NCBI GenBank assembly: GCA_020718275.1
Contig: DYSI01000001.1
Span: forward strand, 23,574-87,573
DNA from: Draconibacterium orientale
GTDB taxonomy: Bacteria > Bacteroidota > Bacteroidia > Bacteroidales > UBA1556
DNA: 64,000 bases
Direction of reading: 5' to 3'
How positions within the stretch are numbered: the stretch's first letter is position 1; every line of letters starts with the position of its first letter. The translations under genes and the position numbers were made by a program. Of the stretch, positions 1 through 64,000 are shown piece by piece. Under the pieces are notes generated by a model. The model did not search any database, had not been told where the DNA came from, and was given only the letters and a program-made list of their open reading frames with translations.

Positions 1-18
1 ACAACTCAAATTATTCTA

Positions 19-270
19 ATGAAAAGTAATTCACTTAGCAGCCTTCAGGAGCAGCTTGAATGGCTTCATAGCCAGCCGAGCTGTGCCGAAAGAGACTCAC
101 TTATCAATCAAGTGCAAGACTCGATGGAGCTTCATCACGGGCGCGGTAGCGCCTGTACGTTTACCGCCGAAAAAGAGGTGGCCGTGGCCTTTCACCAGTT
201 TCTTGAAATAAAGGATAAGCTCGCATTAATTCGCGATATCCATTTAATCATTAATAACCACAATAAATGA
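19..270 (+). CDS. Hypothetical phage early/middle protein (83 aa)
   Basis: First of a same-strand run of small ORFs with stop/start overlaps (267-270, 446-452, 709-712), typical of a phage early operon. No motif recognised. Confidence 0.5.
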   Translation: MKSNSLSSLQEQLEWLHSQPSCAERDSLINQVQDSMELHHGRGSACTFTAEKEVAVAFHQFLEIKDKLALIRDIHLIINNHNK

Positions 271-452
271 AAACAGAAAAAAGCAATCAGCAGCGGTACC
301 GGCTTCACAGCCAGATACGCAAACAGGGTTTCGAGTTGAACACCCGCCTCAGAACCATCTATATTTCAGTGGAAACGACAAACCTTACTCGACAGATAAT
401 TAGGCTAAGAAACATTTATCAATACGCTATCCAAACCTACATACCATGTTAA
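267..452 (+). CDS. Hypothetical small basic protein (61 aa)
   Basis: R/K/Q-rich ORF with a 4-nt overlap on the upstream ORF. Supported only by operon context. Confidence 0.4.
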   Translation: MKTEKSNQQRYRLHSQIRKQGFELNTRLRTIYISVETTNLTRQIIRLRNIYQYAIQTYIPC

Positions 453-712
453 AAAAAATAAAACTAACAATTGAAATCGGAATTGCCGCCGCAGAGGCAA
501 TATTAGAACGAGATGGGTATAAAATATATATTCACGACTTCGGACGGTGGGAAAGCCAAATACACAATCGGCCCGTTTGGGTAGAAAGTAATGAACGTGG
601 CATAATGCTACGGGGCGAATGGCTAACCATTGAAGAGGCTTTTAACCGACTTTACATCGATAGAATAGGCGCACATTTTAGTTTTATACTTAGTAAATCT
701 GATACAATATGA
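446..712 (+). CDS. Hypothetical phage protein (88 aa)
   Basis: Overlaps both neighbours by a few nt (translational coupling). No motif recognised. Confidence 0.5.
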   Translation: MLKKIKLTIEIGIAAAEAILERDGYKIYIHDFGRWESQIHNRPVWVESNERGIMLRGEWLTIEEAFNRLYIDRIGAHFSFILSKSDTI

Positions 713-1260
713 GGTGCGTAAAATGCGGAGCTAATGTAGTGGAAGGCTACTTTAGTCAATCTCAAGGTTTCAATTGTGTGCGCTGCTGGCAGGGTAATTC
801 TCAGAGGATAGACCTATCTTCATACACGCATGATGAACTTTTAGAAATTATTAGTACAGCCAAGGAACTACTTAAAAAAAGCAGTTCCAAAAAAATAAAT
901 TTGAGATCAGGAATCAAAGCTAAATTTTTAGAAGTCTACGAAAAGCTTTTTGGGGTCAACTACTATTGGACAGGTAAAGATGCAAAATCAACGGTTTCAA
1001 TCGTTAATAAAATCAAAACTAAACTGGCCGCCAATGGTCAAATTACCGATGAGTCACTAATTAGTGGTTTTGAGGCCTTCATTACCAAAACGTATATGCT
1101 GAACGACTCATGGCTTACCCAAAACTTTAGTCCGTCGGTAATAGATAGCCAATTTAACCAAATTTATTTGAAAATTAAAAATGGAAAATCCACAAAATCC
1201 ACTGTCACTGAGAGCTTCAGGGAGCGTGTTGCCCGCCAAGCTTACGGCCAAGGGAATTGA
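709..1260 (+). CDS. Phage protein with N-terminal zinc-ribbon-like motif (183 aa)
   Basis: N-terminus has two Cys pairs (CVKCGANV ... CVRCW). The rest is unrecognised. Confidence 0.55.
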   Translation: MRCVKCGANVVEGYFSQSQGFNCVRCWQGNSQRIDLSSYTHDELLEIISTAKELLKKSSSKKINLRSGIKAKFLEVYEKLFGVNYYWTGKDAKSTVSIVNKIKTKLAANGQITDESLISGFEAFITKTYMLNDSWLTQNFSPSVIDSQFNQIYLKIKNGKSTKSTVTESFRERVARQAYGQGN

Positions 1261-1771
1261 GCGAGCCTATAAAGGTATAGGCTCTCCGGCTCAGGCCATT
1301 GAAATAGAAAGCGTAACCCTGGCAGCCCTAATACGCACCAGCACGCAGCCGCAAGTTGAGGCGCTAGTGATGGACATGCTTATACGACTTAACGATTTAC
1401 TGAATCTAAAAAGGCCGCTCACTGAGGCCGCCATCGAAGCCATTGCCGATGAGGTGGTAAACACACACTACAACTTAACACTAGCCGACATCTCAGTTAT
1501 CATGCGCCGAGCGCTGAGCGGTTATTACGGCGAGTTTTACGAGTCTATTAATATGCCTAAGGTGCTTGGCTGGTTCAATCAATACTTCGACGAGCGATGC
1601 GAGGCATACGAGGCGAAGCATTATCGCGAAAAGCACAACTATAATATACGCGCGGAGCGCTCATATAATAATTTTCAAGATGAGATTCAGAAGCACAAAC
1701 AAGCTGCGGCAGCCTACCTGAGCGGTCAATTTAATAAAGATTTAAATAACATTGAAAGCCCATTGAAATGA
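1181..1771 (+). CDS. Hypothetical phage protein (up to 196 aa; start uncertain)
   Basis: The ATG at 1181 overlaps the upstream gene by 80 nt. The next in-frame ATG is at 1370 (GTG at 1367). No motif recognised. Confidence 0.5.
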   Translation: MENPQNPLSLRASGSVLPAKLTAKGIERAYKGIGSPAQAIEIESVTLAALIRTSTQPQVEALVMDMLIRLNDLLNLKRPLTEAAIEAIADEVVNTHYNLTLADISVIMRRALSGYYGEFYESINMPKVLGWFNQYFDERCEAYEAKHYREKHNYNIRAERSYNNFQDEIQKHKQAAAAYLSGQFNKDLNNIESPLK

Positions 1772-1974
1772 TAAAAAAACAGCACCTATTGTATAAACTA
1801 AGAGTATGCAAAATGATACTCGCAACGGACGCCTTCATTGTGGTGACCGACATTAGCCATAGCAACGGCCATCACTTTAAATATCGGCTGAGAACCTATA
1901 ACATAGGCAAAAATAAAATAAAGCGCAGGCTACTGGATAATATATATAGCCTATTTAGATTTAAAATTAATTAA
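1768..1974 (+). CDS. Hypothetical small protein (68 aa)
   Basis: 4-nt overlap with the upstream stop. Basic and AT-rich. Context only. Confidence 0.35.
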   Translation: MIKKQHLLYKLRVCKMILATDAFIVVTDISHSNGHHFKYRLRTYNIGKNKIKRRLLDNIYSLFRFKIN

Positions 1975-1989
1975 ATAAAATACACCACC

Positions 1990-2292
1990 ATGAGCAAAAT
2001 AAACAAACATCAGCTACTGAATATGGGGTTCATTCCTTATGAGTTTGGGGATAGAAATGCACCTTGGGATATAGAGGATACCATAAAATTTCAAATTTAT
2101 AAAAAGGAGGTAGCAAAAGGCATATATCTGGAGTATACTGAGGGGCAGAGCCTTAATGAAGACAGTAAGGAGTGGGAACATTTAGAGCAGGGGTGGGAGC
2201 TTAGGATTCCTGAAGGCTTTGTTTTACCCATAAACACGATGGATGAGGTAATGCAAATTCAAGAGTTTTTAAAAAAAATCGTTATAAAATAG
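1990..2292 (+). CDS. Hypothetical phage protein (100 aa)
   Basis: Clean ORF with an ATG start that ends at TAG 2290-2292. The same frame stays open for 68 more codons (see findings). Confidence 0.5.
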   Translation: MSKINKHQLLNMGFIPYEFGDRNAPWDIEDTIKFQIYKKEVAKGIYLEYTEGQSLNEDSKEWEHLEQGWELRIPEGFVLPINTMDEVMQIQEFLKKIVIK

Positions 2293-2334
2293 CGGTCCAC
2301 ACTGTTCGATCAGGGTCCGAATGACTACGAAATT

Positions 2335-2499
2335 ATGTATCTATATAAGGACGCTCAAAATAACGTTCACACACGAATCATTGATGAGAGCGGAACCGCT
2401 CAAACTGTTGAGGATGGGCTTCCGACACTGGCCAAGCTATATGAAAGAGAGGCAAAGGAAATAGTATATAAAATAAAGGCTTATAGCTTTTTGAAATAA
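2335..2499 (+). CDS. Possible small ORF (54 aa), below the ORF-track cutoff
   Basis: ATG at 2335, stop TAA at 2497-2499, directly followed by the terminator. It fills an otherwise unexplained 200-bp gap. It is in the same frame as the upstream gene. Confidence 0.3.
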   Translation: MYLYKDAQNNVHTRIIDESGTAQTVEDGLPTLAKLYEREAKEIVYKIKAYSFLK

Positions 2500-2500
2500 C

Positions 2501-2540
2501 AAAAAAAACCCCGGCAGGATCTCCTGTCGGGTTTTTTTTT
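2501..2540. terminator. Bidirectional rho-independent terminator between convergent phage operons
   Basis: 9-bp GC-rich stem (2510-2531, CCCGGCAGG / CCTGTCGGG with one G-T pair, loop ATCT). It is flanked by A8 (2501-2508) and T9 (2532-2540). Confidence 0.8.
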
Positions 2541-2572
2541 GTTGCATCAAGTTCCTGGCATCGGGAAGACGA

Positions 2573-2893
2573 TTAATCGATAATTTTGAACTCACCCTTC
2601 AGGGGTTTGTGCACGATGGGCGGCAGCGGATCGGTCTGGGACTTGGTGAGTACCAGGTCGAAGTAGTAGCGGCCTTGGGGCAGGTTGGTATCAGTACTGG
2701 AAAGCTCGAAGAGCACAATACCGGTGGCGGGCTGTTCGATGGCGCCGGTGATGGCCTTGGTGGCTTCGGCTGCCTCCATGCTGCTAAGGATGAGCAATTG
2801 GGCGGTGAAGCCAGTAAGGTTGAAAGCCTCGCCCGAGGCTGAGGTAAGGGTTATGGTGCGGGCAACGGTGGTGCCGCGGCGGATGTCGTTCAT
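2573..2893 (-). CDS. Small beta-sandwich-like virion protein (106 aa), BppU-N/Ig-like pattern
   Basis: Last gene of the minus-strand late operon, with a 4-nt overlap on the spike gene. The alternating pattern (TITLTSASGEAFNLTGFTAQLLI ... GIVLFELSSTDTNLPQGRYYFDLVL) resembles receptor-binding accessory domains. G+C-rich. Confidence 0.45.
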   Translation of the reverse strand: MNDIRRGTTVARTITLTSASGEAFNLTGFTAQLLILSSMEAAEATKAITGAIEQPATGIVLFELSSTDTNLPQGRYYFDLVLTKSQTDPLPPIVHKPLKGEFKIID

Positions 2894-4815
2894 GATATTG
2901 TAACTTTAAGGGTTTGTGCGTTGTTGATTTTAACCTTGATGGCCTCCTGGTCGGAGATGGAGGCCTTGATGGATTGATTGATATAAATTGGGGCTTCCAA
3001 GGGTGCTATAATTTCCAAATCGTCAACATTATCAGCAACCACCCAAACGCCCGGGCTTACTTCCTCCAGCTCTTCAATAGAGAGGTCATCGTTGGTGACG
3101 AGCTTTCTATTAGAGGAGAAAGTGGCCAGACCTTCAGGAGAAGTGAGACCTTGTGTTTGGTTGTATTCAATATCTGCAGATGCAATGGGATTGCCATTGG
3201 CTTTGATGCCTATGAAGTTTAGAATGCGGGTGAAGAGTTTTGGGGAGGGTATAGCCTTTAGGGATATAACTTGTTTTAGGCGTGAATTTACTTGAATACC
3301 AGTAATTTTTATTGGTAAATAGTTGTCGTTTGAGACTTCAATTGTAAATGGGTTGAAATCAATCCTTATACAATTGTTGTCATTTTCAACACCACCAACT
3401 GTTTGAGCCAAAAGTTCTATGCAGAACCAATAGATTGATAGCGTTTCAATTACTCCATTTACATCTGAAATAGCGGTAGCCACAACTACCCCATTCTTAT
3501 CTTTGATATTCAGGGTAGCTCCTTGAATTGGGACTCCTGATTCCGTCACTATTGTGAAATTGGCACTATTGCCTAACTTCACTTTTGGATTTCCGTAATT
3601 GCTCGCATAAGTATAAATGTAAAATAAAGGCCTATACATTTTAACACCATTCAAAAAGAAACTGCAGTCAATAAAGTGGTTGGTAAATCCGATTTGATTG
3701 TTCCCGTTTCCTGTAATAAAAATCTGATAGGCTATATTTGTACAATTGAAAGAAAGGTCACTGAAATACTTGTGCGGCGGGTTTCCAAAAGATTGAAGAA
3801 CTGAGCAAAAAGTAACTTGCCTTGTAGGCTGGTCACTATTTACGGAAGGCAACTGGATGGCATTCCCAATCTGCACGCTGTCTATTTGCGTTTTTGAAAA
3901 ACCTTCATAGTAATTGTGCAAGAAACAATATTTCGCAGTTCCAGAACTCCACGCGTGCGCAGCTCCACTACTAAACCCCCAACAAAATCCGTTCTTTTGG
4001 TAATAAATTTGCAAATATGGAAATACTACTGCTGTGAAATTTACTTTCGCTAGTGTTGTAGAGCTTCCCCATCCACCACGTTTAAAGATGAAAATTGTGG
4101 TAGTTGTATTGCTGTAAGATGCGAATATTTCTGATGTTCCCACACTGTACATTCCTCCAAGAAATAGCAATGTAGAGGCTGACAGGTTGATTCTACCAGT
4201 AGAAGCTGGATTAATTAAAAGAGAATAAGTTGTTAATAGTTGATATTGGCTATTTGAAAGTAAGGTGAGGTATGGTTTCATGGCTATATAATCTTCACCA
4301 TTGACCATTGCACTATCCCTAACTGCATTGATAATATTAAAGGTGCTACATTCAGTTGTTGCAAGTATTTCAATCACTCCAACTCCCTTGTCGGGTCGTA
4401 AATTGAAAAAGAATTCAGAAGGCTCATATTGTTTTAAAGTGCCTAAACGGGCATTAAAGTAGTTAGTCTTAATATCGCAATAAATAGGAAATTGAGTCAA
4501 TTTAGCCCCTTCCGCGTAAGAATAATTTCCTTCTCCTGCATGATCTTGGTAAGTAGTTGCTGTTTTTTGGAAAATATAAAATCTTGTTGTGAGAGGGTCA
4601 TAGCTTAACCATGTAAACCGCACTCCTTGTCCTGCAGTTAATGTAATTTGTTTTTCTACGCCTATACTATCGTACATATACAGTGCAGCACCTGGTCCAC
4701 TATGAGAATATATACCAAATGTATAGGTACCTGCAGGAAAATTGCCCCCCGAAATAGCACTTAAACTAAAATCAGGAGCAATAGGGGGTGGTTTTATGGT
4801 GATTGTTACCGCCAT
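2890..4815 (-). CDS. Large virion protein, probable tail spike / receptor-binding protein (641 aa)
   Basis: Long ORF in the late operon. The central N/S/T/aromatic-rich region has beta-helix-like repeats (NIAYQIFITGNGNNQIGFTNHFIDCSFFLNG). One segment resembles a carboxypeptidase-regulatory-like beta-sandwich (GATLNIKDKNGVVVATAISDVNGVIE). Composition within the gene is mosaic. Confidence 0.55.
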   Translation of the reverse strand: MAVTITIKPPPIAPDFSLSAISGGNFPAGTYTFGIYSHSGPGAALYMYDSIGVEKQITLTAGQGVRFTWLSYDPLTTRFYIFQKTATTYQDHAGEGNYSYAEGAKLTQFPIYCDIKTNYFNARLGTLKQYEPSEFFFNLRPDKGVGVIEILATTECSTFNIINAVRDSAMVNGEDYIAMKPYLTLLSNSQYQLLTTYSLLINPASTGRINLSASTLLFLGGMYSVGTSEIFASYSNTTTTIFIFKRGGWGSSTTLAKVNFTAVVFPYLQIYYQKNGFCWGFSSGAAHAWSSGTAKYCFLHNYYEGFSKTQIDSVQIGNAIQLPSVNSDQPTRQVTFCSVLQSFGNPPHKYFSDLSFNCTNIAYQIFITGNGNNQIGFTNHFIDCSFFLNGVKMYRPLFYIYTYASNYGNPKVKLGNSANFTIVTESGVPIQGATLNIKDKNGVVVATAISDVNGVIETLSIYWFCIELLAQTVGGVENDNNCIRIDFNPFTIEVSNDNYLPIKITGIQVNSRLKQVISLKAIPSPKLFTRILNFIGIKANGNPIASADIEYNQTQGLTSPEGLATFSSNRKLVTNDDLSIEELEEVSPGVWVVADNVDDLEIIAPLEAPIYINQSIKASISDQEAIKVKINNAQTLKVTIS

Positions 4816-4816
4816 C

Positions 4817-5059
4817 CTACAACTCCTCCAATTCAGTTATCTGATCACTCAACCTTTGCACTTCCATCTGGCGTTGCATAGCGTCAGAATAGTAAGGGTG
4901 CATCATGCGGGCAAAGGCCATGAGCTCCTCATCGCTTGGAGCTTGCATATAATTTTGGGCTTGCAGTTCTGCGAGCCTCGCTTTAAGTTGGTCAAGGTCT
5001 ATCACCTCTGGAGTGGTGGTGTCAGGGAGAAAGAGGTTTGTGTTTGGAATACGTTTCAT
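4817..5059 (-). CDS. Hypothetical phage protein (80 aa), coiled-coil-like
   Basis: Tightly packed in the late operon (4-nt overlap upstream, 1-nt gap downstream). Contains heptad-like segments such as LKARLAELQAQ and QRLSDQITELEEL. Confidence 0.5.
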   Translation of the reverse strand: MKRIPNTNLFLPDTTTPEVIDLDQLKARLAELQAQNYMQAPSDEELMAFARMMHPYYSDAMQRQMEVQRLSDQITELEEL

Positions 5060-5517
5060 GATTTAGTAATTTTAAGGTTTAACAATAATTCTTTAGCCTC
5101 TTTTGAGGCTGAGGTATCTTCGAGTTTGATGCGGTACTGCTCTACGAAGTCGCAGAGCTCGCTATGGTTGTGGTCGGGGGTGGAGCTCTCGCGGATGGGT
5201 CGGGCGGTGGTGTCGGATCGGAAGCGTGCCAGGGCGAAGTGCAGAAGGTCGCAAAGTTTGAGGGCCGCAAGTGGGTCTGAGTGCACGAGATGGAAGTTGA
5301 TACGGATATCCGATTCCTGGGTGGTGTTGTTTTTTTGCGACCAATTGGTTGGTAGCAGCTCAAGGAAAACGGCAGGGGTTGGGAAAGGTATTTCTTCTTC
5401 GATAAACTCTAATTGGTTGTTCCATAAGTCGGCGTGCAGGAATATAGGGGCCGCCTCATCATCGGGGGTGAAGTTGAGGAGGTATGCGGTTAGGTTGGTA
5501 AGTAGTTTTGCTCTCAT
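5056..5517 (-). CDS. Head-tail connector/neck-size protein (153 aa), function uncertain
   Basis: Position is immediately after the gpG-like morphogenesis gene. Size is typical of head-completion proteins. No firm motif. Confidence 0.35.
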   Translation of the reverse strand: MRAKLLTNLTAYLLNFTPDDEAAPIFLHADLWNNQLEFIEEEIPFPTPAVFLELLPTNWSQKNNTTQESDIRINFHLVHSDPLAALKLCDLLHFALARFRSDTTARPIRESSTPDHNHSELCDFVEQYRIKLEDTSASKEAKELLLNLKITKS

Positions 5518-5560
5518 TGTATTTAGTTTAATGAGACGCTTTGTGAAGCGTCTTTACGGG

Positions 5561-6037
5561 TTATCTGGTGGCGGAGTTGAGTTCACGGGAGATCATGCGT
5601 TTGATTTCGGCTTCGAGCATGACAGAGCGACCGGCAAAGCGGCGGCGAGGTATCTTAGAGGCGAGACGGCGACCGGCTTGGCCACCCTCGTTGTGAATTT
5701 TAGCATACACCACATCGGAGGTAAAAATAATTGACTTGCCACTGAGGCGAGCCCTGATGGAGCGGCGCAGACGGCCTGAGCGGATGAGTATGGCACGATT
5801 GGCGGCAGCATTTTTACGGCTAGCACGTTGTCGCCGCCCCAGAAACACCACCCGTTTTTCTTGTTTGCGAGGTTTCCAAGGCTGAAAGCCTGAGTCGGTA
5901 AAGCCTTGATTTCGGAAGCTGTTATCGAAATGCTCCAGCGCCATGGTGCGCATATTCTGCGGTATGGTAGTGGCCATGCGGTTGCGGATATTAGCCGCAA
6001 TTTGCTTGACGGACAGGCCTTTTTGAATTATTTTCAT
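5561..6037 (-). CDS. Phage virion morphogenesis protein (Mu gpG-like family)
   Basis: 158 aa. The C-terminal pattern SGRLRRSI ... SDVVYAKIHNEGGQAG matches the conserved signature of the Mu G / virion morphogenesis family. It lies downstream of the MuF-like gene, as in Mu. Confidence 0.7.
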   Translation of the reverse strand: MKIIQKGLSVKQIAANIRNRMATTIPQNMRTMALEHFDNSFRNQGFTDSGFQPWKPRKQEKRVVFLGRRQRASRKNAAANRAILIRSGRLRRSIRARLSGKSIIFTSDVVYAKIHNEGGQAGRRLASKIPRRRFAGRSVMLEAEIKRMISRELNSATR

Positions 6038-6086
6038 AAAGAGTCGATAATTTGGTTTAAAATGATATTATCTTTGCGCTGTTTTG

Positions 6087-6155
6087 AAAGTGAAACTAAA
6101 AGAGATCGCATCGGTTTGAAAGTCCGTGTGTAGCGTAAGTTTTTAGTTTCACTTT
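6087..6155. repeat. 15-bp perfect inverted repeat spanning the MuF-like stop codon
   Basis: AAAGTGAAACTAAAA (6087-6101) and TTTTAGTTTCACTTT (6141-6155) with a 39-nt spacer. There is also a direct repeat TTTGAAAGT at 6083-6091 and 6114-6122. Confidence 0.6.
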
Positions 6156-7498
6156 TTGTATTCAAGAATTCCACTTCTGATTTCAATAATATTAGTTTTA
6201 GGTGAATAAACAGATTTAACTATAACCTTATTATCCAAGGTTTCGGATACAACCACTAAAGGCTCATCGCTATAAAATTTCAAATGAAAAGTAAGTAAAC
6301 TATCCGATTTACCATGTTTGTTTTGCAAACGGGTAGTCCAAATTTCGTCTGGTGATTTTACGGTATCTATCATATTCGGAATATCCCTTAACCGGTTGTC
6401 TCCTTTTTTTAACTTTGATATAAACTTCAATTTTAATTCATTATCAAAAAGCACCAGTCTATTTGTGATGGCGCATTTGGCTGAAAAAGAGCCTTCAGGA
6501 GTTGATTTTGATTTGGTGGAAAGATCACTCCAAAATTTGTTTAGCTCAGCCTCGTTTTCTAAAGTTTTAATGCGTTCAGGGAACCTATTTGCATTGGCAT
6601 AGATTTTTTGAATGCTCTTGAGCCCATAGTTACGCTCGGCCATTAATGGCGAAACCTTCGCATTAGGATTCAAGAAGTACGGGTGTTTGTTTAAGTCATA
6701 TATAATCTGCGATTTGCCGCTATTATTTTGGAAGATGGGGTCTTTTACAACCCCTTTAATTTTTATCCCCGCTTCATCACCGGCTAATGCACCGGAAGAG
6801 TCGGATGAGGCTAATACGTTGCACCTACACCCCCAACCGTTTGGAGGATAGATAGTGTTCCAAGACAGATCGTTGATATGCGCCTTAAAATTGTCGAGCG
6901 CGGCGTGCGAATCCCTTACGTTTGCATCGCCCGCGGTACGGTAAACAAGGAAGGCATTATTTTTAGAATCGTTGACAAAATCGACCCATTTAGAGTTCAT
7001 TTGAGCCGTAGCAATAGCGTGATTGTACTCGGTGAGCATATACCTTTTATTGAAGAGAATATTGACGCCGGTAACGTCTTTCTTGAATTGGCTGTAGGAT
7101 TTTACTTTGCCATTATCATCAATTAAGAGCTTTGCCATTTGAAGCTGTTGGTTGAGCGATTTAGCGGCTGAGAACTGAAAGATATTATTGCGCAAATAAG
7201 ACAGCATAGCATTGTCGGGACTATTCCACTCCATCGACGTTGCTGAATAATTAGCATTAAGAGCCTCCATGAGTTTGCCGGAAGTGAAGGCGAATAACAA
7301 TTGATTGATTAGCTCAGGGTTTAAATCCTCGTGCAACTGTTTTGAAACAGCGTTTAAAAGCAGCCGCAATTCATCTTCAGACACTGCAAAAGACTCATCG
7401 ACCCGACCACCGCAAGCGGGACAGGTTTGATTGTAGATAGCCGATAAGTTGATTTGCAGCGCCCCTGGTATTGGATTAACCAAACCGGGGCTACTCAA
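6149..7498 (-). CDS. Phage minor head protein, Mu F / SPP1 gp7 family
   Basis: 449 aa. Hallmark motif GDANVRDSHAALDNF ... YPPNGWGCRCNV. It follows the portal gene with a 4-nt overlap. Confidence 0.85.
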   Translation of the reverse strand: MSSPGLVNPIPGALQINLSAIYNQTCPACGGRVDESFAVSEDELRLLLNAVSKQLHEDLNPELINQLLFAFTSGKLMEALNANYSATSMEWNSPDNAMLSYLRNNIFQFSAAKSLNQQLQMAKLLIDDNGKVKSYSQFKKDVTGVNILFNKRYMLTEYNHAIATAQMNSKWVDFVNDSKNNAFLVYRTAGDANVRDSHAALDNFKAHINDLSWNTIYPPNGWGCRCNVLASSDSSGALAGDEAGIKIKGVVKDPIFQNNSGKSQIIYDLNKHPYFLNPNAKVSPLMAERNYGLKSIQKIYANANRFPERIKTLENEAELNKFWSDLSTKSKSTPEGSFSAKCAITNRLVLFDNELKLKFISKLKKGDNRLRDIPNMIDTVKSPDEIWTTRLQNKHGKSDSLLTFHLKFYSDEPLVVVSETLDNKVIVKSVYSPKTNIIEIRSGILEYKK

Positions 7499-8736
7499 AA
7501 AAAATCGTAATGCTGTTTAGAAGGTGGTTGCTGCTGTTGGGCCTGTTTCATGCCCTTAACCGGCGCATTATAGCGTTCGGCAAAGTAAGCGGGATCGACA
7601 TCGCAATAAGTAGCCAAGAAGGTATCAATAGCAAGCTGCTGTTCGGAAGTGTATTCGATGCTTTCGTCCCAGTCGAAGCGATAACCGGCTAAAGGAAATC
7701 CGTGAATGTTAGTGAGAAAAGGGAAAAGCTTATTATTGATTACGTCGCGTATAAAATCCTTATCGGCCCAAAGCAAATTATCCTGAATACGCTCGTGTAC
7801 TTCGCCTTGGGATTTGGAAGCTCCATTATCCATCGTCATCGTATTACCCAAAATACCTTTGGACATTTCGGAGTTGGCGCGGTCGATACGCTTGTCATAT
7901 ACGTTGAAAGCGTCGCCCTGAGAGCTGCCAATGATTTGTAGCGTGGTTCCTTCGGGGAATAAGCCCCATGCCGCGCTACCCATGTTGGCTAACATGGACT
8001 TGATTTCGTTTTTATCTTTGACGTCCCTGGAGTTGGTAGTTCCGACTCGTATGGGCATTCCGAATATCTCGCCAAACTTATCCCAAAAAGCAAACTGATT
8101 TTTTTTAGAAATTGTCTGGGGGCACATTTTCAGAAGTAGCCCAAGGTTTTTGTTTTTTCCAACTGATATACACCAGTCCGCAAGAGGGCTAGTCGTATAA
8201 TCCAGGCCCTTTTTAGGCTCATCACTGGCGTCGCGAATAATTACGCCAAACTCCGGTATAACGTGCTCTCTGGGGACAAGCTCCACAGAGGTGAACCCTA
8301 GCCTAGGCTCGGTGATCCTGTTACCAAATTGAATAAGGCTGTGGCCATAAAAAACCGAATCAAGGCTTAAATCAATGAACTCCTTGAACCACTCAGCCTC
8401 GAATAGCTCAGTTAGTTCTGGTTTTTCCTTCCCGTTTTTATCAACGATCTTGAAACCCATGGCCATTGTTTCTGCTTTGCGGTTGCTCATGGCCCCGCTC
8501 AAGTGAAGGTCGATTACTGCATCGTCGTAGATGAGCAATAAGTTGTTGCGTTTTGGGTTTTCGTAATTGATGGCTTGTTGCCATGCCTGCCTCCATTTAG
8601 CCACATCTTTAGCAGTAAGCTGCTTGGTTGAAATGGCTAGGTCTATTATCATTGATTGCACCTCTTTACGTGCAAGGGCGTCTCTAAAATATGCTTCGTT
8701 TTCCATATTACCAGTTGTATGAATTAGGTGAATCAC
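7495..8736 (-). CDS. Portal protein (Mu gpH / DUF935-like by position)
   Basis: 413 aa, lying between the large terminase side and the MuF-like gene, which is the invariant portal position. The acidic C-terminal region and the size fit. Confidence 0.7.
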   Translation of the reverse strand: MIHLIHTTGNMENEAYFRDALARKEVQSMIIDLAISTKQLTAKDVAKWRQAWQQAINYENPKRNNLLLIYDDAVIDLHLSGAMSNRKAETMAMGFKIVDKNGKEKPELTELFEAEWFKEFIDLSLDSVFYGHSLIQFGNRITEPRLGFTSVELVPREHVIPEFGVIIRDASDEPKKGLDYTTSPLADWCISVGKNKNLGLLLKMCPQTISKKNQFAFWDKFGEIFGMPIRVGTTNSRDVKDKNEIKSMLANMGSAAWGLFPEGTTLQIIGSSQGDAFNVYDKRIDRANSEMSKGILGNTMTMDNGASKSQGEVHERIQDNLLWADKDFIRDVINNKLFPFLTNIHGFPLAGYRFDWDESIEYTSEQQLAIDTFLATYCDVDPAYFAERYNAPVKGMKQAQQQQPPSKQHYDFF

Positions 8737-9118
8737 TTCCGTACATTATTGAGCCAGGGTTATCGTCTGTGGTAGCAGCCACTGGCAGGTTAGGCATAAT
8801 TTTGCCGCCGGCTACCTGTTCGAGCCATCGGGTTGCCGCATCGTAGCGAAGCTGGCGAACCTCCATGCCCATGCGTTGTGGCAGCTTTGCAAAAAGATGG
8901 TATAGCGTGATATCGGCGAGATACATCACGATAGCCTGATTTCGCTGCGCCCCTGAAGCTGAGAAAATAGCATCGGTATTGAAGCGGCCATTGAGGTACG
9001 ACTTCATTTGGTCGATAGCCATAGCCTCCGAGGAACTCCGGAGCGAGGGTTCGCAGTTCTGAACCACCTTGAGTTGAATGTCGTCTATGATGACGTTAAA
9101 ATCTTCAATTGTAAGCAT
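8708..9118 (-). CDS. Mu gp36 / DUF1320-like head-associated protein (136 aa)
   Basis: Small ORF between TerL and the portal, overlapping the portal start by 29 nt. The pattern (AMAIDQMKSYLNGRF ... IVMYLADITLYHLF) resembles the gp36-like family. Confidence 0.4.
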   Translation of the reverse strand: MLTIEDFNVIIDDIQLKVVQNCEPSLRSSSEAMAIDQMKSYLNGRFNTDAIFSASGAQRNQAIVMYLADITLYHLFAKLPQRMGMEVRQLRYDAATRWLEQVAGGKIMPNLPVAATTDDNPGSIMYGSDSPNSYNW

Positions 9119-9120
9119 GA

Positions 9121-10629
9121 TTAATAATTTGAATAAGAAGCTGAGCGTTGGCCAAGCTCCGGTTTAAAGTTTTCGATACGAGTACGCTTTTGAATCAAGT
9201 AAATAGCCCCTTCGTCGGCATCAGGAGCATCATCGGCCACACGGCTGCCTTTTTCGATAGCGAGCGTTTGCTCAATACCGCGAAGCATATCGGGGTCGTT
9301 TTGTTCGTCGATATTATAAGTAATAAATCCGCGTTCCCAGAGTGGGCTAATGGCTTCGATGCGCTGGAACTTATCGGGTTTTTTGCGATTGTCGGGGCGG
9401 ATAGGCAATTGATAGCTGCGAAGTTTACCCTCAGCTTCAAATTCATCTAAGAGGATGTCCTGATAAAATGAGGCCTCAATATAGTAATCACAAATAACTC
9501 CTTCAGGCAGCGACTCATGAAAGTCGTACCACCATTTAACCATTGAACTGACGGAAGCCTGCCGAACGAATGCTTTGATATGATGAAGCTGCGTTCCAAC
9601 TTTGCCCCATACTTTGATAGCCTTGTAGTCGTTTTTTGTGGTTCCCTTAAACGAGGGGTCGCAATATGCGATCATGTGGTCGTATTTTTTGAGCGAAAGC
9701 ATTTTACCCCACTTAATCCAGTCGTGTTTGAAAACCGCTCCTTCAGATACTGGGTTATTCATATACTCCTTTTGAAATCGGCGCTCGCCCATGAACTCCC
9801 GAACCTTTTGAATTTCCTCAACGGTGTATTTTTCGCTCCAGCTTGGCTTGCCATTTTTATCAATCGCGTTAACCTGAGTAACAAAAACGTCAGGGCGTTC
9901 AGCGATGCTAGATAGAATACAAAATTTCGCAATTTGGTTGCCAACTACGATAAAGCGGCCACGCCACATATCCATGGTGCCGCCTAATGCTTCGATACAC
10001 CAGTCGGTTGCTTTTCTTACCCTCTTTTCGTTTTCCACCAATTCGTCATCGTCAATATCGTCAATAACGATATAGTCGGGGCGTTTGCCCCGCTCTTTGA
10101 TACCTCTGGGAGATTGAGAGCGGCCAACAGCCATGAACATGCAGCCATCCTGCGTGTGAAACTCTCCATCTTGCCAGCTGCCATGATTGAATTGAACGCC
10201 ATAGTCGTGAATATAACGTTGGTTGTGTCCGAACTCGGCCTGAAGGTCGCCAAGTAGCCTGATTGCTGCATCTTCAGATTTTGAGGCCAGCAGCATTACA
10301 TTGATTTGTCGGGGCTCTTGAATTTTGAGCCACATAGGAATCATCACTCCCATGTGGGTAGACTTAGCATGTCCACGCGCCCACTTAAATACGGCCTTTA
10401 GATTGGGAGTTGTAAGGATTTTATTTGCCGCTTTAATGTGAAATTTAGCTGATGGCGTATTGGCAAAGTGCGGGAAGTAATAGCTTACAAAAAAGGCATA
10501 GTCCTTTCGGGCCCTGCTTAATCGGGACTGCTTTTGGCCAGGGGTTTCATTAAAATTAACCGCTGTTTTGTCTTGGATATTTTTACAATGCTCCTGCCAC
10601 TTTTTATATGCCGCGTCTAAATTTGACAT
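9121..10629 (-). CDS. Terminase large subunit
   Basis: 502 aa. Walker-A-like KWARGHAKST, Walker-B-like PDYIVIDDIDDDE, and a C-terminal nuclease-like region. It lies upstream of the portal. Confidence 0.85.
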   Translation of the reverse strand: MSNLDAAYKKWQEHCKNIQDKTAVNFNETPGQKQSRLSRARKDYAFFVSYYFPHFANTPSAKFHIKAANKILTTPNLKAVFKWARGHAKSTHMGVMIPMWLKIQEPRQINVMLLASKSEDAAIRLLGDLQAEFGHNQRYIHDYGVQFNHGSWQDGEFHTQDGCMFMAVGRSQSPRGIKERGKRPDYIVIDDIDDDELVENEKRVRKATDWCIEALGGTMDMWRGRFIVVGNQIAKFCILSSIAERPDVFVTQVNAIDKNGKPSWSEKYTVEEIQKVREFMGERRFQKEYMNNPVSEGAVFKHDWIKWGKMLSLKKYDHMIAYCDPSFKGTTKNDYKAIKVWGKVGTQLHHIKAFVRQASVSSMVKWWYDFHESLPEGVICDYYIEASFYQDILLDEFEAEGKLRSYQLPIRPDNRKKPDKFQRIEAISPLWERGFITYNIDEQNDPDMLRGIEQTLAIEKGSRVADDAPDADEGAIYLIQKRTRIENFKPELGQRSASYSNY

Positions 10630-11135
10630 TACATGTAGCGTTGAATTGTTTTTATTAAGGAGTACATTAAGTTCTTATACCCTTGGCCGGTGGCATAGCC
10701 GGCCTTTACAAGCTCATCTGTAAATTTGTAGGGGTCTGCCGCCACAAGCATGGCTTTGAAATAGCGCCTGTTTTTGATTAGAAATTCGGCATGATCGGTA
10801 AAGCTCTCTTCAGGGGTTTCGTACTTACGGAAGTAGGCATATAGCTTGTATTTAAAAAATTTGATTCCTTTAATCATTACCGGCGTAACGCTTACAATTT
10901 TATTTTTTTTGAAATCGTCTGCTCTGCGGGAGTACTCAGTGGTTAGTATAAGCTGCTCATTGCCATTAATCCCGTCGGTATCTTTAATACCGAAAAACAT
11001 ATTACCGGGAGCCTTCTCGCCCCAGCCAGACTCCAGTGCCGCCTGGGCTAAAATTGCAACTGCGCTGATGCCCGTTTTTTCTTCCGTTAACAGCGCAAAG
11101 CGCTTGAATTGATTGACAAAAATTTGTGGTTTCAT
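10629..11135 (-). CDS. Endolysin candidate: GH73 N-acetylglucosaminidase (FlgJ-like)
   Basis: 168 aa. The motif AILAQAALESGWGEKAPGNMFFGIK contains the GH73 catalytic Glu context, and a downstream TEY/FRKY segment follows. It sits between the TerS-like and TerL genes. Confidence 0.75.
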   Translation of the reverse strand: MKPQIFVNQFKRFALLTEEKTGISAVAILAQAALESGWGEKAPGNMFFGIKDTDGINGNEQLILTTEYSRRADDFKKNKIVSVTPVMIKGIKFFKYKLYAYFRKYETPEESFTDHAEFLIKNRRYFKAMLVAADPYKFTDELVKAGYATGQGYKNLMYSLIKTIQRYM

Positions 11136-11139
11136 AGGT

Positions 11140-11595
11140 TTACTTATGGCTTATTTTTTCTGAAATGTATAGATCCTGAAATTTATTAATTGCTTTGGCG
11201 ACCTCGTTGGTTAGCTCCGGGTCAGTTGCCATGCGGGTCTGAGTCCACGCATTGAACTGCATAAAAACCTCAATATCGTCCACCACATTACTCTTTTTAT
11301 CAAGTTTTTCGATTGCGTTGGCCATCTTAGCCAGCTTATCGCCAAGCCCGTCAATATTATCCTCTGAGGTGGTTTCAATCAGCTCGGCAATTTTGGAGAG
11401 GATTTTATTAACTAGCTCCGGTTTGGTTATATTTTTAGCGGCTCGCATCTCCTTCCAATTGTTGTCCTCGATCCAATTTTGGAGCGTTTTTGGAGTAATG
11501 TCGACGCGGTCGCAAATTTCCTTCTGAAGGTTTCCGTTTAAGTATAGAATTTTAGCTAATTCTTTCTTCTGCAGCATGTTTTGTCTTGTGCCCAT
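11140..11595 (-). CDS. Terminase small subunit-like DNA-binding protein
   Basis: 151 aa. N-terminal helix-turn-helix-like segment (LQKEICDRVDITPKTLQNWIEDNNW). It is the first gene of the packaging operon, upstream of TerL. Confidence 0.55.
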   Translation of the reverse strand: MGTRQNMLQKKELAKILYLNGNLQKEICDRVDITPKTLQNWIEDNNWKEMRAAKNITKPELVNKILSKIAELIETTSEDNIDGLGDKLAKMANAIEKLDKKSNVVDDIEVFMQFNAWTQTRMATDPELTNEVAKAINKFQDLYISEKISHK

Positions 11596-11761
11596 ATTTG
11601 TTGTTTGTGCAAATATGCCCCAAAAAACAAGTTCATAAAAATGGACAGAATACCATATAAGCCGCGCTTATTATAATGCATATATAAATGATTATCATAT
11701 ATATAGGAATTGCGCGAGGGCAAAATATGAGTTTTATTTGCAGCTCAATACTTGAAAAAAC
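11596..11761. promoter_or_regulatory. Divergent late-operon control region
   Basis: 166-bp AT-rich gap between the two oppositely oriented late operons. It contains short palindromes (ATAAGC-CGC-GCTTAT around 11658-11672; ATATATA...ATATATAT 11682-11706). A near-consensus -7 box (CAtaTTTG on the minus strand, 11610-11617) is also present. Confidence 0.4.
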
Positions 11762-12751
11762 ATGGCAAAACCATTTCGACTATCAAACTCTAATCTTAAT
11801 GTGGATGGCTTCAGGGTACTCACCGCTGGAGGTGACTTTAAAAGGTTTAAACAAAACCCAATATGCCTATGGATGCACCGCCGCTATTTTGATGATCGCG
11901 ACCCCCTTCCCATTGGTAAATGGGAGCATTTTGAGGTAAAGGGCGATGATATTCTGGCCGTTCCAACGCTGGACACCAAAGACGACTTCGCCGTAAAAAT
12001 CGCCAACAAAGTGGAGCAGGATATTATAAGAATGTGCTCAATAGGCATTCGCGTAATAGAGGTGAGTGAAGATCCTAAGTTTCTATTGCCCGGCCAAACT
12101 CGCCCCACCATAACGAAGTGGGAACTTGTGGAGGCCTCGTTGGTAGATATAGGAAGGCACTCAGAAGCGTTAAGACTCTACGATGACAATTACCAACCAA
12201 TGGAGGAGGAAATGTCGTTTGCAATTTTGCCATTATTTGAAAGAAATCAATCCCAAAATCAAAATCAAAAAGAAATGAAACTAATTGCCCTTAAACTTGG
12301 CCTAAGTGAACAGGCCACCGAAAATGAAATTCTGAGCAAAATCGGAGAGCTTATGAGTTCTAAAAGTGCCAGTGATGTCAAAGCCGAAGAATTTAAGCTT
12401 CAGCTTCAAACAGCTCAAACAACCCTTAATGGGTTAAAGCAGGCAAAAATTGATGATCTAATAAATCAGGCGATGAGTGCCGGTAAGATTTCATCGGCCC
12501 AAAAAGAGCATTTTATGGCCTTTGCGGCGTCCAACTTTGACGCGGCCAAGCAAGTACTTGATACGATGGCGGCCACGAAGCCAATGAATGTTATTAAGCC
12601 AGGTGGCAGCAGTCACTCGGCAGATAATGCAGAAACCAAAACGTTCAGCGATCTTTTGAAAAAAGGAGCTGAAGCTGTTGAACTTTTCAAGGCCGAACAG
12701 CCCGAAGAGTATGCCCGCTTGTACCGCGAGGAGTATAAAATTAAACTTTAA
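11762..12751 (+). CDS. Prohead protease fused to scaffold-like C-terminus
   Basis: 329 aa. The N-terminal ~170 aa resemble prohead serine protease (LWMHRR ... CSIGIRV). The C-terminal half is a Q/K/E/A-rich coiled coil, as in scaffolds. It lies directly upstream of the capsid gene (compare Mu gpI/gpZ). Confidence 0.6.
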   Translation: MAKPFRLSNSNLNVDGFRVLTAGGDFKRFKQNPICLWMHRRYFDDRDPLPIGKWEHFEVKGDDILAVPTLDTKDDFAVKIANKVEQDIIRMCSIGIRVIEVSEDPKFLLPGQTRPTITKWELVEASLVDIGRHSEALRLYDDNYQPMEEEMSFAILPLFERNQSQNQNQKEMKLIALKLGLSEQATENEILSKIGELMSSKSASDVKAEEFKLQLQTAQTTLNGLKQAKIDDLINQAMSAGKISSAQKEHFMAFAASNFDAAKQVLDTMAATKPMNVIKPGGSSHSADNAETKTFSDLLKKGAEAVELFKAEQPEEYARLYREEYKIKL

Positions 12752-12761
12752 TCAATATCAA

Positions 12762-12798
12762 TCAGAAATCAAAATCAGAAATCAAAATGAAAATCAAA
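12762..12798. repeat. 13-nt tandem repeat (about 2.8 copies) across the capsid gene start
   Basis: TCAGAAATCAAAA at 12762-12774 and 12775-12787, then a partial TGAAAATCAAA. The ATG at 12787 sits on the repeat junction. Confidence 0.7.
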
Positions 12799-13851
12799 TT
12801 TTTAATGTCAGTTTTTGCCAGTATCATGCTAAGCCTGATCATTGGCGGAGTGGTTGGCCAGGTGTTAGACGTTAGCCCTGTTGCCGTGAGCGGTGGGCTA
12901 TTTGCGTTGAGCTTTTTGCCCCAAATTCCGGTCGGAAGTTTAGGGGCGGGAGTATTAGTAGAAGTATGGACCGGAGAGCTAGTAAAAAAGCTTAGAGAGG
13001 TTCCTACGTTTTTACAAAAAATCCCATCAAAGAATGATCTTGTAAATAACAACGTAATTCACATGGTGGATGTTGGCGCAGACCCTGCTGTTCTGATCAA
13101 TAACACAACTTATCCAATAGCAGTAGCAAGCAGAGCGGACGGCGATATTGCAATTTCCCTCCATAAATTTGAGACTGAGAATACTAAGGTAACAGATGAC
13201 GAGCTGTATAGTTTAAGCTATGATAAAATTGGAAATGTGATTGAGACGCATAAAGATGTATTAGCTGAGGGAGAGGCCGATAAAGCGCTGCACTCTTTAA
13301 GTCCAACTACCAACACCGCTGACACTCCCGTGGTGCCCACCACCGGTGCAAGCAATGGAGAAACCCAAGCCCGTAAGAAAATGATACCTGCAGATCTGAA
13401 AAACATGAAAAAAAGATTTGACGATCTTAAAATACCAAAGCTAAAGGGCTCTCGCGTTGCCGTGTTGAGCAATGATCATATCAGTGATCTTTTAGACGCC
13501 GATGAGAAATTTGCTAGCCAGTATAACATTGATACATCCAACGGCAAAATTCCATATTTGTATGGATGGGAAATTCACGAATACACTGAGGCTCCCATAT
13601 ACAGCGTGGTGGCCACAGTGCTAACAAAAAAGGCATTTGGAGCTGCGCCAGACCCGGTAAATGACCAAATAGGCTCAGTATTCTTCTTCGCTCCAAGAGC
13701 ATTCCAGGCAACCGGAGAAACTAAAATGTATTACTCAAAAGCGGAAGGTGACCCTCAGAACCGAGAAAGCGTGGTGGGCTTCCGTCAGTGGCACATTGCT
13801 CTACCCAAAAAATGGAAAGGGTTTGGCGCTATCGTATCAGCTAAAGTATAG
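12787..13851 (+). CDS. Major capsid protein
   Basis: 354 aa, located after the protease/scaffold and followed by a strong hairpin terminator. The core begins around VEVWTGELVKKLRE. The N-terminal ~45 aa are unusually hydrophobic, so the start is uncertain. Confidence 0.65.
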   Translation: MKIKFLMSVFASIMLSLIIGGVVGQVLDVSPVAVSGGLFALSFLPQIPVGSLGAGVLVEVWTGELVKKLREVPTFLQKIPSKNDLVNNNVIHMVDVGADPAVLINNTTYPIAVASRADGDIAISLHKFETENTKVTDDELYSLSYDKIGNVIETHKDVLAEGEADKALHSLSPTTNTADTPVVPTTGASNGETQARKKMIPADLKNMKKRFDDLKIPKLKGSRVAVLSNDHISDLLDADEKFASQYNIDTSNGKIPYLYGWEIHEYTEAPIYSVVATVLTKKAFGAAPDPVNDQIGSVFFFAPRAFQATGETKMYYSKAEGDPQNRESVVGFRQWHIALPKKWKGFGAIVSAKV

Positions 13852-13884
13852 GTCTTCATAGTTAGAGGTTAATATAGGTGGTGG

Positions 13885-13924
13885 AGTCCGGCTCTGCCGA
13901 AAGGTATCCGGACTTTATATTTTT
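13885..13924 (+). terminator. Hairpin terminator/attenuator after the capsid gene
   Basis: AGTCCGG (13885-13891) pairs with CCGGACT (13908-13914), followed by TTATATTTTT. Confidence 0.55.
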
Positions 13925-13935
13925 AAAAATTACCA

Positions 13936-14130
13936 ATGAACGACAAACTCATATCATCAGCATCAGGAACGCTGCTATCAGTAATAGGAATGACCACAGG
14001 GATACTATCAACCCAAAGCATATCAGAGGCCTTTATTCTTGGTATCATAGGCGGATTTGCCGGGTATATCTCTAAAAAAATAATAGATCTGATAATTAAA
14101 CTCATAACCGATTTAAAACGCAAAAGATGA
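13936..14130 (+). CDS. Small two-TM membrane protein, holin/antiholin-like (64 aa)
   Basis: Two hydrophobic segments (LLSVIGMTTGIL, AFILGIIGGFAGYI) and a highly charged C-terminus (DLKRKR). 4-nt overlap with the following holin-family gene. Confidence 0.45.
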   Translation: MNDKLISSASGTLLSVIGMTTGILSTQSISEAFILGIIGGFAGYISKKIIDLIIKLITDLKRKR

Positions 14131-14558
14131 AAATTATAGACCTTATCTCCAGTGCATTTGTAAAAGAGGCGGGCAATACCATCGGCAATGTAATCGACGA
14201 TGTTGTAACCAACGATCAGGAGCGCATGGAAGCAAAAAAACAGTTGCTGGAGGTGGTAACTAAGTTTGCTACGGATATAAGTACTGCGCAGGCCAGTGTG
14301 CTAAAAACTGAGATGACGGGAACAAAGCTTCAGCGCAATTGGAGGCCAGTGGTGATGCTAATGTTTGCGTTCATAGTAGTATATGAATATTTTATGGCAC
14401 CAGTGTTTGGTCTACCCAAGTCTAATTTACCTGAAGCATTTTGGAGTTTGTTGGAAATTGGATTGGGGGGCTATGTGATAGGAAGATCGGTTGAAAAAAT
14501 AACCAACAGCGTGAGTGAAAATTGGAGTACCATACCAAAAAAACGTAAAAATGAATAA
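14127..14558 (+). CDS. Holin, 3-TM 'GTA-type' holin family-like (143 aa)
   Basis: The N-terminal soluble region is followed by LQRNWRPVVMLMFAFIVVYEYF and further hydrophobic segments. The LQRNWRP motif and layout match my recollection of the 3TM holin (DUF3154) family. Confidence 0.6.
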   Translation: MKIIDLISSAFVKEAGNTIGNVIDDVVTNDQERMEAKKQLLEVVTKFATDISTAQASVLKTEMTGTKLQRNWRPVVMLMFAFIVVYEYFMAPVFGLPKSNLPEAFWSLLEIGLGGYVIGRSVEKITNSVSENWSTIPKKRKNE

Positions 14559-14838
14559 AGCAGCATTAGGCAAGATTGCGCAGGACTACATGAGGCGCAA
14601 CAAAGTTGAAAAGGTGTACGCCACAGAAGATGGCACGCTTTTTTTGAAGCCGAATCCGGCAAATAGTCATAAGAATACCGTTGGCGGCGAAGTGCATGAG
14701 CTTGTTTTGGATATTGAAGCTGAAGCAAAAGCACAAGCGGCAAAGGAAGCCAAAGAAGCTGAAGCAAAAGCACAGGCGGAGAGACAACCGAAAAAGTTAA
14801 AACACAAAAAGGAGGAAAATAATGTTACCAGATATTAG
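14551..14838 (+). CDS. Hypothetical phage protein with E/A/K repeat tail
   Basis: The ATG at 14551 (overlapping the holin stop) is preferred over the upstream start at 14515. The C-terminus EAEAKAQAAKEAKEAEAKAQAE is encoded by a 26-nt near-repeat (14716-14741 and 14755-14780). Confidence 0.4.
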   Translation: MNKAALGKIAQDYMRRNKVEKVYATEDGTLFLKPNPANSHKNTVGGEVHELVLDIEAEAKAQAAKEAKEAEAKAQAERQPKKLKHKKEENNVTRY

Positions 14839-16048
14839 AATAGAAAAAGAACAGGGCTTAGGCCGTCGCACGCCAAGCAGCGACATGGTGGTAGGCTTGG
14901 TAATGGGCGGAATATCCACCGCAGCATACGCCACACTTGGCGCCACAGTAGAACTTCGAGGCGTAAGCGATGCCAAGGCCTTAGGCTTTACTGCAGCCTA
15001 TGACGAAGCTAATAAAGTATTAGTATATCACCATATTGAGCGCATATTTGTGCGAAACAAAAGTGCGAAAGTGTATCTGAAGGTGGTGGCCCAAACGGTT
15101 ACGTTGGCCCAAATGGCTGACGTTACGTTGACCCATGTAGCGGGCCTATTGCTTGACGCCAAGGGAGAAGTAGGAGTTGTGGGCATTGCGCTTAACCCCG
15201 GTGCCGGCTATACAGAAACCCTAATAACGGGACTAAGCTCTGATGTAGTGGCAGCGATACCCAAAGCTCAAGCATTGGTAGAATCAGAGTTCACGAGGCA
15301 TCGTCCGGTGTTTGTGGTGATAGAAGGTCGCCATTTTAACGGCACGTCAGCGGCAGCGCTTGATTTGCGTAGCAAAGAAGCTGAAGGAGTGGCAGTGGTG
15401 ATAGCGGCAGATTATAGTATAAGCCAAAAAGAAATTGGTGGCACCAAGCCATATCAATACTACGCGGCTATAGGAGATACGCTCGGAATGATTAGCGCGG
15501 CCAAAGTGAATGAGAATATTGGATGGGTAGGTAAATTTCCGTTAACCGATACTTCGTTAGGCATGTTTGTAAAGGCAGCCTTGAGTAGCAGCTTAGCTAT
15601 TGAAACCTATGAAGCAGATTATGCAACCCTTCACGATAAAGGATACATTTTTGCAAAACCCCATACTGGCAAAACTGGTTACTACTTTAATAGTAGTCCA
15701 AGCTGTGCAGCAATGGATCAGGATGAGGCCTATATTGAAAATGCCCGCTGTCTTAATAAAGGAGCAAGGCTTATTAGAACCTCTACCCTTGATGCTTTGA
15801 ATAGCCCTGTGCTATTGAATGAAGATGGCACGGTACAGTCAGTAGTGATAGGAGCTCTGGAAGCTATGGCCGAGGAAGGCCTTAGCCAGATGCAGCGCGG
15901 TGGAGAAATCAGCAATTTTGACGTATATATCGATCCAGAGATTGTATTCTTAGAAAACGAGGAATCGTTGGACGTAGAATATAGTTTGCAGCCGGTTGGA
16001 GTACTGAGAGAGCTGAAGGGAAAAATCAAATTAGTAGCAAAAATTTAA
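14822..16048 (+). CDS. Tail sheath protein (by size and position)
   Basis: 408 aa, directly upstream of the tube-sized gene, the chaperone pair and the tape measure. Confidence 0.55.
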   Translation: MLPDIRIEKEQGLGRRTPSSDMVVGLVMGGISTAAYATLGATVELRGVSDAKALGFTAAYDEANKVLVYHHIERIFVRNKSAKVYLKVVAQTVTLAQMADVTLTHVAGLLLDAKGEVGVVGIALNPGAGYTETLITGLSSDVVAAIPKAQALVESEFTRHRPVFVVIEGRHFNGTSAAALDLRSKEAEGVAVVIAADYSISQKEIGGTKPYQYYAAIGDTLGMISAAKVNENIGWVGKFPLTDTSLGMFVKAALSSSLAIETYEADYATLHDKGYIFAKPHTGKTGYYFNSSPSCAAMDQDEAYIENARCLNKGARLIRTSTLDALNSPVLLNEDGTVQSVVIGALEAMAEEGLSQMQRGGEISNFDVYIDPEIVFLENEESLDVEYSLQPVGVLRELKGKIKLVAKI

Positions 16049-16057
16049 ATTTGAGAT

Positions 16058-16483
16058 ATGAATAATGTACCGATAATAAACGGACAGAGCTATGATTGGG
16101 CATCGATAGATTTCCAGTTGTTAGGCGCTAAGGTGCATGGAGTAACCTCCATAGAATACTCTGAAAAGCAAGACAAGGTGAATAACTACGGAAGTGGCAG
16201 CGAGCCAAGTTCAAGAGGCCGCGGCAAAGTAGAATATAGTGGAAAAATCAGTCTTGAGGAAAAAGAAGTGCGCAGAATATTAGCCGCTATGCCAAAAGGT
16301 AAGAACCTACGGCATATACCACCATTCACTATAACGGTGGGTTATTTGGTGGGGACCCAACCCATTACAGACCAAGTACTGCTGTGTGAGTTTACGGGAC
16401 AATCTATTAAAACCAAAACAGGCGACACCGGTATTGAAAATGAGTTGGAGCTTGTAGTTGGCGGAATCAAGTGGGGGAGATAA
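16058..16483 (+). CDS. Tail tube protein (by size and position)
   Basis: 141 aa, lying between the sheath candidate and the tail assembly chaperone. Confidence 0.55.
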   Translation: MNNVPIINGQSYDWASIDFQLLGAKVHGVTSIEYSEKQDKVNNYGSGSEPSSRGRGKVEYSGKISLEEKEVRRILAAMPKGKNLRHIPPFTITVGYLVGTQPITDQVLLCEFTGQSIKTKTGDTGIENELELVVGGIKWGR

Positions 16484-16514
16484 ACTAAAGTTTAAATTTA
16501 AAAGATAAAATACT

Positions 16515-16862
16515 ATGTCAAAGAATGAAAAAACAGTAGCAGAACTACTCGCCGGTGGAGTGACCCCGGCACAAATAAGTCAGTGGAAGAGGGAGCATGG
16601 AGATGTATTCAGAGTATCGGTTCCTGGGGCTGACAGTAACGGAGTATCAACGGGGTATTTTCGTAAGCCAAGTTTATCAATCATAGGAGCCGCAAGCCGA
16701 TATGTAACGAGTGACCCAATTAAATTTGGGGAGATAGTATTCAACGGTTGTTGGCTGGGTGGAGATCCCGAAATGCAGCACGATGACGAAACAAGAGTAA
16801 GCTGCATGGGTAAGCTGAGCGAGCTGTTCAAAATCAGGGAGGCACAACTGGAAAAGTTGTAG
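16515..16862 (+). CDS. Tail assembly chaperone (gpG-like short form)
   Basis: 115 aa, immediately before the tape measure. Ends at TAG 16860-16862. The -1 frame is open from 16814 to 17065. Confidence 0.6.
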   Translation: MSKNEKTVAELLAGGVTPAQISQWKREHGDVFRVSVPGADSNGVSTGYFRKPSLSIIGAASRYVTSDPIKFGEIVFNGCWLGGDPEMQHDDETRVSCMGKLSELFKIREAQLEKL

Positions 16863-17065
16863 AGGAATTCGGAATAGATGATCGCGACGAATTCGACACC
16901 TATCAGAAGGCCGAAGCGCTGATAAGAGCAAATTTTGGAGTTGATCCAGCAGAAATAGCTGAGGAAAAATGGGCCGAGCATTTGCAGCAGGCAATCTGGT
17001 TAGAGAAATGGCGATTACGGATGCAGGCTAAGATGCTCAGCTCTTTGTTTGGAGGGAAAAGTTAA
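16814..17065 (+). CDS. Candidate -1 frameshift extension of the tail assembly chaperone (gpGT-like long form)
   Basis: ATG-less open frame (EEFGIDDRDEFDTYQKAEALIRANFGVDPAEIAEEKWAEHLQQAIWLEKWRLRMQAKMLSSLFGGKS). It overlaps the last 16 codons of the chaperone. An A-rich GGAAAAG lies at 16850-16856 just before the stop. Confidence 0.45.
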   Translation, partial: AERAVQNQGGTTGKVVEEFGIDDRDEFDTYQKAEALIRANFGVDPAEIAEEKWAEHLQQAIWLEKWRLRMQAKMLSSLFGGKS

Positions 17066-17160
17066 AGGTCGAAGTCGTTTTTGATAAGATTAGCAAAAAA
17101 AGCAATCCCAAAAGCGACTGCTAAAATAATACCTATGATAGCTCCAGCATCCAAAAACAT
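17062..17160 (-). CDS. Small antisense-oriented single-TM peptide (32 aa), below the ORF-track cutoff
   Basis: My own translation is MFLDAGAIIGIILAVAFGIAFFANLIKNDFDL. It occupies the gap between the chaperone and the tape measure, on the opposite strand. It is preceded by a perfect TAnnTTTG box. Confidence 0.35.
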   Translation of the reverse strand: MFLDAGAIIGIILAVAFGIAFFANLIKNDFDL

Positions 17161-17179
17161 AATTATAAGATTTAGAAAG

Positions 17180-17187
17180 CAAAATTA
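17180..17187 (-). promoter_or_regulatory. Bacteroidota-type -7 promoter box (TAATTTTG) for the small minus-strand ORF
   Basis: The minus strand reads TAATTTTG, 19 nt upstream of the ATG at 17160. It matches TAnnTTTG exactly. Confidence 0.35.
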
Positions 17188-17210
17188 AAACAAATTAAAC
17201 TAGAAGTCAA

Positions 17211-25745: not shown

Positions 25746-26365
25746 ACGGAAAACTAAAAAAATAACGAAGCCATAATAAATAGGACTCTGAGCGGTCGGC
25801 ACGACCCAGCGAGGAGTTTGATGGTTTTGAGCTGGGTTGGTGTAAAGTCGAGCCTCGTTTTACATGATTTAGACCAAGCTCTTGTGTATCCCTCTACAAA
25901 CCGCGCCTTGTAATTCAAGATACGACTCTTTATTTTTGCTTTTTTTTAAAAATCGAATGACATAAAAATAACAAAACCGCGAAGGCAAATAATCAAGATC
26001 GTAAGCTGATGGCGGCAAAGTGGGCAAACTCAGATATTTTATGTCAATGAAAATGAAATCGCTAACTTGCTTCCAATAAATTTGGAGATGTAGTTTTAGG
26101 TAGCGGCACTTTTTACTTTTATCAAAAAAAATCTACAAGATCATTGTTAGAAGAAGCCATAATATTTATATTTTTACTTGCGAACTTAAATGAAATCTAT
26201 TCGAGTTTAATTCAAATAAAAGTCAATGGCTATCAGCAAGGATTCTTATGTAAATTATTGAAATTCTTTTGGAATTTTCACAAAGTATTATTTGGATTAA
26301 AAACCTAAGATTACGAAATACAGAAAGCAACACAAAACAAAAGACTTGAGATAAAAACTGCATAA

Positions 26366-27433
26366 ATGAATAAACGGATTTGGACATATATTCTGGGAAT
26401 CAGCGCCGCTTTTCTGATTTTAATCCTAACAGATTTTCTATTGGTTTATGCCGAGCAAAATCATCCCGACAGTAAAGTACATTCCTTCGGAGATGCCGTT
26501 TGGTATATGATAGTTACCATAACATCAGTAGGTTATGGCGACATTGTGCCAGTTACGCCTTTAGGAAAAGCCATAGGATACTTCTTTTTATTCACAAGTT
26601 TAGTTGTTCTCGGAGTTTTAATCAGTAGTATGACATCAAATATTTCCAAAATGATACAAGAAAACAAATTAGGTTATAACGGAACTAATTTCACCAACCA
26701 TGTAATATGTATTGGGTGGAATGATTTTAGCCGGATGGTGGTAGACGAAGTCTTGCAGGCAGAACGCAAAGTAGCCATTATCACTAACAACAAAGATGAA
26801 ATCGATTTGATTTACAAACAGTACTCCAATAATGACGTTTTTGTACTTTATGCAGATTACCAGGATTTAGATTTACTCAACAAAACCAACCCAAACGAAT
26901 CCTCAGAGGTATTTTTAGGTTTTAATAATGATACCGAAACCTTAATTTACGTCATTAATTTCAAAAAGAAATATCCAAAACCAAATATTGTGGTAGCCAT
27001 CAACAACCACAAATTGAGGGACACTTTTCATACCGCAGGCGTAAAACATGTGGTAGCAATCAACGAATTAGCAAGCAAATTAGTGGCTTCGTATGTATTT
27101 GAACCAGATGTCGCGAATTTGAATATTGATTTACTAAGTTCTGCAAAAAATGACGAGGACTTTGATAATCAACAATATGTAGTTACTGAGAGTAATCCTT
27201 TTTTGAATAAGAATTATGATGATGCCTTTGTAGCTCTCAAAATGAAGTATAATATTGTGCTCCTTGGAATCACCAAACACAAAGATGGTCACAATCAATT
27301 AATCGTAAATGCAAGAGCAGATACCATCATCGAAATAAACGATTACCTGATTATTATGGTTGGCGGAAAAGTAAAACGAAGAGTAGAAAAACTTTTTGGT
27401 ACTAAAGAAGGTAAAATATGTTGTAAAAGTTAA
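26366..27433 (+). CDS. Two-TM potassium channel with cytoplasmic RCK (TrkA-N/TrkA-C-like) domains, MthK-like
   Basis: Selectivity filter TITSVGYGD between two TM helices. The C-terminal region has a Rossmann-like fold (HVICIGWNDFSRMVV) and a TrkA-C-like end. Confidence 0.85.
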   Translation: MNKRIWTYILGISAAFLILILTDFLLVYAEQNHPDSKVHSFGDAVWYMIVTITSVGYGDIVPVTPLGKAIGYFFLFTSLVVLGVLISSMTSNISKMIQENKLGYNGTNFTNHVICIGWNDFSRMVVDEVLQAERKVAIITNNKDEIDLIYKQYSNNDVFVLYADYQDLDLLNKTNPNESSEVFLGFNNDTETLIYVINFKKKYPKPNIVVAINNHKLRDTFHTAGVKHVVAINELASKLVASYVFEPDVANLNIDLLSSAKNDEDFDNQQYVVTESNPFLNKNYDDAFVALKMKYNIVLLGITKHKDGHNQLIVNARADTIIEINDYLIIMVGGKVKRRVEKLFGTKEGKICCKS

Positions 27434-27506
27434 TTTTTCAATTACATTTGTATTCAAATTTGTAATACACGTTTTAATAAAGCATACAAAACTTAAAATA
27501 AAAACT

Positions 27507-28601
27507 ATGAAAAGTAAATTTACAATTTTCCTTGCAGTAATATTGATTTCGATTTTATTTGGTAATATTACAATGGCGCAAAATGCTAGTGATGTTGAAG
27601 CACCTAAATTGACAATAGTGACGGGCTTTGTTGGTGGATCTAATTACCAAATGGCGATGGATATGCAACGCATGACCCGTAAAGAATTAGGGATTCCAAA
27701 GTATAAAATAGTAACAGAATCAAAAGCTGTTTTAAATGCTAAAGGCGATACTGTTCGTGAAGAACCAATTGAAGATGGCGGAATTGGAGCTCCAAAGTTT
27801 GAAACAATTGAGCATACAGTTGCTACTGGTGACACTATTAACTTCTTAAAAGTTTTGGATTCGGAAGGTAGTTACTACAATTTTATCAAAATAAATAAAT
27901 CAGGAACCGAGCTAGCCTTTATTCAATACGATGTTTTGCTTTTTGAAGCGATGCAAGACCTTAAACGTTCTTACAAAAAAACTGATGGAATAAGAGTTTT
28001 GTTGCCAATGGGTTCAGAACAAATTCATATTATCACCCTCAAATCTGATGATAAAAAAGGTATTACCAAATTTGCTGACCTTAAAGGCAAAAAAGTTGGT
28101 ATCGGTTCAAGTTTGATGGGAACAAATATTACCTCTAAATACATTAAAGAAGTTACCGGTATGAAATGGGAAGATGTGGAAATTCCTTTCGACAAATCCT
28201 TCAAAGCCCTATTCAATGGTTCTATTGATGCCTTTTTCTATGTAGGTGCTAAGCCAGTTAAGGATTTAGCCAATGCAACCCCTTCTATGAAAAACAAACT
28301 TACGCTTATCTCAATTCCTCAAAACGAAACCCTTGATAAAGCATATCAAAAAGTAACCATCACCACCGAAGATTACAAATGGCTTAGTGAAAATATTGAA
28401 ACTTACGCCGTAAGATCATTATTAGTAACCTCACTAAACGGACATAATGCAGAGATAGAAGCAAATATTCAAAAACTATTACAAATTGTAAAAGACAAAA
28501 AAGGTTCAGACCAAAACCACCCAAATTGGAAAATGATCGAATTCAAAAAAGATGATTCCATTGATTGGGAATACTATCCTGCAGCTTTAAAATTATATTA
28601 A
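27507..28601 (+). CDS. Secreted TAXI-type (TRAP-associated/PhnD-like) solute-binding protein, orphan
   Basis: Signal peptide MKSKFTIFLAVILISILFGNITMAQ. Motifs include TGFVGGSNYQMA and KKVGIGSSLMGTNITSKYI. The ATG at 27507 is preferred over the track start at 27396, which overlaps the channel gene. Confidence 0.6.
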   Translation: MKSKFTIFLAVILISILFGNITMAQNASDVEAPKLTIVTGFVGGSNYQMAMDMQRMTRKELGIPKYKIVTESKAVLNAKGDTVREEPIEDGGIGAPKFETIEHTVATGDTINFLKVLDSEGSYYNFIKINKSGTELAFIQYDVLLFEAMQDLKRSYKKTDGIRVLLPMGSEQIHIITLKSDDKKGITKFADLKGKKVGIGSSLMGTNITSKYIKEVTGMKWEDVEIPFDKSFKALFNGSIDAFFYVGAKPVKDLANATPSMKNKLTLISIPQNETLDKAYQKVTITTEDYKWLSENIETYAVRSLLVTSLNGHNAEIEANIQKLLQIVKDKKGSDQNHPNWKMIEFKKDDSIDWEYYPAALKLY

Positions 28602-28610
28602 ACCCAACTT

Positions 28611-28647
28611 GGGCAAAAAAAGCGAGCTAATGGCTCGCTTTTTTTTT
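28611..28647. terminator. Long bidirectional hairpin terminator
   Basis: GGGCAAAAAAAGCGAGC-taatg-GCTCGCTTTTTTTTTGCCC, a near-perfect palindrome with A and T runs. Confidence 0.8.
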
Positions 28648-28928
28648 GCCCTTTTAAATGCAAGTTTGGCTTTGCATTACAAACCATATCTAGCCATAAG
28701 ATCAAGTTTAAAGCCCCCACATTAATCATAGAATTGCATTACCATATCCAGTAAATCAGACGGCACATTCTCCATAAACACATGTAAATCAGCAACCAAG
28801 TTACCTTAATAGGTTGGTTATGCAAAAACCATATTCTACAGAATCATCTTGGACAAAAAAATTATGGTTGGGGATAGATGAGAGAAAATCATTATTAACG
28901 ACAGATCAATCATCAATAAGCACGATTG

Positions 28929-29924
28929 CTACTCGGGTTGCTTATTTGGAGCAACATAGGAATCGTTATTTTTTCCGCCAAATACCGAAACGCGAACATA
29001 ACGTTTGGGATTAAGACGTACATCTTCAAGTAACAGATGGAGTTCTTTGGAAGCGGCTTCTAATTCAACATAAAGAGAATCATTGTGTACTAACTGACCA
29101 ACAGTACCTTCACCACGATTAATTTTGCTGACAATTTGCTCAAATTCGACTAAACTATTATCTAACTTACTAAAAGTATTTTGAATATTAATTTGAGCAA
29201 GGGAATCACTTAACTGCGAAAAATTGCCAATAATATTATCAATCTGGCCACTATTATTTTTCAAATTAGCGGTAATATTCTCAACATTACTAAGAATTCG
29301 GTCTAGTCGTCCCGATTGCTCTGTCATCAAAACATCTAATCCCTTGGAAGATTTTTCGAGATTAATAATCGTTGATTTGATGCGTTCAATGGCATCGGAA
29401 AGATTTTTTTGCGAATCCTTATTAAAAACATATTTGATGGCCGACAGGATTGAATCTAAAGAAGACATCATGCCTTCCGCCTTGACTTTGATAGGCATCA
29501 TCTGCATGGAGACTTCTTCTTGAATGGTGGTGGCTACAATGGTACTGAGTGTATCTCCATTTTTAGCATACGAATCAGATTTTCTGTATCTTAACTCAAT
29601 ACTATTCACGCCTAACAAATCACTTTTGATAACGGCAAGTGTAAGGGCAGGAATTTGCAAATCATCATTGATTTTAATCTTAACCATTACACGAGCAGCA
29701 GAATCTCCAGGAATAAAATCAACATAAGAAACCTTTCCAACCCTTAAGCCATTAAGATTCACAGGATTAGAAACCGCAAGACCAGCCACTCGATCATAAA
29801 TACAGATATATTCATTTTCGCGGCTAAATAAGTCCTCCCCTTTTAGCAGGGAAAAGCCCCAATAGGATGCTATAATCGTAAAAAGTGCAACAACCCCAAT
29901 AATAAACTCTTTTCTAATCTTCAT
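28929..29924 (-). CDS. MlaD/MCE-domain protein
   Basis: N-terminal TM followed by an MCE domain (AGLAVSNPVNLNGLRVGKVSYVDF). Long helical C-terminus. Confidence 0.75.
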   Translation of the reverse strand: MKIRKEFIIGVVALFTIIASYWGFSLLKGEDLFSRENEYICIYDRVAGLAVSNPVNLNGLRVGKVSYVDFIPGDSAARVMVKIKINDDLQIPALTLAVIKSDLLGVNSIELRYRKSDSYAKNGDTLSTIVATTIQEEVSMQMMPIKVKAEGMMSSLDSILSAIKYVFNKDSQKNLSDAIERIKSTIINLEKSSKGLDVLMTEQSGRLDRILSNVENITANLKNNSGQIDNIIGNFSQLSDSLAQINIQNTFSKLDNSLVEFEQIVSKINRGEGTVGQLVHNDSLYVELEAASKELHLLLEDVRLNPKRYVRVSVFGGKNNDSYVAPNKQPE

Positions 29925-30010
29925 ATAGACTATTCTATCTTTTTTTGATAAATCATTGCAAAATTAACTATAAAAACATTGCCAGCGAAAAATCATAGAC
30001 TTTTACAATT

Positions 30011-31162
30011 TTATCGGGAATTTAATAGTTTTTTCGCCTCTTCATTGGTGATACGCTGCCCGTTTTTGAAAGCCACCACAAAAGCATCTTTGTATTTCCC
30101 CTCACGCATTTTATTCATTGCTTTCATAGCCTCATTAAAACTCTTATATTTTCCTGAAACATATTTGTAAAGCTCATTTTGCCTGTAAAACCAAACTTCG
30201 GGAATTGGATCAAATTCTTGCATTTTTTTAACTTGACTACTACGCGTGGCAAATTGAACGCTAAAATACACCTCCTCTTCCATCACTGTATTTGCTTGAT
30301 TGGAATCTATTGCAGGATTATTTTGGGTAACTTTTTGCTCCTCCATGGGCTTTGTTTGCAGGTCATTTTTGGGTGTTGACTGGTCTTGAACCCCTTCAAT
30401 TGATTGCTTATAATCACTGAAAGCATTAAAAATGGCCTTTGCCAAATAATTCTGACCTTCTTCCGAAATCAGAAATGTCTCTTCCTCAGGATTTGAAATA
30501 AAGCCTGTTTCGATCAATATGCTTGGCATTGTTGTATACACAAGAACCAAAAAACCAGCTTCCTGAACACCCCGATCGATTCGATGCAAAGAATGTTTAA
30601 ATTGCTTTTGAATATTCTGCGCCAAATCCATACTTTGCTCACGATAAGCCCCTTGTATTAAGGATAAAGTGATGTACGATTCAGGGGAGTTAGGATCAAA
30701 ATTATTATAATTTTTGCTATAGTCAGCTTCAAGTAGAATGGCTGAGTTTTCCTTTTTAGCAACATCTAAATTCTTGTCGGTGCGATGGGTGCCAAGTATA
30801 AAGGTTTCAGTCCCCTTGGCTGTGGATGAAGCAGTTGCATTGCAATGAATAGAGATAAATAAATCTGCTTTAGCTTTATTAGCAATTTCTGCTCGCTTGA
30901 ATAACTCGATAAAAACATCCGTTTTGCGGGTATAGATTACTTTTACATCCGAAAAATTCTCTTCAATCAATTTGCCCAACTTCAATCCAATTGCTAGAGC
31001 AATCTTTTTTTCTTGAGCCCGTGAGCCAACTGCCCCAGGATCTTTTCCGCCATGGCCTGGATCTATCACAACTTTATCAATTTTTGAAAAATCCTGCGCA
31101 GTTAAATTATTGTAAAACAATATCGTTAACACAATAATAAAAGATATAATTAATTTATACAT
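30011..31162 (-). CDS. N-acetylmuramoyl-L-alanine amidase (Amidase_3) with C-terminal SPOR domain
   Basis: VVIDPGHGGKDPGAVG and ISIHCNA motifs. C-terminal SPOR-like VYFSVQFATRS ... YKYVSGKYKSFNEA. Confidence 0.85.
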   Translation of the reverse strand: MYKLIISFIIVLTILFYNNLTAQDFSKIDKVVIDPGHGGKDPGAVGSRAQEKKIALAIGLKLGKLIEENFSDVKVIYTRKTDVFIELFKRAEIANKAKADLFISIHCNATASSTAKGTETFILGTHRTDKNLDVAKKENSAILLEADYSKNYNNFDPNSPESYITLSLIQGAYREQSMDLAQNIQKQFKHSLHRIDRGVQEAGFLVLVYTTMPSILIETGFISNPEEETFLISEEGQNYLAKAIFNAFSDYKQSIEGVQDQSTPKNDLQTKPMEEQKVTQNNPAIDSNQANTVMEEEVYFSVQFATRSSQVKKMQEFDPIPEVWFYRQNELYKYVSGKYKSFNEAMKAMNKMREGKYKDAFVVAFKNGQRITNEEAKKLLNSR

Positions 31163-31366
31163 AGACTAAATTTCAGTATTTGATTTTTGATGACACTTTA
31201 TTATCAATTATTGTGCAATATTTGTAAAGATCAACGTTTTCTTAGCTCAAAGTTTTTTTAGTTTTGATGCCGTATAATTTAGAGATTTTCTATACCTAAC
31301 AAATTTACGCTGTTGAATACATCATTTAGAAACCACCCTAGTAAATTGTTAACGAATTTATCAACA

Positions 31367-33961
31367 ATGATATTGCATAAACATCTGATAATAATATTAT
31401 TAGCCTTATTATTCAGTAGTTTAGGCCAATCCCAAAATTTACGATCTGATACTATCTCAACCAAAATTGATACGCTAACTTATCAAAAGCCAAACAATAG
31501 TTCTGTCACAAAAAAAGAAAAGCCTATCAATTTAATGACCGAAGCATTGTACGAAGCTGAAGATAGTCTAATCATGGACAAGGAGCAACAAAAAGCTTAC
31601 TTATATCAGAATGCTATGGTTTCGTATGATGGTATTGAGTTGAAGGCAAACTACATAATGATTGATTTCAAGAACAATACGATCTATGCTACTGGATTGC
31701 CAGACTCGAGTGGCAAAATGACTGGCTTACCAGTTTTTAAAGAACAAGGTGATGAATATCAAGCAAGTACAATCAATTATAACTTCAACACCAAAAAGGG
31801 AATTATTGCCAATGTCCGAAAAGAAGAAGGCGATGTTTACGTTTTTCTGCAAAAAGGAAAAAAAATGCAAGATGACATCACCTATGTTGAATCTGGTCAT
31901 TTCACCACTTGCAGTGCCGAACATCCTCATTATCGCATACGTTTCAAAAAAGGAAAGATAATTCCTAACGACAAAATTGTCACTGGCCCTATTTACATGG
32001 AAATTGAAGATATTCCCATTCCGCTCGTTTTACCATTTGGTTTTATTCCATTTACGAATAAACGAAGTAATGGCGTTTTATTTCCTTCCTATGGATATAC
32101 CGAAAACCGCGGTTACAACCTTACAGATGGTGGTTATTATTGGGGGCTTGGTTCTCATGCAGATTTAGCCCTTCGGACCGACATTTATTCAAGAGGAAGC
32201 TGGGGATTAAAAGCTTTGACCCGTTACAATTTTAGATATCGTGGTAATGGTAGCTTGAGTTTGAAATATGCCTTTAATAAACTTGGTGAAACCGACACCG
32301 AGAATTACACCGAAGATCAAGGATTCTTCGTAGTTTGGCTACATAATCAAGATCAAAAAGCGAACCCATATAGTAACTTTTCAGCCAATGTAAATTTAGG
32401 AAGCACCAAGTACAACAAATTGAATTCTACCAATACCAATGACTACCTCACCAATACTTTTCACTCAAGCATCTCTTACTCAGCTCAAATAGGGAATGGA
32501 TATAATTTAACCACGAGTTTAAATCACAATCAAAACTCCCAAAGTGGACTCATTGAAATGACCTTACCGCAAATTGCCTTTAGCACTCCACGCTACTATC
32601 CACTTGCCAGTAGAAAATCCGTGGGTCCGAAAAAATGGTACGAAAAAGTAATGCTTTCCTATAAATTTGATGCGAAAAATACGCTCAGCACCGTAGACAG
32701 TTTATTTAAATATACCAAATGGGAGGAATTTAAAAATGGAATTCAACAATCAGTACCTATCAGTAGTACGATACCGCTGGGAAGTTTTACTTGGACCAAT
32801 AGCATCAATTTAACTGAACGTTGGTATTTTCAAACCACCAACAAATCCTACCAATCTGACACCATCGTCAACGGAACTGACACCATTAATCCTCAATTGT
32901 TAGTCAACAAAATACAAGGTTTCAAAGCAGCACACGACTTTAGCTTTAATTCAGCGGTTAACACACGAATCTACGGAATGTACCTTTTCACCAAAGGCCC
33001 TGTGGTGGCAGCGCGCCATGTGCTTACCCCAAACCTAGGATTCTCATTCCGCCCTGATTTTGGAGCGCCACCTTTTGATTACTACCAAGAATACATTGAT
33101 GCTTCGGGAAACACTATTAGATATAGTATTTTCGAAGGACAAATATACGGCTCTCCAGCTGATGGCAAATCTGGCAATATCAATCTAAATTTTGACAACT
33201 CCATAGAATTAAAAGTGCGTTCAAAAAAAGATACCATCAGCGGTACTAAAAAGATTAAATTGATCGAAAGCCTTAGTATAGGAACATCCTACAACCTTGC
33301 CGCAAAAGAATTTGCACTCGCACCTTTGAGTCTTTCGGCACGCACAACCTTATACAAAGGATTAAGTATCAGATATTCAGCTTATTGGGATTTTTATGGA
33401 TATGATAGTACTGGCACAAGAATCAACGAATTCAATTGGAACTTAGGAAACCCTATATTTACCAAGAAAAGTGGCGAATGGAATCTAGGATTCAGCTATG
33501 ATCTTAATTCAAGCACCTTTAAAAAACAAGCAAAAGACCCCAAAGACCCCAACAAAAAAGGCAGAGAAGAAGTCAATAAGCCAGTAACCGGAATGAACTC
33601 CATTTCCGACTTCTCCAATGCATGGTCGCTAAACTTACAATACACCTTTCGTTATACCAAAACTCACAATGTCAGTCAAAACTATTTTGAGTATAAGAGG
33701 ATACAAAGTTTAGGATTCAGGGGAAGTGTAAACCTTACTAAAAAATGGAAAATTGGGGCTACCAGTAGTTTCGATTTTGACGCCATGCGCCTTGCACCAT
33801 ACACATCCATAGATATTTACCGCGATTTGCATTGCTGGGAAATGCTTTTCAATTGGATTCCTGCAGGACAAAGAAGAAGTTACAATCTAACAATCAGAGT
33901 GAAATCGAGTATGCTTCAAGATCTAAAAGTAGAGCGTAAGCGAGATTGGCGCGATTATTAA
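31367..33961 (+). CDS. LptD-like LPS-assembly outer-membrane protein (Bacteroidota type)
   Basis: Signal peptide from the ATG at 31367. The N-terminal region is OstA-like, and a long beta-barrel-like body ends in aromatic residues. The track start at 31313 is a TTG. Confidence 0.65.
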   Translation: MILHKHLIIILLALLFSSLGQSQNLRSDTISTKIDTLTYQKPNNSSVTKKEKPINLMTEALYEAEDSLIMDKEQQKAYLYQNAMVSYDGIELKANYIMIDFKNNTIYATGLPDSSGKMTGLPVFKEQGDEYQASTINYNFNTKKGIIANVRKEEGDVYVFLQKGKKMQDDITYVESGHFTTCSAEHPHYRIRFKKGKIIPNDKIVTGPIYMEIEDIPIPLVLPFGFIPFTNKRSNGVLFPSYGYTENRGYNLTDGGYYWGLGSHADLALRTDIYSRGSWGLKALTRYNFRYRGNGSLSLKYAFNKLGETDTENYTEDQGFFVVWLHNQDQKANPYSNFSANVNLGSTKYNKLNSTNTNDYLTNTFHSSISYSAQIGNGYNLTTSLNHNQNSQSGLIEMTLPQIAFSTPRYYPLASRKSVGPKKWYEKVMLSYKFDAKNTLSTVDSLFKYTKWEEFKNGIQQSVPISSTIPLGSFTWTNSINLTERWYFQTTNKSYQSDTIVNGTDTINPQLLVNKIQGFKAAHDFSFNSAVNTRIYGMYLFTKGPVVAARHVLTPNLGFSFRPDFGAPPFDYYQEYIDASGNTIRYSIFEGQIYGSPADGKSGNINLNFDNSIELKVRSKKDTISGTKKIKLIESLSIGTSYNLAAKEFALAPLSLSARTTLYKGLSIRYSAYWDFYGYDSTGTRINEFNWNLGNPIFTKKSGEWNLGFSYDLNSSTFKKQAKDPKDPNKKGREEVNKPVTGMNSISDFSNAWSLNLQYTFRYTKTHNVSQNYFEYKRIQSLGFRGSVNLTKKWKIGATSSFDFDAMRLAPYTSIDIYRDLHCWEMLFNWIPAGQRRSYNLTIRVKSSMLQDLKVERKRDWRDY

Positions 33962-33971
33962 ATATTGAACT

Positions 33972-34778
33972 ATGAATCAATCCTTGAAACAAATTGCGAA
34001 AGAAATCAGGCTTTTAACACTGCAAAGCCTTTGTGCTGCCGGTTCAGGACACACTGGCGCCTCACTTGGCTTAGCGGACATATTCACATTTCTGTATTTT
34101 CGACAAATGAAACATCGTCCGCAGGAACCAGATTGGCCTGTACGCGACCGCCTAATTCTGAGCATCGGCCATGTAGCACCGGTGCTGTATGCCACCCTAG
34201 CAAAGGCTGGGTATTTCTCTTTAGAGGAACTTTCTACCTTAAGAAAACTTGGGACACGCTTGCAAGGACATCCAGGTCGCGAACATGGATTACCAGGAAT
34301 TGAATTAAGCGCAGGTAGCCTTGGGCAAGGATTATCAGTAGCCGTAGGAATGGCAATGGCTGCAAAACACCAAAAATTAGCTTATCAAATATATGCTATC
34401 ACTGGTGATGGAGAACTGCAAGAAGGCTCCATTTGGGAAGCAGCAATGAGTGCAGCACACTACCAATTGGATAATTTAACGGTTGTTGTTGATCGAAATG
34501 GTCTGCAAATAGACGGAACAACAGAATCAGTGATGAAACTAGAACCATTATCGCAAAAATGGGAAAGTTTCGGGTGGAACGTAATTCAATGCGATGGTCA
34601 TGATTTCAGTGAAATAGAAAACAGCTTCAAGATAGCAAGCGCCGAAAAAACCAAACCAAGCGTAATAATAGCAAGGACCATAATGGGAAAAGGGGTTTCT
34701 GAAATCGAAAATCAACACCAATGGCACGGTAAAGCTCCAGAAACAACTGAACTCGAACGTTTTATTAATCAACTTTAG
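33972..34778 (+). CDS. Transketolase, N-terminal (TPP-binding) subunit
   Basis: Motifs GSGHTGASLGLADIF and ITGDGELQEGSIWEAAM. Confidence 0.9.
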   Translation: MNQSLKQIAKEIRLLTLQSLCAAGSGHTGASLGLADIFTFLYFRQMKHRPQEPDWPVRDRLILSIGHVAPVLYATLAKAGYFSLEELSTLRKLGTRLQGHPGREHGLPGIELSAGSLGQGLSVAVGMAMAAKHQKLAYQIYAITGDGELQEGSIWEAAMSAAHYQLDNLTVVVDRNGLQIDGTTESVMKLEPLSQKWESFGWNVIQCDGHDFSEIENSFKIASAEKTKPSVIIARTIMGKGVSEIENQHQWHGKAPETTELERFINQL

Positions 34779-34792
34779 CAACTAGCTCTCGT

Positions 34793-35755
34793 ATGCAAGC
34801 ATGGAGTAATCAAGGAAATTTGGCCTCAAAAATAGGTTTTGGAAATGCCCTCCTTAAGGTTGGACTTCACAATCCAAAACTTATTGGATTAGGAAGTGAT
34901 ATCACCAAATCGGTGGGAATGGATCAATTTGCCGAGGCATTTCCAGCGCGCTTCTTTTCCTTAGGCATAGCCGAACAAAATGCTATTGGTGTTTCCGCTG
35001 GAATGGCGTTGAGTGGACTGATACCGGTCTTTGCTACTTACGGAGTTTTTGCAAGCATGCGAACACTCGATCAAATTAGAATCTCGCTATGCTATAATAA
35101 GTTACACGCTATTATTGGCGGTGCTCATGCCGGAATTTCGGTCGGGCCCGACGGAGCAACCCACCAAGCATTAGAAGATATTGCCTCTTTACGGGCACTT
35201 CCAAATTTGACTATTTTATCCCCTTGCGACTCCAATCAAACAGAATTATTAACAAGCTTAGCCATTGAAAACGAGCATGGCCCTGTCTATATTCGTTTTG
35301 GTAGAGAACCAATGCCTAATTTCACTGCGATGGATGATCATCTAGAAATTGGCAAAGCGCAAATTATACGACAAGGCTCAGATATTGCTATTTTTGCTAC
35401 TGGCCATTTAGTTTGGCAAAGCATCCAAGCAGCAACAATTCTAGAAAAAGATTTCGGCATTAAGGCAAGAATTATTAATATACATACTATAAAACCAATT
35501 GATAAACAGAGTATTATAGAATCTGCCATACAATGTGGCTGTATATTAACAGCTGAAGAACATCAAATTACTAGCGGACTCGGAAGCGCCATTGCCGAAG
35601 TAGTGGTAAAAGAACATCCTGTACCTATGGACTTTGTGGGCATGCCAAATGTTTTTGGAGAATCTGGAACAGCCGCTGAGCTTATGCAAAAATATGGCAT
35701 GAATTCGGATACCATCGTTAACAAAGCACTTTTACTTATCCAACGTAAATCATGA
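34793..35755 (+). CDS. Transketolase, C-terminal (pyrimidine-binding) subunit
   Basis: FSLGIAEQNAIGVSAGMA. It follows the N-terminal subunit gene, giving a split transketolase pair. Confidence 0.9.
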   Translation: MQAWSNQGNLASKIGFGNALLKVGLHNPKLIGLGSDITKSVGMDQFAEAFPARFFSLGIAEQNAIGVSAGMALSGLIPVFATYGVFASMRTLDQIRISLCYNKLHAIIGGAHAGISVGPDGATHQALEDIASLRALPNLTILSPCDSNQTELLTSLAIENEHGPVYIRFGREPMPNFTAMDDHLEIGKAQIIRQGSDIAIFATGHLVWQSIQAATILEKDFGIKARIINIHTIKPIDKQSIIESAIQCGCILTAEEHQITSGLGSAIAEVVVKEHPVPMDFVGMPNVFGESGTAAELMQKYGMNSDTIVNKALLLIQRKS

Positions 35756-36483
35756 AACCATTTTTAATAATCATATTTACTTTCTTCATGATTTCTTTCG
35801 TCTCAATCGATGATGAAACTAAGCAATTCGAGGTAAATGAATTACTTGGCAAAATAGACCCCACCAACCATCCTGATTTCGTTAAAATAGATTTGGTACA
35901 TACGGCAAAAAAAGACCAATATTTACGCAAAGCTACCTATCAAGCATTCTGTATTATGGCAGATTCCGCGCTCAAAGATGGTATAAAATTGATGATTGTT
36001 TCAGCCTTTAGAAGTTACGACAACCAAAAGAAAATATGGAATGCCAAATGGATTGGATCCACTAAAATAAATGAGGTGGATGTAGGGCTTTTATATCCTG
36101 ACCCAGTGGAACGAGCGGAGAAAATACTCCAATATTCTGCAATGCCAGGCAGTTCTCGACATCATTGGGGTACTGATATCGACATATACAGTGACGAAGA
36201 GTCCCATTTTAAAACTGGCGAAGGTTTGAAAATATACCAATGGCTTAGTAAGTATGCTCATCGTTTTGGTTTTTGTCAAGTTTATACCGCAGACCGTGTT
36301 TTTGGTTTTGAAGAAGAGCAATGGCATTGGAGTTATTTACCCACCGCAAAACTAATGTTAAACTCTTTCCGTAAACAAATAAATTACAGTCACTTCAATG
36401 ATTTCCACGGCGCAAAAACAGCCAAAGAAGTTAATTTAATAAGCTATTATATTGTGATGGGCATTAATCCAAACTGTAAATAA
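35752..36483 (+). CDS. M15-family D-alanyl-D-alanine carboxypeptidase (VanY-like)
   Basis: Signal/TM N-terminus. Motifs SAFRSYDNQ and SRHHWGTDIDI. Confidence 0.75.
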   Translation: MKPFLIIIFTFFMISFVSIDDETKQFEVNELLGKIDPTNHPDFVKIDLVHTAKKDQYLRKATYQAFCIMADSALKDGIKLMIVSAFRSYDNQKKIWNAKWIGSTKINEVDVGLLYPDPVERAEKILQYSAMPGSSRHHWGTDIDIYSDEESHFKTGEGLKIYQWLSKYAHRFGFCQVYTADRVFGFEEEQWHWSYLPTAKLMLNSFRKQINYSHFNDFHGAKTAKEVNLISYYIVMGINPNCK

Positions 36484-36571
36484 ATAGCAGTTTTGTTTGG
36501 CAGCCTAAAAGCTATATTAACGCTAAACCAGTACTCATTTTAACTAACTTTGCATTTTATTAATTTACAAT

Positions 36572-37948
36572 ATGGCACAGAAACCTAGTATTCCTAAAGG
36601 AACGCGAGACTTTTCACCATCCGAGATGGCCAAGAGAAACTATATCTTCGATAACATAAAAAGCGTCTATGAATTTTTTGGTTTTCGTCAGATTGAAACT
36701 CCAGCGATGGAGAATCTATCCACTTTACTTGGCAAATATGGAGAAGAAGGCGATAAATTGCTATTCAAAATTCTTAATTCTGGCGATTTTTTAAAAGAAG
36801 TGAACCTCAATGATGCAACTGTTCATAACGCTAGTACGATTACAACTAAAATATCAGAAAAAGGTTTAAGATATGATTTAACGGTTCCTTTCGCAAGATA
36901 TGTTGTTCAGCACCGAAACGAAATCCAATTTCCCTTTAAACGTTATCAAATACAGTCGGTATGGAGAGCAGATCGACCACAAAAAGGACGTTATCGCGAA
37001 TTTTTTCAATGCGATGCAGATGTTATTGGAAGCAACTCATTGTTGAATGAGCTTGAACTGATCCAAATCATTGACAATGTATTTAAGAAGCTAAATATCA
37101 ACGTAGTAATTAAGATTAACAATCGAAAAATCCTTGCTGGGATTGCCGAGCGTATAGGATTCCCTGAGTTACTAGTTGAAATTACCGTGGCCCTTGATAA
37201 ATTTGATAAAATTGGAGCAGAGGCTGTTATCGAAGAAATGACCAGCAAAGGAATTGATGAAAAAGCCATCGAGCAAATCAAACCCTTGATGAATTTGCAA
37301 AACATGAATGCCGCGCAAAAGCTAAGTTATCTAGCTACTTTTCTAGAGACTTCATCCATAGGCACAAAAGGAATAGCCGAAATTGAGGAAATACTTAATC
37401 TACTGAATCAGTTCAATATACACAACGAAATTGAAGTAGATTTAACCCTTGCAAGAGGATTAAATTATTATACCGGAGCCATTTTTGAGGTAGTGACCAA
37501 AGAAGTAAAAATGGGAAGCATCTGTGGAGGTGGAAGATATGATAATTTAACGGGTATATTCGGATTGAACGATGTTTCAGGGGTTGGAATTAGTTTTGGC
37601 GCTGACAGAATTTATGATGTTCTTACAGAACTCGACAGATTTCCAGACCTAAGTTTCAAGGGCACGCAAGTACTAATCCTTAACTTTGGAAAAAAAGAAG
37701 AACTAGAAGCCATTAGCATTTTAGAAAAGCTACGCCAAGCTGGTCTGAGGGCTGAACTTTTTCCAGATAGTGCAAAAATGAATAAACAAATGACCTACGC
37801 AAACCATCATAACATTCCTTTTGTGATTTTTGCTGGGGAATCTGAAATTCAAAGTGGGCTTCTAGGCCTCAAAAATATGAACAGTGGAATACAACAATCC
37901 CTGCAATTAGAAGAAATAATTAAACAAATAATTTCTATTGATAAATAA
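36572..37948 (+). CDS. hisS: Histidine--tRNA ligase
   Basis: Motifs [36 protein letters not shown] and GGGRYDNL. Confidence 0.95.
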
Positions 37949-38057
37949 CAATCTTATAAAACCTTAAATTATAGCGTATGAAGTTGGAATCAAAGAGCAA
38001 ATGACTTATATTTGCATTCAACCAATTGCTCATTCTAAATACTTAAACTTAAAAATT

Positions 38058-39380
38058 ATGAAAGTAACTGTAGTCGGAACCGGATATGTCGGTCTAGTCA
38101 CCGGAGCGTGTTTAGCCGAGGTAGGAATAGATGTTACCTGTGTTGACATCGATGTTCGTAAAATTGAAAATCTAAATAAAGGTATTTTGCCGATTTGGGA
38201 ACCAGGGCTTGAATCCATTGTTAAAAGCAATTTCAAAGCCAATCGTTTACACTTTACCACTAATATTGGAGAAGTGGTTGGCGATTCAGATGTAATTTTT
38301 GGTGCAGTTGGAACTCCACCAGACGAAGATGGATCGGCCGACTTGCAGTATGTGCTTAATGTGGCTAGAGAAGTAGGTCGCTATATGACCAAATATTTGG
38401 TGATGGTTACCAAAAGCACTGTACCTGTGGGCACAGCAGCCAAAGTACGAAAAGCAATTCAAGAAGAGCTTGACAAAAGAGGAGTCAACATTCCTTTTGA
38501 TATGGCCTCAAATCCTGAATTTTTGAAAGAAGGTGATGCTGTAAACGATTTTCTAAAGCCCGATCGTATTGTGGTAGGTGTTGAAACCGAAAAAGCACAA
38601 GAAACTATGGCTCGTTTATACAAACCTTTCACCCTCAACGGTCATCCCGTTATTTTCATGGATGTCCCTTCGGCTGAGATGACAAAATATGCAGCTAACT
38701 CCATGCTCGCCACCAAAATTAGCTTTATGAATGACATTGCTAACCTTTGCGAAATAATGGGCGCCGATGTAAATATGGTCAGAAAAGGAATTGGTTCTGA
38801 CAGCAGAATTGGCCATAAATTTATATACCCAGGGATTGGATATGGTGGAAGTTGTTTTCCAAAAGATGTTAAAGCATTAATCAAAACCGCTGATGAAAAC
38901 AACTATTCCCTCCGAATTTTAAAAGCAGTTGAAGAAGTCAACGACAGTCAAAAATCTCGACTATTTTATAAATCGATGCAATATTTCAATAGTGATTTGA
39001 AAGGAAAAACAATTGCTCTTTGGGGATTATCGTTTAAACCTAAGACTGACGACATGCGCGAAGCACCTAGTTTGATTTTAATTGATCGCATTTTGGCAGA
39101 AGGCGCTAAGGTAAAGGCTTATGATCCAGTAGCAATGGAAGAAGCACATCGCAAAATCGGTGATAAAATTACTTATTCTGAGGATATGTATGGTGCTTTG
39201 GTTGATGCCGACGCCCTGATGCTTGTAACTGAATGGCCTGAATTTAGAATGCCAAATTTTGATGTCATGAAGAAACTTCTAAAAACTCATGTCATTTTCG
39301 ATGGTAGAAATATCTACGAAAGAGAATTTGTTGAGTCAAACGGCTTTGATTATTTTAATATCGGAACTGAAAAGAAATAA
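38058..39380 (+). CDS. ugd: UDP-glucose 6-dehydrogenase
   Basis: MKVTVVGTGYVGLVTGACLAEVG Rossmann motif and catalytic GGSCFPKDV. The ATG at 38058 is preferred over the track start at 38001. Confidence 0.9.
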   Translation: MKVTVVGTGYVGLVTGACLAEVGIDVTCVDIDVRKIENLNKGILPIWEPGLESIVKSNFKANRLHFTTNIGEVVGDSDVIFGAVGTPPDEDGSADLQYVLNVAREVGRYMTKYLVMVTKSTVPVGTAAKVRKAIQEELDKRGVNIPFDMASNPEFLKEGDAVNDFLKPDRIVVGVETEKAQETMARLYKPFTLNGHPVIFMDVPSAEMTKYAANSMLATKISFMNDIANLCEIMGADVNMVRKGIGSDSRIGHKFIYPGIGYGGSCFPKDVKALIKTADENNYSLRILKAVEEVNDSQKSRLFYKSMQYFNSDLKGKTIALWGLSFKPKTDDMREAPSLILIDRILAEGAKVKAYDPVAMEEAHRKIGDKITYSEDMYGALVDADALMLVTEWPEFRMPNFDVMKKLLKTHVIFDGRNIYEREFVESNGFDYFNIGTEKK

Positions 39381-39397
39381 TAATTTCTGTCAATATT

Positions 39398-39443
39398 AGA
39401 AGCCATTTTTCTTAGATAATAGAAAAATGGCTTCTTTATTTTG
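39398..39443 (+). terminator. Rho-independent terminator after ugd
   Basis: 15-bp perfect stem AGAAGCCATTTTTCT (39398-39412) / AGAAAAATGGCTTCT (39421-39435), then TTATTTT. Confidence 0.75.
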
Positions 39444-39467
39444 GCTAATTTAAGCTAAAATAAACCG

Positions 39468-40268
39468 CTAATTTCGTTTACGAATTACAATGGCATAATG
39501 CAAACCTAGCCAAGTATTTAAAGGTCGCAATAAAAATTCTTTAGCGCGCAAAATGGGGCTCATCCAATCAGGCAGCAAAGACCTAAAATTCAGCCCGCCC
39601 GAAATCAAATAGCGTAAATAATTATTCATTACCGCGGTTTTTACAATTTCCAAATCAGGGAATTCATGCTCAAAAACTTTACGGTCGCGTACAAAAACTA
39701 TCCATGATAGGGCTTGATTGGCGCCCTGCATAATACTAGAATCCGACTCCCAGCTTAACTGTTTTGGATCAAATATTTCAGTATCAAATAAGTTTTGGTA
39801 CATTTTAGCGGCAATTGGACCATAATAAGGTTCAATCAGAACACAGCCGCCACCAGGTTTTAAGGTGCGTTGGAGTTCCGAAAAAAAGCGACGAGGCTTA
39901 GGAAAATGATGAAAACAATTTAAACCATAGAATGCTCCTACTGTTTCGTTTTCCAAATCCATATTCAAAGCATCTAAAACTCGATCTAAATTTTTTGCGG
40001 ACTTAATATCCGTGGAAATAATATGTGGATATACTTCCTTAAAAAAACTCACTCCTGCCCCAATTTCAATACGCAAACCCGATGGATTAAAATAAGCTTG
40101 ATCCGTGTTAATACAAAAATCGTAAAACCCTCGAAAGACTTGATTCATCATGGGTTTTTCGATCATAATTTGTCGATGAATTTCGAGCAAATGGTCGCTA
40201 TCCACGTCTACTGATTTCAATCTCGGGTCAGATAGCAGTCGAATAATAGGTTTTAGAAAGCTGCTCAT
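39468..40268 (-). CDS. Class I SAM-dependent methyltransferase
   Basis: RIEIGAGVSFF (motif I-like) and LKPGGGCVLIEPY. Confidence 0.7.
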   Translation of the reverse strand: MSSFLKPIIRLLSDPRLKSVDVDSDHLLEIHRQIMIEKPMMNQVFRGFYDFCINTDQAYFNPSGLRIEIGAGVSFFKEVYPHIISTDIKSAKNLDRVLDALNMDLENETVGAFYGLNCFHHFPKPRRFFSELQRTLKPGGGCVLIEPYYGPIAAKMYQNLFDTEIFDPKQLSWESDSSIMQGANQALSWIVFVRDRKVFEHEFPDLEIVKTAVMNNYLRYLISGGLNFRSLLPDWMSPILRAKEFLLRPLNTWLGLHYAIVIRKRN

Positions 40269-41492
40269 TTAGCGGTACGTTACTAACATTAAATTTAGAT
40301 CTTGAAAACTCAGGCCAAAACGTTTGGCGATCTCTCCAAAAGTAAGTTTTCCGTTGAAAAGATAAATTCCCTTTCTGATTCCCCAATCCTGCACAAGCAT
40401 TTGATTGATACCTCCCACTTCAGCCATTTCCAAGATGAAGGGTGCAAAATAATTACTCAAAGCATAGGAAGCAGTATGTGGGGTACGGGAAGAGATATTA
40501 GGAACGCAATAATGGGTAACGTCCATTTTTTGGTAAACGGGAAACAAATGATTAGTCTCGTGAGAGGTTTCAAAACAGCCACCTTGATCAATACTAACAT
40601 CGATAATTACACTTCCTTTCTTCATTTTACTCACCATCTCTTCGCTAACCACTGGCATAGCACTTTCGCCCCGAATATATAAGGCGCCAATGGCAACATC
40701 AGCGGTAGTTAAAGCTTGCCTCAAAACATCAGGCTGGATGATAGAAGTAAAAATATTAGTGTTTAAGTTATTTTGTAGTCTACGCAATTTAGAAATCGAA
40801 TTATCAAAAACTTTCACCAATGCACCTAAGCCAATTGCAATTCTGGCAGCAGATTCTGCCACCGTTCCTGCACCAAGGATAACCACTTCGGAAGGATTAA
40901 TCCCTGTAAAACCGCCAAGTAATTTTCCTCTACCCCACTGTGGATGACTTAAATATTCGGAAGCAATTAGAATCGAAGTGGTGCCAACAATTTCGGATAT
41001 TGCATGTAGCACAGGGTTTTCGTTGAGATTATTGCGGATATGTTCATAAGAAAGGGCAGTCACTTTTTTTTGCATCAGTGATTTATAAAACTCCTTTGTC
41101 TGAGCCCTTTGGTGCAAGGCGGAAATTAGCAACAAACGTTCTTTCATCATTTGGATTTCGCTCAGGGTGGGTGGTGCTACCTTCAAAACAATATCAGATT
41201 GATAAATTGTTTCAGCTTGATCCACTAACTCCACGCCTGCCTCCGCATATAATCTATCCTCGAAATTAGCTGGAATGCCAGCACCTCGCTCAACCAACAC
41301 GCGATGTCCATTTTCGACCAGCAAAGCGGCGGCAGAGGGAACTAAGGCAACTCGCTTTTCCTGCAATACAGTCTCTTTGGGTACCCCAATCAGAAATTTT
41401 TGATTGCCCGTTTTCTTTTGAAGCAACTCTTCTTGTGGCATTAAATGTTCGACAGCAGACAAGCGCACAAATGGTTGATTTTGATTGGCCAT
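40269..41492 (-). CDS. Alanine dehydrogenase / PNT-family NAD-dependent dehydrogenase
   Basis: VPKETVLQEKRVALVP N-terminal domain and VVILGAGTVAESAARIAIGLGA Rossmann motif. Confidence 0.75.
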   Translation of the reverse strand: MANQNQPFVRLSAVEHLMPQEELLQKKTGNQKFLIGVPKETVLQEKRVALVPSAAALLVENGHRVLVERGAGIPANFEDRLYAEAGVELVDQAETIYQSDIVLKVAPPTLSEIQMMKERLLLISALHQRAQTKEFYKSLMQKKVTALSYEHIRNNLNENPVLHAISEIVGTTSILIASEYLSHPQWGRGKLLGGFTGINPSEVVILGAGTVAESAARIAIGLGALVKVFDNSISKLRRLQNNLNTNIFTSIIQPDVLRQALTTADVAIGALYIRGESAMPVVSEEMVSKMKKGSVIIDVSIDQGGCFETSHETNHLFPVYQKMDVTHYCVPNISSRTPHTASYALSNYFAPFILEMAEVGGINQMLVQDWGIRKGIYLFNGKLTFGEIAKRFGLSFQDLNLMLVTYR

Positions 41493-41650
41493 ATTTGAGG
41501 GTTTTTAGATAGCCAAAATTAATAAAAAAAACCAGCAAGTGCAATAAGCTAATTTCTTTGTGTGGAATATCTTTTTATGCATCACAGTATAACTTTGCAC
41601 CTATCAAAAAATACTTATTTTTGCTCCATTAATAACTAAAAACTAAAAAA

Positions 41651-42505
41651 ATGAATATGAATCAGAATCACGGTCCTCAAGGAGAAATTAATATGAAAAA
41701 AGTTTTTCCAGTTGCTATCATTATTGGCATCATCCTAGTACTTGTACTTTTCTGGAGCAGAATGACGGTAACCATTGATGCAGGAAGAGCTGGAGTAATC
41801 TTCAATACTTTTGCGAACGGTATCAATCTTAATCAAGCACCCCTAGGAGAGGGCTTTCATTTTATTGCGCCATGGAATAAAGTCTCCATCTACGACGTTC
41901 GTCAAAAAGAAAAAGCAGAAACGATGAAAATGCTTTCTGCCAATGGTTTGGAAATAGAAATTGATGTATCTGCATGGTTTAGACCAATTGAATCTAAATT
42001 GCCAAATTTGCACAAAATAATCGGAAAAGATTATGAATCTCAAATAGTAGTTCCAGCAATCCGCGCAGCGGCTAGAAGTGTTATTGGACGCTACACGCCA
42101 GAAGAAATTTACTCGACCAAACGGGATGCAATTCAAAAAGAAATATTTGACGAAACAAAGAAAATCTTGGATGTTAAATACATCGATTTAGATCGGATGT
42201 TGATTCGCTCTGTTATTCTGCCTACTACCATCAAGAATGCTATTGAAAGCAAATTGCAACAAGAACAATTAGCCCTTGAATACGAATTCAAACTGCAACG
42301 AGCTTCAAAAGAAGCTGAACGTCAAAGAATTGCTGCTGAAGGTGAAGCCGTGGCTAATAAAATCATCAACAGTAGCTTAACAGATAATTTACTCAAAATG
42401 CGTGGTATTGAAGCCACCATTAAATTATCAGAATCAAAAAATGCTAAAACAGTTATTATTGGTAATGCAAAAGATGGAATGCCATTAATTTTAGGAAATA
42501 ACTAA
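41651..42505 (+). CDS. SPFH/Band 7 (prohibitin-like) membrane protein
   Basis: N-terminal TM followed by an SPFH core and a coiled coil (QQEQLALEYEFKLQRASKEAERQRIAAEGEA). An alternative start lies at 41693. Confidence 0.8.
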   Translation: MNMNQNHGPQGEINMKKVFPVAIIIGIILVLVLFWSRMTVTIDAGRAGVIFNTFANGINLNQAPLGEGFHFIAPWNKVSIYDVRQKEKAETMKMLSANGLEIEIDVSAWFRPIESKLPNLHKIIGKDYESQIVVPAIRAAARSVIGRYTPEEIYSTKRDAIQKEIFDETKKILDVKYIDLDRMLIRSVILPTTIKNAIESKLQQEQLALEYEFKLQRASKEAERQRIAAEGEAVANKIINSSLTDNLLKMRGIEATIKLSESKNAKTVIIGNAKDGMPLILGNN

Positions 42506-42562
42506 TGGCTAATGCTCGAAGTAGTTATCTTCAGTGATGCAGTAAATTAATTTAGTAAAAAA

Positions 42563-42602
42563 GGCAAGCAATTCATAATAAACGAATTGCTTGCCTTTTT
42601 TT
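42563..42602. terminator. Bidirectional terminator between convergent SPFH and tatC genes
   Basis: GGCAAGCAATTC (42563-42574) pairs with GAATTGCTTGCC (42584-42595), flanked by A and T runs. Confidence 0.75.
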
Positions 42603-42677
42603 ATCTTCAGATACAAGTCTATCAAACAGGTGATATTTACTCAATAAAATGAATTAACCGACCCGCCAATAATAAAA

Positions 42678-43508
42678 TTAAAGGTCTTTAACCGCTTTTT
42701 TCTCTACTCGTCTTGCCACCATGATGCTGATTTCATAGAGTAATAACAAGGGGAAAGAAACAAGGAATTGACTAAAAACATCAGGTGGGGTGATAATAGC
42801 AGCTAAAATAAAAATGATTACAACTGCATGTTTTCGGTATTGCTTTAGAAATTTAGGGGTAACAATTCCCATTTTTGCTAAGAAATAAATCAAAACAGGT
42901 AATTGAAAAACTAATCCCGTGGATAAGGCAATCATCACCACCATCGAAATATAAGAATCCAATTTTATAGTATTTTCAATATCAGGACTTAGTGTCCAAT
43001 TGCTAAGAAAGTCGATAGAAAGTGGCGTAATAATGAAATAGCCGAAAGAAATACCTAAAAGAAAAAGAAAAGTGGTAATAAAAACGAAGCCTCGAACTCC
43101 TTTTCGCTCTTTAATAGTTAAAGCTGGCCTAATAAAAACCCACAATTCAGTGAGTAAGTAGGGCATAGCAATCACCAATCCAGCAATGAGCGATATCATC
43201 ATATTATTTCGAAACTGGCCTCCCATTTCAAAATTATTAAGTTTAAAGTTGGTTTGATTAATACACAAACCACTAACAGAGAGTAAGTCGCCTAACTGAC
43301 AAAATAATCGATTAGAAATAAAATCAGGATTTTTGGGTCCTAGAATGATGATGTTATACACGAAATCTGTAAAGTAAAAAGCCAAAAAAGCAAACACAAT
43401 AATCACAGCAAATGAACGCATCAGGGCAAATCTCAAAACATCGAGATGATCCCAAAAACTCATTTCCACCTGTGCTGGTTGAACTTTTTTGGCTTTTTTA
43501 AACAGCAT
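42678..43508 (-). CDS. tatC: Twin-arginine translocase subunit TatC
   Basis: MSFWDHLDVLR start region and a six-TM layout typical of TatC. Confidence 0.9.
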   Translation of the reverse strand: MLFKKAKKVQPAQVEMSFWDHLDVLRFALMRSFAVIIVFAFLAFYFTDFVYNIIILGPKNPDFISNRLFCQLGDLLSVSGLCINQTNFKLNNFEMGGQFRNNMMISLIAGLVIAMPYLLTELWVFIRPALTIKERKGVRGFVFITTFLFLLGISFGYFIITPLSIDFLSNWTLSPDIENTIKLDSYISMVVMIALSTGLVFQLPVLIYFLAKMGIVTPKFLKQYRKHAVVIIFILAAIITPPDVFSQFLVSFPLLLLYEISIMVARRVEKKAVKDL

Positions 43509-43519
43509 TATTTTGAGGC

Positions 43520-43726
43520 TTATTTCTTGAGCTCTTTGGTTGGATCGACACTTTTAATATCGTCTTCAATCCCTTTAGTAGCATCTTTAAACTCTTTCAT
43601 GCCTTTTCCTAGCCCACGCATTAGTTCTGGAATTTTTTTTCCTCCGAAAAGTAACAATACTACAACTAAAATTATTATAATCTCGTTTGGGCCAATAGCA
43701 CCTAATAAAATGAAGTTCATATTCAT
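43520..43726 (-). CDS. tatA: Twin-arginine translocase subunit TatA/E
   Basis: [34 protein letters not shown]. The start at 43726 (or 43720) is preferred over the track start at 43777. Confidence 0.85.
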
Positions 43727-43972
43727 AAATTCTAAAAAAACATTTAAATAAAAAGTATTCTCAAATTTACCTAGCAAGAGGTTTATTGTGCAACAGTTAA
43801 AAAATCTTATTGTGATAATTGCAAAATCTAAGCAAATACCATTTAGATTTCTGTGGCAAAGATAGTCCTATTTCGAGTGCTGTTTTCAATCTAGAAGGCG
43901 ATTTTCAGCAAGGGTTTAGTGGAAAATTACTTTTTCCGGTAAATCTTATATACTAGATAACCTATCCCGACT

Positions 43973-43997
43973 AAAAAATGTAGGATTACAATTCCTA
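43973..43997 (-). terminator. Terminator after the LysM/PBP gene (minus strand)
   Basis: The minus strand reads GTAGGAATTGTAATCCTAC followed by ATTTTTT. Confidence 0.5.
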
Positions 43998-44020
43998 CTA
44001 TAATGAAAATGAATAAATTA

Positions 44021-45916
44021 CTACCGCGCATGAGAAGGTTTATAGCTTTTTAATAATTTCTGATAATTATCATATTGTACAACGTTGGTATAATAATTTT
44101 GAAAAACACCAGCTGAAATAGGTTTAAAATCAAAAGCAGTATGCATTGTTTTTGCCTGAACTTCATTAATGCATTTATCGAAATCTTGTCCGAAATATAG
44201 CAATGCATGTCCAAAAAACCAAGTTACATCGTAGCCTAAATAGCCCATCTTTGGAGGTGTTTTTTTGTATGTTTTATAAAAATGATCATCAAAAGACTTT
44301 ACCAATAAGCTATCCTCATAATCAACATTAAAATCAGTGGAGAAGGTATAGTGTAAATCATTCAAATAGTTCAATTCTAGGGTTGTAAATTTGGACCAAG
44401 ACTTTTCTATTCCCATTACCATAATAGAGAACTCTTTCTTCTTGAGATTAAGCTGACGTAGGAAATTGCTTATAGTAGCCTCATTTTCAACAAGATTAAA
44501 GACCACATTTATTTTCTTAGCGTCCAATGAATTCATTAAATTGGTAAACCCAGCATTTTTATAGTTATAAATGTAAACTCTACTGGTATCAATTCTTAAG
44601 TTAGAAGCATAAAGTGCCTTTTTCAGGTTTTTAAGGCGCTGAATTTCAGCATCTGAACCGTTATGAATGATAGAAATGCGATAATTTGGGAGGCTATCTT
44701 GGATATATTTACCTAAAGCATAGTAATTTCTAATCTCACTAGTTTTTACAAAAAAGGTTTTTGCACCAAAAGAAGCCGCATCTAAATCATCAAAAAGATC
44801 CACACAATGAATATTGTATTTAGCGGCAGCGGCCAAAACTTGGGAAGAATTGGATGAATGAAAAGGGCCAATTACCAAATCTAACTCCTTGAATATAGGT
44901 ATTTTGATAATTGAATCAACCGTTTGCTTATCAAATTTTGTATCCCAGACATATATTTCAGCCTTCAAACCCAACTGCTTCAAGGAGTCTAAAGCTAGTT
45001 TTGCACCTTGATAAAATTCAATAAATTTGAAAGATTTATATTCCTCACTGCGTTTAATTAAGTACGAATTTTCTATTTGAATTTGGCTATTAAGTTCGGT
45101 AAAAAGGGGAACCATAATTCCAATTTTGTAGGTTCGATTAGAGACCTGAGGATTGCATTTTAATCTTTGATTTGGCTTTTCATTTTTAACAATTATCTCT
45201 TCAGCAAGTTTCTCCTCTTTTACAGTTGGACCCGTGGTTACGAGGGTATCAGCAACCCCTTCAAAAGAGTTTAATTTAGGCACTTTTATCACAAGTCCTT
45301 TTTTGAGCCCTGAGCTTTTCAATTCAGGATTTATTTCTTCCAAATCTTCCTGTGATAAAGAAAATTTCTTGTGTAGTCGATAATAATTATCCTTATTCCG
45401 AAGGGTATATTCTTCTAATTCGCCCCACTTATTGAGTAAATTATCTTGCTGAATTTTCTGCTGACTAGGGATCAAAATCCATTGATTGAGCTTTAATTGA
45501 TCAGTCAAATCTGGATTATAACGCTGCAAATCGCCCAATGTCAATTGATATTTTTTCAAAACAGCAAACATTGTTTCCCCTTTAAGCACCTGATGATAGG
45601 AAAAGCCATCGGGGGCGATTTTAGTCACTTTTGTTTGAGGCATTTCAGATTGAGGAATTGGAATTTTAAGGGTTTGACCCACTTTTAATCCTTGTGCTGC
45701 TTCTGGATTAGTTTTTATCAGAATATCTGAACTCACACCATAAGCCAGCGAAATCCGATATAGATTTTCGCCTTTAGCCACATGATGCAGCAAGAAATTT
45801 TGCCCAGAAGCATCTTGAACAGCTTCGGTAGATTTAACAATTGTAACCTGTGCTTGAATCTCTTGTGCAAAAACAAGTAAAAAAGAAATAAGAATTAACT
45901 GAAAAACTACACGCAT
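44021..45916 (-). CDS. LysM-repeat protein fused to a periplasmic-binding-protein-like (type 1) domain
   Basis: Signal peptide from the ATG at 45916. Three LysM-like repeats (HHVAKGENLYRISLAYGVS, HQVLKGETMFAVLKKYQLT, YTLRNKDNYYRLHKKFSLS). The C-terminal ~350 aa are PBP-like. Confidence 0.7.
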   Translation of the reverse strand: MRVVFQLILISFLLVFAQEIQAQVTIVKSTEAVQDASGQNFLLHHVAKGENLYRISLAYGVSSDILIKTNPEAAQGLKVGQTLKIPIPQSEMPQTKVTKIAPDGFSYHQVLKGETMFAVLKKYQLTLGDLQRYNPDLTDQLKLNQWILIPSQQKIQQDNLLNKWGELEEYTLRNKDNYYRLHKKFSLSQEDLEEINPELKSSGLKKGLVIKVPKLNSFEGVADTLVTTGPTVKEEKLAEEIIVKNEKPNQRLKCNPQVSNRTYKIGIMVPLFTELNSQIQIENSYLIKRSEEYKSFKFIEFYQGAKLALDSLKQLGLKAEIYVWDTKFDKQTVDSIIKIPIFKELDLVIGPFHSSNSSQVLAAAAKYNIHCVDLFDDLDAASFGAKTFFVKTSEIRNYYALGKYIQDSLPNYRISIIHNGSDAEIQRLKNLKKALYASNLRIDTSRVYIYNYKNAGFTNLMNSLDAKKINVVFNLVENEATISNFLRQLNLKKKEFSIMVMGIEKSWSKFTTLELNYLNDLHYTFSTDFNVDYEDSLLVKSFDDHFYKTYKKTPPKMGYLGYDVTWFFGHALLYFGQDFDKCINEVQAKTMHTAFDFKPISAGVFQNYYTNVVQYDNYQKLLKSYKPSHAR

Positions 45917-45953
45917 GGCTCTACAATTTAAAAAAAATGAATCAAGATAATTG

Positions 45954-47483
45954 CTATTCCCATTCAATGGTAGCAGGAGGTTTAGAGCTTATGTCATAAA
46001 CTACTCTATTAACTCCTTTAACTTTATTGATAATTTCGTTTGACATTTTAGCCAAAAACTCATAGGGTAAATGAACCCAATCAGCGGTCATTCCATCCGT
46101 TGATTCCACTGCTCGCAAAGCAACCACTTGTTCATAAGTACGTTCATCCCCCATTACTCCTACCGATTGAATCGGCAAAAGGATAGCCCCTGCCTGCCAC
46201 ACTTGATCATACAAGCCAAACTCCTTGAGTCCATTAATAAAAATCGCGTCCACTTCCTGCAAAATCTGAACTTTTGCCGGAGTAATATCACCGAGAATAC
46301 GAATTCCTAATCCAGGTCCAGGAAAAGGATGGCGACCTAATAAATCACGCTTAATGCCTAAGGCACTTCCCACTCTACGCACTTCATCTTTGAATAAAGT
46401 TTTGAGTGGCTCAATAATTTTAAGGGTCATATAGGCTGGTAAACCACCCACATTGTGATGCGACTTGATGGTGGCAGAAGGTCCTTTAACAGAAATAGAT
46501 TCGATAACATCAGGATAAATGGTGCCTTGCGCTAACCATTTTACATCTTCAATTCGGTTACTTTCATGATCGAAGACTTCAATAAAGGTTTTTCCAATAG
46601 CCTTTCTTTTCGCTTCGGGTTCGATAAGGCCATCTAAAGTAGCATAAAATTTTGATTTAGCATCCACCCCATGCACATTTAATCCCATATTATGATAAGA
46701 ATGAAGCACCTCTTCGAATTCATTTTTGCGCAGCAATCCATTGTCAACAAAAATACAATACAATTGATTTCCAATAGCTTTCTGAAGTAGCACAGCAGCC
46801 ACAGTGGAGTCTACACCACCCGAAAGTCCGAGTACTACTTTCTCATCCCCTACAGTTGCTTTCAGTTCGCGAACTGTGGTTTCGATAAAAGAATCAGGCG
46901 TCCAATTTTGAATACAACCACAAATATCCACCACATAATTCTTAAGTAGAATGCTGCCTTCTTTGGAATGGTACACTTCAGGATGAAACTGAATTCCGTA
47001 AGTAGGTTCCCCCTTAATTTTGTACCCAGCTACCGATACATCTGAGGTGCTACTGATAATTTCAAAGTTATCGGGAATCGTAGTGATTGTATCGCCATGC
47101 GACATCCAAACTTGACTTCCATTCGACATTCCTTTAACAAGTTCATTTTCCGAATTTAAGAAAGCTAAATTAGCCCTTCCATATTCGCGACTAGCAGAAG
47201 GAAGTACGTTTCCACCTTCAACTTGGGCTAAATATTGTGCACCATAACATACACCTAACAAAGGTTTTAGCCCTCGTATTTGGCTCAAATCTGGCATTGG
47301 GGCTTGCGCATCTCTTACCGAGAAAGGACTTCCTGAAAGGATTACTCCCTTGAAAATACTCATATCGGAAGGAATATGATTGAAAGGGTGTATCTCGCAG
47401 TATACATTTAATTCACGCACCCGCCTGGCTATTAGTTGGGTATACTGTGACCCAAAATCTAAAATTAAAATTGCATTGTTCAT
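45954..47483 (-). CDS. guaA: GMP synthase (glutamine-hydrolysing)
   Basis: Motifs [29 protein letters not shown] and a C-terminal PPATIEWE. The start at 47483 is preferred. Confidence 0.95.
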
Positions 47484-47512
47484 GCTGCAAAAGTACAAAA
47501 ACGGTCTATAAA

Positions 47513-47556
47513 AATAAAAAAAAGAACAGCCCTCAATTTGGGATGATGAGGGCTGT
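47513..47556 (-). terminator. Terminator downstream of the helicase gene (minus strand)
   Basis: ACAGCCCTCA (47526-47535) pairs with TGAGGGCTGT (47547-47556). It is followed on the minus strand by a T-rich run (47513-47525). Confidence 0.55.
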
Positions 47557-47806
47557 AGAAATCACGAATAAATCAAACTTAATAATTAGTTCAAAACACA
47601 CACACAATAAAAATCACAAAGTCTTTGTTGAAAAAGTTTTAGTAAAACAAAAATCAAACACTTACAATCTACTAAATTGAAAAAACCTTGATAAAAAAAG
47701 AACTAATCATTGATTTAACGTTAAGTTTTAGACGATATTTTACATTAAATACTTTGGTCAAATTAAAAATAAAAATAATATTTATCACAATATGGGAACT
47801 GTTTGT

Positions 47807-49123
47807 TTATTTTGAAATATCAAAACGCACCTTTTTATTTTTAATCTTTTCAGATTTAACACGTTGCAAACATTGATAAATTTTATTGGATTGAATCGCT
47901 ACATAGGAGGAATGGTCTAGCACATCGACACGACCAAGCTCGTGTTTTTGTAGTTCGCCTTTTTTCAATAACATTCCGACGATGTCCATTTTATTAATCT
48001 TATCCTTTTTACCAGCAGCGATATATAATGTTTTCCATTCCGAAGTTTTTAATGGAATAAAATCTTTGGGCAAGCTTTCTACTTCGGGTTCAGTAGTTAT
48101 AAATTTGGGTAAATAATCATCATGATCTAATAAAAAATACGAAGTCCCATTCGCATTCATACGAGCGGTACGGCCATTCCGATGAATCATTACATCTTCG
48201 GTTGGTGGCAAATGGTAATGAATTACCGCTTCAATTTCAGGAATATCCAAGCCCCGGGCCGCTAAATCGGTAGTAACTAACAAATTAACACTTCCATTTC
48301 TGAGTTTAATAAGTGTTCGTTCTCGGTCAATCTGTTCTAAGCCACCATGATAGGCACCATGTTCGATATTTGAGATTGATAATTGTTCCGAAATTCGATT
48401 GACGGTTTCGCGATGATTACAAAAAACGATGGTACTATTTGACCCTATTTTGCCTAAGAGAAGTATCAGTGCTTCAAGCTTATCATCGCCTTCAACTCTA
48501 ACAGATTTCATAACCAAAGCAGACTTAAGCCCAGAATTATCATTGGTAAAATTTAGGGAAATATGCTCATTAAGCCCAACAAAATCAGGGATTTCGAGCA
48601 AGCTAGTTGCAGAAGTTAGGATTCGTTTTTTGAGGTTTTTAGCTTGTTGGATAATGTATTCCATCTCCACTTTAAAACCAAACTCCAAGGATTTATCGAA
48701 CTCATCCAAAATCATGGTATGTGTTTGTACCAAATCCAAATAATGATGACGGAGATGGTGTGCAATTCTACCTGGCGTACCTACCAAGATGGCGGGTGGC
48801 TGTTGTAAATTATTGATTTCAATACCTATAGAATGTCCTCCATAACAAGAGTTTACTTTAAAACCCGTGCCCATTTGCCGAAATACTTTCTCTATTTGAA
48901 TGGCTAATTCGCGCGTAGGGACAACAATCAACACTTGAACCATCTCTAGATCACTTTGCAATAATTCGAGAATGGGAATCAAAAAAGCTAAAGTTTTGCC
49001 CGAGCCAGTGGGAGAAATCAATATAAAATCACTAGGTTTGAGTATGGCATCGATAGAAGCTGTTTGCATTTCGTTAAGCGCCGTAATTTGAAAATTTGAT
49101 AGAATAGTATTTAAGTCAGTCAT
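47807..49123 (-). CDS. DEAD-box ATP-dependent RNA helicase with DbpA-type C-terminal RNA-binding domain
   Basis: Motifs SPTGSGKT, VPTRELA, DEFD (a variant of DEAD), SAT and HRNGRTAR. DbpA-like C-terminus (IAAGKKDKINKMDIVGML). Confidence 0.85.
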   Translation of the reverse strand: MTDLNTILSNFQITALNEMQTASIDAILKPSDFILISPTGSGKTLAFLIPILELLQSDLEMVQVLIVVPTRELAIQIEKVFRQMGTGFKVNSCYGGHSIGIEINNLQQPPAILVGTPGRIAHHLRHHYLDLVQTHTMILDEFDKSLEFGFKVEMEYIIQQAKNLKKRILTSATSLLEIPDFVGLNEHISLNFTNDNSGLKSALVMKSVRVEGDDKLEALILLLGKIGSNSTIVFCNHRETVNRISEQLSISNIEHGAYHGGLEQIDRERTLIKLRNGSVNLLVTTDLAARGLDIPEIEAVIHYHLPPTEDVMIHRNGRTARMNANGTSYFLLDHDDYLPKFITTEPEVESLPKDFIPLKTSEWKTLYIAAGKKDKINKMDIVGMLLKKGELQKHELGRVDVLDHSSYVAIQSNKIYQCLQRVKSEKIKNKKVRFDISK

Positions 49124-49204
49124 TCTTGCTAATAGTTAATGAGCGACAAAGATAAATCTAAATCAACGGCGGATGAAACTTGTAAACCTTAGTATTGAAT
49201 TTTC

Positions 49205-51076
49205 CTAATCCTCTTTGGTTTCCGACGCTATTTTATTTGACAGGTCATCGCTGTCTTTGATTATTTTGGGTTTAAAAACCACAGAGAAAACATGTAAAGC
49301 GCGATATTGCTGCGAAACATCTTCGGCATATTGCTCAGAATAATAACTTTCGGTCAAATAGGCCGTTCCACCAGCAATCTGTACTTTTTCGAGATCTGAA
49401 AAACGTTGGTGGATTGCAAGTTCTTGTTCCTTATTTTGAGGCACTACGGCAATCCTAAAAAGATCGATATCGTCGGCTTCACCAATATATTCCCTGATGA
49501 TTCCTGTTAATTCCGCTTGAATTAGAGCCTCTTCCTTGCTAACAACGCCATCGGCACTGATAAGTAAGTTAATCACGTCAATCAAATGGGAGGCTTGCTC
49601 AAATGAAGGTGAACTACTTAAATAATGCCTAAGCGCCTGCCGTAGCAAATTATAGTGATTACCACTTTCATCCTTGTATTTTTCAATTTCATCCCAATCG
49701 ATATTCAAATGCCAATTGCTGGCAAAATGCTCAATATACTTTTTTTCCTTCTCATCTAAATCATTATCAATCATCGCTAAACGTCCTAGAATTTCTAAAA
49801 TCTTATCCGCAGCAGTAGGTTGAAATAATGATTTAGCTAAATCTCCAGCCTCACGACGTTCTAGATTAAGTGCTTTGAATAATAATTTAATAAAACTTGC
49901 TCCTTTATTCGTATTGACAAAAAAACCGATACCAATAACAAAACTAGTTGAACTCGCTAAAATCCACAATATATTATTAGAAAGTTGGGCATAACCTTCA
50001 ACACTAAGATTTTTGATAGCGAAAGAAGAATTTATTAGCAAGGAAATAAACATTGCAGAAATGGAAATACTTTCTGCCACCATTTGCTCGTGTTTACGTT
50101 TCCATAATTTATTGATAATGAAGTAAACCTGAAAGAAACTCAACAAAGCAGCCAGCCAACCGATTGAATCAAGGACTTTTTCTTTCATAGTATATTCCTC
50201 CTTAAAAACAGGCCAATCCACGTTTTCCATGTCAGAAAATTCCACACTTTTCCACTTTGGATGCGAATACTTATTTAATTGAATGCCATGCAAATTATAT
50301 TTCAAATCAGCATATAAACTATCCATCATCAGAAATTTAGCAGCATCTAAATTATTAACATTCAAAACTATAACTGTTTTTATGGTATACGTATCTACTT
50401 CATCCAGTTGCCATGGGTAGGTTTTTTTGGGAATAGTTCGACGCACATAACATTGATTATCGCCTGAAAGTTTAATTGAAACCAGTTGCAATTGGTTTTG
50501 TATTTCGGGTGACAAAGAGGTCACCACATTAGAAGGAGCAGCCCCAACGAAGAAAAAAGCGTCAATTTGATTATTAAGTAAGGCGGGAATAGAACGCTCA
50601 AAGTCGAGCAAGGAGTCTGTCCAATCAACGATTGCCATCTTTTTGATTGACTGAGCGGTAAAATAAGTACCTGAATTAATTCCACCCACGCCGACACGTT
50701 TGCCGATCAAATCATTAACTGTTTTTATATTATTCCGTTTTAGGCTAATAATTTGAATTTCCTCGTCGTAAAGTGGTAGAAATACTTTAATCTTTTCTTT
50801 AATGGAGGGGGCTTTTTGTCCAAAATCATAAAGCACATCATACTGAATAAAAGCTAATTGGATGCTATCAGTCTGCAAGAGGTGTAAATTCTCAATACTA
50901 CCTTGAGAGGGATATATCTTAGTTTGCACGCGGGTGTTGTTACTTATATCGGTTGCAAACTCATTATAAACTTCGGATTTTAAGCCCGAAGCAATGTTTA
51001 TTTGACTCCAAACAGCCGTAGGGTTTAAAGCCATTAAAAAACTTATTATCAAAAACTTAAATAAACTCTTGCGCAT
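49205..51076 (-). CDS. Fusion protein: secreted TAXI-type binding domain + 3 TM helices + TerB-like domain + unknown C-terminal domain (623 aa)
   Basis: Signal peptide. The binding domain is a paralogue of the 27507-28601 product (LAFIQYDVL, KRVGVGGINSGTYFTAQSI, IDAFFFVGAAP). Three hydrophobic helices follow. Next comes LGRLAMIDNDLDEKEKKYIEHF ... LISADGVVSKEE, which is TerB-like. Confidence 0.6.
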   Translation of the reverse strand: MRKSLFKFLIISFLMALNPTAVWSQINIASGLKSEVYNEFATDISNNTRVQTKIYPSQGSIENLHLLQTDSIQLAFIQYDVLYDFGQKAPSIKEKIKVFLPLYDEEIQIISLKRNNIKTVNDLIGKRVGVGGINSGTYFTAQSIKKMAIVDWTDSLLDFERSIPALLNNQIDAFFFVGAAPSNVVTSLSPEIQNQLQLVSIKLSGDNQCYVRRTIPKKTYPWQLDEVDTYTIKTVIVLNVNNLDAAKFLMMDSLYADLKYNLHGIQLNKYSHPKWKSVEFSDMENVDWPVFKEEYTMKEKVLDSIGWLAALLSFFQVYFIINKLWKRKHEQMVAESISISAMFISLLINSSFAIKNLSVEGYAQLSNNILWILASSTSFVIGIGFFVNTNKGASFIKLLFKALNLERREAGDLAKSLFQPTAADKILEILGRLAMIDNDLDEKEKKYIEHFASNWHLNIDWDEIEKYKDESGNHYNLLRQALRHYLSSSPSFEQASHLIDVINLLISADGVVSKEEALIQAELTGIIREYIGEADDIDLFRIAVVPQNKEQELAIHQRFSDLEKVQIAGGTAYLTESYYSEQYAEDVSQQYRALHVFSVVFKPKIIKDSDDLSNKIASETKED

Positions 51077-51211
51077 AAACTTAATCTTAGAAGGAATTCA
51101 TAAGCAGCAAATTTACAAAACTGCTGCAAATAAACAAGTCCTTTTTATGATCCTCTTAAATTGTAATTTTTTTTAAATGACGAGGAGTTCTAAAAAATTA
51201 GAGGGTGAAGT

Positions 51212-51799
51212 CTAGCTTTCAATCCTTGAATTAGGGAATTTTTGATATTGAAATGATTCAGAAATAATCATATCCATTGGTAGATCAAGCTGATCTACAG
51301 GAACCATTTCGATTACTTGAAAATCAAAACAGATGCCGATTTTGATGGCGTTTAATCGATTTAAAATACGATCATAGAAACCTTTACCACGTCCTAAACG
51401 ATTACCTTTAGCATCAAAAGCCACCCCAGGAATCAATGCTAAATCGATAAGATCCCATGCATCAAATTCATCCCCAATAGGTTCGGAAACGTGAAAATTA
51501 TTTTTTACTTCCAAATTATTAATTCCGGAAAAAGGTTTCAGCACTAGGGTGTTTTGCTTCATTACTGGAAGCAGAAATGTTTTTTTTTCTGCCCATTTCA
51601 AAATAAAGTTGTGCGTGGATACTTCGTCAGGCAGAGACCAATAGATAAGGACTCTTTGGGCTTTCAAAAAAACCGTTTCCATTTCAACTTTCGACCAAAT
51701 AGAAAGCGAACTTTGCCCTATAAATTTAGGGCTAAAATTCGCTTTTTGTTGTGCTATCTGTTGCCGTATGGCTTTTTTCTGAACAGAAATATCAGACAT
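51212..51799 (-). CDS. 5-formyltetrahydrofolate cyclo-ligase
   Basis: GVAFDAKGNRLGRGKGFYDR motif. 195 aa. Confidence 0.85.
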   Translation of the reverse strand: MSDISVQKKAIRQQIAQQKANFSPKFIGQSSLSIWSKVEMETVFLKAQRVLIYWSLPDEVSTHNFILKWAEKKTFLLPVMKQNTLVLKPFSGINNLEVKNNFHVSEPIGDEFDAWDLIDLALIPGVAFDAKGNRLGRGKGFYDRILNRLNAIKIGICFDFQVIEMVPVDQLDLPMDMIISESFQYQKFPNSRIES

Positions 51800-52177
51800 C
51801 TATTGAGTAGTAGTGAATTCTTTAACTGCACCGTAGGAAGTACCGGCTTCGTTAGTGGCGTACGCTCTAACGAAATATGAGCTGCCATTAAGCAATCCAG
51901 ATAAAGTAGATGTGAAAGCACCTGAACCAGTACCATTGGTGGTTTTATCATCATCGATGGTTGGCATGGCATTGGCGCGAGAATAACACACCCCGCGGGC
52001 AGTGATATCCGCATTTCCATCAGCGGTAACTTCACCGCCAGCAATGGCCGAATTGGTAGTAATAGCAGTTACCTCAGCAGTGATAACGGTTGGAGGTTCA
52101 GGCTTTTTACATGAAGTAAGCGTGGTTACACTCAAAGTCAAAAAAACCAAAACGAAAATTTTTAAGATTGTTTTCAT
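51800..52177 (-). CDS. Lipoprotein with a single Ig/FN3-like domain (125 aa)
   Basis: Lipobox LTSC followed by one beta-sandwich-like repeat (GVCYS ... SGLLNGSSYFVRAYATNEAGTSYG). Confidence 0.6.
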   Translation of the reverse strand: MKTILKIFVLVFLTLSVTTLTSCKKPEPPTVITAEVTAITTNSAIAGGEVTADGNADITARGVCYSRANAMPTIDDDKTTNGTGSGAFTSTLSGLLNGSSYFVRAYATNEAGTSYGAVKEFTTTQ

Positions 52178-52390
52178 AAAACATATTTTAGTTAAAAAAT
52201 AATTTGAAATAATTGGTACTTAACCAATGTTAAACATCATAGGCAAATTTATTAAATTATCCTTAACACTAAGAAATAAACTACCAATAATTATTAAAAA
52301 AACAGCTTGGGAATAAAAAACAACAAAAAGAGTAGTTACCGTACTATTTTCGATGCAAATTAAGAATTTGAAGACCGTAAGTTTTAAAGT

Positions 52391-52888
52391 TTAGCTATTT
52401 AGCGTATTTTTTATCCAAGAGGATAAAAAGCTCACTTCATTCCGACTTTTCATTTGACCAAGGTAGGAAACTAGGTACATTCCTAAAATGGTTATAAAAC
52501 TAAGAACAGAAATAATTAGAAAAAGACCTGCCGGATGATGAAGGAATAACTGTGATAAGCCATAAAAAAGACTTCCAAAAAAGACCAACACAAAAAACGA
52601 ATAAAAGAACATAAAGGCTAGCCAAATATTACCAGATGGACCAATAAATGTGCTTACAATCGTTCCTTCAGTATCTTCTGCTAGGTTGATATTCATCTGA
52701 AGAGTCCAAACTTTTCGTTGCTCTTTCCGAAACTTAATTAATAAATAGCTTCCATTATCTTCGCAAGTTAGACGGTCTTTAGCGCGATTTACACTGGATT
52801 TAATAAGATTGCGTGTTTCTGTGTCATTTTTGATTAACACCTTTGAAAATCGGGGACGTAGTTCCATATCTGTTATTTGAATAACCAA
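52391..52888 (-). CDS. Hypothetical membrane protein (165 aa)
   Basis: Soluble N-terminal half followed by three hydrophobic helices. No motif recognised. Confidence 0.5.
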   Translation of the reverse strand: MVIQITDMELRPRFSKVLIKNDTETRNLIKSSVNRAKDRLTCEDNGSYLLIKFRKEQRKVWTLQMNINLAEDTEGTIVSTFIGPSGNIWLAFMFFYSFFVLVFFGSLFYGLSQLFLHHPAGLFLIISVLSFITILGMYLVSYLGQMKSRNEVSFLSSWIKNTLNS

Positions 52889-53125
52889 AAGTATGAAACA
52901 AAATCATTCAAAATCAAAGAATTGACAATTATCATTTTTTAGAAATCTATTCCCTACTGAAACAAAATGAATACAAGCAAGCGCTAAAAAATCTGATAGT
53001 ATAAAATTATAAAATTGATAATGCTGTATAGAATTTACCTACATTTGTAATACATTTTTTCGAAATCAATCCATTAAATTTATCTTCCAAAAATAAAATA
53101 GCGAACAAATCAAAAGAAACTACTC

Positions 53126-53872
53126 ATGAAAAATATTATGAACCAACTTATGATGATCATTGCACTGATGATTTTTAGCTCTTTTTTCAATAAAGTAAAT
53201 GGACAAATTAATTTCGACAGTGTAGCAATTAGTAAATCAAGTGAATATCGCACCCTATTTCAAGGAAATAATCAAAGACCCAAAATCTCTGGATTTACGG
53301 CCATTACTATGGATTTTGGAGTAGCTCCCGAACCAATATCATTAAATATTGGGGGCGAATTAGCTGCACTTATCAACAGAAGTTTTTATATCGGTTTTTA
53401 CGGGAAGAATCTAGTAACTTTTCCAGCATACAGTTTCACTTATTACGATACCGCTAGTAAAGCTAATGAAGCGACGGATTCGAGAGGAATTTTCTTTCAT
53501 GGTGGATTACTCGTGGGGGGAGTTATTTTTCCGAAGGCCCCCATTCATTTGGGACTAAGTACCAAAATTGGTGGAGGTGGTTTTCTGCTCTATAAGGAAA
53601 ATTACGAGTTCAATAATTATGAGGGCGAAATACAATACCAAAGTTGGATGATGTCGCCCATCTTTGTGGTTAGCCCTCAGCTTGACCTTGAAATGAATCT
53701 AACCAATTGGTTTAAATTTAAAGTAGGGCTTGGATATCAGTGGGTTAGCAGTTCTAATCTCACCTACAATGTAATGGAAGCGGGAAATATCGTAGAAAAA
53801 AGGCTTTTAAATTCAAATATACTCCAAACACCCTATTGCTCAATGAGTCTTGTTTTTGGCTGGTTCAAGTAA
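53126..53872 (+). CDS. Hypothetical secreted protein, outer-membrane beta-barrel-like (248 aa)
   Basis: Signal peptide, alternating G/aromatic-rich strands and a C-terminal F. Confidence 0.5.
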   Translation: MKNIMNQLMMIIALMIFSSFFNKVNGQINFDSVAISKSSEYRTLFQGNNQRPKISGFTAITMDFGVAPEPISLNIGGELAALINRSFYIGFYGKNLVTFPAYSFTYYDTASKANEATDSRGIFFHGGLLVGGVIFPKAPIHLGLSTKIGGGGFLLYKENYEFNNYEGEIQYQSWMMSPIFVVSPQLDLEMNLTNWFKFKVGLGYQWVSSSNLTYNVMEAGNIVEKRLLNSNILQTPYCSMSLVFGWFK

Positions 53873-53982
53873 AAAAAACCAAACCATAGAATTTGGCAAT
53901 TTATAATTGCACTGACGCAACCTTTAGAAGAAATGAAGCAAATTATCTTTCAATATTAGCGTATCCTAACCAACTTAACTCA

Positions 53983-54783
53983 ATGTTTATGAATCTCTTA
54001 AAATTGCTTTTTGCAATTACAATCCTAAGTTCATCGGTGTATGGCAATGCTCAAGATACGATTTACACCAAAAATCACCAGCGCATTATCTGTAAAATTA
54101 CTTCTACCGAGTCATCGAACATTGTATACAGTCAACCGACACTCAATTCGAATGTTAGCTATACCATTGATAAAGGCTATGTAACCAAGGTAGTTTTTGA
54201 AAACGGCAACATTATCGAGTTTGATATTAAGGAAAAAAAAGTACAAGATTATACTACGCAGCGAAAAAACATCTTAAAGTTCGATTATGTTTCGACTTTT
54301 ACAGGCAAATTATGTTTAGGCTACGAAAGAAGTTTGGGATTACAAAAAAGTTTTGAATTTAATCTCGGCATCATCGGATTAGGAACCGATTTAATGGAGG
54401 TAAAACCCAAAGGGGCCTATATACAAATTAGTTATAAATTTATAAAAGATCCAGATTTTTACTTGAATTTAAATCACTATGCGCATGTTTTAAAGGGATT
54501 TTACCTGAAACCCGAACTTAGCGTCTCCATGTTTTCAAGATTAACTTATCGTTACTCTGCATCACAATACTCATTTAATGATCGAGAGAATTACAGTTCT
54601 GCAGCACTAATTTTAAACTTTGGAAAACAGTGGGTTATTGATGATCGCTTTTCGATTTCCATTAATGCAGGCTTAGGATATGGATTTGCCATGGAAGATG
54701 GCTATTATTACAGCCATGTCACTGGTGGGCCAATCTTCCCCATCGCAGCATCCGTTGGAACGAGTATAGGATTTCTTTTTTAA
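53983..54783 (+). CDS. Hypothetical secreted protein, beta-barrel-like
   Basis: Signal peptide from the ATG at 53983 (the track start at 53893 is a TTG). The C-terminus ends in GFLF. Confidence 0.5.
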   Translation: MFMNLLKLLFAITILSSSVYGNAQDTIYTKNHQRIICKITSTESSNIVYSQPTLNSNVSYTIDKGYVTKVVFENGNIIEFDIKEKKVQDYTTQRKNILKFDYVSTFTGKLCLGYERSLGLQKSFEFNLGIIGLGTDLMEVKPKGAYIQISYKFIKDPDFYLNLNHYAHVLKGFYLKPELSVSMFSRLTYRYSASQYSFNDRENYSSAALILNFGKQWVIDDRFSISINAGLGYGFAMEDGYYYSHVTGGPIFPIAASVGTSIGFLF

Positions 54784-54796
54784 GAAAAAGCTAGTT

Positions 54797-55441
54797 TTAT
54801 CGCAAATCAACCACTTCAGCATCGGGGAATTTAGCAGGATTAAGCTGAAAATAAGTGGCTGGCAAAGTTAAGTTAGTGGTGAACTTTATCACTGTAAACT
54901 CATATTCTACGTTGTTTTTTTCGTAAATAGTAGCTGAATCAACCCACAATTTAGCTTTATTGATTTTTAAACGAACTTTAAAATAGGATTTACCTTTGAT
55001 AGGCGTGATATCAACAATATAGAATTCCACATTGCCTTCCTTCACTGTTTTTATAAGTTTGGCTTTATGATCTTTATTCATGGAGGTAAGCAGCTTTAAG
55101 AAGCTAAAACCCTCCTTTGAGTCGGCAGCATGACTGATTTGTATCTCCTGAGCATCAGCATCATAAGTCCACACAGTTTTTCCATCATTAACCACATTTC
55201 GACCCATAATGTTAAGGTTGTACATTTCACCCTTCATTACGATAGTTCCTTGCAATTTATTATCAACTTTATGGGCTTTATCAATCATACGGTAGCTAAA
55301 TTCATACTTCATATTTTGGTATGTCTTCAATTTAGCCGCCACCTTGTCGAGAATTGCCTGAGCTTGTTTATCGTCGACTTGTGAATATGAATTAAAACTA
55401 GTTAATAAAAGTAGCAGGGAGATAACAATAATTGATTTCAT
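54797..55441 (-). CDS. LolA-like outer-membrane lipoprotein carrier protein
   Basis: Signal peptide and LolA-like pattern (KTYQNMKYEFSYRM ... GKTVWTYDADAQEIQI). It lies downstream of ftsK, as is common in Bacteroidota. Confidence 0.7.
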   Translation of the reverse strand: MKSIIVISLLLLLTSFNSYSQVDDKQAQAILDKVAAKLKTYQNMKYEFSYRMIDKAHKVDNKLQGTIVMKGEMYNLNIMGRNVVNDGKTVWTYDADAQEIQISHAADSKEGFSFLKLLTSMNKDHKAKLIKTVKEGNVEFYIVDITPIKGKSYFKVRLKINKAKLWVDSATIYEKNNVEYEFTVIKFTTNLTLPATYFQLNPAKFPDAEVVDLR

Positions 55442-55509
55442 AAAATAAGGAATAATGGTTTAAGAAAAAGTTGATAAAATTAAATAAAAAAGGATTCGAT
55501 AAATTTTAA

Positions 55510-58056
55510 CTAGCGGGTGCTACTCAAATACTGTTCCAAAGAAATCATATCTTTCATCAACACCTCGCGAGCCTTACTTCCGCCAAAAGGGCCAACGATA
55601 CCAGCGGCCTCTAATTGATCGATAATACGACCAGCACGATTGTAACCCAGTTTCATTTTTCGTTGAATGAGCGAGGTGCTTCCTTGTTGGTGTTGCACGA
55701 TAATACGGGCTGCTTCTTCAAAAAACGGATCACGCTCGCCAATATCCACATCCGCTTTGCCACCATCTTCGTCACCAACAAATTCGGGTAAATTAAATGC
55801 CGAAGGATAGCCTCTTTGTTGGCCAATATAATCCACAATATCTTCCACCTCAGGCGTATCAATAAAAGCACATTGTAGACGAACCAGCCCATCTCCTTTA
55901 GAAAAGAGCATATCACCTCTACCAATCAATTGATCTGCGCCTCCAGAATCAAGGATTGTACGGCTATCAATTTTGGAAGTAACCCTAAAGGCAATTCGAG
56001 CAGGAAAATTTGCTTTTATTAATCCGGTAATGACGTTAACACTAGGACGTTGGGTCGCGATTACCAAATGAATACCAATGGCACGAGCCAACTGTGCAAG
56101 ACGTGCAATTGGGCCTTCCACTTCGCGCCCAGCCGTCATTATCAAATCAGCAAACTCATCCACAATCAGCACAATATAAGGCATATAGCGATGTCCATTT
56201 TCGGGGTTTAGTTGACGCTGGACGAATTTAGCATTGTATTCTTTGATATTTTTAGCCCGCGCAATTTTTAACAAATCGTAGCGGTCATCCATTTCAATAC
56301 AGAGCGAATTTAAGGTAGTCACCACATCTTTTACATCGGTAATAATAGGTTCGGCTCTATCAGGTAGCTTAGCCAGATAGTGTCTTTCGATTTTTGAGAA
56401 AAGGGAGAACTCAACCTTTTTAGGATCCACCATCACAAACTTCAGCTGTGCGGGATGTTTTTTGTAAAGTAATGAAGTAATAATTGCATTTAAACCAACA
56501 GATTTACCTTGTCCAGTGGCACCGGCAACCAAGAGATGGGGCATCTTAGCCAAATCAAAAACAAAAGTTTCGTTAGAGATTGTTTTGCCAATAGCAACTG
56601 GTAAATCAAATTTGGCAGTCTGGAACTTTTCACTGGCGAGGATAGTACGCATACTAACAATCTCGGGGTTTTTATTAGGAACTTCAATACCAATAGTTCC
56701 ACGACCTGGGATTGGAGCAATGATCCTAATTCCAAGGGCAGCAAGGCTCATGGCAATATCATCCTCAAGATTTTTAATTTTCGAAATCCGAATACCGGGC
56801 GCAGGTACAATTTCGTAAAGCGTTATAGTGGGACCAACTGTGGCGCTAATCTTATCTATTTGGATGGAGTAATTAAGCAAGGTACTTACAATCCTATTTT
56901 TGTTATCTTCGAGTTCCTGCTTATTAATGGTGATTTCATTGTTTTCGCTATGTTCTTTCAAAAGATCCAGCGAAGGGAACATATAAGATTTTAAATCCTC
57001 AGTGGGATCATAGATGGTATCAATGCCATGAGAATGTGCTGGCATGTTTTCGTCAAATTCTGTCTCCTCCTCCCCTGCCTCTATCCCTAATTCTAGTTCG
57101 TCTTCATTTTCAAAATCATCCACAAAAGCTTCCTCTTTCAATGGATTTAAGTCATTTGATATTTCTAAATTTAAAGAGCAGGGCTCTTTTTCAGGAGTTT
57201 TCTTAACTTTATCATCAATTGTGAGAACAAAATTATATTCAGTATCATCTTCCTCATCCTCTGACTCCTCAGTAATAACGCCTTGATTTTCGAGTGCTGC
57301 CAATTCATCAATTCCAAGTCCATCGACCTTATAATTTTTTAAATCAACAGATTCCTTTGTGGTCTGGTCAGTTCTATTGAAAACCGTAAACCAACTAAGA
57401 ACATCAAAAGTGAACATCACAAAAGCCAGTAGTGCAAAAGAAATTAGGATAAAAGAGCCAGGCTTTCCAACCAAACCAGTAAGGTAATGAATTAGCTCGT
57501 ATCCGATAATTCCGCCAAAAACGGAGGCTTTAGGACCTTCAACAAAAAAAGCCAAGCTCGCTGAAAGCCATATTAGCGTAAACAAACCGAACTTAAAAAC
57601 TTTGCGAAATGATTGCAATTGAATATCAAATGCCAGTTTAATTCCAATCAGCAATAAAAAATACAGTAAAACAAAGGAAGAAATTCCAAACCATTGTTTG
57701 ATAAAAAGGTGTGAAAGTGCTGCTCCCAGCCGTCCGGTATAATTATTTACTTCGATAGACTGATCGAAAAGTACGCGACTAAAACTAATCTCAGAAAACA
57801 GATCGTCGGAATTCCACCCGAACCAATTAATAAAATAAGAAACGAAAGCAATTAGAAGATAGAAACTCACAAAAACAAGCAAGACTCCAATTATTTTGAT
57901 AAAACGTTCGTCTTTTAGTATTTTTAAAAAACTAAAAAAGCCAGAACCAGCGCTTTCTTTCGACGCTGGCTTGGAGGTTTTAGTAGATTTTTTAACGTTT
58001 ACCTCTTCCTCTATGGATACGCTTTTGGTATTCTTGCTTTCTTTTGTGTTTCCCAT
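55510..58056 (-). CDS. ftsK: DNA translocase FtsK/SpoIIIE
   Basis: N-terminal TM helices and an acidic linker. Motor domain with Walker A VAGATGQGKSVGLN. C-terminal gamma wHTH (STSLIQRKMKLGYNRAGRIIDQLE). Confidence 0.95.
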   Translation of the reverse strand: MGNTKESKNTKSVSIEEEVNVKKSTKTSKPASKESAGSGFFSFLKILKDERFIKIIGVLLVFVSFYLLIAFVSYFINWFGWNSDDLFSEISFSRVLFDQSIEVNNYTGRLGAALSHLFIKQWFGISSFVLLYFLLLIGIKLAFDIQLQSFRKVFKFGLFTLIWLSASLAFFVEGPKASVFGGIIGYELIHYLTGLVGKPGSFILISFALLAFVMFTFDVLSWFTVFNRTDQTTKESVDLKNYKVDGLGIDELAALENQGVITEESEDEEDDTEYNFVLTIDDKVKKTPEKEPCSLNLEISNDLNPLKEEAFVDDFENEDELELGIEAGEEETEFDENMPAHSHGIDTIYDPTEDLKSYMFPSLDLLKEHSENNEITINKQELEDNKNRIVSTLLNYSIQIDKISATVGPTITLYEIVPAPGIRISKIKNLEDDIAMSLAALGIRIIAPIPGRGTIGIEVPNKNPEIVSMRTILASEKFQTAKFDLPVAIGKTISNETFVFDLAKMPHLLVAGATGQGKSVGLNAIITSLLYKKHPAQLKFVMVDPKKVEFSLFSKIERHYLAKLPDRAEPIITDVKDVVTTLNSLCIEMDDRYDLLKIARAKNIKEYNAKFVQRQLNPENGHRYMPYIVLIVDEFADLIMTAGREVEGPIARLAQLARAIGIHLVIATQRPSVNVITGLIKANFPARIAFRVTSKIDSRTILDSGGADQLIGRGDMLFSKGDGLVRLQCAFIDTPEVEDIVDYIGQQRGYPSAFNLPEFVGDEDGGKADVDIGERDPFFEEAARIIVQHQQGSTSLIQRKMKLGYNRAGRIIDQLEAAGIVGPFGGSKAREVLMKDMISLEQYLSSTR

Positions 58057-58071
58057 GAATTGATTGGATGC

Positions 58072-58770
58072 TTATTGTCCCATTAAAAACTTCTGAAGTA
58101 GTTCAGGATCTGTAAATTCGGTAAAGTCTGAAGGCAAGAGGAAATCCAAATCTTTAACTTTTCCCTTAATTACTTCGGTTGCTTCATATTTGGAAGCAAA
58201 GCCAGGCGCTACTTGATAAAACTCAAGCAACATACCATTGATACCTGCGTATGGGCCATCAGAATTTTCGGTAGAATCGCTAAGCTCCTCAGAATAGTAT
58301 ACATTGTAGGTACGTTCTTCATCTTCAACACCAGCTTTAGGTACAAACGTTACCGAAGCCTTTTTACATAAATAACCAGCAATCATTTTTGTATCGGAGG
58401 AATAATCAATTTGGGTAGTATATTGAACCGCAGAATCCTCTTTAGCTTTGTTTATAATTTCAACGTAAGCAGCCTTCTTCAGACCATATTCTATCAGTGA
58501 AATTCGCTTGCCAGTGGTAGGATTTTCAATAATTGTTTGTGACACACCGCCCATTGCAAGGTCATATTTACTCATTCCATCATACATTTTAATGGAAATT
58601 GTCTTTGGTAACTTTGCTTTTTGCACATCAGGAACAGCATCTCCTTCGTAACTTATTGCATAGGAAACAGTGCCTCTGAATTGCTTTGATTTTTTTTCTT
58701 TAAGCGTTACTGAGGTAAGAACCATCAGGGCTATCAAGGCTACTGATACACTAAAAATAATTCTCTTCAT
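58072..58770 (-). CDS. Hypothetical secreted protein (232 aa)
   Basis: Signal peptide. No motif recognised. Same strand as ftsK and immediately upstream of it. Confidence 0.5.
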   Translation of the reverse strand: MKRIIFSVSVALIALMVLTSVTLKEKKSKQFRGTVSYAISYEGDAVPDVQKAKLPKTISIKMYDGMSKYDLAMGGVSQTIIENPTTGKRISLIEYGLKKAAYVEIINKAKEDSAVQYTTQIDYSSDTKMIAGYLCKKASVTFVPKAGVEDEERTYNVYYSEELSDSTENSDGPYAGINGMLLEFYQVAPGFASKYEATEVIKGKVKDLDFLLPSDFTEFTDPELLQKFLMGQ

Positions 58771-59126
58771 AAAATCTGATATTAAGAATGTTGAATGTTT
58801 GTTGATATTTCAATAATAAAATTAAAATGAATAAAAAAACTGCTGGAAGCAGATAAAAAACCGTTAATTACCGATTAAAGTAAATGCGCAGTTAATTTTG
58901 TAAAAGTAAATAAAACCGACAAATCAGCGCAAAACCATAAGGATACTTTTCACCAATGTATTGTGAAAAAAGAAAGAGACATTTGTCTAGAATATTTGTA
59001 GCCAAAAAGTTGGTTTTAGTAAATAAATAGATACTTTTGCCTGTATTTAATCAAGTAATCATACGCTTAGAAAAAAAGAATTTTGCAAGAAACCAGCTAT
59101 ATAAACATCATTAGAAACTCAATCTT

Positions 59127-59750
59127 ATGAATATTCACTTAAATACTAATCTGTTACAGATGAAACTTCGTTTAACGCACAATATTGCTTTAGTCAGTTT
59201 ACTAATACTTGTTTCGCAATTTCAATTGAAGGCTCAAAATGACAACGAGTCACTTTTCTTTGATGACGGTGGTATTTCAGAAGCAAGCAATATGGTTAAG
59301 GTTGGAATATTCTCTTTGGCTGTTGGTGATTTACCCATTTACTATGAAGGGCAGCTTACGGATTTTATCAGTATTGAATTGGGCGCTGGCTTACAATTAA
59401 ACTATTATATTTCAGCCCCTTATATGCCAATAGATATAAATCCGCCAGTTTCAGGCTTTAGCCTGTGGATGCAACCAAAATACCACTTCAATGATCAGCA
59501 ATTTTATGGGCTACTAATCCGCCATAGACACTACCAACTTACAGCTAATGACGTAGTTATGAATGATATTGCAGTCATATGGGGATTTACTTATGACCTG
59601 ACTGGTCATTTGATAATAGAGTATTCATACGGTATCGGTTTACGATTTCTAAAGGATCACGACAATTTAGCTGCTAATACTTTTGACTATAATGGTCATA
59701 AAGTTGTACCAAGCATGCCTATTTCTTTTAAAGTTGGGTATAGATTTTAA
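59127..59750 (+). CDS. Hypothetical secreted protein, small beta-barrel-like
   Basis: Signal peptide (alternative start at 59160). The C-terminus ends in VGYRF. Confidence 0.5.
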   Translation: MNIHLNTNLLQMKLRLTHNIALVSLLILVSQFQLKAQNDNESLFFDDGGISEASNMVKVGIFSLAVGDLPIYYEGQLTDFISIELGAGLQLNYYISAPYMPIDINPPVSGFSLWMQPKYHFNDQQFYGLLIRHRHYQLTANDVVMNDIAVIWGFTYDLTGHLIIEYSYGIGLRFLKDHDNLAANTFDYNGHKVVPSMPISFKVGYRF

Positions 59751-59851
59751 AGTAAGCCATTTTACAGTCCATTTTACTATAAAAAATTACAAAACAACCA
59801 ATTAGACCATTATTATTATTTACTAATTTTAAAGCTTTAAAAACAAAATCT

Positions 59852-61426
59852 ATGAACAAATCAACTTTAATTCTTGCGTTTTTTGTTTGCTATTCTTTTC
59901 TTTCATTTGGGCAATCCAACAATGACAATGTAGAAATAGAATGGGGACCGGTGCAAGAAGTCAGCAAAAAAAACTTTTTAATTAAAGTAATTGGAGCCGA
60001 CGAAACAGGTATTTATACTTTGAGCCAATCCAAACGCCAATATTACATTAACAAACTAAATCCCGATAAATTAAGCCTAACTAAATCTGTATTACTTGAA
60101 ACCGAAACAAATGGTAAAACTAGAATTGTTGAAGACATTTATTTCCTCCAAAATAACATCTATGCCCATACTTCGTTTTCAAATGCTAAAACAAAAGTTA
60201 ATTATTTGTTTGCCCAATCAATTGATAAAACAACCCTTAAAACGAATCCACAATTAAAAAAGCTTGCCGAAATAAATTTTGCCGGATTTCATAATAGAAA
60301 TAATGGTGAATTTAATTTTGTGGTCTCAAATGACAGTACTAAACGATTAGTATTCTATAACTTACCCTATGAAAAAGGAGAGAAAGAAAAATTTGGATTT
60401 CATGTTTTTAATCAAGAATACGAACTAATTTGGGAAAAGAAAGTCACCTTACCCTATAAAGAAGAGCTTTTTGAAATTAAAGATTATCAATTAGATAATT
60501 CAGGAAATTTGCATTTACTAGGGAAAGTATATCGTGGTAAGACTAAGGACAAATCCAAAGGAGTTCCAAACTATTCGTATATCATTTTGACCTACAATGC
60601 CGAATCAGAAGAAGTTAGGGAATATCCTATTCTACCAAAGGGAAAATACTTAACCGAAATGAAAATAGCTACGGATAAAAAACAAGATATTATTTGCGCT
60701 GGCTTTTATTCAAACTCAAGCGCTGAACGTATGAAAGGTAGTTACTTTATTAAAATTGATCATGCCACTGGAGATATCCTCACACAAGAATACAAAGAGT
60801 TTAGTGATGAATTTCTGAAACAAAATATGACTGAAAAAGAAGAACAAAAAGCGCAAAAGAAACTTGACAAGGGAAAAGATCTTGAGCTCTATCAGTATGA
60901 TTTAAATGATATTGTTTTCAAAGAAGATGGCGGATACTTATTAATCGGCGAACAGTTTTACATTCATGTTAGTACAACTTATACCGCTAATGGAGCATCA
61001 TCCACTACTTATTATTACCACAATAATGATATAATAGTCATCAGCATGGATGAAAACGGGATAGCAGAATGGTCTACCATGATTGCAAAGCGACAAGTTA
61101 CCACCAATGATAATGGATATTATAATTCATATACCTATACCTATTCCAAAGGAAATCTTTTCTTTATTTTTAATGATAATAGAGACAATATCAATTACAA
61201 ACAAGGCGATTATATTGCTTCTTACAATAAAGATAAAAATTCAATTGTAACGCTTGCAGTGGTTGATGAAACTGGAAAGTATAGCAGAAAACCACTTTTT
61301 AGCGCAAAAGATGCTGAAGTGCGAATTGTGCCTACCCTTTCAAAACAAACTAGCAGCAATACTATGATTATTTATGGCAATAAGAAAAAAGAAGAGCGAT
61401 TTGCAAAGATTACATTTATAGATTAG
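59852..61426 (+). CDS. Hypothetical secreted protein (524 aa)
   Basis: Signal peptide. Repetitive beta-rich sequence, possibly propeller-like. No motif recognised. Confidence 0.55.
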   Translation: MNKSTLILAFFVCYSFLSFGQSNNDNVEIEWGPVQEVSKKNFLIKVIGADETGIYTLSQSKRQYYINKLNPDKLSLTKSVLLETETNGKTRIVEDIYFLQNNIYAHTSFSNAKTKVNYLFAQSIDKTTLKTNPQLKKLAEINFAGFHNRNNGEFNFVVSNDSTKRLVFYNLPYEKGEKEKFGFHVFNQEYELIWEKKVTLPYKEELFEIKDYQLDNSGNLHLLGKVYRGKTKDKSKGVPNYSYIILTYNAESEEVREYPILPKGKYLTEMKIATDKKQDIICAGFYSNSSAERMKGSYFIKIDHATGDILTQEYKEFSDEFLKQNMTEKEEQKAQKKLDKGKDLELYQYDLNDIVFKEDGGYLLIGEQFYIHVSTTYTANGASSTTYYYHNNDIIVISMDENGIAEWSTMIAKRQVTTNDNGYYNSYTYTYSKGNLFFIFNDNRDNINYKQGDYIASYNKDKNSIVTLAVVDETGKYSRKPLFSAKDAEVRIVPTLSKQTSSNTMIIYGNKKKEERFAKITFID

Positions 61427-61448
61427 TTGTTTTTCATCTAATAATCCC

Positions 61449-61500
61449 AAATGCTTTGTATGAAAGGGCAATCCAATCATTCAAAGCATTTTTTCTTTTT
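61449..61500 (+). terminator. Terminator after the 524-aa gene
   Basis: AAATGCTTTG (61449-61458) pairs with CAAAGCATTT (61482-61491), then a T-rich run. The loop is long (23 nt). Confidence 0.45.
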
Positions 61501-61593
61501 GTGAGTTCTAAATGCATATTTATATTAAAAACCAATTTATTAGATGATTCAATAATTGAATAATTTGGTAAATATAATTAATCAGAATCACTA

Positions 61594-61897
61594 TTGTCCG
61601 TTAAAAAATTATTTTTAGTCCATTTCGGCAAGCGTTCGACTGAGCTCACGCCGAAGTCTCAATGCACCGCCTACGGGACTTTTTGTCAAAACGTAATATT
61701 CTTTCTACCAATATTTTGTCCATTTCGGCAAGCGTTCGACTGAGCTCACGCCGAAGTCTCAATGCACCGCCTAACGGGATAGCCCTGTTAAGGGCTTAAT
61801 GTTGGTAGAAATAAAGTAACCCTAAAAAATGATAAAGTCCCGTAGGGACTAAATATACCAGGCATTTCGGCAATTTAGTAGTTTTTTTATCGGACAA
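61594..61897. repeat. Composite non-coding repeat element (MITE/REP-like or structured RNA) with terminal inverted repeats
   Basis: Terminal inverted repeats are TTGTCCGTTAAAAAA (61594-61608) and TTTTTTTATCGGACAA (61882-61897). Two identical 56-nt modules lie at 61618-61673 and 61718-61773, exactly 100 bp apart. Inverted arms lie at 61670-61715 and 61798-61846. A partial third seed lies at 61863-61873. Confidence 0.7.
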
Positions 61898-61981
61898 CAC
61901 TAAATCAAAATTAAGAATCTCTAGACTTTTGCGAATTATACGCTAAATTTGCATTTATTTTTATCAGTTTAAAAAAAACCA

Positions 61982-63166
61982 ATGAACAGAGCAAGTATCA
62001 TCCTCAAATCAGGAAAAGATGAAGCAGTACTTAGACAACATCCATGGGTGTTTTCTGGTGCAATCAAGAAAATGCATGGCGAGCCTAACGAAGGAGATAT
62101 CGTTGATGTGTATAACAATAAAGAGCAATTCCTAGGCTGTGGACATTGGCAAGATGGATCCATCGCCGTACGCATTTTTAGTTTCGATCCCATTGAACCC
62201 GACTATCAATTTTGGAAAGCACGTCTACAACAAGCCTATGACATGCGCACTGCGCTAGGATTAACCCAAAGTGAAAACACCAATGTTTATCGCCTCGTGC
62301 ATGCTGAAGGTGATAGCTTACCAGGCCTCATAATCGACTTTTATAATGGAGCAGCCGTTATTCAAGCTCATTCCATTGGCATGTATTTGTTGCGGCACGA
62401 TTTGAGTAAAGCCTTGCGTGAAATTTATGGAAATAATCTTCATACCGTTTATGCAAAATGCCAGGAAAGCCTGCCGAAAAACTCGAATGAGGAAATTATT
62501 AACGAATTCCTATTTGGAAATAAAGAGTCGGAAATTGTTCTCGAAAACGGAAATCAATTTGAAGTAAACTGGGTAACCGGCCAAAAAACTGGCTTTTTTA
62601 TTGACCAACGTTTTAACCGGCAATTGGTTGGACAATATTCCAAAAACCGAAATGTTCTCAATACCTATTGCTATACAGGTGGTTTTTCGATTTACGCCCT
62701 GCAACAAGGTGCCAATTTAGTACACTCGGTAGACAGTTCGGCAAAAGCCATTGACCTCACCAACAACAATGTAAAAATAAATGCCTGCGACACCAATCGT
62801 CATCAAGCTTTTGCTATCGATACCATGAGTTTTCTTCAAGAAATGGAACAAAGTTACGATCTCATTATTCTTGATCCTCCTGCATTTGCAAAGCATCGCG
62901 ACGTTCGCCATCAAGCGGTGCAAGGTTATAAACGACTCAACACCATCGCTTTAAACAAAATAGCTAAAGGAGGCATATTATTCACTTTCTCCTGTTCCCA
63001 AGTCGTTGATCGCCGGTTATTTGAATCTACCATTCTGGCAGCAGCCATTCAAAGTGGGCGCAAAGTGAAAATTCTTCATCATTTATCACAACCGGCTGAC
63101 CATCCAGTAAGCATTTATCATCCTGAAGGTGAGTATCTTAAAGGCCTCGTACTTTACGTAGAATAA
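61982..63166 (+). CDS. rlmI: 23S rRNA m5C methyltransferase RlmI-like (PUA + class I SAM MTase)
   Basis: N-terminal PUA-like region (LRQHPWVFSGAI). Motifs VLNTYCYTGGFS and DLIILDPPAF. Confidence 0.85.
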   Translation: MNRASIILKSGKDEAVLRQHPWVFSGAIKKMHGEPNEGDIVDVYNNKEQFLGCGHWQDGSIAVRIFSFDPIEPDYQFWKARLQQAYDMRTALGLTQSENTNVYRLVHAEGDSLPGLIIDFYNGAAVIQAHSIGMYLLRHDLSKALREIYGNNLHTVYAKCQESLPKNSNEEIINEFLFGNKESEIVLENGNQFEVNWVTGQKTGFFIDQRFNRQLVGQYSKNRNVLNTYCYTGGFSIYALQQGANLVHSVDSSAKAIDLTNNNVKINACDTNRHQAFAIDTMSFLQEMEQSYDLIILDPPAFAKHRDVRHQAVQGYKRLNTIALNKIAKGGILFTFSCSQVVDRRLFESTILAAAIQSGRKVKILHHLSQPADHPVSIYHPEGEYLKGLVLYVE

Positions 63167-63187
63167 GCCTTTGAATAAAAATAATAC

Positions 63188-63224
63188 AAGCCGAATCGAC
63201 CCTGTCAATTTGGCTTATTTTGTT
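63188..63224 (+). terminator. Terminator after rlmI
   Basis: AAGCCGAAT (63188-63196) pairs with ATTTGGCTT (63208-63216) with one G-T pair, then ATTTTGTT. Confidence 0.5.
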
Positions 63225-63239
63225 ACAGGATAATAAATA

Positions 63240-64000
63240 TTAACCTAAGGTTACCTCTTTTTTCAAATCTAACCTATCACTTACAAAAAGGGTACTAACA
63301 GCACCTAGAATCATGAGTACGCCGGCCATGATGATAGAATTGAGTGGGTCATTGTGGAATACATACTTTAAAATAAGTCCGCCAAAAATACCATTGACAA
63401 TTTGCGGAATGGTTATCGACATATTGAACAAACCCATAAAAACCCCCATCCGATTAGCGGGAATTGAGTTTGCCAACATCGCATACGGCATAGCAAGGAT
63501 TGAACCCCAAGCAATCCCAATCCCTACCATTGGTATTAGCAAAAAATCAGGGTCTTTAATAACCAAGAACGATAGAAATGACAATCCCCCCAAGGTAAGT
63601 GCAAGGCTGTGGGTGGCTCGACGGCCAATTTTCGCTGCCAGTCGAGGCAATAATAATGCAATGATGGCAGACACGCCATTATAAACACCGAATAAAATAC
63701 CTACCCAATTTCCCGCCTCCTTATATGGCAAACTATTAGGATCCGTGGCATTAAAAAAATGTTGGGCAACTGTAGGCGTGGTATAAACCCACATACTAAA
63801 AAGAGCAAACCAAGAAAAGAACTGAACCACAAGCAATTGCCACATCGACTTCGGAATAAAAGACTTAGATTTCGGAGATTGATTTTTTTCGGAGACAGGC
63901 TCTTCGGCATAAAACTCTGGTGGGTATTCCTTGGTCTTTACCACTGTGTACAAAATAGAACTAAGTAAAACAGCTGCGCCAATATAAAATGACCAAACAA
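63240..64000 (-). CDS. MFS-type (sugar/GPH or SLC45-like) transporter, C-terminal half; the gene continues beyond the window
   Basis: Six hydrophobic helices after a charged central loop. The frame remains open upstream of the TTG at 63953 to the window edge (… VWSFYIGAAVLLSSILYTVV). Confidence 0.7.
   Translation of the reverse strand, partial: VWSFYIGAAVLLSSILYTVVKTKEYPPEFYAEEPVSEKNQSPKSKSFIPKSMWQLLVVQFFSWFALFSMWVYTTPTVAQHFFNATDPNSLPYKEAGNWVGILFGVYNGVSAIIALLLPRLAAKIGRRATHSLALTLGGLSFLSFLVIKDPDFLLIPMVGIGIAWGSILAMPYAMLANSIPANRMGVFMGLFNMSITIPQIVNGIFGGLILKYVFHNDPLNSIIMAGVLMILGAVSTLFVSDRLDLKKEVTLG

Follow-up and report, generated by a model that had tools for sequence, protein, structure and literature searches.

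A conserved gene pair of an RCK-type potassium channel and a TAXI-family binding protein in Bacteroidales, with a possible role in ligand sensing

Solute-binding proteins are known to supply transporters with substrate or to act in signaling by way of chemoreceptors, kinases, and cyclases. In the window, that is, the whole 64-kb stretch of DNA analyzed here, a gene for a secreted binding protein of the TAXI family directly follows a gene for a potassium (K+) channel on the same strand. This arrangement raises the question of whether the binding protein is a partner of the channel or only its neighbor. No prior description of such a pair was found, and in the literature searched no described binding protein has a K+ channel as its partner. 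Here, we examine the two proteins, their transcription signals, and their conservation in related genomes, and weigh the explanations that these observations allow.

The upstream gene encodes a two-transmembrane (2-TM) channel with the following features.

26366–27433, + strand: RCK-type 2-TM K+ channel of MthK-like architecture, 355 aa (ORF, Pfam, MthK alignment)
26522–26542, + strand: K+ selectivity filter TSVGYGD, residues 53–59 (translation)
26702–27055, + strand: RCK N-lobe, TrkA_N, residues 113–230 (Pfam and direct reading of the sequence)

The pore domain is assigned by Pfam to Ion_trans_2 (residues 17–93, 1.8e-15, 57 bits) and the C-terminal cytoplasmic RCK region to TrkA_N (residues 113–230, 4.5e-13, 50 bits). 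The first-pass annotation of this locus had named a two-TM channel with the filter TSVGYGD and cytoplasmic RCK domains, all of which were recovered in place, the number of RCK domains being one. The RCK N-lobe has no GxGxxG motif and reads IGWNDFS there, and a conserved Met is present at residue 96 in the pore-RCK linker. Among solved structures, MthK is the best full-architecture match (residues 14–243, E about 1e-10 to 2e-10). The channel protein is 100% identical to protein cluster P0121; its K+ filter is intact, and its family is widespread and of the housekeeping type.

The downstream gene encodes the binding protein, which differs from canonical members of its family by an insertion.

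27507–28601, + strand: secreted TAXI-family solute-binding protein, 364 aa (TIGR02122, AF2, Foldseek)
27690–27845, + strand: insertion of ~52 residues (residues 62–113), modeled as a long beta-hairpin and missing in canonical TAXI proteins (AF2, alignment)

This protein matches the NCBIfam model TIGR02122 TRAP_TAXI with 105.7 bits (cutoff 84.35), and Pfam NMT1_3 (PF16868) with 4.4e-20 and 72.9 bits (cutoff 27); the family-model match spans only residues 114–325 because of the insertion. It had been described as a secreted TAXI/PhnD-like protein, of which the TAXI assignment stands and the PhnD-like one falls away, the Phosphonate-bd match reaching only 16 bits and lying under its cutoff. In the AF2 model (pLDDT 83.6), ranks 1–7 of the Foldseek search are all TAXI structures with TM (target) values of 0.62–0.78, and the top matches are VcGluP and TtGluBP, with a TM of 0.78 normalized to the target and 18–19% identity. 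The signal peptide covers residues 1–24, with an N-terminal hydrophobic helix at residues 3–22 in the AF2 model, and the N-terminus has no lipobox Cys. The A24/Q25 pair is conserved over 40 orthologues with Q25 invariant, which is read as the mature N-terminus. Following the Bacteroidetes 'Q-rule', Q25 presumably marks a signal peptidase I site.

The residues of the putative ligand cleft are strongly constrained. Positions Q140, E171, G205, T206, S119, G121, Y123, and N125 are invariant in 40/40 orthologues, and Y47 is kept in 38 of the 40. Q140, E171, and G205 align with Q93, E125, and G156 of VcGluP, in which Gln and Glu hold the alpha-amino group of glutamate (PMC11574862). The equivalent of the key VcGluP Tyr45 is Y in 22/40 orthologues and N in 18/40, the window protein being among the latter. 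Judged from the alignment, the cleft is under strong purifying selection, and the putative ligand is probably amino-acid-like. The insertion has AF2 strands at residues 63–74 and 98–111, and its length across the 40 orthologues is 27–53 aa. A role of the beta-hairpin as a channel-specific adaptor was considered and rejected, as paralogues that have no channel (L014, L016, L017, and L025) carry insertions at the same site.

The transcription signals of the pair consist of an unstructured spacer, a promoter-like box within it, and a terminator at its end.

27434–27506, + strand: intergenic spacer of exactly 73 nt, no terminator-like structure (folding)
27443–27450, + strand: TACATTTG, matching the Bacteroidota sigma-A -7 box TAnnTTTG, located 56 nt upstream of the binding-protein start codon (sequence)
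28611–28651, + strand: intrinsic terminator hairpin, bidirectional-looking, with A-run and T-run (folding)

The 73-nt gap and the strong closing terminator that the first-pass annotation had given both proved correct. The spacer folds with a dG of -5 kcal/mol (z +0.7), no better than shuffled sequences, and the same holds for four other loci. The terminator was overlooked by a simple pattern scan, which reported none, and is clear on folding: its dG is -26 kcal/mol (z -5.1), and 0/200 shuffles fold equally well. An equivalent hairpin with a T-run lies 3' of the binding-protein gene in all other loci having downstream DNA. No Rfam match to a structured RNA was found in the 64-kb window.

The box in the spacer conforms to the Bacteroidota -7 consensus TAnnTTTG as quoted in PMC7366714. 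Such a box occurs 39–69 nt from the binding-protein ATG in 14/17 and 13/21 loci of two locus sets, against a shuffling expectation of 3–22% per locus. Its recurrence upstream of the ATG indicates that the binding-protein gene probably has its own promoter, as far as sequence can tell, which would make its expression separable from that of the channel. Thus the word 'operon', which had been applied to the pair, fits the shared strand, the absence of a hairpin between the genes, and the shared, conserved terminator, but it passes over the conserved box in the gap. Most likely, the binding-protein gene is transcribed both from its own promoter and by read-through from the channel gene.

A survey of gene neighborhoods, which had been named as the check on the pairing, showed that the pair is kept. 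The channel gene immediately precedes the binding-protein orthologue in 19/20 assessable genome or assembly loci and in 23/23 metagenome loci, the latter counted where at least 1.1 kb of upstream DNA was available. The two genes share a strand in these loci and are separated by 59–247 nt, and the adjacency reaches down to 38–41% identity in the binding protein and 55–57% in the channel. The flanks vary, MlaD/amidase, UvrA, and Por_Secre_tail genes being found there among others, and at least five different downstream contexts occur. Recurrence in about 40 related loci argues that the adjacency is not due to chance. The clade that carries the arrangement is formed by Bacteroidales, namely Prolixibacteraceae or Draconibacterium-like MAGs. 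The single exception is L086, where the binding protein is intact, every invariant residue is kept, and the promoter box is present, but no channel lies between the binding-protein gene and the neighboring gene described next.

In other genomes, a third conserved gene is part of the arrangement, and the order is a divergently transcribed TerB-like gene, the RCK K+ channel gene, the TAXI-like binding-protein gene, and the terminator. The TerB-like protein is small (~130 aa) and cytoplasmic. Its gene is found, at 62–78% identity, in 18/18 genome or assembly loci with enough upstream DNA as well as in all assessable metagenome loci, and L086 keeps it. The match to TerB (PF05099) is weak (23.1 bits, E 9.4e-5) and lies under the cutoff of 24.4; the homologue in L090 bears a 'faint' TerB mark on its record. 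No match to this gene was found anywhere in the 64-kb window, and because it is missing there it was invisible to the first-pass annotation. In other Bacteroidota, neither the binding protein nor the TerB-like gene accompanies channel relatives at 51–55% identity, which suggests a single origin of the three-gene module, in which it formed as a whole around an older channel.

The binding-protein-associated channels can be compared with these stand-alone relatives position by position. S54 in the filter is fixed in the associated clade and is mostly T in the relatives. Only positions 60–61, after GYGD, as well as D43 and H39 are tighter in the associated clade, for which the narrowness of that clade could be the reason. 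The turret (residues 31–37) is more variable in the associated clade than among the stand-alone relatives.

The absence of a nearby TRAP or ABC permease, also noted in the first-pass annotation, was borne out. A tblastn search with Pfam-verified DctM-type queries found no DctM-type permease in the 64-kb window, and the neighboring genes encode other functions, namely MlaD-like, amidase, LptD, transketolase, VanY, and HisRS proteins downstream. A genome scan found no TRAP permease within 10 kb of any of 44 Bacteroidota TAXI-like loci. As a positive control, a DctM-type permease is adjacent in 21/35 proteobacterial TAXI loci, where only ~680-aa ORFs directly downstream of the binding protein were used and one was confirmed as DctM by Pfam. 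The radiation of Bacteroidota TAXI-like proteins is, at the scale of loci within 10 kb, genetically uncoupled from TRAP permeases.

Two further elements of the window bear on how the pair is read.

1–24730, no strand assigned: myovirus-like prophage segment on the upstream side of the channel (PHROGs, Pfam)
49205–51076, − strand: 623-aa paralogue with an N-terminal TAXI-like domain, three TM helices, and a cytoplasmic helical and small alpha/beta domain (tblastx, Pfam, AF2)

The prophage includes terminase, portal, major head, sheath, and baseplate hub genes (PHROGs) and a tape measure gene (Pfam), and it sits in the position that the LepB and TerB-like genes have in related genomes. The gene order shared with L002 and L089 ends just upstream of the channel. 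The 620 nt upstream of the channel have no nucleotide homology to the other loci, so the prophage junction is not placed to the base. The 623-aa paralogue has a Pfam NMT1_3 match at residues 43–239 and homologues P0069–P0076. Here, in the same genome, a TAXI-like domain is part of a 3-TM membrane protein other than a transporter, so this lineage appears to employ such domains outside the cytoplasm as building blocks of membrane proteins. A relationship between this paralogue and the TerB-like protein, both of which give weak TerB Pfam matches, was considered and dropped, as neither BLASTP nor hhalign (Prob 0.25%) supported it.

We tentatively favor, at somewhat less than an even chance, the reading that the binding protein senses a ligand in the periplasm as a partner of the channel, the sensor role being deduced from gene order. 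The binding protein would have been recruited away from TRAP transport to serve as a periplasmic sensor, probably of an amino-acid-like ligand. In one liganded state, it would dock onto the tetramer at the channel's small outer face and thereby alter K+ flux, either through a block of the pore or through an effect on the selectivity-filter gate, while the RCK ring would integrate a separate cytoplasmic signal. The more specific proposal, a split two-component ligand-gated K+ channel in which a free TAXI-like protein docks at the outer mouth and changes K+ conductance and membrane potential, is possible but rather doubtful; here the RCK ring, and possibly the TerB-like protein too, would add cytoplasmic inputs. 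Extracellular ligand sensing coupled to K+ flux had already been suggested for this pair, and the survey leaves that suggestion with evidence on both sides. The module is intact across differing flanks, the genes have no hairpin between them and share a terminator, the cleft is invariant, and no permease is nearby. Against a partnership, the outer face of the channel is tiny and its turret is variable in the associated clade, the L086 binding protein has no adjacent channel, and the beta-hairpin insertion also occurs in proteins that have no associated channel. A channel-TAXI fusion was also sought by scanning ten long representatives with Pfam, and none was present among the 120 closest database matches listed or the top 150 representatives. 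The long proteins of the representative search, which was exhaustive, were tandem TAXI-TAXI proteins, one caspase-TAXI protein, and one with a T2SS-G-like tail, with no channel domain in any of them.

The alternative that survives best is that the channel and the binding protein belong to a shared physiological programme and make no contact. The programme might, for instance, concern K+ and glutamate as the classic osmotic pair, or the homeostasis of ions and amino acids, and the binding protein would act alone or pass its ligand on to a receptor or transporter whose gene lies elsewhere. The conserved -7 box of the binding-protein gene and the intact binding protein of L086 agree with such independence, as do the lack of a fusion among the matches listed and the unconserved turret, and the cleft residues resemble those of glutamate-binding TAXI proteins, of which VcGluP has been linked to osmoadaptation (PMC11574862). 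This explanation is plausible yet on the whole unlikely: the scan within 10 kb of the 44 Bacteroidota TAXI-like loci leaves no candidate TRAP partner in sight, and the adjacency has outlasted many flank rearrangements, a tighter linkage than is usual for co-regulated independent genes with their own promoters.

Less probable still is that the functional unit is the TerB-like protein with either the channel or the binding protein, and that the third gene rides along because gene order has been inherited within a single clade. With the channel, the unit would amount to cytoplasmic regulation of an RCK channel. The TerB-like gene is indeed present in every locus with enough upstream DNA, and single losses go both ways, L086 keeping the TerB-like gene and the binding protein without the channel and the window keeping the channel and the binding protein without the TerB-like gene. 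All three genes are, however, together at the base of the clade and missing from the stand-alone channel relatives, the binding-protein cleft is under strong purifying selection, and the TerB assignment itself falls below its cutoff. A stress or anti-phage module, in which by analogy with TerB-containing defense systems a TerB-like sensor would control a membrane pore, is very improbable, for although defense systems such as Dionysus combine TerB-like proteins with pore-forming membrane proteins (bioRxiv 10.1101/2025.09.30.679545) and the pair abuts a prophage in the window, that adjacency is peculiar to the window, PADLOC matched neither the three proteins of the module nor the fusion paralogue, the module elsewhere lies among housekeeping genes (ParAB, DapB, LepB, UvrA, MlaD, LptD) and in no defense island, and the channel has an intact K+ filter and comes from a widespread housekeeping-type family.

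As a split ligand-gated channel, the pair would be without precedent among tetrameric ion channels in depending on a binding protein. If the coupling is physical, it would offer a simple bacterial system for the gating of a tetrameric K+ pore by an external ligand without a covalent link, and it would add to the TAXI proteins recently found to have non-TRAP partners. If it is regulatory only, the locus would still represent a conserved, uncharacterized three-gene module of ion homeostasis in marine and sediment Bacteroidales.

Among known systems, TAXI-GltS of Bordetella pertussis (BP0403/BP0402), in which a TAXI protein has been recruited to a secondary glutamate transporter with demonstrated function (PMC12344293), resembles the present pair in that a TAXI gene adjoins the gene of a membrane protein other than TRAP DctQM and that the TAXI protein exceeds canonical ones by a structural addition. 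This addition is a globular N-terminal domain that forms a dimer there and a beta-hairpin insertion here; the partner is a transporter there, whereas here it would be a tetrameric K+ channel, unable to translocate an organic ligand, with its function deduced. Canonical TAXI-TRAP proteins (TtGluBP, 1US4/8U79; VcGluP, 8S4J/9IBO, with VcGluQM) share the fold, the family HMM above threshold, and the ligand-contacting Gln/Glu/Gly equivalents, but the window protein differs from them by its 18–19% identity, the 27–53-aa insertion of its orthologues, and the absence of DctQM within 10 kb of the Bacteroidota loci. The channel is like MthK, a Ca2+-gated RCK K+ channel (1LNQ/3RBZ), in its 2-TM GYGD pore followed by an RCK domain of similar length, in lacking the GxGxxG nucleotide motif, and in the Met of the pore-RCK linker; sequence similarity to MthK is low (E about 1e-10), and MthK has no associated periplasmic protein.

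Stand-alone binding-protein genes that adjoin a receptor or channel gene are also known, with signaling predicted or shown. Operons for bacterial pentameric ligand-gated channels can also encode a stand-alone PBP-II protein (Tasneem et al. 2004, PMC549065), and binding-protein-dependent chemoreceptors and sensor kinases are established (PMC8050422), the same 2021 review of binding proteins in signaling containing 0 occurrences of ion channels. The channels of PMC549065 are of the Cys-loop type, whereas the present one is a tetrameric K+ channel. The analogy with GluR0 drawn in the first-pass annotation holds at the level of function only, since topology and covalent linkage differ. GluR0 and the iGluRs share with the pair the concept of a bilobed PBP-type module for an extracellular amino acid together with a K+-selective tetrameric pore. 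In GluR0, the pore is inverted and is flanked by, and covalently joined to, the ligand-binding domain, which pulls the gate helices, whereas the present proteins are separate polypeptides, encoded by two ORFs with a stop codon, the 73-nt gap, and a probable internal promoter between them, and they combine a pore of ordinary orientation, a binding protein of another family, and an RCK domain. If the split channel is real, the pair would be a non-covalent counterpart of the combination of binding protein and pore that is thought to be ancestral to glutamate receptors, and would bear on how these receptors could have been assembled.

The K+ channel gene and the gene for a TAXI-family binding protein lie on the same strand and are followed by a terminator hairpin. 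The features of this region are as follows:

26366-27433, + strand, K+ channel ORF, 355 aa, with Pfam Ion_trans_2 at residues 17-93 and TrkA_N at residues 113-230
26522-26542, + strand, K+ signature TSVGYGD, from the translation of the channel ORF
27443-27450, + strand, -7 box match TACATTTG in the spacer
27507-28601, + strand, TAXI-family binding-protein ORF from its ATG to its end, 364 aa, TIGR02122
28611-28651, + strand, terminator hairpin (dG -26 kcal/mol, z -5.1) with A- and T-runs on its flanks, closing the gene pair

The first-pass annotation had described a two-TM channel with the filter TSVGYGD and RCK domains, a secreted TAXI protein encoded 73 nt downstream, and a strong terminator closing the pair. 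All three were recovered: the distance from the channel TAA stop to the binding-protein ATG is exactly 73 nt, and the hairpin was seen by folding, a simple pattern scan having missed it. In a comparison with solved channels, the pore is similar to those of KvAP and KcsA, and only MthK entries align both pore and RCK (residues 14-243, E ~2e-10). The RCK N-lobe reads IGWNDFS at the position expected for the nucleotide-binding GxGxxG. Within the binding-protein-associated clade the turret (residues 31-37) is highly variable, and the only positions tighter than in stand-alone relatives are I60/V61 after GYGD, D43, and H39, in a clade that is narrower anyway.

The binding protein scores 105.7 bits against the NCBIfam TAXI-family TRAP model TIGR02122 (curated threshold 84.35) and also matches Pfam NMT1_3. 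The 40 orthologues gave an AlphaFold2 model with a mean pLDDT of 83.6. A Foldseek search of the PDB with this model has TAXI proteins in all of its top seven places (VcGluP, TtGluBP, VCA0144, Ehrlichia 4DDD), with target-normalised TM-scores up to 0.78 at only 18-19% identity. Of the earlier label "TAXI/PhnD-like", the first half is thus supported by family match and fold, while the phosphonate-binding match fell under threshold in the Pfam/NCBIfam scan. In Bacteroidetes, the "Q-rule" places a Gln directly after the signal peptidase I site, and the conserved A24 and Q25 fit such a site; since the protein has no lipobox cysteine, it should be soluble in the periplasm. Helix 1 and strand 2 are separated by an inserted segment that canonical TAXI proteins lack (residues 62-113 here, 27-53 aa among orthologues), modelled as a long beta-hairpin. 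This insertion was rejected as a channel-specific mark because some paralogues without channel linkage carry insertions there too.

The ligand cleft was mapped with a profile alignment to both VcGluP and TtGluBP and with the binding site published for VcGluP, in which Q93 and E125 grip the alpha-amino group of glutamate (PMC11574862). Q93, E125, G156, and S75 of VcGluP correspond to Q140, E171, G205, and S122, and Y45 to position 46, which is Tyr in 22 orthologues and Asn in 18, including the window's protein; the neighbouring Y47 is kept in 38/40. The residues Q140, E171, G205, T206, S119, G121, Y123, and N125 do not vary among the 40 orthologues. From the role of Q93/E125 and these conserved equivalents, an amino-acid-like ligand is a reasonable guess, and no more than that at 18% identity.

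Conservation of the pairing in other genomes, which the first-pass annotation had left to be checked, proved extensive. Binding-protein orthologues form ~68 clusters (42-67% identity, ~360 aa), all from Bacteroidales/Bacteroidetes MAGs. A scan of GTDB species genomes returned 79 loci, and wherever an orthologous locus included upstream DNA (12 of 12), the channel lies directly upstream on the same strand. The same arrangement occurs in loci L083-L085 and L087-L090 from exact-protein look-ups (L002 duplicates L089; L009, L087, and L088 are one locus) and in 23/23 further metagenome loci with enough upstream DNA, some of which overlap the genome set; metagenome pairs extend to 38-41% binding-protein and 55-57% channel identity. 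The gap between the genes ranges from 59 to 247 nt, a strong hairpin with a T-run directly follows the binding-protein gene in every locus with downstream DNA, and the downstream flanks differ by locus (MlaD/amidase, UvrA, Por_Secre_tail genes, or other genes). In other Bacteroidota, homologues of the channel (51-55% identity) have no adjoining TAXI gene, so the association marks one subclade of a larger channel family (723 matches overall).

As first proposed, no ABC or TRAP permease was found in the window; a tblastn search of the 64 kb gave no match to ~680-aa ORFs taken from immediately downstream of TAXI genes in Proteobacteria, one of them a Pfam-confirmed DctM (328 bits). In the GTDB genome scan a DctM-type permease adjoins 21/35 proteobacterial TAXI loci, and none lies within 10 kb of the 44 Bacteroidota TAXI-like loci, orthologues and paralogues together. 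Free-standing Bacteroidota paralogues (loci L014-L044 and L114-L161) form a large radiation of ~300-410 aa proteins with a conserved QYDVL motif, and the neighbours inspected are unrelated (glucose-6-phosphate isomerase, a sugar kinase-like gene, a BNR-like secreted protein). Other paralogues, 618-623 aa long and ~50% identical across MAGs, join a TAXI-like domain to three TM helices, a helical domain in the cytoplasm, and a small alpha/beta domain. Fusion architectures include:

49205-51076, - strand, 623-aa fusion paralogue: periplasmic TAXI-like domain, 3 TM, cytoplasmic helical bundle, small alpha/beta domain
P0300 (representative library), 596 aa, caspase (Peptidase_C14) and TAXI
P0334 (representative library), 720 aa, tandem TAXI and T2SS protein G-like tail
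P0242 (representative library), 1137 aa, multiple tandem TAXI repeats

The window's fusion paralogue resembles a receptor more than a transporter. At L090:5184-8446, a convergent 626-aa TAXI-like TM fusion gene directly follows the channel-associated binding-protein gene, which suggests that the channel-associated and TM-fusion types arose by local duplication. The lineage thus builds the TAXI-like fold into non-transporter membrane proteins as their extracytoplasmic module. The long proteins scanned comprised tandem TAXI-TAXI, one caspase-TAXI, and one with the T2SS-G-like tail; among the 120 closest matches listed and the 150 best of 3410 representatives, none is a channel-TAXI fusion.

Wherever an orthologous locus includes enough upstream DNA, a third gene, TerB-like and ~130 aa, precedes the channel in divergent orientation (62-78% identity). 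Its TerB Pfam match is near threshold (23.1 bits, cutoff 24.4), and its protein contains two ADG-containing repeats. A relationship to the cytoplasmic part of the fusion paralogue was considered and rejected, none being found. The gene is absent from the window, which has a prophage on that side of the channel:

L002:8269-8661, - strand, TerB-like gene, outside the window
L089:3076-3468, - strand, TerB-like gene, outside the window
1-24730, no strand, myovirus-like prophage with the six genes below
7495-8736, - strand, portal
9121-10629, - strand, terminase
12787-13851, major head
14822-16048, tail sheath
17211-19211, tape measure
19825-20769, baseplate hub
24834-25745, two apparent gene fragments (formyltransferase-like and Fic), lying past the prophage tail genes and before the channel

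The prophage (GC 41-45%, against 33-38% in the host part) already occupies the window's start, its left end and integrase lying outside the view. The formyltransferase-like ORF has a weak, below-cutoff Pfam match; the Fic fragment is a 103-aa C-terminal piece with the motif QPFMDGNKRTAR, followed by 620 nt without an ORF upstream of the channel, which include a GC-richer stretch at ~25760-25900. No tRNA or Rfam match occurs from 24834 to the channel, nor any Rfam match in the window. Downstream, on the opposite strand, lie an MlaD-like gene and an amidase, and further on LptD, a split transketolase, VanY, HisRS, and UDP-glucose dehydrogenase. L089 has the window's MlaD, amidase, and LptD downstream and LepB with the TerB-like gene upstream, and collinearity between L002 and the window extends from 26453 to ~40560; with the TerB-like gene missing here, the prophage block therefore occupies, or has displaced, the LepB/TerB-like side. 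A ~200-nt structured repeat, ~76% identical between the window (61669-61899, - strand) and L089:3700-3900, where it sits between the TerB-like gene and the channel, contains GTCCCTACGGGAC hairpins and a long inverted repeat (TTCTACCAATATT / AATATTGGTAGAA); without an Rfam match, it is possibly a MITE- or REP-like element. Stand-alone channel relatives have no TerB-like gene either, from which the TerB-like gene, this channel clade, and the binding protein appear to have arisen jointly.

Because the pair is conserved across rearranged flanks, chance adjacency is untenable and a functional link is indicated. The three genes' common origin, a terminator shared by the pair, constraint on the cleft residues, and the missing transporter partner point the same way. 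The most specific mechanism consistent with these data, which we favour tentatively and at somewhat under even odds, is that the binding protein would sense a ligand in the periplasm and act on the outer side of the channel, while the RCK ring would read the cytoplasm. A non-covalent partner could not pull the gate helices as in GluR0, so its action would, purely by inference, be mouth occlusion or an effect on the filter gate.

The main rival, possible though rather doubtful, has the two proteins serving one physiological programme, such as the handling of K+ and glutamate, without touching. It gains from a probable separate promoter: in 14/17 and 13/21 loci the TAnnTTTG -7 box of the Bacteroidota primary sigma factor (consensus quoted in PMC7366714) occurs 39-69 nt ahead of the binding-protein ATG, against a chance of 3-22% per spacer by shuffling. 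Five spacers, the window's among them, fold no better than shuffles and show no terminator-like structure. The binding-protein gene thus probably starts from a promoter of its own in addition to being read through from the channel gene, and the "operon" of the first-pass annotation is only partly correct. The rival gains also from L086:5381-7038, the sole locus without a channel between the TerB-like and binding-protein genes (gap 230 nt), where the context is intact (ParAB, DapB, LepB, TerB-like gene ... UvrA), the TATCTTTG box is retained, and the full-length protein keeps every invariant cleft residue. Against it, none of the Bacteroidota TAXI-like genes has a candidate partner nearby. A module centred on the TerB-like gene, with one other gene as a passenger, is unlikely, and a defence or stress pore, with no PADLOC defence matches, is very improbable.

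A full-text literature search found no account in which a K+ channel is paired with a binding protein, TAXI or other, and channels go unmentioned in a review of signalling by binding proteins (PMC8050422). The predicted role, a periplasmic sensor acting on the channel, would mean that the binding protein has acquired a non-canonical membrane partner. TAXI-GltS in Bordetella shows that TAXI proteins are able to serve non-TRAP partners (PMC12344293), and cooperation of stand-alone PBP-II proteins with bacterial pentameric channels was predicted from operons by Tasneem et al. 2004 (PMC549065). Unlike GluR0, in which the binding domain is covalently fused, the channel and the binding protein here are separate polypeptides.

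Follow-up and report, generated by a model that had tools for sequence, protein, structure and literature searches.

A TAXI-type Solute-binding Domain Fused to a Widespread Three-helix, TerB-like Membrane Module in Bacteroidota: A Candidate Transmembrane Receptor

Introduction

Venus-flytrap domains are built into GluR0-type ligand-gated K+ channels and BvgS-type sensor kinases, in which the output is a channel pore or a histidine kinase. Membrane-anchored proteins of the TerB clan, which carry paired acidic motifs, include TerB (PF05099), the N-terminal domain of DjlA and YebE/DUF533, and roles in envelope or metal stress are associated with DjlA and YebE.

Characterized binding proteins of the TAXI class are standalone periplasmic proteins or lipoproteins of ~300-350 aa whose gene lies beside a fused TRAP-QM gene; "orphan" and lipoprotein-anchored TAXI proteins are also common, and in TAXI-GltS the domain is fused N-terminally to a genuine secondary transporter (PMC12344293). 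These TAXI-GltS fusions, reported only in 2025, are the first exceptions to standalone TRAP partners and show that membrane machines of other kinds can acquire TAXI domains. The glutamate-binding contacts of VcGluP, a TAXI protein, are Y45, S75, Q93 and E125 (PMC11574862). TAXI as a built-in receptor domain is not reported in the literature on signalling by solute-binding proteins (SBPs) that we examined.

Here, we describe a gene in a 64,000-nucleotide stretch of Draconibacterium orientale DNA (the whole stretch analyzed, hereafter the window) in which, unlike in the characterized TAXI proteins, the TAXI domain is the N-terminal part of a membrane protein of 623 aa. As in TAXI-GltS fusions and the BP0403-GltS system, an N-terminal TAXI domain is covalently joined to a membrane protein other than TRAP-QM (PMC12344293); however, GltS is a recognized elevator-type Na+/glutamate symporter, whereas the membrane part of the window protein consists of only three helices and continues into a large cytoplasmic cassette, TerB/ferredoxin-like, that has no known transport function. 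The fused gene is a second, unrelated recruitment of TAXI, to a membrane module that is neither a known transporter nor a known signalling protein.

Results and Discussion

The Fusion Is a Single, Conserved Gene

The gene occupies positions 49205..51076 of the window on the minus strand as an uninterrupted open reading frame of 623 aa with an ATG start (ORF listing of the window) and a stop codon at 49205-49207 (minus strand). One gene caller's version of the protein (P0001, 609 aa) starts at M15, which truncates the signal peptide; homologues favor a start at M1. Approximately 80 protein clusters from different sources share 44-65% identity with the window protein and all are full length (~620 aa), the identical 623-aa protein is encoded by 8 contigs, with at least two samples represented, the invariant residues of adjacent domains keep a constant spacing among 64 homologues, and the fusion is present in 13 species-representative genomes, all of them Bacteroidota. 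The fusion gene is thus real and conserved in Bacteroidota, and the initial annotation, which read it as one polypeptide, was correct. A frameshift introduced by sequencing or assembly, or chimerism of the contig, that joined a TAXI gene to a separate gene for a TerB membrane protein (an idea that stems only from both halves existing as separate genes elsewhere and for which we found no support) has negligible probability given that the ~80 independent clusters keep the full-length frame, the same protein recurs on the 8 contigs, and the fusion recurs in the 13 genomes with invariant junction spacing.

An Intact TAXI Domain at the N-Terminus

The protein begins with a signal peptide (residues 1-23, MRKSLFKFLIISFLMALNPTAVWSQ...; 51008..51076, minus strand) that has its hydrophobic peak at residues 13-17 and no lipobox Cys; the region is poorly conserved in sequence, yet present in homologues. 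The TAXI-type solute-binding domain follows (residues 24-292; 50201..51007, minus strand) and is recognized above cut-off by both TIGR02122 (101.4 bits, cut-off 84.35) and PF16868 (80.4 bits, cut-off 27, E=2e-22). Its AF2 model (pLDDT about 90) is matched by Foldseek to 9ibo, 8s4j, 1us4 and 8u79 with E=2e-18 to 7e-15 and TMt 0.76-0.78. Residues 24-292 are a true member of the class of TAXI TRAP binding proteins represented by VcGluP (8S4J/9IBO) and TtGluBP (1US4/8U79), with the two-lobed Venus-flytrap fold and the Tyr/Ser/Gln/Glu contacts kept. Indeed, alignment via 1us4 makes Y37, S60, Q78 and E105 the equivalents of VcGluP Y45, S75, Q93 and E125 (PMC11574862), and all four are invariant in 64 homologues; the equivalent of VcGluP Y200 is not Tyr. 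An amino-acid or glutamate-type pocket thus appears intact and is predicted to bind, the ligand of the ectodomain probably being an amino acid.

The initial annotation had described the first ~290 residues as a TAXI paralogue of a channel-linked binding protein elsewhere in the window (27504-28601), and the relationship is borne out by an alignment of 33% identity over 251 residues (E=4e-39). The sequence blocks on which that description drew are all found, with LAFIQYDVL in both proteins and the pairs GKRVGVGGINSGT / GKKVGIGSSLMGT, IDAFFFVGAAP / IDAFFYVGAKP, HPKWKSVEF / HPNWKMIEF and VDW / IDW. No TRAP membrane gene lies within +/-5 kb at the window locus or at five other loci. The current annotation of fused members, "TAXI family TRAP transporter solute-binding subunit", masks two-thirds of the fused protein.

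Three Transmembrane Helices and a Highly Conserved Cytoplasmic Loop

A short helical linker and a three-helix transmembrane (TM) bundle span residues 293-389 (49910..50200, minus strand). Hydropathy places TM1 at ~303-321, TM2 at ~336-354 and TM3 at ~368-387, and because K/R-rich stretches follow TM1 and TM3 the N-terminus should lie outside and the C-terminus inside. All three segments are helical in the AF2 model, with a module-model pLDDT of 88-97 in the linker/TM region. Hydropathy, charge bias and AF2 together agree with the topology proposed at the outset, in which three TM helices separate a binding domain outside from the remainder inside. The linker is of fixed length (W288..Q316 spacing 27-28 aa), and in related proteins that carry an IPT domain in place of TAXI the last strand leads directly into TM1, which suggests mechanical coupling between ectodomain and membrane.

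No other element of the family is as conserved as the cytoplasmic TM1-TM2 loop (NKLWKRKHEQMVAESIS, residues 322-338; 50063..50113, minus strand), whose mean majority frequency is 0.89 among fused members and 0.86 across the wide standalone family, where the TM cores stand at 0.47-0.49. Within the fused subfamily, the loop is followed in conservation by TM2 (0.84), and helical-face analysis reveals a polar stripe of invariant residues (S338/S345/N349/N356 in TM2 and N368/W371/S375 in TM3, on one face of each helix) that is not conserved in standalone relatives. This pattern is equally compatible with an oligomer interface, a polar pathway or a signalling network.

The Cytoplasmic Cassette Combines TerB-like and Ferredoxin-like Domains

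An acidic juxtamembrane linker helix follows TM3 (residues 390-417, ...LNLERREAGDLAKSLF; 49826..49909, minus strand; AF2 helix at module residues 101-123), in which E406, E409 and L413 are invariant. It leads into a TerB-like six-helix domain (residues 418-531; 49484..49825, minus strand), which has a Pfam TerB match and, in the AF2 model, helices at module residues 126-236. TerB is defined by two repeated acidic (D...E) motifs, and those present here (D437/E444 and D509/E516/E522) do not vary among 91 sequences. Both of the motifs from which a TerB-like domain was initially proposed fall in this region, LAMIDNDLDEKEKKYIEHF within the Pfam TerB match (residues 415-453) and LISADGVVSKEEA holding the family-invariant D509 and E516. 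The assignment stands at the level of the family, in which TerB is detected at E<=1 in 19 of 19 module members (best 3.6e-7), P0206 scores 39.9 bits against a gathering cut-off of 24.4 and many homologues carry a precomputed PF05099 annotation; it does not stand for the window protein alone, which scores 14.5 bits as the full protein and 16.9 bits as the module (E=0.008-0.043). No TerB structure is among the top 50 Foldseek matches, for which the query was the multi-domain module model that may mask single-domain matches.

Residues 532-603 (49268..49483, minus strand) are modelled as a ferredoxin-like domain (AF2 module residues 246-307, pLDDT 90-95) with the beta-alpha-beta-beta-alpha-beta topology of RAM/ACT-like domains and conserved VVPQ, AGG, YSE.YA and YR motifs. 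Its Foldseek matches are weak, to the Lrp/AsnC RAM domain (2w25/2vbw; prob 0.85-0.93, E~0.04-0.06) and to the small subdomains of PKS AT, and this C-terminal domain (CTD) alone has no Pfam match at E<=10. The chain ends in a helix and an unconserved, variable tail (residues 604-623; 49208..49267, minus strand; helix modelled by AF2 at module residues 309-327 with a pLDDT of about 70). The ~110-residue terminal region first noted as being of unknown fold is thus modelled (pLDDT >90) as the ferredoxin-like domain and then a helix.

In having a TerB-like domain at the cytoplasmic face, held by N-terminal TM helices, the protein resembles the membrane-anchored proteins of the TerB clan. It is unlike them in its sub-cut-off TerB score and the absence of a ter operon or J domain, and in its distinct three-TM bundle with the NKLWKRKHE loop, added ferredoxin-like domain and extracytoplasmic binding domain.

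The Module Is Widespread and Autonomous

The module of residues ~295-623 has 360 matches among 50%-identity representatives. Most of these are standalone proteins of ~315 aa that align from residue ~5 and belong to Cyanobacteria, Ignavibacteria/Kapabacteria, Gemmatimonadota and Cytophagales; they are named at best "TerB family" (NCBI name "TerB family tellurite resistance protein"). The conserved TM1-TM2 loop, used as a search pattern, retrieved 75 genomic loci, and among the 75 species-representative genomes 13 have the TAXI-fused form and about 9 have an N-terminal extension of 120-165 aa (IPT/TIG where tested), the remainder being standalone. TAXI occurs at the N-terminus of the module in Bacteroidota only. 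By these sequence comparisons, the module is autonomous and widespread, and TAXI is only one of several N-terminal additions to it, points that the initial annotation had not noted.

Soluble proteins of ~800 aa also end in the TerB-like and C-terminal domains, with no TM part, which suggests that the cytoplasmic cassette is a self-contained functional unit; for the N-terminal ~620 aa of these proteins, neither Pfam nor the PDB gave a match other than a sub-threshold one to cNMP-binding domains. The wide family as a whole conserves the cytoplasmic loop and the TerB acidic residues but not the TM cores. Almost nothing of a standalone member is exposed to the periplasm, and the core's own function need therefore not be sensing.

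Two profiles searched against PDB chains detected no sequence relative of the module, and Foldseek, queried with the high-confidence model of the module, returned nothing from the PDB at E<=1e-3, giving weak ferredoxin-fold matches only. NCBIfam and PADLOC gave no match to the module or to its standalone relatives, so a role in a defence system is not indicated. We found no curated family model for the module and no mention in the literature of a TAXI+TerB protein or of TAXI/NMT1_3 as a built-in sensor domain, in keeping with the earlier remark that this architecture is not known as a characterized family. The fused gene reveals a large, cross-phylum family (three TM helices, TerB-like and ferredoxin-like domains) for which no curated model or structure was found. 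It also bears on the wider question of TerB domains, since the TAXI ectodomain, via its probable amino-acid ligand, offers an experimental handle on the role of a TerB-type cassette.

A Candidate Receptor and Its Alternatives

We tentatively propose, on sequence and structural models and at somewhat less than an even chance, that the fused protein is a single-chain transmembrane receptor in which a ligand-binding ectodomain has been grafted onto an older, widespread membrane module. An extracytoplasmic ligand-binding domain, a TM part and a cytoplasmic domain are present in one chain, as they are in receptors of the GluR0 and BvgS types, where TM helices couple an extracytoplasmic SBP-fold domain covalently to a pore or to a module in the cytoplasm; unlike these, the window protein has no detectable output and its SBP is of the TAXI class. 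Swappable ectodomains (TAXI, IPT/TIG) on a constant core are typical of receptors. The real and conserved architecture, the TAXI identity and fold with its intact invariant pocket, the N-out/C-in topology, the autonomous core, the occurrence of the cytoplasmic cassette without TM helices, the conservation of the cytoplasmic loop and TerB acidic residues over that of the TM cores, and the fixed linker all count in favor of a receptor, as do the lack of a conserved transporter neighbor and of a SemiSWEET/PQ-loop signal in Pfam or Foldseek (see below).

In such a receptor, ligand-driven closure of the TAXI domain would shift TM1 relative to TM2 and TM3, which would reposition the basic loop and the juxtamembrane helix and hence the TerB/ferredoxin-like cassette; the cassette might then alter its oligomeric state or its binding of a cation, small ligand or partner protein. 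Beyond TAXI and the weak TerB match, Pfam, NCBIfam and PADLOC recognize no output domain (kinase, MCP, GGDEF/EAL, HTH or channel pore), so we infer the signalling step in its entirety and expect the output to be either an interaction between proteins or the binding of an ion, perhaps linked to homeostasis of the envelope or of ions.

The polar stripe of TM2 and TM3 and the alignment of the TM part to SemiSWEETs count against a receptor and lend some weight to a second, rather less probable explanation, in which at least two three-helix bundles form a SemiSWEET-like path, the TAXI domain captures and delivers a glutamate-like amino acid, and the TerB/ferredoxin-like part regulates or dimerizes the assembly from the cytoplasm. 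The TM part shares with SemiSWEET/PQ-loop proteins (4QNC, 4RNG, 4X5M) three TM helices within ~90 residues, the N-out/C-in orientation, similar helix lengths, spacing and loop positions, and a weak full-length profile alignment. With a 90-sequence profile, hhalign aligns all three TM helices to SemiSWEET in one register over 66-73 columns (score ~21-22, P~0.002-0.003) with a probability of 15% (A3) or 10.6% (A1), compared with 2.5% for the reversed profile and <=1.2% for 20 column shuffles, a lenient control for TM proteins; a 3-sequence profile gives 2-4%. TAXI-GltS offers a precedent for fusion to genuine secondary transporters (PMC12344293), the ferredoxin-like (RAM/ACT-type) C-terminal domain could drive oligomerization, and the well-conserved TM2 of the fused subfamily has a one-sided Ser/Asn stripe that is missing from the standalone family.

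However, a probability of 10-15% is low, the PQ-loop/SemiSWEET resemblance suggested by the initial annotation finds no further support, and we do not class the protein with SemiSWEETs. Neither PF04193 nor PF03083 matches at E<=1 in 19 module members, whereas true SemiSWEETs carry both, and no SemiSWEET structure is among the top 50 PDB matches of the module model in Foldseek. The PQ dipeptide is absent, the hhalign register places PQ on non-conserved F/I positions, TM1 has no Pro, and Q316 aligns elsewhere than the SemiSWEET PQ and lacks conservation across the wide family. Large soluble domains are also absent from SemiSWEETs, and a conserved 230-residue cytoplasmic cassette is unexpected for a minimal uniporter. 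The TM cores of the wide family are poorly conserved, and most of its members have no binding domain. No conserved transporter neighbor was found across the fused loci examined.

A broader proposal, which we regard as speculative and rather unlikely, is that the three-TM, TerB-like and ferredoxin-like core belongs to an undescribed class of membrane device, coupled to TAXI in Bacteroidota as either a binding-protein-gated, SemiSWEET-like oligomeric transporter or channel for a solute similar to glutamate or a new class of receptor with the TerB/ferredoxin-like cassette as its output; the device may act with the K+ channel-TAXI pair that the same genomes contain and so link external glutamate to K+/osmotic homeostasis.

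It is improbable, though conceivable given the invariant acidic pairs of the TerB-like domain, that the protein is a TerB-type envelope or metal-stress protein similar to DjlA or YebE, with TAXI or IPT/TIG modulating it or binding envelope components rather than nutrients. The only recurrent neighbor, a gene for a periplasmic FKBP_N+FKBP_C PPIase, lies directly downstream on the same strand at 19 of 77 loci, with fused, IPT and standalone forms among them, and would suit an envelope role; it is absent from the window locus, and the neighborhoods examined contain neither ter operon genes nor metal transporter genes. The TAXI pocket, moreover, retains its amino-acid-binding residues, and a stress role overlaps with a receptor more than it excludes one.

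Still poorer prospects attach to a membrane part that merely keeps the TAXI domain at the inner membrane, or co-localizes two independent functions, while the TAXI domain serves a separate transporter (TRAP-QM, a GltS-type or other carrier, or the paralogue's K+ channel). Orphan and lipoprotein-anchored TAXI proteins are indeed common (PMC12344293), and two loci place the fused gene near possible partners: at L082 it lies ~300 bp from a K+ channel and TAXI pair resembling 26366-28601 of the window, and at L002 it is flanked by genes for a giant AA_permease protein and for an SCFA transporter. Across the fused loci, however, no such neighbor is conserved, a lipobox would be sufficient for tethering in Gram-negative bacteria, and TAXI is joined in every case to one and the same 330-residue module, with a linker of fixed length and a co-conservation of TM2 and TM3 specific to the subfamily, far beyond what an anchor needs.

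Upstream Region

A scan of the locus for sigma-70 promoters performed no better than shuffles, and promoter and terminator scanning was uninformative. By eye, a possible promoter box, TAAATTTG, can be read with low confidence 31 nt upstream of the ATG (51108..51115, minus strand), by comparison with TAnnTTTG, which we take to be the Bacteroidetes-type -7 consensus.

An intact gene with a new domain combination

A single unbroken ORF beginning with ATG (49205..51076 on the reverse strand in the ORF listing of the window) encodes the 623-residue fused protein. A homologue search that took in 5.8 billion proteins returned 88 matches, about 80 of them full-length (~604-650 aa) with 44-65% identity, from NCBI, JGI, ENA and Logan assemblies; the identical protein is present on eight contigs (the two places shown represent different samples). 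Across 64 aligned homologues, invariant residues of adjacent domains keep a constant spacing: W288 of the TAXI domain and Q316 of TM1 lie 27-28 residues apart, the periplasmic loop comprises 11 residues, and E522 and P546 are separated by 22-23 residues. The full-length homologues, the eight contigs and this constant spacing exclude a chimera or the frameshift that the initial annotation had considered as an artificial joining of two genes. Public gene calls differ on the start codon (P0001, 609 aa, starts from M15; P0002 is 557 aa), and both alternative starts remove the signal peptide (affecting 51035-51076 of the reverse strand); comparison with homologues supports M1 as the predicted start.

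According to a 2025 paper, a TAXI solute-binding protein (SBP) is typically a two-lobed protein that stands alone and whose gene accompanies TRAP membrane genes; TAXI-GltS fusions and an elongated lipoprotein form are presented there as without precedent (PMC12344293). In the window protein, the TAXI domain is fused to a membrane module. Neither a review of SBP signalling nor a survey of SBP ligands lists TAXI/NMT1_3 among built-in receptor domains, and they name glutamate as its sole structurally documented ligand (PMC8050422, PMC10443332). We found no mention of a TAXI-TerB architecture in open-access papers and bioRxiv. The fused architecture is a new combination of known kinds of domain, and its core module an uncharacterised but widespread family. 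This architecture is clean, conserved and mis-annotated; its function is predicted from sequence and models, and the TAXI ligand offers a tractable handle.

The TAXI domain

The first ~290 residues align with the TAXI binding-protein ORF at 27504-28601 (33% identity over 251 residues, E=4e-39), and all of the blocks previously quoted as shared (LAFIQYDVL, a G-rich block ending in GT, IDAFF.VGA.P, HP.WK..EF and [VI]DW) fall within this alignment, bearing out the claimed paralogy with the channel-linked binding protein. The TAXI assignment itself also held: the window protein scores 101.4 bits against TIGR02122 (cut-off 84.35) and matches PF16868 at E=2e-22. In an AF2 model of the full protein, pLDDT is about 90 across the TAXI domain, and the top Foldseek matches of this part are the glutamate-binding TAXI structures VcGluP (9ibo/8s4j) and TtGluBP (1us4/8u79), with E-values of 2e-18 to 7e-15 and TMt of 0.76-0.78. 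VcGluP contacts its ligand through Y45, S75, Q93, E125, Y200 and M201, of which Y45 and Q93 are critical (PMC11574862). Mapped via the 1us4 alignment, the window protein has Y37, S60, Q78 and E105 as counterparts of the VcGluP contacts Y45, S75, Q93 and E125, and all four are invariant in the 64 homologues, which makes a functional pocket of amino-acid type probable.

A widespread membrane module

The hydropathy profile shows a signal-like stretch at the N-terminus and, further along, three hydrophobic ones (about 303-321, 336-354 and 368-387). K/R residues are enriched in the loop that follows TM1 (NKLWKRKHE) and again behind TM3, so the positive-inside rule predicts a periplasmic binding domain and a cytoplasmic location for the C-terminal 230 residues. 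Hydropathy, charge bias and the AF2 helices thus agree with the three helices and cytoplasmic TerB side originally proposed.

The TerB claim survives at the family level but not for the window protein alone, which scores 14.5-16.9 bits, below the Pfam cut-off of 24.4. Every one of the 19 aligned module sequences matches TerB at E<=1 (lowest E 3.6e-7), and P0206, a divergent relative, scores 39.9 bits. The two acidic motifs (D437/E444 and D509/E516/E522) show no variation across 91 sequences; we accept the predicted domain as TerB-like on this basis. A separate AF2 model of residues 295-623, built from a 91-sequence alignment mostly of standalone relatives, has a mean pLDDT of 90.8. On the membrane side, it comprises three TM helices, one short helix within the cytoplasmic loop and a long juxtamembrane helix; on the C-terminal side, six helices (TerB-like) precede a beta-alpha-beta-beta-alpha-beta domain, and a last helix ends the chain. 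The last ~110 residues, described earlier as an unknown fold, are therefore modelled as a ferredoxin-like domain. Foldseek of the module model against the PDB gave no match at E<=1e-3, and its recurring weak matches are all ferredoxin-fold (Lrp/AsnC RAM domains 2w25/2vbw, prob 0.85-0.93, and small subdomains of PKS acyltransferases). PDB sequence searches with two module profiles, NCBIfam and PADLOC searches with the module, and Pfam on the C-terminal domain (CTD) alone returned nothing.

An exhaustive HMM search with the module profile over 1.84 billion 50%-identity representatives matched 360 proteins at E<=1e-3, of which 170 have E<=1e-30. Most of the 360 are 305-335 aa long and align from about residue 5; these are standalone 3TM-TerB-ferredoxin proteins. 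The main finding is thus that the C-terminal two-thirds of the fused protein is an autonomous module. A second, word-indexed search found standalone relatives from Okeania, Moorena, Nostoc, Cytophagales and Ignavibacteria named "hypothetical" or "TerB family tellurite resistance protein" at source. A subgroup of ~425-447 aa instead bears an N-terminal lipoprotein signal and an IPT/TIG domain (PF01833, 28.9 bits in P0102). Among 75 loci from species-representative genomes, the TAXI fusion occurs in 13, all Bacteroidota (Bacteroidales, Prolixibacteraceae, Saprospiraceae), and an N-terminal extension of 120-165 aa in about nine; the rest are standalone (Gemmatimonadota, Kapabacteria/Ignavibacteria/Chlorobiota, Cytophagales, Cyanobacteria, Marinimicrobia). 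Soluble proteins of ~800 aa (P0201, 845 aa; P0216, 812 aa) end in TerB+CTD without TM helices; a sub-threshold cNMP-binding-like stretch just upstream of this cassette is the only Pfam or PDB match in their first ~620 residues. Given the standalone distribution and these TerB+CTD-only proteins, TAXI is a lineage-specific N-terminal addition onto an older core module, and TerB+CTD a portable cassette in its own right.

A candidate single-chain receptor

The best-supported reading of the window protein, a tentative one, is a single-chain transmembrane receptor. The TAXI domain would close on an amino-acid-type ligand; through the short helical connection of fixed length to TM1, closure would displace parts of the three-helix bundle; by way of the conserved basic loop and the acidic juxtamembrane helix, this movement would reach the TerB/ferredoxin-like cassette, which might then alter cation, ligand or partner binding, or oligomeric state. 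The observed domains, topology, pocket residues, fixed linker, autonomous core and portable cassette form the basis of this reading, to which we add an inferred coupling and output. Its main weakness is that no recognised output domain was found in the window protein. The cytoplasmic TM1-TM2 loop (consensus N-K-L-W-K-R-K-H-E-x-x-V-A-E-S-x-S) is the most conserved segment in both the fused and the wide family (majority frequency 0.89 and 0.86), and the juxtamembrane helix, with E406/E409 invariant, is its plausible partner.

The main rival, which we consider unlikely, is a tethered-binding-protein transporter or channel built of oligomerised bundles. It has a precedent in TAXI-GltS (PMC12344293) and draws on a subfamily-specific polar stripe: in TAXI-fused proteins, the invariant TM2 residues S338, S345, N349 and N356 lie inside a 40-degree helix arc, and N368, W371 and S375 share one face of TM3. 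Standalone relatives do not conserve these positions, a contrast partly due to the fused set being less divergent; the enrichment of TM2 over other domains of the same fused proteins is real (0.84 versus 0.64 for TAXI and 0.70 for TerB). However, TM cores are poorly conserved in the wide family (majority frequency 0.47-0.49), and profile and fold tests were negative. PF04193 and PF03083, both matched by genuine SemiSWEETs, gave no match at E<=1 in any of 19 module sequences. With hhalign, the TM part reached 2-4% against 4QNC (sequence confirmed), 4RNG and 4X5M (via PDB search), and 15% (wide family) or 10.6% (fused family) against a 90-sequence SemiSWEET alignment, this weak alignment scoring about 21-22 over 66-73 columns with all three helices in the same register. 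Controls gave 2.5% (reversed) and <=1.2% (20 column-shuffled, a lenient control that destroys TM periodicity). In this register the PQ dipeptide falls on non-conserved hydrophobic residues, and TM1 is without proline. The PQ-loop/SemiSWEET resemblance suggested initially thus does not amount to demonstrated membership, and leaves room for a distant structural analogy.

A TerB-type envelope or metal-stress role, overlapping the receptor reading, is less probable still and is hinted at by an FKBP_N+FKBP_C PPIase, the sole recurrent neighbour in clustering of 77 loci. In 19 loci its gene comes next after the module gene, in the same direction (median gap 40 bp), namely L001 (7339-8082) and L010, L013, L032, L035, L040, L044, L046, L048, L050, L052, L057, L062-L064, L067-L069 and L075, which include TAXI-fused, IPT/TIG-fused and standalone forms; an example sequence has a lipoprotein-type N-terminus. 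No FKBP gene occupies the downstream position in the window. That the module merely anchors the TAXI domain is the least probable reading, as the junction is fixed and co-conserved.

Taken together, the initial annotation was confirmed in its architecture as observed, and supported in part in its interpretation.

Genomic neighbourhood

Upstream of the window gene lies a gene for 5-formyl-THF cyclo-ligase, and downstream lie those for a DEAD-box helicase and GMP synthase. A TAAATTTG box, which we take to agree with the Bacteroidetes -7 consensus, lies 31 nt before its ATG, and the gene is probably transcribed singly. No transporter is conserved beside the fused gene across the fused loci examined: neighbours are an AA_permease protein and an SCFA transporter in L002, thioesterase and POR genes in L081, and lipase and FKBP_C genes in L083. 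In L002 (Bacteroidales), a 1720-aa AA_permease-domain protein and a 245-aa protein precede the fused gene and an SCFA_trans family transporter follows 12 bp after it, all on the same strand (55-5217 and 7885-9171), an arrangement that no other examined fused locus shares.

At 26366-28601 (+) of the window, the TAXI paralogue comes directly after a K+ channel gene (Ion_trans_2 + TrkA_N, 355 aa). The mechanical ORF of the paralogue begins with TTG at 27396 (+), overlapping the channel gene end (27433); the ATG at 27504, opening a signal-peptide-like sequence (MKSKFTIFLAV...), is the more plausible start. An orthologous channel (Ion_trans_2+TrkA_N) and TAXI pair in L082 (7183-9396 (-)) is separated from the fused gene by ~300 bp and is convergent with it, and L014 has a convergent second TAXI gene, truncated where the contig ends. 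Channel and binding protein together may constitute a split ligand-gated K+ channel, perhaps with a functional link to the fused protein.

Standalone 3TM-TerB modules occur as a tandem duplicate in a Kapaibacterium locus (L056, 7693-8655 and 8709-9668) and as two copies ~15 kb apart on one Pseudanabaena contig (L038 and L076).
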